IMG/VR virus record: IMGVR_UViG_2531839433_000004
Origin: a virus
Lineage: Duplodnaviria; Heunggongvirae; Uroviricota; Caudoviricetes
Length of the DNA: 23,310 bases
Strand: one strand, 5' to 3'
Part shown: piece after piece, positions 1 to 23,310 of the stretch
How positions within the stretch are numbered: the stretch's first letter is position 1
Layout: each line of letters begins with the position of its first letter
The notes under the pieces: model-generated
What the model was told of the DNA's origin: nothing
Database searches by the model: none
What the model saw: only the letters and a program-made list of their open reading frames with translations
Made by a program: the position numbers and the translations under genes

Positions 1-8781: not shown

Positions 8782-9711
8782 ATGGCAAACACTGCTGAGA
8801 TATTCAATTTTCCTGTGCCGGATGTGGCACAAAAGGAGCCGCGCGTGGCAGATCTCGATGATGGTTATACGCGCATTGCAAATGAGTTGCTGGAAGCTGT
8901 GATGCTGGCCGGATTAACACAGCACCAGCTTCTGGTCTTCCTGGCTGTCATGCGCAAAACATATGGCTTTAATAAAAAACTGGATTGGGTGAGCAACGAG
9001 CAACTTTCCGAGTTGACCGGGATATTGCCGCACAAGTGTTCTGCTGCAAAAAGTGTTCTGGTAAAGCGTGGGATTTTTATTCAGAGCGGGCGGAATATCG
9101 GCATTAATAATGTGATCAGTGAATGGTCAACATTACCCGAATCAGGTAAGAAAAATAAAGTTTACCTGAAAGAGGTAAATTTACCTGAATCAGGTAAGAA
9201 AAGTTTACCCAAATCAGGTAAAGGCGTTTACCCGAATCAGGTAAACACAAAAGACAAACTAACAAAAGACAATATAAAACCTTTTTCGTCCGAGAATTCT
9301 GGCGAATCCTCTGACCAGCCAGAAAACGATCTTCCTGTGGTGAAACCGGATGCTGCAATTCAGAGCGGCAGCAAGTGGGGGACAGCAGAAGACCTGACCG
9401 CCGCAGAGTGGATGTTTGACATGGTGAAGACCATCGCGCCATCAGCCAGAAAACCGAATTTTGCAGGGTGGGCTAACGATATCCGCCTGATGCGTGAACG
9501 TGACGGACGTAACCACCGCGACATGTGCGTGCTGTTCCGCTGGGCATGCCAGGACAACTTCTGGTCCGGTAACGTGCTAAGTCCGGCCAAACTCCGCGAC
9601 AAGTGGACCCAACTCGAAATCAACCGTAACAAGCAACAGGCTGGCGTGACAGCCGGAAAATCAAAACTCGACCTGACAAACACTGACTGGATTTATGGGG
9701 TGGATTTATGA
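8782..9711 (+). CDS. O: Replication initiator O-like protein with the origin iterons inside its coding sequence
   Basis: MANTAEIFNFPVPDVAQKEPRVADLDDGYTRIANELLEAV...RKTYGFNK...ISEW parallels the lambda O N-terminus. GGAGGA RBS before the ATG at 8782. The ORF overlaps the P start. Confidence 0.8.
   Translation: MANTAEIFNFPVPDVAQKEPRVADLDDGYTRIANELLEAVMLAGLTQHQLLVFLAVMRKTYGFNKKLDWVSNEQLSELTGILPHKCSAAKSVLVKRGIFIQSGRNIGINNVISEWSTLPESGKKNKVYLKEVNLPESGKKSLPKSGKGVYPNQVNTKDKLTKDNIKPFSSENSGESSDQPENDLPVVKPDAAIQSGSKWGTAEDLTAAEWMFDMVKTIAPSARKPNFAGWANDIRLMRERDGRNHRDMCVLFRWACQDNFWSGNVLSPAKLRDKWTQLEINRNKQQAGVTAGKSKLDLTNTDWIYGVDL
9134..9246. repeat. Replication origin iterons: five direct repeats of ~18-20 bp, followed by an A/T-rich segment (9247..9290)
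   Basis: TTACCCGAATCAGGTAAG; TTTACCTGAAAGAGGTAAA; TTACCTGAATCAGGTAAG; TTTACCCAAATCAGGTAAAG; TTTACCCGAATCAGGTAAAC. Each has internal dyad symmetry (TTACC...GGTAA), as in lambda ori. Confidence 0.7.
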
Positions 9712-10394
9712 AAAACATCGCTGCACAGATGATTAACTTTGACCGTGAGCAGATGCGTCGAATCGCCAACAACATGCCGGAACAATACGACGAAAAGCCG
9801 CAGGTGCAGCAGGTGGCGCAGATCATCAACGGTGTGTTCAGCCAGTTACTGGCAACTTTCCCGGCGAGCCTGGCTAACCGCAACCAGAATGAGCTGAACG
9901 AAATCCGCCGTCAGTGGGTTATGGCTTTCCGTGAAAATGGAATTACCACTATGGAGCAGGTTAACGCCGGAATGCGCGTGGCCCGCCGACAGGAGCGACC
10001 ATTCCTGCCGTCGCCCGGCCAGTTCGTAGCGTGGTGTAAGCAGAGTGGCGGGGCGTTAGGTATCACTGTTGACCAAGTCATAACCGAATACTGGGATTGG
10101 CGTAATCGTTCCTTCGAATTCACTTCCAGCGAGCATTTCCCGTGGTCACAGCCTGTCATGTACCACATCTGCGTCGAACTGCGCCACCGTAGCATTGAGC
10201 GCCAGTTAACGCATGGCGAGCTGGCATGCGAGGCTGGTGACCTGCTGGACATGTGGGAGAAGCGCGTCAGTGAGGGCAAACCAATCCCTCCGGTCAGAAA
10301 ACAAATCTCGGCTCCGCGCCACGTGCCCGGGCCGACTCCCGCTCAGCTTTTGCTTGAGCAATACAAAGCGCGTAAAGCAGTCGGATTTATTTAA
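9708..10394 (+). CDS. P: Replication protein P-like helicase loader (lambda-like N-terminus, divergent C-terminus)
   Basis: The first ~110 aa (MKNIAAQMINFDREQMRRIANNMPEQYDEKPQVQQVAQIINGVFSQLLATFPASLANR...) are near-identical to lambda P as recalled. The remainder diverges. Confidence 0.85.
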   Translation: MKNIAAQMINFDREQMRRIANNMPEQYDEKPQVQQVAQIINGVFSQLLATFPASLANRNQNELNEIRRQWVMAFRENGITTMEQVNAGMRVARRQERPFLPSPGQFVAWCKQSGGALGITVDQVITEYWDWRNRSFEFTSSEHFPWSQPVMYHICVELRHRSIERQLTHGELACEAGDLLDMWEKRVSEGKPIPPVRKQISAPRHVPGPTPAQLLLEQYKARKAVGFI

Positions 10395-10396
10395 CC

Positions 10397-10981
10397 ATGA
10401 ACAAGAAATACACGTTGATCTAAGCGGATCCGCCCTGGACGTACGAGGATAAATGCAATTCTGGTAAGCGTGGCACCGGGCATAAATACTTGGTTATGAC
10501 GGTGCAGGATATCTGCTGGCTGCCAGTAAGGGAGCGGGTTGCAGAAAGCTGCCAGCTGGCGATGTGGTGGTTGCCAACTCAAACGTTCGAGGCGATGAAA
10601 GTCGTCGATGCCTGGGGATTTCGCCTGATCACAATGAAAGGTTTCACTTGGGATAAAACCTACCCGAAGCAAACTGACAAATCGGCGATGGGAATGGGAC
10701 ACCTGATCCGGGCGAACCGTGAAGATTGTCTTTTCGCGGTAAAGGGTAAGCGGGCACCACAGCAGGACGCCTCGATCATCCAGCACTACACCTCGCCGCG
10801 ACATGAGCACTCACGTAAACCAGACTGCGTGCGTGAAATGCTGGTTCGGTTGCTGGGTAATCTTCCACGTATTGAGCTCTTTGCGCGTAAATCCTCCCAC
10901 GGTTTCGACGTATGGGGAAACAAGTGTGATTCGCCAACCGTATCATTAAGCCCGGCCCGAGTTACTGATGTTTATTCTTAA
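10397..10981 (+). pseudogene. MT-A70-family DNA N6-adenine methyltransferase interrupted by an in-frame TAA at codon 9
   Basis: ATG AAC AAG AAA TAC ACG TTG ATC TAA GCG GAT CCG CCC TGG reads MNKKYTLI*ADPPW. The catalytic DPPW motif follows the stop in frame. The downstream frame continues ...AWGF...RANREDCLFAVKGKR...SPRHEHSRKPDCVREMLVRLLGNLPRIELFARKSSHGFDVWGNK. Confidence 0.7.
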
Positions 10982-11192
10982 AAGAATTAACTGAAAAGAG
11001 GAAGGTTTGATGAGTTTTTTTACGTGAATTAACACGTAAGACTGCTGGTTATTAAACCATCACATTAGATATCTAAAAATTGTGATCGGTATCTCCCTAC
11101 TATAAAAAAAAGTAGTTGAATATACGGTCTATACTTGAAATAAATAAAAGTATTCTTATTTTTTAGATTCTGTGTTGTGAAAAGGAATTTTT

Positions 11193-12224
11193 ATGTCCTC
11201 GAATATTTTATCTGGTGAAAAAGTAATCAATAAAATTGCTGAAAAGTTGAGCGATTATAAATATCCTCCGGCTGAAGGTATGAACTCTGAACATGTCAGC
11301 AAATGGATTAAGCAATTTGCAGTGGAGGATAGACGATTTATCTTAGATGAAACGCTTTATCTACTTAATGCAGGTTACCTATCCGAAAGTCAATATCAAC
11401 GAAAAATAAAAGCCATTGCAAGAAGTGAAAAGAACGCGAAATTCTTCAGATATGCAGGTTTTTTAGATATTCAAAAAAAAGGTTCTAGTCAGAAGGAATT
11501 GCTTAAATCTCTTTATGAAACAGTAGGGATCAAATTTAACATCGTTACTGAATCATCAACTCAAGATGAAGTAAATAAATTTGATACATTTGTATATATT
11601 GATGATGTGTCGTTTTCAGGAGAAAAGGCCATCAAATCGATAAGTAATTTTGTTTTAAAATTTAATTTAAGAGATATTAAATTCAATGTATATTTTTTTT
11701 CATCTCATACGTTATCTGACTATAATATAAAAAGACGATTAGAATATATTTTTAAGGATAGAAACATTTTTGTACACGTGAAGAATGGTGGTATGCGTGA
11801 GGTTGAAAACCGAAAAAGTCGTTCTGCTCAATCAGGTGTTTTCTGGCCAAGGAAATATAGTGTAGATACTCCCGAGAAATTCGAGGAGTGTGAGCTTTAC
11901 AAAGGCGTATTCAGAGATGGATATGCCTCTTCTGATAGTTTTAGAAATGAAGCCTCAAGGGATCGTTTCGAATCTATCCTTACTAAAGTCGGCTTTAATA
12001 TCTTGCTGCACAGGAAAACCCCTAGTGAGGTGCTCAAACCTCTAGGTTTTTCTACTTTTGACGGTTTGGGTTTTGGGGGAACAACATTTACTTATCGAAA
12101 TTGCCCGAATAATGTGCCGCTGGCTTTTTGGTGGGGAGATTATGAACCAACAGGTGCTCCCGCATTGGACTGCTGGTATCCACTAATGAAGCGGAATGGG
12201 TATAATGAGTGGTATGAGCTATAG
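11193..12224 (+). CDS. Unrecognised 343-aa protein with a PRTase-like motif, in a low-GC insertion
   Basis: Long ORF in a distinctly A/T-rich block. RBS AAAAGGAA before the ATG. FVYIDDVSFSGEK (aa 133-145) resembles the PRPP-binding loop of type I phosphoribosyltransferases. Rest of the protein not recognised. Confidence 0.6.
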   Translation: MSSNILSGEKVINKIAEKLSDYKYPPAEGMNSEHVSKWIKQFAVEDRRFILDETLYLLNAGYLSESQYQRKIKAIARSEKNAKFFRYAGFLDIQKKGSSQKELLKSLYETVGIKFNIVTESSTQDEVNKFDTFVYIDDVSFSGEKAIKSISNFVLKFNLRDIKFNVYFFSSHTLSDYNIKRRLEYIFKDRNIFVHVKNGGMREVENRKSRSAQSGVFWPRKYSVDTPEKFEECELYKGVFRDGYASSDSFRNEASRDRFESILTKVGFNILLHRKTPSEVLKPLGFSTFDGLGFGGTTFTYRNCPNNVPLAFWWGDYEPTGAPALDCWYPLMKRNGYNEWYEL

Positions 12225-12825
12225 ATTATATCCGCTACAGAACACAGTTTCCTTCAGGAAAACCACCGAAAAATGGGGGGGGCTTTCCAACATGGCTAAA
12301 GGATATCCATTGTTAATCAATGGGTTGCCTATTCAATCAAGTGAAATCCTTTACCAAGCATGCCGATATCCAGACTATCCGGATATACAAAAGGCCATCA
12401 TTACTCAAGGAAACCCCTATGAAGCCAAGCAGACCGCAAGATCGTTTGAATCCAAAACTCGCGCAGGATGGGATAAGAATCGAGTTTCGATTATGAAGTG
12501 GTGTGTATGCGTAAAATTATGCCAGAACTGGGATACGTTCTTTGCGCTGTTAGACAGTACAGGCGACCATTTCATCGTGGAACACTCAGAGAAGGACCAA
12601 TTCTGGGGTGCCAGTAAAGACCCAGAAGGTAACTATTATGGTATGAACGTATTAGGGCGAATTCTCATGGACGTGAGAGGGGTTGCTAGGAAAAAGGGGG
12701 CTGATGGGTTTGCAACAATACCATCGCTATCTTTGGACAAATTTTTTCTCCTAGGCGAAAGAATTAAAGATGTAACATTTGTAGAGCCAACGCCTGGAGC
12801 AGGGCAAAGTTTATCCTTGTTTTAG
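12196..12825 (+). CDS. NADAR-domain protein (YbiA-like N-glycosidase / ADP-ribosyl-base hydrolase family)
   Basis: Recognisable NADAR pattern WGGLSNM, SSEILYQACRY, KTRAGWDKNRVSIMKWCVCVKLCQN, LLDSTGDHFIVEHSEKDQFWGAS, GMNVLGRILMDVR. Overlaps the upstream gene end; start could be the ATG at 12196, 12205 or 12214. Confidence 0.7.
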   Translation: MGIMSGMSYRLYPLQNTVSFRKTTEKWGGLSNMAKGYPLLINGLPIQSSEILYQACRYPDYPDIQKAIITQGNPYEAKQTARSFESKTRAGWDKNRVSIMKWCVCVKLCQNWDTFFALLDSTGDHFIVEHSEKDQFWGASKDPEGNYYGMNVLGRILMDVRGVARKKGADGFATIPSLSLDKFFLLGERIKDVTFVEPTPGAGQSLSLF

Positions 12826-12935
12826 CGTTCCATCTGGGGCATTTTCTTCCATAAATTAACTGGCGTACCTCCCTCGGCGTTTTTTTGTTGCCATAAAAGG
12901 TTTTTGATTTTCTATAATCAACCAGCCATAATCAT

Positions 12936-12964
12936 GTCACCGGAGCCTGAACAACTCCGGTGAC
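12936..12964 (+). terminator. Perfect 10-bp-stem hairpin upstream of the nin genes (possible tR2-like terminator or RNA element)
   Basis: GTCACCGGAG-cctgaacaa-CTCCGGTGAC. The downstream tract is only weakly T-rich. Confidence 0.3.
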
Positions 12965-13085
12965 TTCTGCGCTAAACGGGGACGTTTATGCGCACATACA
13001 ATCTAAACTCTCTTCTCCCGCCACAGATGCAGAAATGCACCTGCGATTTTTTGCATCCAGCGTTTGACCTCTGCGGAGGTGAAGC

Positions 13086-13541
13086 GTGAACCTCCCACAA
13101 GACGGCATCAAACTTCATCGCGGTAACTTCACCGCTATCGGTCAGCAGCTCCAGCCTTATCTGGAGGACGGCAAGTGCTTCCGCATGGTACTGAAGCCAT
13201 GGCGCGATAAGCGCAGCCTGTCTCAAAATAGCTTAAGCCACATGTGGTACACCGAAATCAGCGAATACCTCATCAGCCGGGGTAAGACTTTCGCTACGCC
13301 AGAGTGGGTGAAGGATGCTCTGAAACACACTTATCTCGGTTATGAAACCAAAGAACTGGTTGATGTCGTAACCGGTGATATCACCACTATCCAGTCGTTA
13401 CGCCATACCTCCGATCTTGATACCGGAGAGATGTATGTCTTCCTGTGTAAGGTTGAAGCCTGGGCGATGAATATTGGTTGCCACCTGACTATTCCGCAGC
13501 GCTGCGAGTTCCAGCTGCTGCGCGACAAGCAGGAGGCGTAA
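13086..13541 (+). CDS. ninB: NinB-family (YbcN-like) recombination protein
   Basis: 151-aa ORF with a probable GTG start preceded by GGAGG. The RSLSQN... segment resembles the lambda NinB RSLDQN region. Position matches the nin region after the replication genes. Confidence 0.5.
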
Positions 13542-13711
13542 TGGCTACACCGCTTATTCGTGTCATGAACGGACACATCTACAAAGTACCAAATCGTCGT
13601 AAGCGTAAACCTGAGCTGAAGCCATCCGAAATACCAACTCTGCTCGGATATACCGCCAGCCTGGTTGATAAAAAATGGTTGCGACTGGCAGCAAGGAGGA
13701 ATCATGGCTGA
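13541..13711 (+). CDS. ninE: NinE-like small basic protein
   Basis: 56-aa [56 protein letters not shown]. The basic motif and spacing resemble NinE. ATG overlaps the ninB stop. Confidence 0.45.
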
Positions 13712-14297
13712 TTTGAGAAAAGCAGCGCGTGGTCGGGAATGCCAGGTAAGAATCCCTGGCGTATGTAATGGCAATTCTGAAACGTCTGTACTGGCACATA
13801 TCCGGCTGACCCCACAAACAGATTTCACGCTCAATCTCACGACGAGTCATGAGACCTTTCCATTGCTTACCGCCAGCATATGTCCAGCGACGTAGCTGAT
13901 CACATGCGCCTTTGATATCGCCCTGGTTTATTTTGCGAAGAAGCGTCGATGTTCTGAAATTGCCAGCGCCCACGTTGTAAACGAACGAGTAAAGAGCGCC
14001 GCGCGTTGTTTCCGGTATATCAACTTTTATGTACGGGTTAATTTGTCTGGCGACCGTGGCAAGGTCTTTATTCAGGAGGGCTTTGCATTCTGCTTTGGTA
14101 TACGTTTTACCGAGCATGATGTCTTTTCCTGTATGCCCGTGACATACAGTCCATACACCAACAATATCTTTGTATGGTATGTAGCTGACACCTTCCAGAC
14201 CATCGTTACCACTTGGGCCAGTGATTAACACTGATGCTATAGCAATTGCTCCGCCACCAATAGCAGCAGCAACGGCTTTTCGTAATGATGGAGGCAT
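13563..14297 (-). CDS. R: SAR endolysin (phage 21 R / RrrD-like GH24 lysozyme); the ORF has lost its native stop and runs ~80 codons into antisense nin sequence
   Basis: The first 164 aa [44 protein letters not shown]...CLWGQ match R21/RrrD-type SAR lysozymes (recalled). Sequence after Q164 (13806..13808) is unrelated. Start overlaps the holin stop (ATGA). Confidence 0.85.
13704..13808 (+). pseudogene. ybcO-like nin-region gene truncated after ~35 codons at a rearrangement junction
   Basis: [35 protein letters not shown] matches the YbcO/DUF1364-type N-terminus (recalled). Downstream translation is antisense to the lysozyme gene. Confidence 0.45.
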
Positions 14298-14512
14298 TAT
14301 TCACCTCTCGCAGCCTTGCGCTTATCTTCTTTAATCTTGAAATAAAGGTTTGTCAGGTACGTCAGCAGGCCAAATACCAGGCTACCCAGCACACCTATTG
14401 CTGCCCACTGTGAGGGCGTGACTTTATCGAGCAGCTGTAAAAACCAGTAACCGGCACTACCTGCTGAGGTGCCATAGGCGACACCCGTTGTTAACTTATC
14501 CATGGATTTCAT
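14297..14512 (-). CDS. S: Class II pinholin (S21/EssD-like)
   Basis: [71 protein letters not shown] has two TMDs and a basic C-terminus; near-identical in pattern to S21. Dual-start MKSMDK motif present. The ORF extends upstream to 14557. Confidence 0.8.
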
Positions 14513-15099
14513 AACCCCACCTCGCAGACAAAGCGGGTGTAAATTGAGGGAATACAACGTATCGCAAAAAAGCAGAAACGTAACAGACTCGGAGTCAGTG
14601 AATAACTCAGGTATTGAGTTATCAGCTAATATCGAGACTCAGAAAATGGAAAAACCAGCTCGACGGCGGGTTTAAGCTGTGTGACGAAGTAACCACTCTT
14701 AACAGCATAACCAATTTTTTACGTACGTAAACCACTGAATGATATTTATGAGAATGCTACCGAGTGTTCAAAACACCACCACAAATACATAAGAAAACCT
14801 CAACAAATAACCAATAAATAATTTCAGACGTTATTTTTAGTTGATTTAAATTAAACTGCCGAATTATAGAACCTCCATAAATAACAACCATTAATATAAA
14901 TTAGCTAATAGGTTTATTTTTGTTCAAATAAGAGCCATAAATAGGTTTCGATAGAAAAAGTTCAGATAAAAATAGAGATCTACTTCACAAATTAAATGAG
15001 AAACTAAAACTTACATCTTGAAATAATCACATTGATTAGATGAATATTTATCGCGCAGTGACATCATTTTTTAATAATAGTTCAAAAAAAGGGCTCACG

Positions 15100-16182
15100 A
15101 TGAAAAAATTAACAGTGGCAATTTCTGCTGTAGCTGCATCAGTACTGATGGCGATGTCTGCTCAGGCAGCTGAAATTTATAATAAAGACAGTAACAAGCT
15201 GGATCTATATGGGAAAGTTAATGCCAAGCACTACTTCTCCTCTAATGATGCAGATGATGGTGATACTACTTATGCCCGTCTTGGCTTCAAAGGTGAAACC
15301 CAAATCAACGATCAACTGACTGGTTTCGGTCAGTGGGAATATGAATTCAAAGGCAACCGCGCTGAATCTCAAGGCTCCTCCAAAGACAAAACCCGTCTTG
15401 CATTTGCAGGCCTGAAATTCGGGGACTACGGCTCAATCGATTACGGCCGTAACTACGGTGTAGCATATGACATCGGTGCGTGGACTGACGTTCTGCCAGA
15501 ATTCGGTGGCGATACCTGGACCCAAACAGATGTGTTCATGACTGGTCGCACCACTGGTGTTGCAACTTATCGTAACAACGACTTCTTTGGTCTGGTTGAT
15601 GGTCTGAACTTTGCTGCTCAGTATCAGGGTAAAAATGACCGCACTGACGTAACTGAAGCTAATGGTGATGGTTTCGGTTTCTCCACTACTTATGAGTATG
15701 AAGGATTCGGTGTAGGTGCAACCTATGCTAAATCTGACCGCACTAATAATCAGGTTATCTACGGTAACAACAGCCTGAATGCATCTGGTCAAAATGCTGA
15801 AGTATGGGCAGCTGGTCTGAAATATGATGCGAACAACATCTATCTGGCTACCACCTATTCTGAAACCCAGAACATGACTGTTTTTGGTAATAACCATATT
15901 GCCAACAAAGCACAAAACTTCGAAGTAGTTGCACAATATCAGTTCGACTTCGGTCTGCGTCCGTCCGTTGCTTACCTGCAATCTAAAGGAAAAGACTTGG
16001 GTGCGTGGGGTGATCAGGACCTGGTTGAATATATTGATGTAGGTGCAACCTATTACTTCAACAAAAATATGTCCACTTTTGTTGATTACAAAATCAACCT
16101 GATTGATAAGAGCGATTTCACGAAAGCATCTGGCGTTGCTACCGATGATATCGTTGCTGTAGGTATGGTTTACCAGTTCTAA
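15100..16182 (+). CDS. Outer-membrane general porin of the OmpC/OmpF/NmpC(Lc) family, prophage-encoded
   Basis: Signal peptide [30 protein letters not shown]. Beta-barrel porin hallmarks and C-terminal ...VGMVYQF. AAGGG RBS. The ORF track starts 60 nt upstream, but MKKL is the likely start. Confidence 0.85.
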
Positions 16183-16308
16183 TTTGATTACTAAAAGATA
16201 TGTTGCGGGAGGCTTTGCCTCCCCAACATATAAGTGGCTCCCTCAAGCCACTTCCTTTAGGAGCACAACCTTGCTTCTAACTATATAAACCTTCTGTTAT
16301 ATATTACC

Positions 16309-16340
16309 CTTTATTTTTGGGGGCGTTGCAACGCCCCATT
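16309..16340 (+). terminator. Intrinsic terminator downstream of the porin gene
   Basis: GGGGGCGTTGCAACGCCCC hairpin followed by ATTTTTAATAATTTTT. Confidence 0.55.
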
Positions 16341-16370
16341 TTTAATAATTTTTAGTAAACAATTGGCATA

Positions 16371-16754
16371 TTAATTAGAGTTATTAACAACGATATCCAT
16401 CTCTAACCGGATATCTAATGCCATTAACATCCCTTCAATTATGCCCTCAGCCTTCTGTAACCTTTTCCCGATATAACCATCAGAGCAGCAATGCTTACCT
16501 GCCAGTGACATGAATGTCATACCGACTACATAATAATCTACTAATAAATCGTGCAAATCGCTGCTGTTCTTTTTCAGACGGGCCATGCACCCGCAAATAA
16601 TCATCGCGTCATCGTCACAACATTGCGGGCGAGATTTTACTTTTGAAGTAATTAATCCCTTAAAACCGGCGGCAATGGACGACCAGGTCACATCTTCATG
16701 ATTATTAGCCGCCCACGCTCCCCAACGCTCAAGAACCATCTGAATATCACGCAT
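16371..16754 (-). CDS. Q: Late-gene antiterminator Q (phage 82/QuuD type)
   Basis: [62 protein letters not shown]... matches the DLP12 QuuD-type Q as recalled. Cys-rich zinc-binding segment present. Confidence 0.8.
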
Positions 16755-16820
16755 CAACTTACTCCACAAAAATCAGACCAGAACGCCAATTACAAGCAAA
16801 AATCAACAAAACAGTATTAG

Positions 16821-17480
16821 TTGATTGTTATCTCTGACTTCATACTCCTGCTCCTGTCAGGGTTTTGGCGTAATTCTTCAGTATTCGGTAATCGGTCAAA
16901 ACAGAACCGGGGAAACGATATAAGCGCAGATGCCCCCAGCGGTGGCGAAGAAGTTCTGCCATATAAAACTCAAACATCATTCATTCCCCATTTCGGTGAT
17001 GGTCAGTTCCAGCCTCCCACCTTTGGTATTGCACCGCCAGATATTCCGGTAGGCTTCGTGGCTGTTTTCAACAGTGATGAGGCATCGTGGCATCTCGTTG
17101 AAGATCATCGGGGAAAAACCGTCTATGACGTGGCTTCCGGCGACTCGTTATTTATTTCTGAACTCGGACCTCTACCGGAAAATATCACCTGGTTATGCCC
17201 GGAAGGGGAGTTTCAGAAGTGGAACGGCACAGCCTGGGTGAAGGATACGGAAGCAGAAAAACTGTTCCGGATCCGGGAGGCGGAAGAAACAAAAAACAGC
17301 CTGATGCAGGTAGCCAGTGAGCATATTGAGCCGCTTCAGGATGCTGCAGATCTGGAAATCGCAACGGAGGAAGAAACCTCGTTGCTTGAAGCCTGGAAGA
17401 AGTATCGGGTGTTGCTGAATCGTGTTGATACATCAACTGCACCTGATATTGAGTGGCCCGCAATCCCTGTTATGGAATAA
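16821..17480 (+). pseudogene. Tail fibre assembly (Tfa) protein homologue, probably a 5'-altered remnant with no ATG start
   Basis: C-terminal ~150 aa ...[52 protein letters not shown]...[11 protein letters not shown] match the lambdoid Tfa family. The N-terminal 60 aa are unrelated and the frame opens with TTG. Confidence 0.6.
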
Positions 17481-17840
17481 TAGTTTTGTGATATGCCGCA
17501 GAAACGTTATATGCAATAACGTGCTGCGGTTGGCTGATGTACTTTCGAGAGTGTATTGAATAATTTCCAACCGTCATTAATTTTATTTATTTTTTGTATG
17601 AGAGGATTTGAACCTCCGAGCCTCGACACCTTATGACAACGCGATATTGCCTTGATGACCGCCATGTGCCAAAATAACCAATTGATAAATAAGTTGATTT
17701 TAATTGGTTGGAAGCAAGTCAGGTCAAATTCAGCATTCCGCTCTCTGTATCGGATAGTTAAATTTTTCTATAACTGATAGTAATATGTTAAAACTCACAC
17801 AGATAAATTATCATTGCTCAACAAGTATAATGGAGTTCCC

Positions 17841-19796
17841 GTGGATACAGCAGAACATGATGGCAAGTTTGCTTGGGCTAGTTTTTATGAGGCTTTTGCC
17901 AACGCGTTACTGACTTGGCGAAATCGTAGAGATGAATTAGTCAAAGGTATTCATCTAATTGCCTCGGGTGTGGAAGGAATGTCCCATCTGCAGGACAAAT
18001 CTATTATGGGAGAGATCTTTCCCTTAAAAGACATTTGTCCGTTTACTACTATGGGCTTGTTCAATCGTAACTTGACCGACAGCAATCGCAAAATTATTGC
18101 TGCCAAGCTAGCGAATTTGTTGGGCGTGAACGAACCGATTCCTGACTCCTTTGCCGGAATCCCTCTGTTGAATAACCAAAAATCTTGGTTCTTTGGTTAT
18201 GAAAAGTCACGCGACCCTAATGACATTGAATGCTTGTGGGAAATGTTCTCACAGGCAATGACCTTTGCGGATAACCAGAATACTAACTCTGCAGACTTCA
18301 CTGCCGCATATGACATCGCTTCTACAGTAATGAATGTCGGTTGGAATCTCACCATGGGGTTGTACTGGACCCGTCCTTGGTTCTACCCCACTTTAGATAG
18401 CCAGTCGCAGTATTACATTCAGACAGTGTTAAACATTAAGATCATTAAAAACGGGGCAAAAGGTCGCTGTAGTGGACAAAGTTACCTGAGTCTTATGCGG
18501 GCGCTGAACGAGGTCTTTACCCAACCAAACTATCCGGTTCATTCTTTCCCAGAACTTTCCTTATCAGCGTGGAATACAGATCTTAGCCAGTCTAAAGATG
18601 AGGTGGCAAATAGAACGTGGAAAGCCTCTTTACTGAATAAAATTAAGGCGTTATGCCTGAAAAAAAATGGCCCTTATTTCACTGCTTCGGAGTTGGAAGA
18701 AAACTACTTGGACGTTTTCAAGGTAGAGCATCCTGAGAGCAAAACTGTTACAAGCTCAATCTACTTTTATCTACAGAAACTATGCAATGATGATGAGTTA
18801 AAGTCCCTCGAGTCCGGAAATTATGAATACCTGAATTTTGAGAAAAACGAATCCCAGACGATAACTGAGGAAACTGTCGAAGAGAGTGCGCTGTCGCCAA
18901 AACTCACCCACGTTCCTTATGATATCAGTCATCTGGTGCAGGATGGCTGTTTCTTGGAAGAGGCTAAGATCCAACTCACACTTCAGCGCCTGATCGACAA
19001 GAAAAACCTGATATTACAAGGACCACCCGGAACTGGAAAAACTTGGTTAGCGCGACGTCTGGCGTACTGCTTGATGGGAGAAAAAGCACCTGAGCGTATT
19101 AGCGCGGTGCAATTTCACCCGAACCTCTCTTACGAAGACTTTATTCGCGGCTGGCGTCCAGGTAAAGAAGGGCAATTGACGCTAATTGATGGACCTTTTG
19201 TAAATGCAATCAAAACTGCAGTCAATAATCCTACCTCGAAATATGTGGTGATAATTGAAGAGATTAATCGTGGCAATCCGGCGCAAATCTTCGGTGAAAC
19301 ACTCACGTTGATGGAAGCAGATAAACGCACGCCGACTGAGGCATTATCTCTTTCCTATCCTAAAAATGCTGATGAAAAAATATACATTCCTGAGAATCTA
19401 TATATCATCGGTACGATGAATATTGCAGACCGCTCACTCGCACTACTTGACCTAGCGCTGCGCCGTCGTTTCGCGTTTATCGATCTAAAGCCAGCTTTTA
19501 ATGACGCGTGGAGAAACTGGGTAAATTATAATTACGCAATTGATTTTGACATGTTAGCATTCATCAAATCTCGACTGACGGTATTAAACGATATGCTGGC
19601 AAAAGATGTTACCTTAGGACCACAGTTTTGTATCGGTCACAGCTATGTCACCCCAGCTATCGGCCAAAAAATCAACGATGCCCAGGCTTGGTATGAACAA
19701 GTCGTTGATACAGAGATCTGCCCTTTGCTCGCCGAATATTGGTTCGATGCTCCAAATAAAGTCGATGAAGCCAGAAAAGTGTTATTAGCAAAATGA
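17841..19796 (+). CDS. mcrB: McrB-like AAA+ GTPase with a ~390-aa unrecognised N-terminal domain
   Basis: C-terminal half carries Walker A LILQGPPGTGKTW, VVIIEEINRGNPAQIFGE, and IIGTMNIADRSLALLDLALRRRFAFIDL, as in E. coli McrB. GTG start at 17841 with GGAG 5 nt upstream; the ORF track opens at a TTG at 17814. Confidence 0.85.
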   Translation: MDTAEHDGKFAWASFYEAFANALLTWRNRRDELVKGIHLIASGVEGMSHLQDKSIMGEIFPLKDICPFTTMGLFNRNLTDSNRKIIAAKLANLLGVNEPIPDSFAGIPLLNNQKSWFFGYEKSRDPNDIECLWEMFSQAMTFADNQNTNSADFTAAYDIASTVMNVGWNLTMGLYWTRPWFYPTLDSQSQYYIQTVLNIKIIKNGAKGRCSGQSYLSLMRALNEVFTQPNYPVHSFPELSLSAWNTDLSQSKDEVANRTWKASLLNKIKALCLKKNGPYFTASELEENYLDVFKVEHPESKTVTSSIYFYLQKLCNDDELKSLESGNYEYLNFEKNESQTITEETVEESALSPKLTHVPYDISHLVQDGCFLEEAKIQLTLQRLIDKKNLILQGPPGTGKTWLARRLAYCLMGEKAPERISAVQFHPNLSYEDFIRGWRPGKEGQLTLIDGPFVNAIKTAVNNPTSKYVVIIEEINRGNPAQIFGETLTLMEADKRTPTEALSLSYPKNADEKIYIPENLYIIGTMNIADRSLALLDLALRRRFAFIDLKPAFNDAWRNWVNYNYAIDFDMLAFIKSRLTVLNDMLAKDVTLGPQFCIGHSYVTPAIGQKINDAQAWYEQVVDTEICPLLAEYWFDAPNKVDEARKVLLAK

Positions 19797-20914
19797 CGAC
19801 AATAACCGGGAGTGAGCAACATACAGCATCACGTATTCCCATGCGAAATATCTGGATGCTGATGCTGTACGCTTCAGATCTGTTTCGCCAGTTAGGGCGC
19901 AATCAGATCGCAGTAGAAGATAACCCAGCAGAAATCCCCGACCTGGTGGCGACAATCCTCCTTCATGAGATTACGCTGCGCCGACGTCGCAATTTAAATA
20001 TGGGATACCAAACTTGTCATGCGGCCCTGAACCGGGTGAGAGGGCGCATTGACATACTGTATACTGCCAGTCATCAACTGCTGGAACGGGGACAGGTTGC
20101 CTGCCATTTTCAAGACATAACCCTCAACACCCCCCGAAATCGCTATGTTCGCTGTGCGTTAGAACGTCTGGCCTCAATCATAGTGAAACCGTCTTTGGCG
20201 GCAGATTGCCATTTTATGGCAATATCACTTCGCCGTGAGGGGATAAATGGAGGATATCCTGCCCCCCACGAATTACCCTCAGTGTGGCGTTTTGGACGCC
20301 ATGATGCCGCAGATAAACCGATGGTCGATGCCGCACGATTAGCTTTTGAACTGCTGATGCCGACCGAAGATCAAGGCCAATATCTTTTACCTGCGCCCTC
20401 AAATAACCTTTACTGGATGAGAAGACTATTTGAAAAAGGTATCGCTGGCTTATATCGTGTACACCTTGACAAAACAACTTGGCAGGTCTCTGCAGGGAAA
20501 GAGCTGAAATGGGCGTTGAGCGATCAAAGTGCAGGTAGTGCAGAGATTTTCCCGACAATGAAGTCAGACATTATTCTGGAACACAAGACTGCCCAGCGGC
20601 GTATTATTATCGATACCAAATTTAATTCGATTCTGACAAAGGGTTGGCATCGGGAGCAATCACTACGTAATGGCTATATTTATCAGCTATATACCTACCT
20701 TAGAACACAGGAGAACAAGACGGATCCGCTTTCGCTCAATGCCGCTGGTCTTCTACTTCATCCAGCTGTTGGCTATATGCTTAATGAGTATGTTGTCACT
20801 CAGGGACATAAGATCCATTTTGCTACAGTAGATATGACGGTAGATGCTAAAGCAATTAAAAAACAATTGCTGGCAATAGCCCATGATTGTGCAGGAGTCG
20901 CGGTTGATGACTAA
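19793..20914 (+). CDS. mcrC: McrC-like PD-(D/E)xK nuclease subunit
   Basis: Start overlaps the mcrB-like stop (ATGA, translational coupling). The segment RRIIIDTKFNSIL...YIYQLYTYL is consistent with the McrC nuclease core. Confidence 0.8.
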   Translation: MTTITGSEQHTASRIPMRNIWMLMLYASDLFRQLGRNQIAVEDNPAEIPDLVATILLHEITLRRRRNLNMGYQTCHAALNRVRGRIDILYTASHQLLERGQVACHFQDITLNTPRNRYVRCALERLASIIVKPSLAADCHFMAISLRREGINGGYPAPHELPSVWRFGRHDAADKPMVDAARLAFELLMPTEDQGQYLLPAPSNNLYWMRRLFEKGIAGLYRVHLDKTTWQVSAGKELKWALSDQSAGSAEIFPTMKSDIILEHKTAQRRIIIDTKFNSILTKGWHREQSLRNGYIYQLYTYLRTQENKTDPLSLNAAGLLLHPAVGYMLNEYVVTQGHKIHFATVDMTVDAKAIKKQLLAIAHDCAGVAVDD

Positions 20915-21614
20915 CCATCCTATAGGGCACTGGCTGTAATATAATCAATAGTTTCAATTAAGTAGCTGTTATCCGTGCTTAGTCATCATATGACGCACCA
21001 CGGTCTAATTTTCCTGCTCATACATTGATATATCCTTGTCGTGCCCGGAAAGTCGCAGTCCACTATGAGGTATACCGATTGCCAGCACCAAAAGCTTCTT
21101 TGTGATTATTATATCGGGGAATGCCTATTTTTTTAGTGACAATATCAGATAGCAATTAATAAGCGGTGCCGGTAATGGATGTTATGTTTAATGTATAGAC
21201 ACAGCCATCATAAACTAAACGTCTGTTGTTCGCTCATAACCGACATTTATCTCAGTTATGGAGGATAATTATGTATGCAGATAATGGGGCAGACAGTCGT
21301 GGAGTAAACAAGGTTTTGCACTGCTTGGCGGCATCGTTATCTTATTTTTAATTATGTGCCTCTTAACATAAGTTGGGACAAAACAGAGACACATAAGGTC
21401 TCACAAAGGTCTGCAAGGCCTCACATGTATTGAGATGTTAATAAAATGTAGACTTGTAATTTGGATATAAATGGTAGAGAAAACCTTTCCCCAAAATAAA
21501 AACGAACGTCAATGAAATCAAACGGTTGAATAAAGTTAATTTTGGCTAATAAAAAGACAATAAAATAATTTTTATCATTAAATATCAATGACTTGAATTC
21601 ATGGTTTTTATATA

Positions 21615-21779
21615 CTGCTGCGCCATATGGGTTGGACTGAAGCGGCTGACCTGATTGTTAAAGGTATGGAAGGCGCAATCAATGCCAAGACCGTAACTTA
21701 TGACTTCGAACGTCTGATGGAAGGCGCTAAGCTGCTGAAATGTTCAGAGTTTGGTGAAGCGATCATCGAAAACATGTAA
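21615..21779 (+). pseudogene. icdC: 165-bp 3' fragment of icd (isocitrate dehydrogenase), icdC-like, marking the prophage/host junction
   Basis: Translates to [54 protein letters not shown], the ICD C-terminus. Upstream sequence lacks icd homology. Confidence 0.85.
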
Positions 21780-21802
21780 TCTCTCCATGTGTTAAATATT
21801 GA

Positions 21803-21834
21803 AACGGGCGTATAACACGCCCGTTGTTTTATTT
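21803..21834 (+). terminator. icd intrinsic terminator
   Basis: AACGGGCGT-ataac-ACGCCCGTT followed by GTTTTATTT. Confidence 0.6.
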
Positions 21835-21881
21835 ATGTGGATATTATTAATAGCATATCGAGCATATTTATATGAAGCCCA

Positions 21882-22205
21882 TTACTTGAGCCCATATGGG
21901 CATATTTTTATAATGCAACTATTATGTAAACATTTATTTGTTATTTTGCTTTCTCCTGGAGGACACTCTTGACTGCTTTTGAGTAAACTCCATAAATCCT
22001 TGTTGAATGGTGCGATGTGATAAATAGTAATAGGATATTCTTTATCCTTAAGGATAATACCAGACTTAACCGGTGTAAATATACTGCCAGGAGGGAGAAA
22101 TATAGTAGATTGATACCAGATGATCATTTTCATATTACCCCATATGGCTGAAAAAGATATACCACATGTAGGTTGAATTACCGTGTCAATTACTATCCAC
22201 TTCAT
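21882..22205 (-). CDS. iraM: Anti-adaptor protein IraM (RssB inhibitor)
   Basis: 107-aa [41 protein letters not shown]... matches E. coli IraM/YcgW as recalled. A/T-rich gene. Confidence 0.75.
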
Positions 22206-22645
22206 TTGTTATGTCTTATCCCACGGTATTTAATATGGTTCATTAGGATGTTTATTTCTTGATTTTGCATATGAGTATATTACCCCCCCCCTCAAAAAAA
22301 TAAATTAATTAAAATGATGGCTTATATAAAATAAAATTTAAAGCAAGGAATCTCAATGGATGTTAAACAAAATGAGATTTTGTGAAAGCAATAAATTATT
22401 GACTTCGTTTTAGATTTGTTTAGCTATAATGTTATACATTCAAATGACTGAACATCCTGTAATTAAAACATAGCCTTTATGCTACTTTGTGCCAATTTGC
22501 TAAACATTATGGTTGCCTTTTTATATAACGATAATAATGAATATAAGCATGACATGAGAATAAGGTTTCAATTTTTGAGTTATATAGGAATGATTTAACC
22601 TGTTCCTGGCTAAAATACATATAACCGGATGATGACTAAACCAAA

Positions 22646-22700
22646 ATACATGTGCGTTAAGTATTGAAACGGACGTGTGGCACGGCCGTTGTTTTTATAA
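22646..22700 (+). terminator. Degenerate second copy of the icd 3' end and terminator hairpin
   Basis: CATGTGCGTTAAGTATTGAAACGGACGTGTGGCACGGCCGTTGTTTTTAT aligns with CATGTGTTAAATATTGAAACGGGCGTATAACACGCCCGTTGTTTTAT at 21786..21832. Confidence 0.45.
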
Positions 22701-22905
22701 ATATGTTAACCGTTATAAAATAACGTATCAAAAGTCAAGTGATCACATTTCAAATATCAAGTTGATAGTATTAGTCTGGTGATTATTTATGGGTGACAAT
22801 AAAAAGACAGTATTAATCATCCATAGAGATAGTCTCTGCACTTTTATTTCCATTATGCTAATGCCTTACTGAATTATGAAGCATTTCTTAAGTATCCAAC
22901 TTTAG

Positions 22906-23310
22906 CTAGATTAATGGTTTATTATTTTCTACATCTTCAATATATAAAAGCGTATTATCAATGGCGTAGTAACTGCGTTTGTTATGATTAACATCAGTAA
23001 CCCACCGGAAAACGCCCGCGCCTGCCAGTGTTGAACAGTATTCCCGAAATGTAGATTTTCCGCAAATATGAAGCAATGCGGCCTCTTTTATTTTAGCAGG
23101 GTTCTTGGTCGTACTAACTTTTAACAGGTTCCTGGTTCCTCTTAATAACAAAACCGTATCATCGTGAGTAATAATTCTGATGTTATCCGTAGCCAGATAA
23201 TAAATGTAATGTGCAATACGGTGATGTTTTAATTCTGAATAAAACCAGGAGAAGTTTTGCTCTTTTCTCACTTGCTCAAACATCTTTTGAAAAACAACGA
23301 CCTGATCCAT
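22906..23310 (-). CDS. ycgX: YcgX (DUF1398-family) host protein
   Basis: 134-aa MDQVVVFQKMFEQVRKEQNFSWFYSELKHHRIAHYIYYLATDNIRI... matches E. coli YcgX as recalled. Start codon sits at the window edge. Confidence 0.75.
   Translation of the reverse strand: MDQVVVFQKMFEQVRKEQNFSWFYSELKHHRIAHYIYYLATDNIRIITHDDTVLLLRGTRNLLKVSTTKNPAKIKEAALLHICGKSTFREYCSTLAGAGVFRWVTDVNHNKRSYYAIDNTLLYIEDVENNKPLI

Follow-up and report, generated by a model that had tools for sequence, protein, structure and literature searches.

A lambdoid prophage cargo cassette pairing a phosphoribosyltransferase-like protein with a NADAR N-glycosidase corresponds to the anti-phage system DS-32

DS-32 is a two-gene anti-phage system described with DefensePredictor (DeWeirdt et al., bioRxiv 10.1101/2025.01.08.631726; Science 2026, doi 10.1126/science.adv7924). 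According to Table S7 of that study, a DS-32 clone with its native promoter in MG1655 reduces plating of the T5-like phage Bas26 about 5,000-fold (-log10 EOP 3.7) and of RB69 about 40-fold (-log10 EOP 1.6), and yields smaller plaques for T5, SECphi18 and Bas67. Its authors make the comparison with DarTG and NADAR and propose that toxin-antitoxin partners have been swapped.

Like DS-32, DarTG1 is a defence module of two genes. Its NADAR stands beside the maker of an N-glycosidic ribosyl-base bond, as the NADAR of DS-32 presumably does. The known substrates of NADARs, ADP-ribosyl-guanine in DNA and intermediates of the riboflavin pathway, carry a ribosyl or 5-phosphoribosyl group bound to a base through nitrogen. 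Type III-A retrons such as Retron-Eco11 have an effector homologous to the phosphoribosyltransferase (PRTase) of DS-32; its activation lowers PRPP and results in abortive infection, and the published defence spectra overlap those reported for DS-32, on T5-like and T-even phages (PMC12746101). ShosTA and PsyrTA, which consist of a toxin and a DprA-like antitoxin, are also encoded by two genes, and their toxic component carries a type I PRTase domain that in ShosT binds PRPP. Escape from Retron-Eco11 is reported to map to D10/UvsW-type helicases. The EcoprrI type I R-M locus houses the anticodon nuclease PrrC.

Identity and setting of the cassette

The window, by which we mean the whole 23,310-nt stretch of viral DNA analyzed here, contains the two plus-strand reading frames of the original prediction, 11193..12224 (343 aa) and 12196..12825 (209 aa). 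Their pairing had been thought not to be a described system, and this proved wrong. The gene 1 product is identical to published DS-32A at 343 of 343 residues (WP_000097610.1) and scores 312.7 bits over the full length of NCBIfam model NF053875 (DS32_1_antiphage, cut-off 250). The gene 2 product agrees with published DS-32B at 202 of 203 residues (WP_032260665.1) and scores 257.4 bits against NF053876 (DS32_2_antiphage, cut-off 240); the sole change, E191 here for K in the tested clone, falls in the non-conserved C-terminal tail. Species and gene order are the same, and the cloned segment has the length of 11193..12825 (1,633 nt), although the tested clone comes from another strain (assembly GCF_003333945.1). 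The DS-32 names are already among the RefSeq product names. The pair is therefore real but not new, because it is a published and tested system. We are almost certain that it represents DS-32, present as a self-contained two-gene cargo cassette with P on one side and ybcN/ninB on the other, in a decayed lambdoid prophage that occupies the icd site of E. coli. The role in phage defence first suggested for the pair agrees with the plaque data published for this near-identical clone.

In RefSeq and in the published protein, gene 2 starts at Met-7 of the longer frame, which gives a product of 203 aa and an overlap with gene 1 of 11 nt rather than the 29 nt counted from 12196. The two genes thus overlap and are translationally linked, as had been supposed. 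Base composition sets part of the cassette apart from its surroundings: GC is 0.275-0.335 over positions 11000-12000, against 0.50-0.56 in the upstream replication genes and about 0.50 downstream. Because gene 1 has a GC of 0.356 and gene 2 of 0.435, with 0.448 for the whole window, the strongly AT-rich part consists of the leader (Table 1) and gene 1. The AT-rich block previously drawn from 10982 to about 12900 accordingly holds for these two segments and for the right-hand junction near 12901, but not for gene 2, whose GC is only average.

The view of the cassette as a moron, or cargo insertion, is confirmed by its position, the slot between P and ninB in a lambdoid prophage. Thousands of lambdoid phages and prophages share the backbone from 12902 onward at 90-94% identity. 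The region homologous to phages and to 2,893 E. coli genomes begins at query position 1921-1922, equivalent to window position 12902, and the window allele converges there with an E. coli allele of 78% identity. Since the backbone is widespread while the cassette is present in 19 of 5,426 complete E. coli genomes, the right-hand junction is independently supported. About 1% of E. coli genomes have the DS-32 pair, and in each case it occupies a prophage cargo slot; in the phage collections, searched at the DNA level and with tblastn, no phage isolate carried the cassette or a DS-32A homolog.

The neighbors of the pair in the window are P, an MT-A70 methyltransferase pseudogene (10397..10981) and ybcN. 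Because the pair in Enterobacter mori also has an MT-A70 fragment in front of it, we weighed the MT-A70 gene as a third component, and rejected it: it is a pseudogene here and is absent from the 78%-identity allele and from 79 other loci. The last ~50 nt of the leader, including the ribosome-binding site, are kept in that allele. Sigma-70-like sites were no more numerous in the promoter scan than in shuffled sequence, so a promoter cannot be claimed from sequence; the published clone is reported to function from its native promoter region. Where the window has its terminator-like element, the hairpin of the variant allele, with T6, is the clearer one, and the same ATAAATTA comes after it.

Table 1. 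Features of the DS-32 cassette, in window coordinates
Feature	Position	Strand	Evidence or remarks
AT-rich 5' leader of the cassette	10982..11192	+	GC 0.275; weak sigma-70-like site and ribosome-binding site
Weak sigma-70-like site	11135..11162		In leader; promoter scan, score 9/12, at chance level in shuffled sequence
Ribosome-binding site AGGAAT	Directly before gene 1 start codon		In leader
DS-32A, 343-aa PRTase-CE protein, presumed effector	11193..12224	+	Residues ~89-205 form the type I phosphoribosyltransferase core
Loop GFLDIQKKGSSQ, candidate pyrophosphate-binding loop	11457..11492	+	After first core strand (89-92, model)
Putative PRPP-binding loop motif FVYIDDVSFSGEK (TFVYIDDVSFSGEK)	~11586..11627	+	Strand, D137-D138, S-G, helix N-terminus
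Family signature RNCPNNVPLAFWWG (PNNxP motif)	12096..12137	+	Common to retron type III PRTase effectors
DS-32B, 203-aa YbiA-type NADAR N-glycosidase	12214..12825	+	Frame open from 12196; 11-nt overlap with end of DS-32A
DS-32B E44	12343..12345		Catalytic residue
DS-32B R51	12364..12366		Catalytic residue
DS-32B E123	12580..12582		Catalytic residue
Terminator-like hairpin and T-run	12827..12852	+	Consensus scan; directly 3' of NADAR stop codon
Right-hand cassette end	12853..12901		Common lambdoid backbone from ~12902, upstream of ybcN/ninB

Conserved features of the two proteins and their relatives

The sole domain detected in gene 1 is PRTase-CE (PF24390), which scores 134.9 bits against a cut-off of 27 and covers model positions 1-253 of 253; neither Pfam nor PADLOC gave a DarT match. 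A sequence-only PDB profile search with the DS-32A family returned PyrR alone, at an E of about 1 that is not significant by itself, and a fold comparison was needed. This comparison gave a type I PRT fold with a parallel beta-sheet core, resembling purine and pyrimidine PRTases. Pfam and fold comparison together uphold the assignment of gene 1 as PRTase-like and not a DarT, the latter having the ART fold. Within the core, the motif YIDDVSFSG had been likened to a PRPP-binding loop. It places an acidic pair before S-G at a helix N-terminus, as expected of such loops, and lies in the model between a strand (132-140) and a helix (144-157). D137, D138 and F141 are invariant and G143 is at least 90% conserved among 33 homologs, and the segment aligns, weakly (E ~1), to the PRPP loop of PyrR. 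The invariant acidic pair and the strand-helix setting thus favor a PRPP-binding role. The preceding loop (Q94, G97, S99 and Q100 invariant in the same 33 homologs, down to 28% identity) is a candidate PPi loop by its likeness to type I PRTases.

Further along the protein, R302, N303, P305, N306, P309, W313, W314 and G315 are invariant in the 33 homologs. The stretch RNCPNNVP contains the PNNxP motif of retron PRTase effectors (PMC12746101), and DS-32A matches the PADLOC model PRTase_III-A with an E of 7.5e-11. No PADLOC model for ShosT or ShosA matched the pair at E <= 1.

Gene 2 was correctly predicted to encode a NADAR, scoring 82.4 bits with the Pfam model (cut-off 35.1, E 5.7e-23). The protein matches the structure of E. 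coli YbiA (2b3w, E 2e-11), and the NADAR 8bau only at an E of 0.074; its alignment to YbiA keeps SE..Q and VEHxE.D.(Y/F)WG. It has the catalytic Glu, a basic residue seven positions on (R51, which is Lys in other NADARs) and the Glu of the last strand. All three residues, E44, R51 and E123, whose equivalents are the NADAR catalytic residues (PMC11543638, PMC11125620), are invariant in 83 of 83 partner NADARs. The catalytic Asp found on the last strand of DarTG1-type NADARs (BC4488 type) is replaced in DS-32B by the conserved Glu. After the NADAR core follows a tail in which F177, L179 and I184 are conserved. With the model for riboflavin-intermediate N-glycosidases (TIGR02464) DS-32B reaches 70.5 bits, below the cut-off of 73.7, and its gene is prophage cargo and does not occupy the ybiA locus. 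It is therefore not an ordinary riboflavin-pathway YbiA orthologue, one of the outcomes that would have spoken against the original prediction.

A single-sequence scan of species-representative genomes gave no relatives, and a profile-based rerun was needed. We then compared 80 species-level loci with PRTase-CE relatives at 26-49% identity; the family itself counts 1,213 representatives. The NADAR gene lies directly downstream of the PRTase-CE gene and on the same strand in 79 of them, and within 2 kb in the 80th. That locus (L005) was considered as an exception and rejected, as it holds two PRTase-CE paralogs with one common NADAR. In many loci the two genes overlap by 1-4 nt at their stop and start codons, and in P0234 both domains form a single-chain fusion. 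Other family members carry PRTase-CE at the C-terminus, preceded by LRR, Sel1 or FGE-sulfatase domains of sensor type, and in one variant it is fused to the nucleic-acid-binding HRDC domain; a NADAR also follows three such variants, the LRR-, HRDC- and FGE-fused ones. In 40 of the 80 loci the NADAR itself forms a fusion protein, either with the HsdS of a type I R-M operon or with a DUF1156 DNA methylase, and 39 have the operon hsdM - PRTase - NADAR::hsdS - hsdR. Half of the family is chromosomal and embedded in R-M operons, while 31 loci are standalone, as is the window copy. A literature search for NADAR with HsdS did not find this arrangement described.

These features set DS-32 apart from each of the systems introduced above. 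With DarTG1 it shares the NADAR fold, the catalytic Glu and the basic residue. No DarT stands beside the NADAR, however, and DS-32B is of the YbiA (Glu) type rather than the DarT1-linked Asp type; gene order and sequences are unrelated. Because the presumed writer has a PRTase and not an ART fold, it would draw on PRPP instead of NAD+ and attach ribose-5-phosphate instead of ADP-ribose. With type III-A retrons it has the PRPP loop and PNNxP in common, but it is without reverse transcriptase, ncRNA and winged-helix C-terminal domain (no reverse transcriptase ORF is present at the locus), and its partner is a NADAR, not an RT-msDNA complex. It also lacks a sequence-level match to ShosT, a pyrophosphatase domain and hence the ShosTA architecture, and its presumed antidote is an N-glycosidase, whereas ShosA is a DNA-binding, recombination-promoting protein. 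In 39 of 80 species its relatives lie between hsdM and hsdR, much as in PrrC/EcoprrI-type loci, but these embedded relatives have the NADAR fused to HsdS itself. The window copy is free-standing, with a NADAR of 203 aa and no adjoining hsd genes; the upstream hsdM, the fusion and the downstream hsdR of the embedded form were not found at its locus.

A possible phosphoribosyl writer and eraser, and the alternatives

We propose that the PRTase uses PRPP to form a toxic N-linked phosphoribosyl adduct, which the NADAR then removes, a reading that we give an even chance of being right. DS-32A would be the effector, its type I PRTase core binding PRPP and moving ribose-5-phosphate onto a base nitrogen to form a harmful N-glycosidic adduct. 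The acceptor base may be part of a nucleic acid, or of a nucleotide or other small molecule. DS-32B, as a catalytically intact YbiA-type NADAR N-glycosidase and obligate partner, would hydrolyse that bond, and infection by T5-like or T-even phages would tip the balance to the PRTase and block phage replication. The type I PRTase fold, the invariant PRPP-loop residues, the retron type III homology and the sensor-type fusions support an effector role for DS-32A, and the obligate synteny is the one observation that speaks for a toxin-antitoxin relation. The chemistry would also fit, because NADARs cut the N-linked ribosyl- or 5-phosphoribosyl-base bonds that a PRTase makes, and the invariance of the three catalytic residues argues that the NADAR acts as an enzyme. 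We infer the use of PRPP, the acceptor, the identity of the NADAR substrate with the PRTase product, and the trigger; the comparative data make the writer/eraser mechanism plausible rather than demonstrated. Two published results count against this mechanism: the Retron-Eco11 effector is not toxic by itself (PMC12746101), and none of the purines tested with ShosT was bound, unlike PRPP. DS-32A is basic (pI 9.0), against a homolog median of 6.5; because the homologs are not basic, the PRTase has no conserved DNA-binding charge, and charge as a proxy for DNA binding is uninformative to negative.

It is tempting to speculate that DS-32A puts ribose-5-phosphate from PRPP on the bases of DNA (or RNA), so that DarT ADP-ribosylation would have a PRPP-dependent counterpart whose dedicated eraser is the NADAR, but we consider this narrower version unlikely. 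A literature search for PRTase-CE and defence-related DNA phosphoribosylation returned nothing relevant.

A futile cycle that burns PRPP, or a guard model based on binding, would agree with the same comparative data. In the futile cycle, which we hold possible but unlikely, both proteins would be effectors: the PRTase would load ribose-5-phosphate on a catalytic amount of some base and the NADAR would strip it off, for a net reaction of PRPP + H2O -> ribose-5-phosphate + PPi that starves phage nucleotide synthesis. Activation of the homologous Retron-Eco11 PRTase did cut PRPP by about 50%, the sole significant metabolite change (PMC12746101), and in ShosT a second, hydrolytic activity accompanies the PRTase and drives its reaction forward; a two-step pathway would explain the strict co-occurrence and the catalytic conservation of both enzymes as well as an antidote would. 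Yet such a cycle leaves the fusions of NADAR to HsdS or DNA methylase and of PRTase-CE to HRDC unaccounted for, the retron and ShosT PRTases act without any NADAR, and an unregulated cycle would be constantly toxic, so that a further switch is still required. Alternatively, as in PrrC-like systems, the NADAR or NADAR-HsdS might keep the PRTase inactive mainly by binding until phage interference frees the toxin, with NADAR catalysis serving another purpose such as erasing phage-made ADP-ribose marks. The 39 R-M-embedded loci, arranged like PrrC in EcoprrI, speak for this model, DarG is reported to inhibit DarT through direct binding as well as catalysis, and the conserved NADAR tail is a possible interface. 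We nevertheless regard it as distinctly improbable: catalytic residues invariant over 83 sequences are hard to square with binding alone, and the standalone cassette is reported to defend a heterologous host without an R-M operon of its own.

Two further readings would make the pair something other than an anti-phage system. The NADAR could serve prophage counter-defence or self-protection as an orphan antitoxin against DNA ADP-ribosylation by host DarT, as in T4-like phages, with the PRTase serving nucleotide or NAD salvage. A prophage does carry the cassette, phage-encoded NADARs neutralise DarTG1 (PMC11825919), and phages encode PRTases for NAD+ reconstitution. We judge this very improbable, however, since several phages are reported to plate less well on MG1655 carrying the cloned pair, a phenotype of defence, no sequenced phage isolate has a DS-32A homolog, the R-M-embedded half of the family is chromosomal, and the PRTase belongs to the defence-effector type I clade and not to the NadV type. 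Least credible of all is ordinary metabolism, in which a YbiA-like N-glycosidase of riboflavin intermediates would merely adjoin a nucleotide-salvage PRTase. The likeness of DS-32B to YbiA, near the TIGR02464 cut-off, and of the DS-32A core to purine and pyrimidine PRTases would suit it, but the protein falls short of that cut-off while passing the DS-32 equivalog, and its relatives occur within R-M systems and fused to sensor domains. The sparse, cargo-restricted distribution of the pair and the published defence phenotype effectively refute this reading.

DS-32 among defence-associated phosphoribosyltransferases

As a discovery the pair is of no value, DS-32 being already published, validated and included in NCBI annotation models; the interest that is left lies in its mechanism. 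Defence-associated PRTases are a growing class that includes those of type III retrons, ShosT/PsyrT, OpnC of Ophion and DS-32A, and DS-32 alone among them has a partner enzyme whose bond specificity is known, a NADAR acting on ribosyl-N-base bonds. This known specificity makes DS-32 the most tractable system for learning what defence PRTases modify. The obligate NADAR partner, its invariant active site and its frequent fusion to R-M DNA-recognition subunits reduce the number of hypotheses. If phosphoribosylation of DNA or RNA were true, it would represent a so far undescribed modification of nucleic acids, and the eraser built into HsdS or a DUF1156 methylase in half of the family would tie removal of the adduct to the recognition of self-DNA.

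Identity of the pair with DS-32

The low-GC two-gene block that was seen in the sequence is borne out, since both ORFs are present and GC falls to 0.275-0.335 over 11000-12000, against 0.50-0.56 in the upstream replication genes. GC is 0.275 in the 211-nt leader, 0.356 in gene 1 (DS-32A) and 0.435 in gene 2 (DS-32B), with a window mean of 0.448, which refines the AT-rich part of the block to the leader and gene 1. In RefSeq and in the published protein, codon seven (12214) is the start of gene 2, which gives 203 aa and an 11-nt overlap with gene 1. Two further AT-rich stretches (GC 0.27-0.35) lie at 14600..15200, upstream of an ompC/nmpC-like porin gene, and at 21200..23000, over the iraM-ycgX host flank.

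The original prediction read the proteins as PRTase-like and NADAR, and the Pfam matches agree: gene 1 covers the full length of PRTase-CE (PF24390) with 134.9 bits, and gene 2 matches NADAR with 82.4 bits. Decisive for identity with DS-32 are the NCBIfam equivalogs, with 312.7 bits for gene 1 (DS32_1_antiphage; cut-off 250) and 257.4 bits for gene 2 (DS32_2_antiphage; cut-off 240). DS-32 comes from DefensePredictor (bioRxiv 10.1101/2025.01.08.631726; Science 2026, PMC13092281), whose supplementary tables give both protein sequences and the cloned segment (NZ_QOXQ01000027.1 48629..50261, 1,633 nt, clone code NADR). Gene 1 is identical to the cloned DS-32A at 343/343 residues; gene 2 differs from DS-32B at one residue in 203, in the non-conserved tail, where position 191 is E in the window and K in the cloned protein. 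One RefSeq record already names a 'phosphoribosyltransferase-like anti-phage protein' and a 'NADAR family anti-phage protein'. The system in the window is thus already known, and the claim that a PRTase-NADAR pairing was undescribed does not hold, because DS-32 has been published, tested and named.

The suggested defence role is sound. According to the DefensePredictor reports, DS-32 on a low-copy plasmid under its native promoter in MG1655 lowered plating of Bas26, a T5-like phage, 10^3.7-fold and that of RB69 10^1.6-fold, and made plaques of T5, SECphi18 and Bas67 smaller. The preprint (10.1101/2025.01.08.631726) describes DS-32B as structurally like NADAR-type DarG and DS-32A as unlike DarT, and suggests that the pair may reflect toxin-antitoxin partner swapping; it offers no mechanism. 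The observation is confirmed and its interpretation partly supported. In an incomplete body of searchable literature, the DefensePredictor papers alone treat a PRTase-NADAR pair, and nothing came up for NADAR with HsdS or type I restriction-modification.

A cargo cassette in a decayed prophage

The window matches E. coli strain 504239 (NZ_CP025859.1) at 100% identity and spans a decayed lambdoid prophage integrated at icd. An IS3-family transposase interrupts the prophage integrase, so that excision is probably no longer possible. The inversion and partial deletion past ninE, relative to strain CT29, are further evidence of decay. The McrBC-like pair would be a second defence cargo of the same prophage.

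Features of the window and of related loci (L-numbers, loci of DS-32A relatives in other genomes)
Feature	Source	Coordinates	Order and remarks
Integrase	window	1..2456	first; split by IS3 element (495..1708, - strand)
xis, exo-bet-gam	window		after integrase
cI-like repressor, O, P	window		after exo-bet-gam
YdaT toxin-domain protein	window	8156..8695	cII position, between cro-like gene and O
MT-A70 family DNA methyltransferase pseudogene	window	10397..10981	after P, immediately upstream of cassette; internal stop
Gene 1 (DS-32A)	window	11193..12224	after MT-A70 pseudogene; co-directional with gene 2; 343 aa
Gene 2 (DS-32B)	window	12196..12825	co-directional with gene 1; 209 aa
ybcN (ninB-like), ninE	window		after DS-32 pair
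Rearranged DLP12-like lysis and Q genes	window		after ninE
Stretch past ninE, inverted and partly deleted	window	13704..17480	nuclease-domain gene and rrrD truncated; essD, quuD, ylcG on - strand; rusA missing
McrBC-like pair	window	17841..20914	after lysis/Q region, far end of element, directly before icd fragment; 651-aa AAA ATPase (PADLOC restriction-enzyme models, E 3.8e-17), then McrC
Duplicated icd end	window	21612..21779	last
Variant allele	L086, E. coli STN0717-20	4233..5866	42 other E. coli carriers
Two PRTase-CE paralogs, one NADAR	L005, Enterobacter mori	6001..9671	MT-A70 fragment between paralogs
NADAR::HsdS	L012 (=L003)	7022..9304	also L013, L017, L020, L022-L024 and ~30 more loci
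NADAR-DUF1156	L018	7022..11047	N6_N4 DNA-methylase match below Pfam cut-off
NADAR-DUF1156	L021	6996..10556
NADAR-DUF1156	L035	6987..10583	SNF2/NOV_C helicase upstream
NADAR-DUF1156	L042	2916..6488

The right-hand junction of the cassette is sharp: from 12902 on, the sequence is 90-94% identical to thousands of lambdoid prophages and phages, whereas the cassette itself is rare. Strain CT29, an independent carrier, holds the pair in the same P-ybcN slot, as do 43 further E. coli genomes with a variant allele whose 3' half is ~78% identical at the DNA level. This allele encodes a 339-aa PRTase (WP_021548563.1) and a NADAR protein (WP_000122138.1), followed by an additional ~420 bp that contain a 67-aa ORF. 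The two alleles have in common the 3'-terminal ~50 nt of the leader, including the ribosome-binding site, a hairpin with T-run past the stop codon of NADAR, and the point of return to the phage backbone; a self-contained cargo cassette behaves in this way. The MT-A70 pseudogene is also found in CT29; the variant allele lacks it, and it therefore lies outside the module. Of 5,426 complete E. coli genomes, 62 carry one or the other allele, in no case on a plasmid, and no carrier was found among the sequenced phage isolates of the collection searched.

Gene coupling and restriction-modification operons

Scanning one genome per species with a profile turned up 169 relatives of DS-32A, of which the best 80 (26-76% identity) were retrieved; among these are Proteobacteria, Acidobacteria, Chloroflexi, Planctomycetota, Spirochaetia, Myxococcota and Gemmatimonadota. 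Synteny in these 80 is obligate: the NADAR-partner HMM matches every locus, and in 79 the NADAR gene lies directly 3' of PRTase-CE on the same strand, frequently with a 1- or 4-nt start/stop overlap. The sole exception is Enterobacter mori, where a pair of PRTase-CE paralogs, with 76% and 52% identity to DS-32A, shares one NADAR gene that directly follows the second paralog; the locus seems to have arisen by recombination between two cassettes.

When 1.84 billion representative proteins were searched exhaustively with the profile, 1,213 family members were recovered (E <= 1e-3). Among the longer members, one (P0234) joins PRTase-CE and NADAR in a single polypeptide, another (P0147) carries an HRDC nucleic-acid-binding domain C-terminal to PRTase-CE, and others, P0231, P0218 and P0166 among them, have LRR, Sel1 or FGE-sulfatase domains N-terminal to it (loci of these fusions, L087-L090). 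In the three variants checked, with LRR, HRDC or FGE fusions, a ~200-aa NADAR gene lies directly downstream each time. A variable sensor-type domain with constant PRTase-CE and constant NADAR is the arrangement to expect when an immune effector has a partner dedicated to it.

A standalone, DS-32-like NADAR of ~200 aa is found at 31 of the 80 loci, with no recurrent neighbours; at 45 the NADAR protein is ~700-1,400 aa. Of the 49 extended proteins, all scanned against Pfam, 36 carry HsdS target-recognition domains (Methylase_S) and four carry DUF1156 DNA-methylase domains. HsdM lies immediately upstream at 39 of the 80 loci, 35 of which have HsdR immediately downstream, and GmrSD-type nucleases recur farther upstream at 13. 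By these counts, half of the sampled family has the operon hsdM - PRTase-CE - NADAR::hsdS - hsdR or a helicase/DUF1156-methylase analogue. In 36 species NADAR sits on the N-terminus of HsdS, the type I specificity subunit. The NADAR-DUF1156 loci resemble the Hma helicase-methylase-ATPase defence system.

Active sites and mechanism

The folds of both proteins are established, a type I PRTase in DS-32A and a YbiA-type NADAR in DS-32B, and their active sites are conserved. In DS-32A, the D137-D138 pair of the PRPP loop (YIDDVSFSG) and Q94, G97, S99 and Q100 in the preceding loop are invariant in homologs down to 28% identity, as is, at 28% identity or more, the C-terminal signature R302-N303-x-P305-N306-x-x-P309...W313-W314-G315...W328-Y329-P330-L331. 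Its PNNxP element is the reported signature of retron type III PRTase effectors (PMC12746101), which agrees with the PADLOC PRTase_III-A match of gene 1 and with the HHblits result of the DefensePredictor authors. DS-32B can be aligned with 2b3w, the structure of E. coli YbiA (E 2e-11). Three residues never vary in 83 NADAR partners: the catalytic E44; R51, the basic residue seven positions on, which is Lys in other NADARs; and E123, the Glu in the last strand by which the YbiA subfamily is defined (roles from PMC11543638 and PMC11125620). Their invariance argues that the partner is conserved as an enzyme.

Type I PRTases move ribose-5-phosphate from PRPP onto a nitrogen nucleophile. NADAR enzymes hydrolyse ribosyl-N-base bonds, whether these occur in DNA bearing ADP-ribosyl-guanine or in the 5-phosphoribosylamino-pyrimidine intermediates of the riboflavin pathway (PMC11543638, PMC11125620). 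The product of DS-32A would be the substrate of DS-32B, and we give a toxin with an enzymatic antidote about an even chance of being the mechanism. A nucleic-acid target for this toxin would be favoured by the NADAR fusions to DNA-recognition subunits and by the HRDC fusion, but the PRTase family lacks conserved basic character and ShosT bound none of the tested purines, and overall we consider such a target unlikely. Of the two main rivals, a futile cycle that burns PRPP would agree with the PRPP drop measured for Retron-Eco11 (PMC12746101); we consider it improbable as well. The other rival is that, by analogy with PrrC in EcoprrI, the pair might act as a guard through binding, a model we regard with slightly greater doubt. 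Prophage counter-defence and a housekeeping role are both very unlikely, because the published phenotype is one of defence and the family distribution also speaks against them, and because gene 2 scores 70.5 with the riboflavin-pathway N-glycosidase model TIGR02464, below its cut-off of 73.7.

T5-like and T-even phages are sensitive to Retron-Eco11 (PMC12746101) as they are to DS-32. It is possible that the triggers of the two systems are related, which we offer as a lead only. A second, independent NADAR-PRTase-like association may merit comparison with DS-32: in E. coli K-12 the housekeeping NADAR gene ybiA shares a LexA-controlled cluster with ybiB, which encodes a PRTase-like DNA-binding protein of another PRT fold (PMC11125620). 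The remaining interest of DS-32 lies in its mechanism, for which the comparative pattern gives concrete experimental openings.

Follow-up and report, generated by a model that had tools for sequence, protein, structure and literature searches.

A reversed late-gene block in the icd-site lambdoid prophage of ETEC lineage L6: probable scar of illegitimate recombination at microhomologies

The DNA analysed here (the window, 23,310 nucleotides) is the lambdoid prophage at the icd site (the e14 site) of ETEC lineage L6. In it a block of late genes lies reversed between two junctions, J1 and J2, and DNA is missing on either side of the block. This arrangement is very probably the structural scar of illegitimate recombination at the level of microhomology, which would have acted in situ on the icd prophage of this lineage. 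The features concerned are collected in Table 1.

The whole window matches the chromosome of E. coli strain 504239 (NZ_CP025859.1) with 99.996% identity and one 1-bp gap, and the L6 carriers include, together with others, the strains 504239, TW11681 and E562. The left end has the composition of an icd-site prophage, with icd, an int gene split by IS3 and xis (PGAP annotation), and the duplicated icd' fragment is 93% identical to icd. The S24-type repressor and the early operons appear intact. The first-pass annotation had suggested phage 21/DLP12-like genomes for comparison; only the nin and late module is DLP12/phage-21-like, and the prophage itself is inserted at icd and not at the DLP12 site.

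Table 1. Features of the window around the rearrangement, with the gene order of the prophage.
Feature	Position	Strand	Description
Left end of prophage			integrase gene cut in two by an IS3-family element, then xis
IS3-family element	~453-1761		within int; sole IS in the window
Leftward operon			Red/gam/kil, after xis
Immunity/replication segment			S24-type repressor, cro, YdaT-like gene, O, P
Genes after P			MT-A70 pseudogene, then PRTase-like/NADAR pair
Genes right of NADAR			ybcN, ninE, ybcO stump
ybcN	13086..13541	+	intact, left flank of the rearrangement; from PGAP of the 99.996%-identical record
ninE	13541..13711	+	intact (PF05322); the end of the chimeric lysozyme ORF runs across it in antisense
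ybcO stump	13704..13808	+	codons 1-35 of 96; ATG at 13704, codon 35 (CTG) at 13806-13808
Junction J1	13805..13808		GCTG, 4-bp microhomology of ybcO (+) and the reverse-complemented 3' end of rrrD; from three-way alignments
J1 marker k-mer			CATATCCGGCTGACCCCACAAACAG
Segment after ybcO stump, read from the opposite strand			rrrD stump and essD (-); porin gene (+); quuD and ylcG (-)
Inverted block	between J1 and J2		3224 bp; rusA', ylcG, quuD, porin gene, essD, rrrD'
Chimeric lysozyme ORF	13563..14297	-	244 aa: RrrD 1-164 and 80 codons of antisense ybcO'/ninE
rrrD'	13806..14297	-	SAR endolysin, codons 1-164 of 165; without Q165 and stop
essD	14297..14512	-	phage-21-type holin, intact; PF04971 positions 1-63 of 64
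Porin gene (ompC/nmpC-like)	15100..16182	+	lies in the inverted block; now has the same direction as the early rightward operon
quuD	16371..16754	-	late antiterminator Q, intact; PF06530 positions 1-118 of 118
ylcG	16840..16980	-	intact, inside the inverted block
rusA remnant	16977..17028	-	last 52 bp only; from comparison with the reverse complement of rusA-ylcG of E94 and 730V1
Junction J2	17027..17028		TA, 2-bp microhomology of reverse-complemented rusA and tfa; from alignment, tfa-side matches starting at 17027
J2 marker k-mer			CCACCTTTGGTATTGCACCGCC
tfa'	17027..17480	+	tail-fibre-assembly gene from codon 45 of 194, 5'-truncated
Right end			tfa', McrB-like and McrC genes (+), duplicated icd' fragment, chromosomal iraM
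icd' pseudogene	21612-21779		duplicated 3' fragment of icd, adjoining iraM; from annotation

On the left of the block, window positions 12900-13808 are 100% identical to the ybcN-ninE-ybcO region of FREC5, E94/E92 and 2018-10-2CC, all of which carry a full-length ybcO (ybcN by itself is likewise 100% identical in the DNA of E94, FREC5 and 2018-10-2CC). After 13808 the window departs from the 96-codon ybcO of E94, FREC5 and 2018-10-2CC, and on translation the frame runs through 28 junk codons to a stop at 13893-13895. The Pfam YbcO profile (PF07102, putative nuclease) is covered only at positions 2-41 of 92, and PGAP flags the gene as partial with its C-terminus missing. The claim that the match of ybcO to its family ends at codon 35 is therefore borne out both by the alignments to the 96-codon gene and by the Pfam coverage.

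The junction J1 was resolved by three-way alignments of the window, the full-length ybcO and the reverse complement of rrrD/rzpD from E94 and 730V1. The window sequence tracks ybcO up to ...ATATCCGGCTG and thereafter follows reverse-complemented rrrD from GCTGACCCCACAAAC..., and the BLAST segments overlap by exactly four bases, GCTG, with no bases inserted. On the rrrD strand the break falls within CAG|CAA TGA, so that Q165 and the stop codon are what is lost there; the rrrD stop overlaps the start of rzpD. Matches to DLP12-type rrrD-essD, which occur in thousands of E. coli genomes as well as in phage records (megablast/BLAST), start at window position 13805. A microhomology of at least 4 bp would be expected at about 1.6% (0.016) of random joins. 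The inversion/deletion junction that had been proposed at 13806..13808 is real to the codon, its flanks being 99.9-100% identical to collinear parental sequence.

The second junction, J2, lies outside the segment considered in the first-pass annotation, where it was not seen. Here the inverted homology runs past ylcG and 52 bp into the 3' end of rusA, ending at window position 17028 (E94 17403 in the BLAST alignment). Window positions 17027-23310 are in turn 99.9% identical to the tfa-McrB-like-McrC-icd'-iraM region of 730V1, with the tfa match starting at nucleotide 132 of the 585-bp gene. The BLAST segments overlap by 2 bases with no filler, and a microhomology of 2 bp or longer is within chance (P ~0.16). 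The ORFs annotated as 'tail fiber assembly protein' at 16920-17480 and 16821-17480 (186 and 219 aa) are chimeras: the first ~36 codons of the ORF at 16920-17480 are antisense ylcG/rusA, which was joined in frame to tfa' by chance.

Opposite the nin genes, J1 has also created a chimeric lysozyme ORF. Its residues 1-164 match RrrD (PDB 4ZPU) and the R protein of phage 21 (3HDE), with a single difference, I159V, relative to 4ZPU, and its remainder is the exact antisense of ybcO'/ninE, which agrees with the initial reading of a family match to Q164 followed by about 80 antisense nin codons. That this ORF is a chimera is confirmed by the solved structures of RrrD and phage 21 R, both of which end at residue 165. 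The Phage_lysozyme domain (PF00959) is complete (profile positions 3-125 of 125, residues 34-156, E=3.7e-45) and E35, D44 and T50, which we take to be the Glu-Asp-Thr catalytic triad of the GH24 endolysin, are present. A SAR segment is likewise recognizable, since the top hydropathy windows start at residues 7-11 with a mean KD of 2.1 and the Gly/Ala-rich N-terminal segment is the same as that in the solved 4ZPU and 3HDE proteins. The native C-terminus of the 165-aa protein is absent from rrrD', which PGAP calls partial with its C-terminus missing. The 80-residue tail is basic, has four cysteines and shows no transmembrane-like segment (maximum KD19 0.96). A single-sequence AlphaFold model of the 244-aa chimera had a mean pLDDT of 36, low even across the known lysozyme fold, and so does not inform on the tail.

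Among 5426 complete E. coli genomes just six contain the 1.7-kb and 12-kb regions in full and 100% identical, namely 504239, 67-1, TW11681, WS1933D, S1-NGR-02-A and LR883000, the last of which is labelled L6_E562_ETEC and is the reference of ETEC lineage 6. The finished carrier genomes come from India, Nigeria and elsewhere, host-source details having been checked for some of the strains. Assemblies from NCBI, ENA, Logan and gut metagenomes yield the exact 244-aa chimera on 111 contigs (218 index blocks), and J2 was present on every examined J1-carrying contig that extended far enough. In RefSeq/PGAP the two stumps carry the label 'incomplete; partial in the middle of a contig'. Literature searches on the TW11681 prophage and on DLP12 rrrD/essD turned up no relevant description of the rearrangement.

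It might be supposed that J1 is an assembly artefact, or that the 244-aa protein is a naturally long lysozyme and ybcO naturally ends at codon 35, the more so as gene callers report the 244-aa ORF as 'lysozyme'. An artefact is contradicted by the occurrence of J1, 100% identical, in six independently finished genomes of differing accession series and strain origins and on the 111 contigs. As for a natural long form, the cluster-mates of the chimera are mostly 165 aa among the matches listed (others listed there range from 100 to 168 aa), the extension is antisense sequence as described above, and J1 is spanned by none of 50,697 deposited phage genomes. A naturally short ybcO is at odds with the relatives whose first 35 codons are identical in DNA and which run to 96 codons. 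These readings can be assigned next to no probability; they were the ones that the first-pass annotation had named as able to overturn its claim, and homologue lengths together with multiple finished genomes exclude them. Judged from this distribution, J1 is fixed in a lineage.

The relatives give the ancestral order as ybcN-ninE-ybcO-rusA-ylcG-quuD-(porin gene, on the opposite strand)-essD-rrrD-Rz/Rz1-...-tfa-McrBC-like genes-icd'. Relative to it, what stands between ybcO codon 35 and tfa codon 45 is the segment from rusA nucleotide ~311 to rrrD codon 164/165, reversed. Window positions 8155-13808 align forward to FREC5 13852-19505, and 13805-17028 align to FREC5 19999-23223 in reverse with 99.9% identity (2 mismatches and 1 gap in 3225 bp). 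On the left of the block exactly 493 bp are therefore missing, FREC5 19506-19998, which extend from ybcO codon 36 to rusA nucleotide ~310. On the right everything from the last rrrD codon through tfa codon 44 is gone, and with it Rz/Rz1 and whatever genes for packaging, head and tail there were. It would amount to 4316 bp if the ancestor resembled the head/tail-deleted 730V1 and to at least 20 kb if it resembled FREC5, in which terminase, head and tail genes follow Rz as a full set. No database genome was found that combines the nin/late alleles of the window with its tfa allele, so that the loss on the right may have been either 4.3 kb or more than 20 kb, depending on the exact ancestor. Alignment to un-rearranged relatives, which had been suggested at the outset as a check, has thus mapped both breakpoints to base level.

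Given that lambdoid prophages are mosaics and that thousands of E. coli genomes contain late modules of the DLP12 type, the Q-porin-holin-lysozyme block could also have been imported from a DLP12-like element and inserted backwards into an already deleted icd prophage. The window does have a mosaic look, in that its immunity region resembles 2018-10-2CC, its nin and late regions FREC5/E94 and its right end 730V1. However, FREC5 and E94, with the same int/xis at the same icd attachment site, match both the flank (100%) and the block (99.9%), contiguously and with the late block collinear with the early operon, whereas a typical DLP12 block reaches no more than ~98.4% identity to the window. Moreover the six carrier genomes hold a single copy of the module and hence no internal donor, and an import would still require the same two illegitimate joins and a separate deletion. 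Import is accordingly rated as very unlikely, and on these identities the block appears to have been inverted in situ.

With regard to the mechanism, both joins show microhomology within the range of 2-12 bp (GCTG at J1, TA at J2), no long homology and no filler. Joins with 2-12 bp of microhomology are reported as typical of alternative end-joining in E. coli, which depends on RecBCD/LigA (PMC11297215), and junctions of this kind are also a mark of template switching. A repeat search found no inverted or direct repeats of at least 14 nt touching 13805 or 17028. A segment flipped in a programmed manner by a Pin/Gin-type serine invertase would be a natural thought, as J2 borders on a gene for tail-fibre assembly, where Pin/Gin switches are usually situated, and as a degraded 'recombinase family' gene stands beside the McrBC-like genes of E94 and TD225-C4. 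In the window annotation, though, neither the interval from tfa to the McrB-like gene nor the surroundings of the block contain a recombinase gene, no inverted repeats of that length flank the block, and with J1 and J2 it was found in one orientation only. The breakpoints lie inside the coding sequences of ybcO, rrrD, rusA and tfa and DNA has been lost, while a conservative inversion loses none. An inversion/deletion made by an IS would find a candidate in the IS3 element of this prophage, but this copy lies within int, 12 kb from the junctions, and J1 and J2, each of which joins phage coding sequences directly, contain neither an IS nor an IS end. Both the invertase and the IS origin are exceedingly unlikely.

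Under the preferred reading of illegitimate joining in situ, two histories can be drawn. In the first, a single flip-and-join, breaks would have occurred in the ybcO/rusA area and between rrrD and tfa, the ends would have been resected and the middle fragment end-joined in reverse; alternatively the replisome would have switched template twice. In the second, a reciprocal inversion with its end points at ybcO codon 35/36 and rrrD codon 164/165 would have come first, and a deletion from reverse-complemented rusA to tfa would then have taken out the reciprocal junction. This reciprocal junction, the reverse complement of ybcO from codon 36 onward joined to rrrD codon 165/rzpD (predicted k-mer ACAATCCAGCCAGCAATGAACAG), was sought and had no match in the 5426 complete E. 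coli genomes or in the GTDB species genomes. There were also no matches in JGI metagenome contigs, a result that carries no weight since J1, the positive control, was absent from them too. Mechanically the two histories fit equally well and the present-day sequence does not choose between them. The single event is slightly preferred, at little better than an even chance, as it takes two joins, one fewer than the alternative, and no intermediate was found. The two-step course, inversion and then deletion, comes somewhat below even: the missing intermediate is weak evidence against it, as the carriers are near-identical here and the intermediate could be extinct.

The orientation of the late segment bears on the function of the prophage. 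The annotation places cro, O, P, ybcN and ninE on the plus strand and quuD, essD and rrrD' on the minus strand, in line with the original observation that the late segment is inverted relative to the early region. Proteins of the block are shared with un-inverted relatives: the essD product (WP_000839596.1) has the identical accession there, and the porin (WP_000737275.1) is also found in E94, FREC5 and 730V1. The domains of Q, holin and endolysin are all complete and their genes keep a common strand and the ancestral relative order. Transcription of Q in lambdoid phages starts at the early rightward promoter and passes through nin, and Q then activates the late promoter just downstream of its own gene. 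In the window quuD is directed away from the early rightward operon, and early rightward transcription should no longer reach Q. Q, the downstream late-promoter region, holin and endolysin would thus remain mutually collinear while facing the early operon, and derepression would no longer deliver Q by this route. Early transcripts would now enter rrrD' (and its chimeric extension) and essD in antisense and the porin gene in sense. A scan of 12800-17900 for consensus promoters and terminators gave counts at or below the shuffled expectation.

The rearrangement would also have destroyed YbcO and RusA and removed the spanins and all virion genes. Rz/Rz1 are not annotated, and no part of the window matches E94 or FREC5 DNA past rrrD codon 165. 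The reported absence of Rz/Rz1, terminase, head and tail genes holds as far as annotation goes, apart from one tail gene fragment, tfa', which remains. Because the integrase is split by IS3 and the morphogenesis genes are gone, virions should be unable to form, and the prophage is probably non-inducible. Transcriptional derepression may still be possible, since the S24-type repressor and early operons look intact. With the Q block inverted in addition to these losses, the gene content points to a cryptic prophage remnant whose lysis genes are uncoupled from induction, as the first-pass annotation had concluded with respect to its cryptic state.

The DLP12 S-R-Rz/Rz1 operon of K-12 is a domesticated module reported to modulate vesiculation (PMC7918800), and a retained host function of the inverted block is conceivable. 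It is, on the other hand, unlikely that the arrangement arose in a single event and was kept in the globally spread ETEC L6 since it disarmed SOS-triggered lysis, with Q, the pinholin, a still-active tailed RrrD and the porin acting under host control as an envelope/vesiculation module of the sort proposed for DLP12 in K-12. The copies hardly differ from one another, which leaves no variation from which to assess selection.

Taken as a whole this is ordinary prophage decay by illegitimate recombination, already implicit in the pseudogene flags of RefSeq, and no new system or mechanism is involved. Nevertheless the rearrangement accounts for two RefSeq partial pseudogenes (ybcO' and rrrD') and two chimeric ORFs, and the pair of J1 and J2 could serve as a marker of ETEC lineage L6. 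It also offers a base-resolved natural case in E. coli of a fragment inverted at microhomologies with loss on both sides, of modest interest for the study of illegitimate recombination, and illustrates one route by which the lysis genes of a prophage may be uncoupled from induction.

The closest relative for comparison is the icd prophage of FREC5 (NZ_CP180702.1), which is intact and of which E94, 730V1 and TD225-C4 are decayed versions. FREC5-type prophages share with the window the att site, int/xis, the Red region, the replication genes, the MT-A70 pseudogene and the PRTase-NADAR pair, and differ from it in the immunity region and some genes of the pL operon. In FREC5 the late block is collinear and followed by Rz/Rz1 and the morphogenesis genes, whereas in the window it is inverted and trimmed on both sides. 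TD225-C4 has another deletion, which joins NADAR directly to an acyltransferase gene. As such relatives show differing deletions, the icd-site prophage family appears to be decaying repeatedly and independently.

The prophage e14 of K-12 resembles that of the window in its insertion point, the 3' end of icd, in the icd' duplicate that adjoins iraM and in having a gene of restriction type on its right; in e14 this gene is mcrA. It is, however, much smaller and has a Pin-invertible tail-fibre segment, while the window has a lambda-like early region and McrBC-like genes and lacks pin. The late region of DLP12, in E. coli K-12 and B (ybcN ninE ybcO rusA ylcG quuD nmpC essD rrrD rzpD/rzoD), corresponds in gene set and order to the ancestor of the window, and its rrrD-essD copies in B/BL21 are 99.9% identical to the window. 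In DLP12, which is located at another chromosomal site, argU, the block is still collinear and the spanin genes are present; the window differs in its inverted block, its loss of the spanins, an rrrD that runs on into junk sequence and an intact porin gene. When compared with phage 21 R and RrrD (PDB 3HDE, 3HDF and 4ZPU), the chimera has the SAR segment and the GH24 domain complete as they do, but in place of Q165 and the stop it has an 80-residue tail without homologues. Finally, the window shares with alternative end-joining, in so far as the work of Chayot et al. 2010 is described in PMC11297215, the microhomology of 2-12 bp, the loss of ends and the lack of filler; the experimental events are mostly deletions and translocations, and the window shows instead a flipped fragment of 3.2 kb.

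The open reading frame annotated as 'tail fiber assembly protein', to which different gene callers assign a length of either 186 or 219 aa, is a junction chimera. Tfa proper begins only at position 17027 (codon 45 onward), the 5' part being antisense ylcG/rusA. The inversion has also affected an intact porin gene, which as a consequence now lies in the same orientation as the early rightward operon. Among the contigs with both junctions, that of ybcO with rrrD and that of rusA with tfa, one from a gut metagenome (ERZ27246485 k141_71652, 1-2764) departs from the window sequence after position 17536. Past this point McrBC is replaced by a methyltransferase gene, DUF892 genes and another fragment of tfa. 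Either tfa was the site of an additional rearrangement, or the metagenome assembly is chimeric here.

Features of the window (positions in nucleotides)
Feature	Position	Remarks
int fragments	1-453 and 1761-2456	either side of the IS3-family element
IS3-family element	453-1761	transposase with programmed frameshift; interrupts the icd-site integrase
MT-A70 methyltransferase gene	10397-10981	codon 9 is an in-frame stop
PRTase-CE (PF24390) and NADAR gene pair	11193-12825	between replication genes and ybcN
ompC/nmpC-like porin gene	15100-16182	intact; between Q and holin
'Tail fiber assembly protein' ORF	16821-17480	chimeric
McrB-like AAA_5 ATPase and McrC genes	17841-20914	prophage right end; ATPase of 651 aa with DUF8425 N-terminal region
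icd' fragment	21612-21779	duplicated

The prophage family found at icd undergoes repeated decay. In the sister prophage of TD225-C4 a deletion joins NADAR directly to an acyltransferase (L005, the record of this strain, 12826-13337) and in that of E94, also a sister, the terminase is joined to lom (L003, the E94 record, 22884-23677). These two deletions, at the same icd site, differ from each other and are independent. In the window the integrase gene is itself interrupted, and comparison with the intact int of E94 and FREC5 showed that the two flanks of the inserted element overlap by 4 bp, a sequence feature consistent with a target-site duplication. The stop codon in the MT-A70 gene directly precedes the DPPW motif, and all the relatives examined, including the apparently intact prophage of FREC5, have this 'internal stop' in their annotation. 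It can be explained either by an old lesion common to these relatives or by a true gene start located downstream (TTG at 10490).

The PRTase-CE/NADAR pair is kept in all relatives and could be accessory defence or counter-defence cargo of the nin region. The McrB-like and McrC genes are restriction-type cargo, and the duplicated icd' fragment comes just after them. Their position in the window is the one at which e14 carries mcrA.

Follow-up and report, generated by a model that had tools for sequence, protein, structure and literature searches.

An intact nmpC/lc-type porin gene with an ipeX-like 3' untranslated region in a rearranged lambdoid prophage at icd of Escherichia coli

The closest described relatives of the gene reported here are two phage-borne porin genes, nmpC of the DLP12 prophage in Escherichia coli K-12 and lc of phage PA-2. 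In K-12, DLP12 carries quuD, nmpC on the opposite strand, essD and rrrD in that order, and nmpC there is interrupted by IS5B following codon 346. In 2006 Castillo-Keller reportedly placed ipeX downstream of the nmpC stop codon and ahead of its terminator, and is said to have found that the PA-2 lc transcript with the ipeX sequence lowers OmpC. Lc of PA-2, also termed 'protein 2', is a phage-borne porin expressed in the lysogen, the transcript of which carries ipeX and lowers OmpC (PMC12197685, PMC8065619). IpeX is an RNA of 167 nt that originates from the porin transcript (PMC12197685) and represses both ompC and ompF (PMC5069750, PMC12197685), and the link between this RNA and the old PA-2 observation has been drawn in PMC8065619. 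Intact nmpC/ompD genes were noted earlier in pathogenic E. coli, such as EAEC 042, where the divergence of the encoded porin was noted to exceed that of the core porins (PMC2808357). With respect to expression, both nmpC copies of strain CFT073 were strongly up at 37 °C, in RNA as well as in protein (PMC12890032), and nmpC of the Perceval prophage in LF82 stood 10-fold over the local background (PMC9928086). In strain AW1.7, NmpC is credited with a contribution to heat resistance (Ruan 2011, as cited in PMC4563881 and PMC12890032), and nmpC of E. coli B is termed 'quiescent' in the title of Prilipov 1998 (as cited in PMC5745476).

The window, by which we mean the whole stretch of 23,310 nucleotides filed as IMG/VR virus record IMGVR_UViG_2531839433_000004, is a lambdoid prophage integrated at icd, with the duplicated 3' end of icd at 21616..21832 and iraM beyond it. 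It is 99.996% identical to the record of E. coli strain 504239, isolated from human stool in India, the difference being one 1-bp indel over 23.3 kb, and the RefSeq porin of that strain, WP_000737275.1, has coordinates that match the gene under study (Table 1). The window porin equals DLP12 nmpC in position and orientation between quuD and essD, bearing out the gene order that had been proposed in an earlier sequence-only reading of this DNA. It differs from the K-12 gene in being whole, in being five residues shorter, with gaps near residues 183 and 221, and in lying at icd, not in DLP12, within a block that is inverted. The likeness to PA-2 lc comes via source names, the identical protein being named 'outer membrane porin protein LC' or 'porin OmpD' in the databases; PA-2, however, is a viable phage, whereas the window element cannot make virions. 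Chromosomal OmpD, which is the major porin in Salmonella, Citrobacter and Enterobacter, has about 78-80% protein identity and a short upstream block in common with the window porin, but it occupies a conserved chromosomal locus, starts with another signal peptide (MKLKLVAVAV...) and is found without the ipeX-type 3' UTR context. As cargo between Q/pR' and S, the gene also resembles stx of the Stx phages, with which the flanking Q and lysis DNA is shared. In contrast to stx, which runs in the direction of the late operon and is expressed upon induction (PMC8065619), the window porin lies antisense to that operon and would behave as a lysogen-expressed gene.

The reading frame of the porin runs through its 360 codons without frameshift and without insertion, as evidenced by the ORF list and the translation, and no IS was found in it; the earlier statement that this copy is intact, unlike nmpC of K-12, therefore holds. 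In a profile search, Pfam Porin_1 (PF00267) was matched over its full length (1-337/337, E = 3e-153), and the solved structures of OmpK37, OmpC, OmpK36 and PhoE match the entire mature chain with E <= 1e-134. Compared with fragment 1 of K-12 NmpC, the protein shows 90% identity over 346 residues and is identical through residue 148. The uninterrupted frame, the full-length domain and this identity together uphold the assignment to a complete porin of the OmpC/NmpC/Lc type. The loop-3 motif PEFGG occupies residues 133-137, within LPEFGGD (132-138), and the chain ends in ...VYQF, its terminal Phe being the aromatic residue for BAM recognition; both PEFGG and the C-terminal YQF are invariant across 30 homologues. 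By similarity to the solved porins, the fold is likely to be of the 16-stranded beta-barrel trimer type; an AlphaFold2 model built from a 30-sequence alignment was discarded at a pLDDT of 35. At the N-terminus, MKK is followed by a hydrophobic core, and residue 24 (AEIYNKD...) aligns to residue 1 of the mature OmpC, OmpK36 and PhoE chains in the solved structures, so that residues 1-23 are predicted to form a standard Sec signal peptide, in agreement with the earlier reading. The start at 15100 is favoured because of an AGGG Shine-Dalgarno sequence 6 nt upstream and because of this classical signal peptide. An alternative in-frame ATG at 15040, which would give 380 aa, is not supported, as it has no ribosome-binding site and the extension is absent from relatives.

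The gene is encoded on the strand opposite to quuD, essD and rrrD, with its 5' end toward the holin and its 3' end toward the end of Q. The earlier description of the porin as lying divergently between Q and the holin is correct for the holin only, since porin and Q are convergent. A terminator of its own, which had likewise been proposed, is present, although it does not follow the stop codon immediately: it lies 138 nt past the stop codon, and the T-run ends 161 nt downstream of that codon.

Table 1 Features of the porin locus and its neighbours in the window
Feature	Coordinates	Strand	Description and evidence
3.2-kb inverted block rrrD'-essD-porin-quuD-ylcG-rusA'	13808..17028		Colinear match limits; FREC5 relative; junction sequences
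rrrD, lysozyme	13808..14297	-	Lacks last codon and stop; Pfam Phage_lysozyme; junction alignment; translation
essD, class II (phage 21-type) holin	14297..14512	-	Divergent from porin; Pfam Phage_holin_2_1, E = 2e-35; RefSeq annotation
Holin-porin intergenic region	14513..15099	+	AT-rich (33% GC), with putative porin promoter and 5' UTR; K-12 comparison
nmpC/lc/ompD-type general porin gene	15100..16182 (stop codon included)	+	360 aa, intact; Pfam, NCBIfam, PHROG, K-12 NmpC identity
Predicted Sec signal peptide	15100..15168	+	23 residues, AQA/AE cleavage site; read from sequence; porin alignment
Structured porin 3' UTR matching ipeX	16183..16343	+	Four hairpins and terminator; fold energy; K-12 identity; conservation
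Intrinsic terminator of porin transcript	16320..16343	+	GGGGCGTTGCAACGCCCC then T-run ATTTTTAATA; stem 7 pairs (6 G-C), loop 4
quuD, late antiterminator Q	16371..16754	-	Intact, convergent with porin; Pfam Phage_antitermQ, E = 7e-53; RefSeq annotation

The 3' UTR of the porin is highly structured, with a minimum free energy of -62.9 kcal/mol (z = -8.1), and between the stop codon and quuD the sequence is ~96% identical to that of K-12 DLP12. It was found in the matching arrangement in all 160 of the 160 viral contigs that carry the 360- or the 365-aa allele, with Q next to it in 159 of them, and it is almost invariant among 221 related loci. In one divergent lineage the hairpins are kept via five compensatory pairs, and several single changes lead to G-U pairs, which work on the + (porin-sense) strand only. 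A scan with Rfam at the gathering thresholds gave no match in the porin 3' UTR, the matches in the window being IS009 in the tail-fibre-assembly gene tfa and the ALIL pseudoknot in an IS element. Judged from its size and its ~96% identity to K-12, and partly from the reported placement of ipeX, the 3' UTR probably corresponds to the ipeX element.

Upstream of the gene, the 587-bp intergenic region is 95% identical to that of K-12, of which the final 100 bp are identical, and contains a block, AAACTTAnnTnTTGAA, that is common to the upstream regions of chromosomal ompD genes. No site was found upstream of the porin in a sigma-70 consensus scan, and for this reason the promoter positions are given as candidates. 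A putative promoter may consist of a -35 element TTGAAA (15018-15023) and a -10 element TGAATA (15041-15046); alternatively, an extended -10 element TGaAATAAT (15019-15027) may serve this role. A CRP-like site at 14974-14989 with 2 mismatches was set aside as being no more than expected by chance, with 12 such sites counted in the window vs 11.8 expected.

Comparison of the 360-aa allele with the common 365-aa K-12-type allele revealed 97-100% identity for essD, for Q and the 3' UTR, and for the proximal promoter together with the initial third of the coding sequence, whereas the identity falls to 62-90% over the 3' two-thirds of the coding sequence (15496..16182, compared with locus L237). 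The synonymous divergence of the latter part is high (dS about 0.9, with dN/dS about 0.09), compared to codons 1-132 (dS 0.15, dN 0). This pattern indicates that the 3' two-thirds probably represent a cassette that diverged long ago, entered a young and conserved module by recombination, and is held under purifying selection. Indels and most replacements fall at residues ~181-188, 216-232, 262-266, 300-303 and 335-347, where indels occur in porin homologues too, and we infer that these variable regions may be surface loops. A third allele, of 370 aa (locus L084, 2501..3613), shares the signal peptide and adjoins genes for SSB and a lysozyme in another phage context; no Q, no essD and no ipeX-type 3' UTR were found at that locus. 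A scan with allele P0116 returned K-12-type alleles only.

The arrangement is widespread. The Q-porin-holin stretch is covered to at least 80% in 2394 of the 5426 complete E. coli genomes (about 44%) and also occurs in 36 phage records, in which the porin is annotated as OmpD, NmpC or OmpC. The exact porin protein of the window is present on at least 1000 public contigs, and its 90%-identity cluster has 2741 members. Besides the IS5 insertion of K-12, an interruption of the Q-porin-holin module by the IS66-like element ISCro1 was observed in strain E7476 (H69, NZ_CP035817.1 3578261-3584192).

The porin had been described as prophage-borne, and it does lie inside the prophage at icd, but that prophage is a defective and rearranged remnant. 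The integrase gene (1..2456, -) is split by an IS3-family element, the frameshift signal of which matches the Rfam ALIL pseudoknot at 1311..1427, and the MT-A70 family methyltransferase gene at 10397..10981 (+) has an internal stop, this pseudogene being present in the intact relative in strain FREC5 as well. According to the annotation, the prophage has no terminase, packaging, head or tail genes, and tfa is truncated. The early region is mostly intact, comprising exo, bet, gam, kil, the repressor gene, a cro-like gene, ydaT, O and P. With its integrase split, the virion genes lacking and the lysis block inverted, the element was judged unable to excise and form virions.

The block that holds the porin is inverted with respect to the early region and carries the final 52 bp of rusA. 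At its left junction, a 4-bp GCTG microhomology is present (13804-13807), the block being joined to ybcO after about 100 nt, and the end of rrrD is lost there, giving rise to a 244-aa fusion ORF (13563..14297, -) that runs into antisense ybcO/ninE. The right junction (17028/17029) joins the block to a 5'-truncated tail-fibre-assembly gene. The block is joined at these ends through illegitimate recombination. Strain FREC5 harbours an un-rearranged, full-length intact prophage with the same gene order, encoding the identical porin protein, and the rearranged arrangement was found in only 6 of the 5426 complete E. coli genomes; we regard the inversion as a minor peculiarity of this lineage. Since Q is without its upstream operon after the inversion, Q-dependent antisense transcription over the porin would be unlikely, and the porin, now co-directional with the early rightward operon, would be sense-oriented for any read-through from pR. 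One could speculate that this ETEC-lineage inversion rewired the porin-ipeX unit, such that SOS derepression could boost a switch from OmpC/OmpF to NmpC without lysis, and that the survival of the block might reflect selection. The rewired block does survive in a prophage that has lost >20 kb of virion genes, yet we hold this scenario to be very improbable.

Several other genes of the window deserve mention in their own right. The ORF at 16920..17480 (+), annotated as 'tail fiber assembly protein', is a chimera, in which the tfa homology begins at 17029 and about 45 N-terminal codons are absent; its start lies in antisense ylcG/rusA DNA, and the Rfam IS009 match falls inside it at 17239..17437. 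In the nin region, a low-GC (31-32%) pair at 11193..12825 (+), also present in the FREC5 relative, encodes a phosphoribosyltransferase-like protein and a NADAR-family protein, with weak PADLOC matches to PRTase_III-A (E = 7.5e-11) and PDC-M42C (E = 1.5e-8); the pair may be anti-phage cargo. At the right end of the prophage, adjoining attR, genes for a McrB-like AAA ATPase and McrC (17841..20914, +) constitute a prophage-borne modification-dependent restriction system. The e14 element of K-12 carries mcrA at the equivalent position.

From the gene, its family, its context and its structured 3' UTR, we consider it very probable that the window porin represents the lambdoid-phage 'moron' nmpC/lc in the form of an intact allele, a self-contained transcription unit that occupies the interval from Q to the lysis genes and is read against the late operon. 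In the window strain, a promoter of its own in the AT-rich region on the holin side would give rise to an mRNA of about 1.3 kb. The porin would be exported via Sec, with the signal peptide cleaved after AQA23, and, once in the outer membrane, would assemble into a trimer of 16-stranded barrels, a general diffusion porin like OmpC, PhoE and OmpD. The 161-nt hairpin-rich 3' UTR would act as ipeX, which lowers OmpC and OmpF post-transcriptionally in DLP12 and PA-2. Expression of porin and ipeX together would swap host porins for the phage-type porin, by which permeability and the surface receptor set may be altered, an effect that had been supposed from the sequence. Such a role in altering porin composition fits the literature on the NmpC/Lc family.

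The name 'porin OmpC', under which RefSeq holds the protein, could suggest that a chromosomal gene of the host is at hand, be it core ompC or some other porin, rather than a phage gene. The NCBIfam porin OmpC subfamily model does score above its cut-off (518 bits vs 484), but this model is broad, and the misleading name arises because it alone passes, the NCBIfam PhoE and OmpF equivalog models scoring under their cut-offs. Its prophage setting, with Q and the holin on either side, refutes this reading, and PHROG 410 matches the protein end to end (1-360/360). The nearest database relatives are the NmpC/Lc alleles of E. coli (90-92% identity), and lower values were obtained for E. fergusonii porins (86-89%) and for OmpD (about 80%; about 78-82% in Citrobacter/Salmonella). 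Furthermore, the ompD-like gene of Salmonella, Citrobacter, Enterobacter and their relatives resides at a shared chromosomal locus with mutually syntenic flanks and without phage genes, and is hence flanked differently, whereas in E. coli and E. albertii the ompD-like gene adjoins Q. The phage gene is thus a branch that was mobilised from within the ompD lineage of enterobacteria, and we give a host core porin practically no credence.

More serious is the possibility that the gene is intact but silent, a quiescent and functionless passenger of a decaying prophage which decay has not yet reached. The split integrase, the stop in the methyltransferase gene, the loss of the virion genes and of the lysozyme stop codon would all be in keeping with such a passenger, as would the lack of a consensus promoter in the sigma-70 scan and the term 'quiescent' applied to nmpC of E. 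coli B by Prilipov 1998 (as cited in PMC5745476). Against this, the exact protein is kept on at least 1000 contigs, dN/dS between the porin alleles is about 0.1, conservation is seen in the promoter-proximal 100 bp as well as in the 3' UTR, and expression of close homologues is known from CFT073 and LF82 (PMC12890032, PMC9928086); a silent gene thus appears possible but doubtful. It could also be argued that the main selected product is the IpeX 3' UTR RNA, for instance to block OmpC-dependent phages, with the porin ORF mostly a carrier. The two common alleles share 97% identity in the 3' UTR vs 89% in the porin coding sequence, compensatory changes keep the UTR hairpins, and the repression of OmpC and OmpF by IpeX is documented (PMC5069750, PMC12197685). 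However, Q and essD are conserved to an equal degree, and the contrast between UTR and coding sequence is for that reason ascribed to the divergent porin cassette; a special constraint on the 3' UTR RNA was rejected on the strength of the equally conserved Q and essD and of the old recombined cassette. Given also that purifying selection acts on the porin (dN/dS 0.1), and that the 370-aa phage porin allele exists without the porin 3' UTR, a primary role of the RNA seems quite unlikely to us. The reading as an intact, self-contained nmpC/lc unit is accordingly preferred to each of these alternatives.

The nmpC/lc porin unit is an already known, textbook and very common element, and its occurrence here is real but ordinary. 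The porin matters little beyond annotation, where the RefSeq label 'porin OmpC' hides a phage-borne NmpC/Lc porin with an IpeX-type 3' UTR. In these ETEC isolates, the uptake of antibiotics, the sensitivity to phages and the surface antigenicity could be altered by an additional expressed porin acting alongside the repression of OmpC and OmpF, effects that have all been described for the NmpC/Lc family since the 1970s to 2000s.

Follow-up and report, generated by a model that had tools for sequence, protein, structure and literature searches.

At its right end, the defective prophage that fills most of the 23,310-nt stretch of viral DNA analysed here (the window) gives way to a short fragment of icd, the gene for isocitrate dehydrogenase. 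The locus raises three connected questions: to the base, where does the prophage stop; is the fragment the host's own icd end or a copy that came with the phage; and which element was it that integrated? A preliminary description made from the letters of the window had read the fragment as the 165-bp displaced 3' end of icd, put attR at about 21615, expected an intact icd with attL just left of the window, and drawn a parallel with e14 and phage 21. Our comparisons indicate that 21616–21832 is almost certainly the bacterial (B') half of an attR whose prophage, a defective lambdoid element of the phage 21 type, lies inside icd.

The icd fragment and the attR junction

We compared the whole window by blastn with the icd gene of NZ_CP025859.1, the genome that matches the window. 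A single significant match was obtained, in which icd nt 1088–1251 align to 21616–21779 (93.3% identity, E = 2e-66); there was no second icd match anywhere in the window, every other blastn match having E ≥ 0.78. Base 21615 is C in the window and A in icd, so nucleotide homology begins at 21616. The abrupt start noted earlier is therefore real, but its first homologous base lies one position further to the right. The length of 165 bp holds as a count of whole codons, from CTG at 21615 to TAA at 21777–21779, and equals the annotated length of K-12 icdC. Translating 21600–21840 in frame yields the C-terminus of isocitrate dehydrogenase, 54 residues that match positions 301–348 of 348 of Pfam Iso_dh (PF00180; E = 4.9e-6, 26.5 bits against a cut-off of 27). 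Only the last 48 profile positions are covered, rather than a full-length Iso_dh domain above the curated cut-off, and the score falls just short, as is expected of a fragment. PGAP labels it an incomplete dehydrogenase with its N-terminus missing. The displaced native icd end is thus a pseudogene fragment at 21616–21779 on the plus strand, with in-frame codons from 21615.

Homology between the icd copies continues past the stop codon to 21832, and the direct repeat common to attL is therefore 217 bp long (21616–21832, plus strand), made up of icd 3' coding sequence, 3' UTR and terminator. The native icd intrinsic terminator (21803–21835, plus strand), found by a terminator scan and by folding, has a 9-bp stem, a 5-nt loop and a T-rich tail; the hairpin at 21803–21825 is followed by GTTTTATTTA and folds at −20.7 kcal/mol (z = −4.9). 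It is identical to the terminator of the unoccupied locus. Homology does reach the icd stop and terminator, as first described, and the end then given, 21834, is about right, the match ending at 21832, beyond the terminator hairpin. No Rfam RNA family was found in or near the att region.

To define the phage side of the junction, we aligned attB, attL and attR together with two attP sites from free phages; the switch from P arm to icd falls between 21615 and 21616. This agrees with the position of about 21615 proposed for attR. The right prophage boundary is 21615/21616 to the base, and native chromosome runs from 21616 on. The rightmost prophage DNA is the P arm of attR (21361–21615, plus strand), which has 92–94% identity to the left arms of phage attP sites, i.e. 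to the DNA that immediately precedes the icd-like segment in phage 21 (OL657228, M61865), 4A7, 3W, ev017 and others. Of 5426 complete E. coli genomes, 1466 (~27%) have a P arm of the 21 type, nearly always adjoining an annotated icd fragment, and 496 cover window 21400–22100 to at least 80%. Within the P arm, TCCCCAAAA at 21488–21496 (plus strand) is a predicted arm-type Int-binding motif. It is the only exact copy in the window, is conserved in the attP of phage 21 and 4A7, and recurs three times in the P' arm beside int, at the place of the annotated sites P1P2P3 of the phage 21 record (consensus YYTTCCCCAAAA); these motifs would be expected to bind Int.

Strand exchange is placed inside the core segment TGCTGCGCCA (21616–21625, plus strand), bounded on the left by C versus A at 21615 and on the right by T versus C at 21626, the first mismatch between attL and attR. 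The position equivalent to 21626 is T, not C, in free phages 21 and 4A7, and the 10-bp bound therefore requires that the attL C arrived with the phage; had that C arisen later, the crossover segment could reach 21637. The identity segment at the core is 10 bp in the matching genome, and free phages are identical to attB for up to 67 bp right of the junction. Comparing both ends, the approach proposed at the outset, did recover the shared TGCTGCGCCA; sequence bounds the 7-bp overlap no more closely than the segments just given.

Native and phage-borne icd copies

NZ_CP025859.1 agrees with the window at every base up to 22290, and it extends further to the left (window position x is position x + 4323 of its locus, L001). 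The only difference across the whole window is a poly-C tract at 22283–22291, between iraM and ymgK, where the window has C9, against C8 in NZ_CP025859.1 and K-12. The int reading frame has its last base at window position 1, and an intact 416-codon icd ends 114 bp to the left of that position; this icd has a phage-type 3' end, after which come three arm-type repeats and int. The full-length icd with a phage-derived 3' end and the attL expected next to the 3' end of int are thus present, seen in NZ_CP025859.1 and not in the window itself. The attL side (icd 3' end, P' arm and 3' part of int) shares 98.1% identity with AF017626 and ~97% with those free lambdoid phages that have an icd-like segment beside int. 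At the C-terminus of the working enzyme, GDAIIKNM stands in place of the native GEAIIENM, a difference of two substitutions (E410D and E414K).

At attL, the repeat (L001 4047–4263) aligns with the window copy without gaps and with 15 mismatches in 217, and homology is lost sharply at both edges. In the terminator of the attL copy, the 5-nt loop (L001 4243–4247, outside the window) reads GTTAT, against ATAAC in attB, attR and the free phages; the stem is intact and the loop change is an exact inversion.

The two copies are 93% alike, and a single genome cannot tell which of them is native. The assignment could in principle be reversed, with 21616–21779 borne by the phage and the intact icd retaining its native 3' end, the more so as, counted in differences, the attL copy is no nearer to phage 21 than it is to the native form: it is a mosaic that differs at 20 positions from phage 21, 15 from native, 13 from 4A7 and 10 from ECOR38, the closest. 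We therefore turned to unoccupied loci. A hypothetical empty site was assembled by joining the 300 bp of icd that precede the core to window 21616–21915 and was searched for in the 5426 complete E. coli genomes. Four genomes with one copy and a contiguous icd–iraM carry it at 100% identity over 600 bp. In an eight-way alignment the window's 217-bp segment showed 0/217 differences from the unoccupied attB and 0/217 from K-12 icdC, the remnant of a different element, e14, as against 15 when compared with the working icd of NZ_CP025859.1 at its 3' end. This identifies the remnant as the original icd end of the host. Bases 21698 and 21731 separate the native sequence from all five phage-borne copies. 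The attL copy carries the phage-specific state at both and, like the other 21-type copies, is additionally non-native at 21758, 21768 and 21785. Contiguity points the same way, the fragment adjoining chromosomal iraM just as at empty sites and the attL copy adjoining the phage P' arm and int. The empty-site comparison rules out the reversed assignment, to which we give next to no credence, and it bears out the displaced original 3' end of the preliminary description.

The same comparison bears on whether a phage need be invoked for the fragment at all. Duplications and IS-mediated rearrangements can yield short gene fragments, and this prophage is heavily rearranged, so the remnant might be imagined to stem from a partial duplication nearby or from the decay of an icd paralogue, with the prophage boundary elsewhere. 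However, icd homology begins at exactly the base where phage attP homology ends, deleting the DNA between the two cores restores the natural locus exactly, and the same P arm recurs in the 1466 genomes almost always next to an icd fragment. With the empty site reconstructed, a local duplication is ruled out and has a negligible probability. We thus keep to a displaced host end at attR. Among the features that mark such a site, an icd fragment at the crossover position, a native flank, a P arm, an attL with full-length icd and a 21-type integrase were found.

In the arrangement that best explains these observations, the attP of the incoming phage would hold, between its core and int, a copy of its own of the last 164 nt of icd together with the icd terminator. 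Int probably catalysed the exchange at this core, within the at most 10 bp of TGCTGCGCCA (21616–21625). At attL the exchange would fuse the body of the host's icd with the 3' end brought by the phage, so that isocitrate dehydrogenase stays full length, and the chimeric enzyme is presumably active. At attR the same exchange would strand the host's 3' end and terminator behind the P arm, with no promoter, start codon or N-terminus. These steps follow the established lambda-type model and the e14 work summarised in PMC13626634.

Integrase, element identity and fate of the remnant

The left edge of the window holds the 3' part of a phage 21-type int (1–452, minus strand), in which 147 of 150 residues equal phage 21 Int 231–380 and which PGAP labels a partial tyrosine recombinase. 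The 5' part lies at 1763–2456 (minus strand), with 230 of 232 residues equal to phage 21 Int 1–232; the two fragments have 98–99% identity to phage 21 Int. Between them, a 1310-bp IS3-family insertion sequence (453–1762, minus strand) splits int at about residue 231. It is recognised by 25-nt terminal inverted repeats and an annotated IS3-family transposase, has TAT on both flanks and contains an Rfam ALIL frameshift pseudoknot at 1311–1427. An excisionase gene follows at 2446–2682 (minus strand; PGAP), with the position and length of xis in phage 21 and 4A7. Because the insertion splits int, the prophage, ~21.9 kb between the two cores and defective, is predicted to have lost self-excision. 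Its loss from the chromosome would need either helper Int/Xis or homologous recombination across the 217-bp, 93%-identical repeats.

We also considered whether the remnant came from an e14 element, as in K-12. Both elements use the same attB and core and leave the same 165-bp icdC-type remnant, and from icdC on, 21613–23310 is 99.9% identical to K-12. The resemblance ends at the core. To its left, the P arm of the window cannot be aligned with that of e14, whereas it aligns with those of phage 21 and 4A7; the integrase is 98–99% identical to Int21, to which IntE of e14 is only 60% identical; and the P' arm repeats read TTCCCCAAAA, not the TTATCAAAA of e14. Neither an e14-type P arm nor e14-type repeats nor IntE was found, and the prophage interior (window 1–21612) gave no blastn match to the K-12 e14 region at E up to 1e-10. 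The P-arm and Int comparisons rule out e14, which we regard as a scarcely credible source, and the element behind the attR remains a phage 21-type prophage. Of the two systems named as parallels at the outset, both indeed use icd, but the element is of the phage 21 type and not e14.

Whether the stranded icd end is expressed is a separate matter. An internal ATG at 21627 opens a 50-codon frame that is annotated as a CDS in some phage records. Readthrough of the rightmost prophage operon could then produce a C-terminal isocitrate dehydrogenase micro-protein that interferes with the enzyme or its regulation. This is very unlikely: no Shine–Dalgarno-like sequence precedes the ATG at 21627, promoter-like matches are at chance level (6 found against 5.1 expected, including a −10-like TATACT at 21611–21616), and the GenBank record of phage 21 states that its icd-like pseudogene is not expressed, all of which leave the micro-protein without support. 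A likelier role for the remnant would be in recombination, with RecA deleting the int-dead prophage via the diverged 217-bp repeats and making chimeric icd alleles. For annotation, the 54-codon icd-like ORF is best labelled a pseudogene fragment, with the cargo genes on its left assigned to the prophage.

Cargo, flanks and relation to known elements

The first chromosomal gene right of the prophage is iraM (21882–22205, minus strand; by annotation), which directly follows icd in unoccupied genomes. In two other genomes with a 21-type attR (L008 and L009), the icd remnant is directly followed by ymgL, with no annotated iraM, so that the chromosomal flank to the right of attR varies among genomes too. 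Directly left of the attR P arm, 17814–20914 encodes an McrBC-like pair made up of an AAA_5 ATPase and an McrC-family protein; the ATPase has 660 aa, and no Pfam family matches its first ~380 residues. The same slot beside the P arm holds mcrA in e14 and sitABCD in phage 4A7; of three further 21-type genomes inspected, two have sitABCD and the third has the same McrBC-like pair as here. This looks like a variable cargo slot beside attP.

Further into the prophage, a low-GC (31–32%) pair of genes at 11193–12825, between the replication genes and ybcN/ninE, encodes PRTase-CE (343 aa) and NADAR (209 aa) proteins with weak PADLOC matches to PRTase_III-A and PDC-M42C, and may form a module for defence or counter-defence. 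The late region (13806–16980) is rearranged: a truncated rrrD, essD, quuD and ylcG lie on the minus strand, and an ompC/nmpC-like porin gene sits on the plus strand amid this inverted Q/lysis block. Head and tail genes are absent from the prophage annotation, save for a tail-fibre-assembly ORF, and inside that ORF lies a full-length match to Rfam IS009 (RF02111; 17239–17437, 213 bits).

The attachment arrangement in icd was described for e14 in 1988–89 and for phage 21 in the 1990s. It is already known, and the present locus adds nothing biologically new to it. Phage 21 has the same order of elements in its attP/int region (OL657228, M61865), namely P arm, core, 165-bp icd-like segment, terminator, three arm sites, int and xis, and its GenBank record annotates the same ICDH-like pseudogene, the terminator and the attP arm sites. 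Its P arm is 92% and its Int 98–99% identical to those of the window. The two differ in that phage 21 presents a free-phage attP, whereas the site here is split into attL and attR, with the host's own icd-like segment at attR; the window prophage is moreover defective and carries other cargo.

The ECOR38 prophage AF017626, deposited as an icd partial cds and an int pseudogene in two pieces, covers the attL side only, with 10/217 differences in the phage-borne icd segment. It is collinear and gapless with the attL–int region of NZ_CP025859.1, with 99.2% identity over 2662 bp that span the IS. This collinearity across the insertion argues that the window element is probably the defective prophage already deposited from ECOR38, and the defective prophage appears to be a lineage shared vertically or horizontally. 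The att/int module with an icd-like segment beside int also occurs in NC-SV, 4A7, 3W, ev017 and others, which are intact phages, unlike the window prophage; NC-SV of strain NC101 is integrated at the phage 21 site in icd (PMC12803456).

The closest likeness to the remnant itself is K-12 icdC (b4519), at the right end of the cryptic prophage e14, which shares the attB inside icd, the 165-bp codon-rounded remnant and iraM as the next gene. The e14 core, ATGCTGCGCCA, is 11 bp long and has one more base in common with attB than the core here, and its P arm, arm-type repeats and integrase all differ. PMC13626634 describes e14 as flanked by icd and icdC, gives its chimeric icd enzyme as active on the evidence of Hill et al. 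1989, and reports for e14 deletion by RecA with formation of chimeric icd alleles.

Follow-up and report, generated by a model that had tools for sequence, protein, structure and literature searches.

Two copies of the icd terminator bracket iraM in Escherichia coli, probably as the scar of an older phage integration

The icd–ycgX interval and its resident prophage

The window analyzed here, i.e., the whole stretch of 23,310 nucleotides, matches E. coli strain 67-1 at 100% identity and carries a degraded lambdoid prophage at icd, which still displays xis, exo/bet/gam, a repressor gene, O/P, fragments of lysis genes, and, at its right end, an McrBC-like pair. The prophage is delimited by a direct repeat composed of the 3′ fragment of icd (icd′) followed by the icd terminator. 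The attR-side copy occupies 217 nt of the plus strand (21616–21832), overlaps the icd′ pseudogene annotated at 21612–21779, and is 93% identical, over 217 ungapped nucleotides, to the attL copy located just upstream of the window start (L004 22084–22300). The integrase gene is split by an IS3-family element (window 1–2460; L004 22361–24816), so that the prophage is probably locked in place. Just inside attR (17814–20914), we observed an McrB-like AAA GTPase (ORF of 660 aa) together with McrC (373 aa), a restriction-type cargo pair whose position is the one taken by mcrA in e14.

All the genes found to the right of attR, namely iraM, ymgK, ymgL, and ycgX in this order, are carried on the minus strand. 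The iraM gene (21882–22205; NCBIfam NF007393, E = 2.5e-51; PHROG 4407, E = 4e-51) encodes the PhoPQ-induced anti-adaptor of RssB, which shields RpoS from RssB/ClpXP. Upstream of it, at about 260 nt and on the same strand, ymgK (annotated at 22463–22507) specifies a small protein of 14 aa (MFSKLAQSSIKAMF), followed by ymgL (annotated at 22743–22853; translation of 36 aa) and, as right-hand neighbour, by ycgX (DUF1398; 22906–23310; PHROG 413, E = 1.5e-41). The translations of ymgK and ymgL agree with small proteins described previously, and the ymgK product was detected in the same study (PMC6001520). From its position, ymgK could be the leader peptide of a Mg2+-responsive iraM transcript. In the window as in prophage-free genomes, iraM is located beyond the attR repeat, past a gap (21832–21882), and is therefore no part of the present prophage.

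The terminator repeat around iraM

An initial annotation of this DNA had proposed that a diverged copy of the icd terminator recurs beyond iraM, at 22646–22700, and this was right within a few bases. Local alignment of 21560–21900 against 22450–22800 gave one significant match and only one, between 21786–21830 and 22649–22695, with a score of 53 (500 shuffles: mean 20.5, sd 2.6, maximum 32; reverse complement: 21). The first of these plus-strand sequences, T1, is the icd terminator, in which folding and a terminator scan identified a strong hairpin, nearly palindromic, with a T-run behind it; the second, T2, is a diverged direct copy of it, recovered by alignment, by repeat search, and by profile search. 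Once aligned (CATGTG--TTAAATATTGAAACGGGCGTATAACACGCCCGTTGTTTT for T1, CATGTGCGTTAAGTATTGAAACGGACGTGTGGCACGGCCGTTGTTTT for T2), both copies share 40 identities, with 5 mismatches and one 2-nt indel. This pair is the top-ranked direct repeat of the repeat search (43 nt, 84%, spacing 865), and a profile built from the copies recovers both sites (E = 3e-17 and 6.5e-16). The similarity spans the stem-loop, the T-run, and a 5′ flank, TTAA(A/G)TATTGAAAC, and the T2-type copies can be recognized by TTAAGTATTG and, further on, an ATGGC loop.

The similarity is restricted to the terminator. Upstream of it, no homology above that of shuffles was detected between the icd coding fragment (21600–21785) and 22400–22648, and the right flanks of T1 and T2 gave no score above shuffles either. 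When the alignment was anchored on the terminator, 176–376 of 2,000 shuffles equalled or exceeded the score of icd′ upstream of the window T2, and no 5′ edge of icd′ was found near it. The profile search revealed no third, more distal copy in 12-kb loci reaching pdeG. The two copies delimit a module (interior 21831–22648) holding the A/T-rich iraM gene, as initially annotated. The G+C content of the module is 30% (0.302), against 0.448 for the window, and iraM and ymgK are the only genes that it contains here.

We then asked where else this motif occurs. With a 77-nt query around T2 and a permissive threshold (E ≤ 10), the 5,426 complete E. coli genomes contain a median of 2 places per genome, with a maximum of 4, and every copy examined corresponds either to the icd locus or to a phage attP. 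Among 50,697 phage records, the motif is confined to phage 21 and about ten lambda-like phages, in which it is found after a 165-nt mimic of the icd 3′ end and before int; it is therefore part of attP. The attP of phages 21 and 4C10 carries the same terminator sequence as T1. The homology between phages and host, like the present attL, ends at ...CCGTTGTTTTA, which is the very nucleotide where the T1/T2 homology stops and where the chromosomes with and without iraM part. We found no phage record with a T2-type copy or with the flanks of the iraM module. A scan of 21000–23310 against Rfam at E ≤ 10 returned chance-level matches alone (e.g., SNORD72, L20_leader). A dispersed repeat of the REP/BIME type, which would have undermined the initial annotation, was rejected on these grounds, i.e., 2–4 places per genome and no Rfam family, all the phage copies lying in attP.

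In addition, two mirror-image loops, GTATAACAC and GTGTTATAC, are encountered in the icd terminator, the stem being palindromic apart from them. The flipped form is carried by the attL copy (L004 22271–22293, to be compared with window 21803–21825) and by the single copy of strain E26 (L003 2188–2210), and the unflipped form by phages 21 and 4C10. These forms reflect either inversion of the hairpin or exchange with phage-borne copies. A few plasmid records in the E. coli genome set (8–24 places) also match the icd-iraM region; they may reflect misassignment of the replicons or the capture of chromosomal pieces by plasmids.

The two copies differ in their folding. The scan flagged T1 as terminator-like; its stem has 9 bp, and its folding energy reaches −18.6 kcal/mol on the plus strand (z = −3.6) and −17.3 kcal/mol on the minus strand (z = −4.3). 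The window T2 has an intact T-run, whereas its fold (−11.7 kcal/mol, z = −0.3) is not more stable than those of shuffled sequences. However, the copy described as degenerate in the initial annotation is so only in the lineage of the window. In lineages such as L044 and L049, T2 (GTTAAGTATTGAAACGGGCGTATGGCACGCCCGTTGTTTT) forms a perfect 8-bp stem and is identical to T1 at 37 of 40 positions; its stem contains one mismatch in the Shigella/FORC_028 lineage and, beyond this one, three further stem-disrupting substitutions in the window's lineage. The degeneracy of T2 is a trait of the latter, and the ancestral copy was an intact hairpin.

It had also been noticed that no plus-strand gene ends at T2. 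We found none either, but a point had been overlooked: along the minus strand, the stop codon of ymgL precedes T2 by 48 nt, so that the position of T2 is not unexplained. T2 has probably been kept as the putative terminator of the minus-strand ymgL-ycgX genes and is decaying in the window's lineage. A plus-strand small RNA ending at T2 was considered and discarded, with 15 promoter-like sites against 11.0 ± 3.7 in shuffles and no other support. T1, and T2 in the other lineages, resemble bidirectional intrinsic terminators, i.e., near-palindromic GC stems flanked by A/T runs, unlike the window T2 with its three stem-disrupting substitutions.

Distribution of the iraM module and an outgroup haplotype

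The module (interior 21850–22640) is present in 3,941 of the 5,426 genomes, with 865 bp between the starts of T1 and T2. In 1,037 others, a single T1-like hairpin is joined straight to the right flank of T2, TATAAATATGTTAACCG. These single-terminator genomes include ATCC 25922 and DSM 30083T, both of phylogroup B2, and the four that were sampled share a common right-flank haplotype and a common ycgX allele. CFT073 is also devoid of iraM (PMC4045071). The comparison with prophage-free genomes was in agreement with the initial annotation: those carrying iraM retain both terminator copies around it (L001, L044, L045, L047, L048), and the repeat is therefore independent of the present prophage, while the iraM-less B2-type genomes contain exactly one. 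Between the alleles of the module, we measured 2–4.5% of differences in the iraM coding sequence and 3–8% upstream of it, compared to 5–9% in the neighbouring non-coding DNA. This similar level of divergence indicates that the module is an old resident of the locus.

A divergent lineage labelled E. coli (L060, L061, and the complete genome N96; 19 complete genomes), which we reached through YcgX variants of ~90% identity, presents a third organization. Over 2.35 kb of nudJ-rluE-icd, it diverges by 3.2–3.45% from each of four E. coli strains, whereas these four, the B2-like one included, differ mutually by 1.45–1.96%. Because of this difference, the lineage can be used as an outgroup at the icd locus, keeping in mind that the polarity is drawn from one outgroup haplotype and from these 2.35 kb of flanking genes, and that recombination at such a hotspot could mislead. 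A scan of contigs based on BluR did not deliver icd loci from E. albertii, E. fergusonii, or E. marmotae, and in other genera bluR lies away from icd.

In the outgroup, T1 and T2 are 6.3 kb apart. The order is icd, T1, an ORF of 455 aa, a transposase pseudogene, trkG, an iraM orthologue (72% at the amino acid level) and a ymgB/ariR-like gene, both on the minus strand, T2, the ymgL region, ycgX, and bluR. The trkG segment is ~90% identical to Rac-like prophages, the match beginning 74 nt inside the Rz-type lysis gene found ahead of trkG in these prophages, and TrkG itself matches PHROG 1916. No integrase was found in this island. More importantly, the sequence upstream of the outgroup T2, TGCAATACATGCTATCAAGAATATGTTAA, includes a perfect match to the final 13 nt of icd, ATCAAGAATATGT. 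This icd′ remnant extends over ~28 nt, and its score in the terminator-anchored alignment was reached by 2–6 of 2,000 shuffles. The outgroup T2, being preceded by the end of icd, is therefore probably the relic of a unit made of the icd end and its terminator, like the attR of an icd-integrating phage. Besides, the YmgB/AriR-family paralogue which adjoins iraM in these genomes (L060 11242–11496; L062 6966–7226) lies a few kb from the chromosomal ycgZ-ymgA-ariR genes, and this hints that this family of regulators also travels as phage cargo.

The genes of the interval have relatives in phages. Homologues sharing 54–73% identity with IraM are encoded by lambdoid prophages of both E. coli and E. 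albertii, where they occupy the opposite strand in the stretch from the Q antiterminator gene to the holin/lysozyme genes. The iraM coding region is matched by 72 phage records and the rest of the module by none, the homology with phage-borne iraM DNA being limited to the coding region. Among the non-syntenic homologues of YcgX, the closest are products of lambdoid prophages, whose lysis and terminase genes flank the homologue; outside E. coli, the closest ones are found at a yedE-fli locus of Escherichia sp. and in an E. albertii prophage. As side observations, the IraM homologues of some Stx prophages adjoin the stx genes (RIP and SLT_beta domains), and a different prophage has one next to a gene of the LpxR family of lipid A deacylases (L032 3206–5105; L035 8001–9773). 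Homologues of this RpoS anti-adaptor thus appear to accompany virulence cargo commonly. In phages, ycgX is placed on the opposite strand right after the lysis genes, and its order relative to Rz′-trkG is similar in the outgroup (L041 6001–6405; L062 4015–8461). The ymgL-ycgX genes, which lie beyond T2, may derive from a still older prophage.

History of the icd 3′ flank

According to the initial annotation, iraM would be what survives of the cargo brought by an earlier integration at icd. We retain this proposal, to which we give a probability of roughly 0.65, because of the T1/T2 repeat, the outgroup island, the icd codons next to its T2, and the phage homologues of IraM; T2 would then be the remnant of a duplication of the icd 3′ end and terminator. 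An ancient lambdoid phage of the e14/phage-21 type would have integrated at icd, leaving T1 beside icd and T2 at the far end of the prophage. The duplication would result from the fact that such phages bring their own icd 3′ end and terminator, and one of the two copies would be the host original. The prophage would then have decayed, the outgroup keeping 6.3 kb of it (the 455-aa ORF, the transposase fragment, Rz′-trkG, iraM, and the ymgB-like gene), and further deletions would have reduced it to ~0.8 kb (iraM and ymgK) in most E. coli. In the B2-type lineage, T1 and T2 would have recombined within their common ACGCCCGTTGTTTT, an event that removed this remainder and left a single terminator. 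The iraM-less B2-type state is most likely such a secondary deletion between the repeats. Later phages, including the prophage of the window, would have reused the regenerated icd site, pushing the old scar outward. The later arrival of the current prophage had already been proposed in the initial annotation.

Several observations are less favourable to this scenario. No integrase, excisionase, or crossover core was found between or beside the copies. The two elements initially described as att-like remnants are so by being a repeat whose outer boundary is that of attP, but T2 is not a complete att site: it is devoid of the ~165-nt icd′ part with the crossover core. This part being almost lost from T2, a deletion must have stopped close to the terminator, an endpoint which would be favoured by selection for a ymgL-ycgX terminator. 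The order found in the outgroup island, Rz′-trkG then iraM, is also unlike that of an intact lambdoid genome, where the iraM homologues precede the lysis genes. Finally, since ycgX, beyond T2, belongs to a phage family too, more than one event is needed.

Three other explanations have to be weighed against an old integration. It could first be supposed that a resemblance of this extent is common to intrinsic terminators, or to REP-like palindromes, in general, both copies being GC-rich hairpins with T-runs and a short common stem. We rejected this idea, which we consider extremely improbable: the score is ~12 sd above shuffles and includes the flank lying outside the stem, the genomes contain so few copies (without a third one within 12 kb downstream), no Rfam family is recognized, and an orthologous T1/T2 pair is conserved in the outgroup. 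The single terminator of the B2-type genomes could also be the ancestral empty site, into which a small iraM element, or a prophage that decayed afterwards, would have entered after the B2 split, bringing a 45-nt terminator mimic which now serves ymgL-ycgX. Such a late insertion would account for the exactness of the empty site, for the iraM-less genomes forming one haplotype group, and for the T1-like hairpin that all of them carry, which fits with T1 being the original copy, and it makes a coincidental deletion endpoint unnecessary. On the contrary, the outgroup, which is equidistant from the B2-like and the other E. coli, possesses both copies and the iraM orthologue, the last icd codons at its T2 point to an integration inside icd and not in the terminator, and the module alleles, as diverged as the neighbouring non-coding DNA, imply an old module. 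We thus judge a late insertion unlikely.

The same low credence goes to a duplication of the terminator and a few bases beside it without any phage, by unequal crossing-over, replication slippage, or movement of a portable terminator cassette, with AT-rich foreign DNA gathering independently between the copies. In E. coli proper, the repeat indeed comprises the terminator only, the integrase and the core are absent, and both copies occupy places in which converging genes call for a terminator (T1 that of icd and iraM; T2 that of ymgL-ycgX). Nevertheless, the attP of the known icd-integrating phages contains this terminator, with an identical boundary on its right, the DNA from T1 to T2 belongs to phage families, the Rz′ fragment included, and icd codons remain upstream of the outgroup T2.

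An older integration at icd would be in line with what is known of this site. Hill, Gray, and Brody reportedly described, in 1989, the icd/icdC duplication in connection with e14 and phage 21 integration, and the phage 21 att region is said to have been recorded by Wang et al. in 1997 (AF017626). The duplication of icd by e14 and phage 21, as well as the loss of the prophages through recombination between the copies, is established (PMC6379469, PMC13626634). The iraM scar shares with it a direct repeat derived from the icd 3′ end with its terminator and bracketing phage-derived DNA, an identical right boundary of homology (...CCGTTGTTTTA), and a single-copy state after loss of the intervening DNA; the window offers its own current example of this duplication, with 21616–21832 and attL. 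On the other hand, T2 is devoid of most of the ~165-nt icd′ and of the core, there is no int or xis, and the cargo is reduced to 0.8 kb (6.3 kb in the outgroup). T1 and T2 are older and more diverged, and a loss of the B2 type would use homologous or short-repeat recombination, not the integrase. The T1/T2 scar is an older example of the known kind of icd scar, and its mechanism is not new. Neither the pair of terminators flanking iraM, nor the larger island, nor the empty site delimited by the repeat was found described in the searchable literature.

The cargo itself can be compared to the morons of lambdoid phages, i.e., autonomous cargo genes such as bor, lom, or stx. Like them, iraM is AT-rich and belongs to a family (PHROG 4407) typically found as opposite-strand cargo between Q and the lysis genes; unlike them, it lies outside any present prophage and is fixed in most non-B2 E. 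coli. The iraL gene of the potB island of CFT073 provides a moron-type comparison (PMC4045071). In the same study, iraM was considered as horizontally acquired, present or absent among strains, and placed 'on e14' (PMC4045071). While the presence or absence of iraM among E. coli lineages was known, it was so far unexplained. The history proposed here would supply this explanation, and would account for one way in which lineages differ in their circuitry of the general stress response; it would also document the serial reuse of one phage attachment site at icd. The annotation of the e14/prophage boundary is corrected as well. More tentatively, the whole icd 3′ flank could be viewed as a stacked "prophage graveyard", in which every newly integrating phage displaces what is left of its predecessor outward and each relic is bounded by the icd terminator. 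E. coli would have domesticated regulators from these relics, i.e., iraM, the ymgB/ariR-like gene of the outgroup, and possibly ymgL-ycgX, with T1 and T2 still acting as a recombination switch that has removed iraM from B2. This broader picture is doubtful; if true, the locus would contribute to lineage differences in RpoS stability.

Insertion sequences are a further source of variation at these hairpins. IS200C inserts repeatedly directly behind the T-run, whether this belongs to T1, to T2, or to the lone terminator (L003 2215–2930; L049 1–540 and 1360–2090; L050 5295–6010; L051 5290–6005). The motif, as a short intergenic GC-rich palindrome that draws IS200-family insertions, is in this respect like REP/BIME elements, but unlike them it is not dispersed, with 2–4 copies per genome against the tens to hundreds that REP/BIME elements reach at unrelated intergenic sites. 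A transposable unit of the IS200/IS605 or MITE type was also considered for the module itself and rejected: it contains no transposase, and the ends of IS200C (L003, L049) are unlike T1 and T2. The locus L008 (CP178306.1) displays, at 9400–10660, iraM and icd′ in many pieces of low identity, which looks like an error-rich assembly and not like biology. In strain Z142-2, iraM lies between two IS200C copies of the same orientation, and the iraM-less strains E26 and GPEC464, which group with the iraM-carrying haplotypes, present one IS200C each. From these arrangements, a second route of iraM loss is suggested for E26 and GPEC464, which would proceed by recombination between IS copies.
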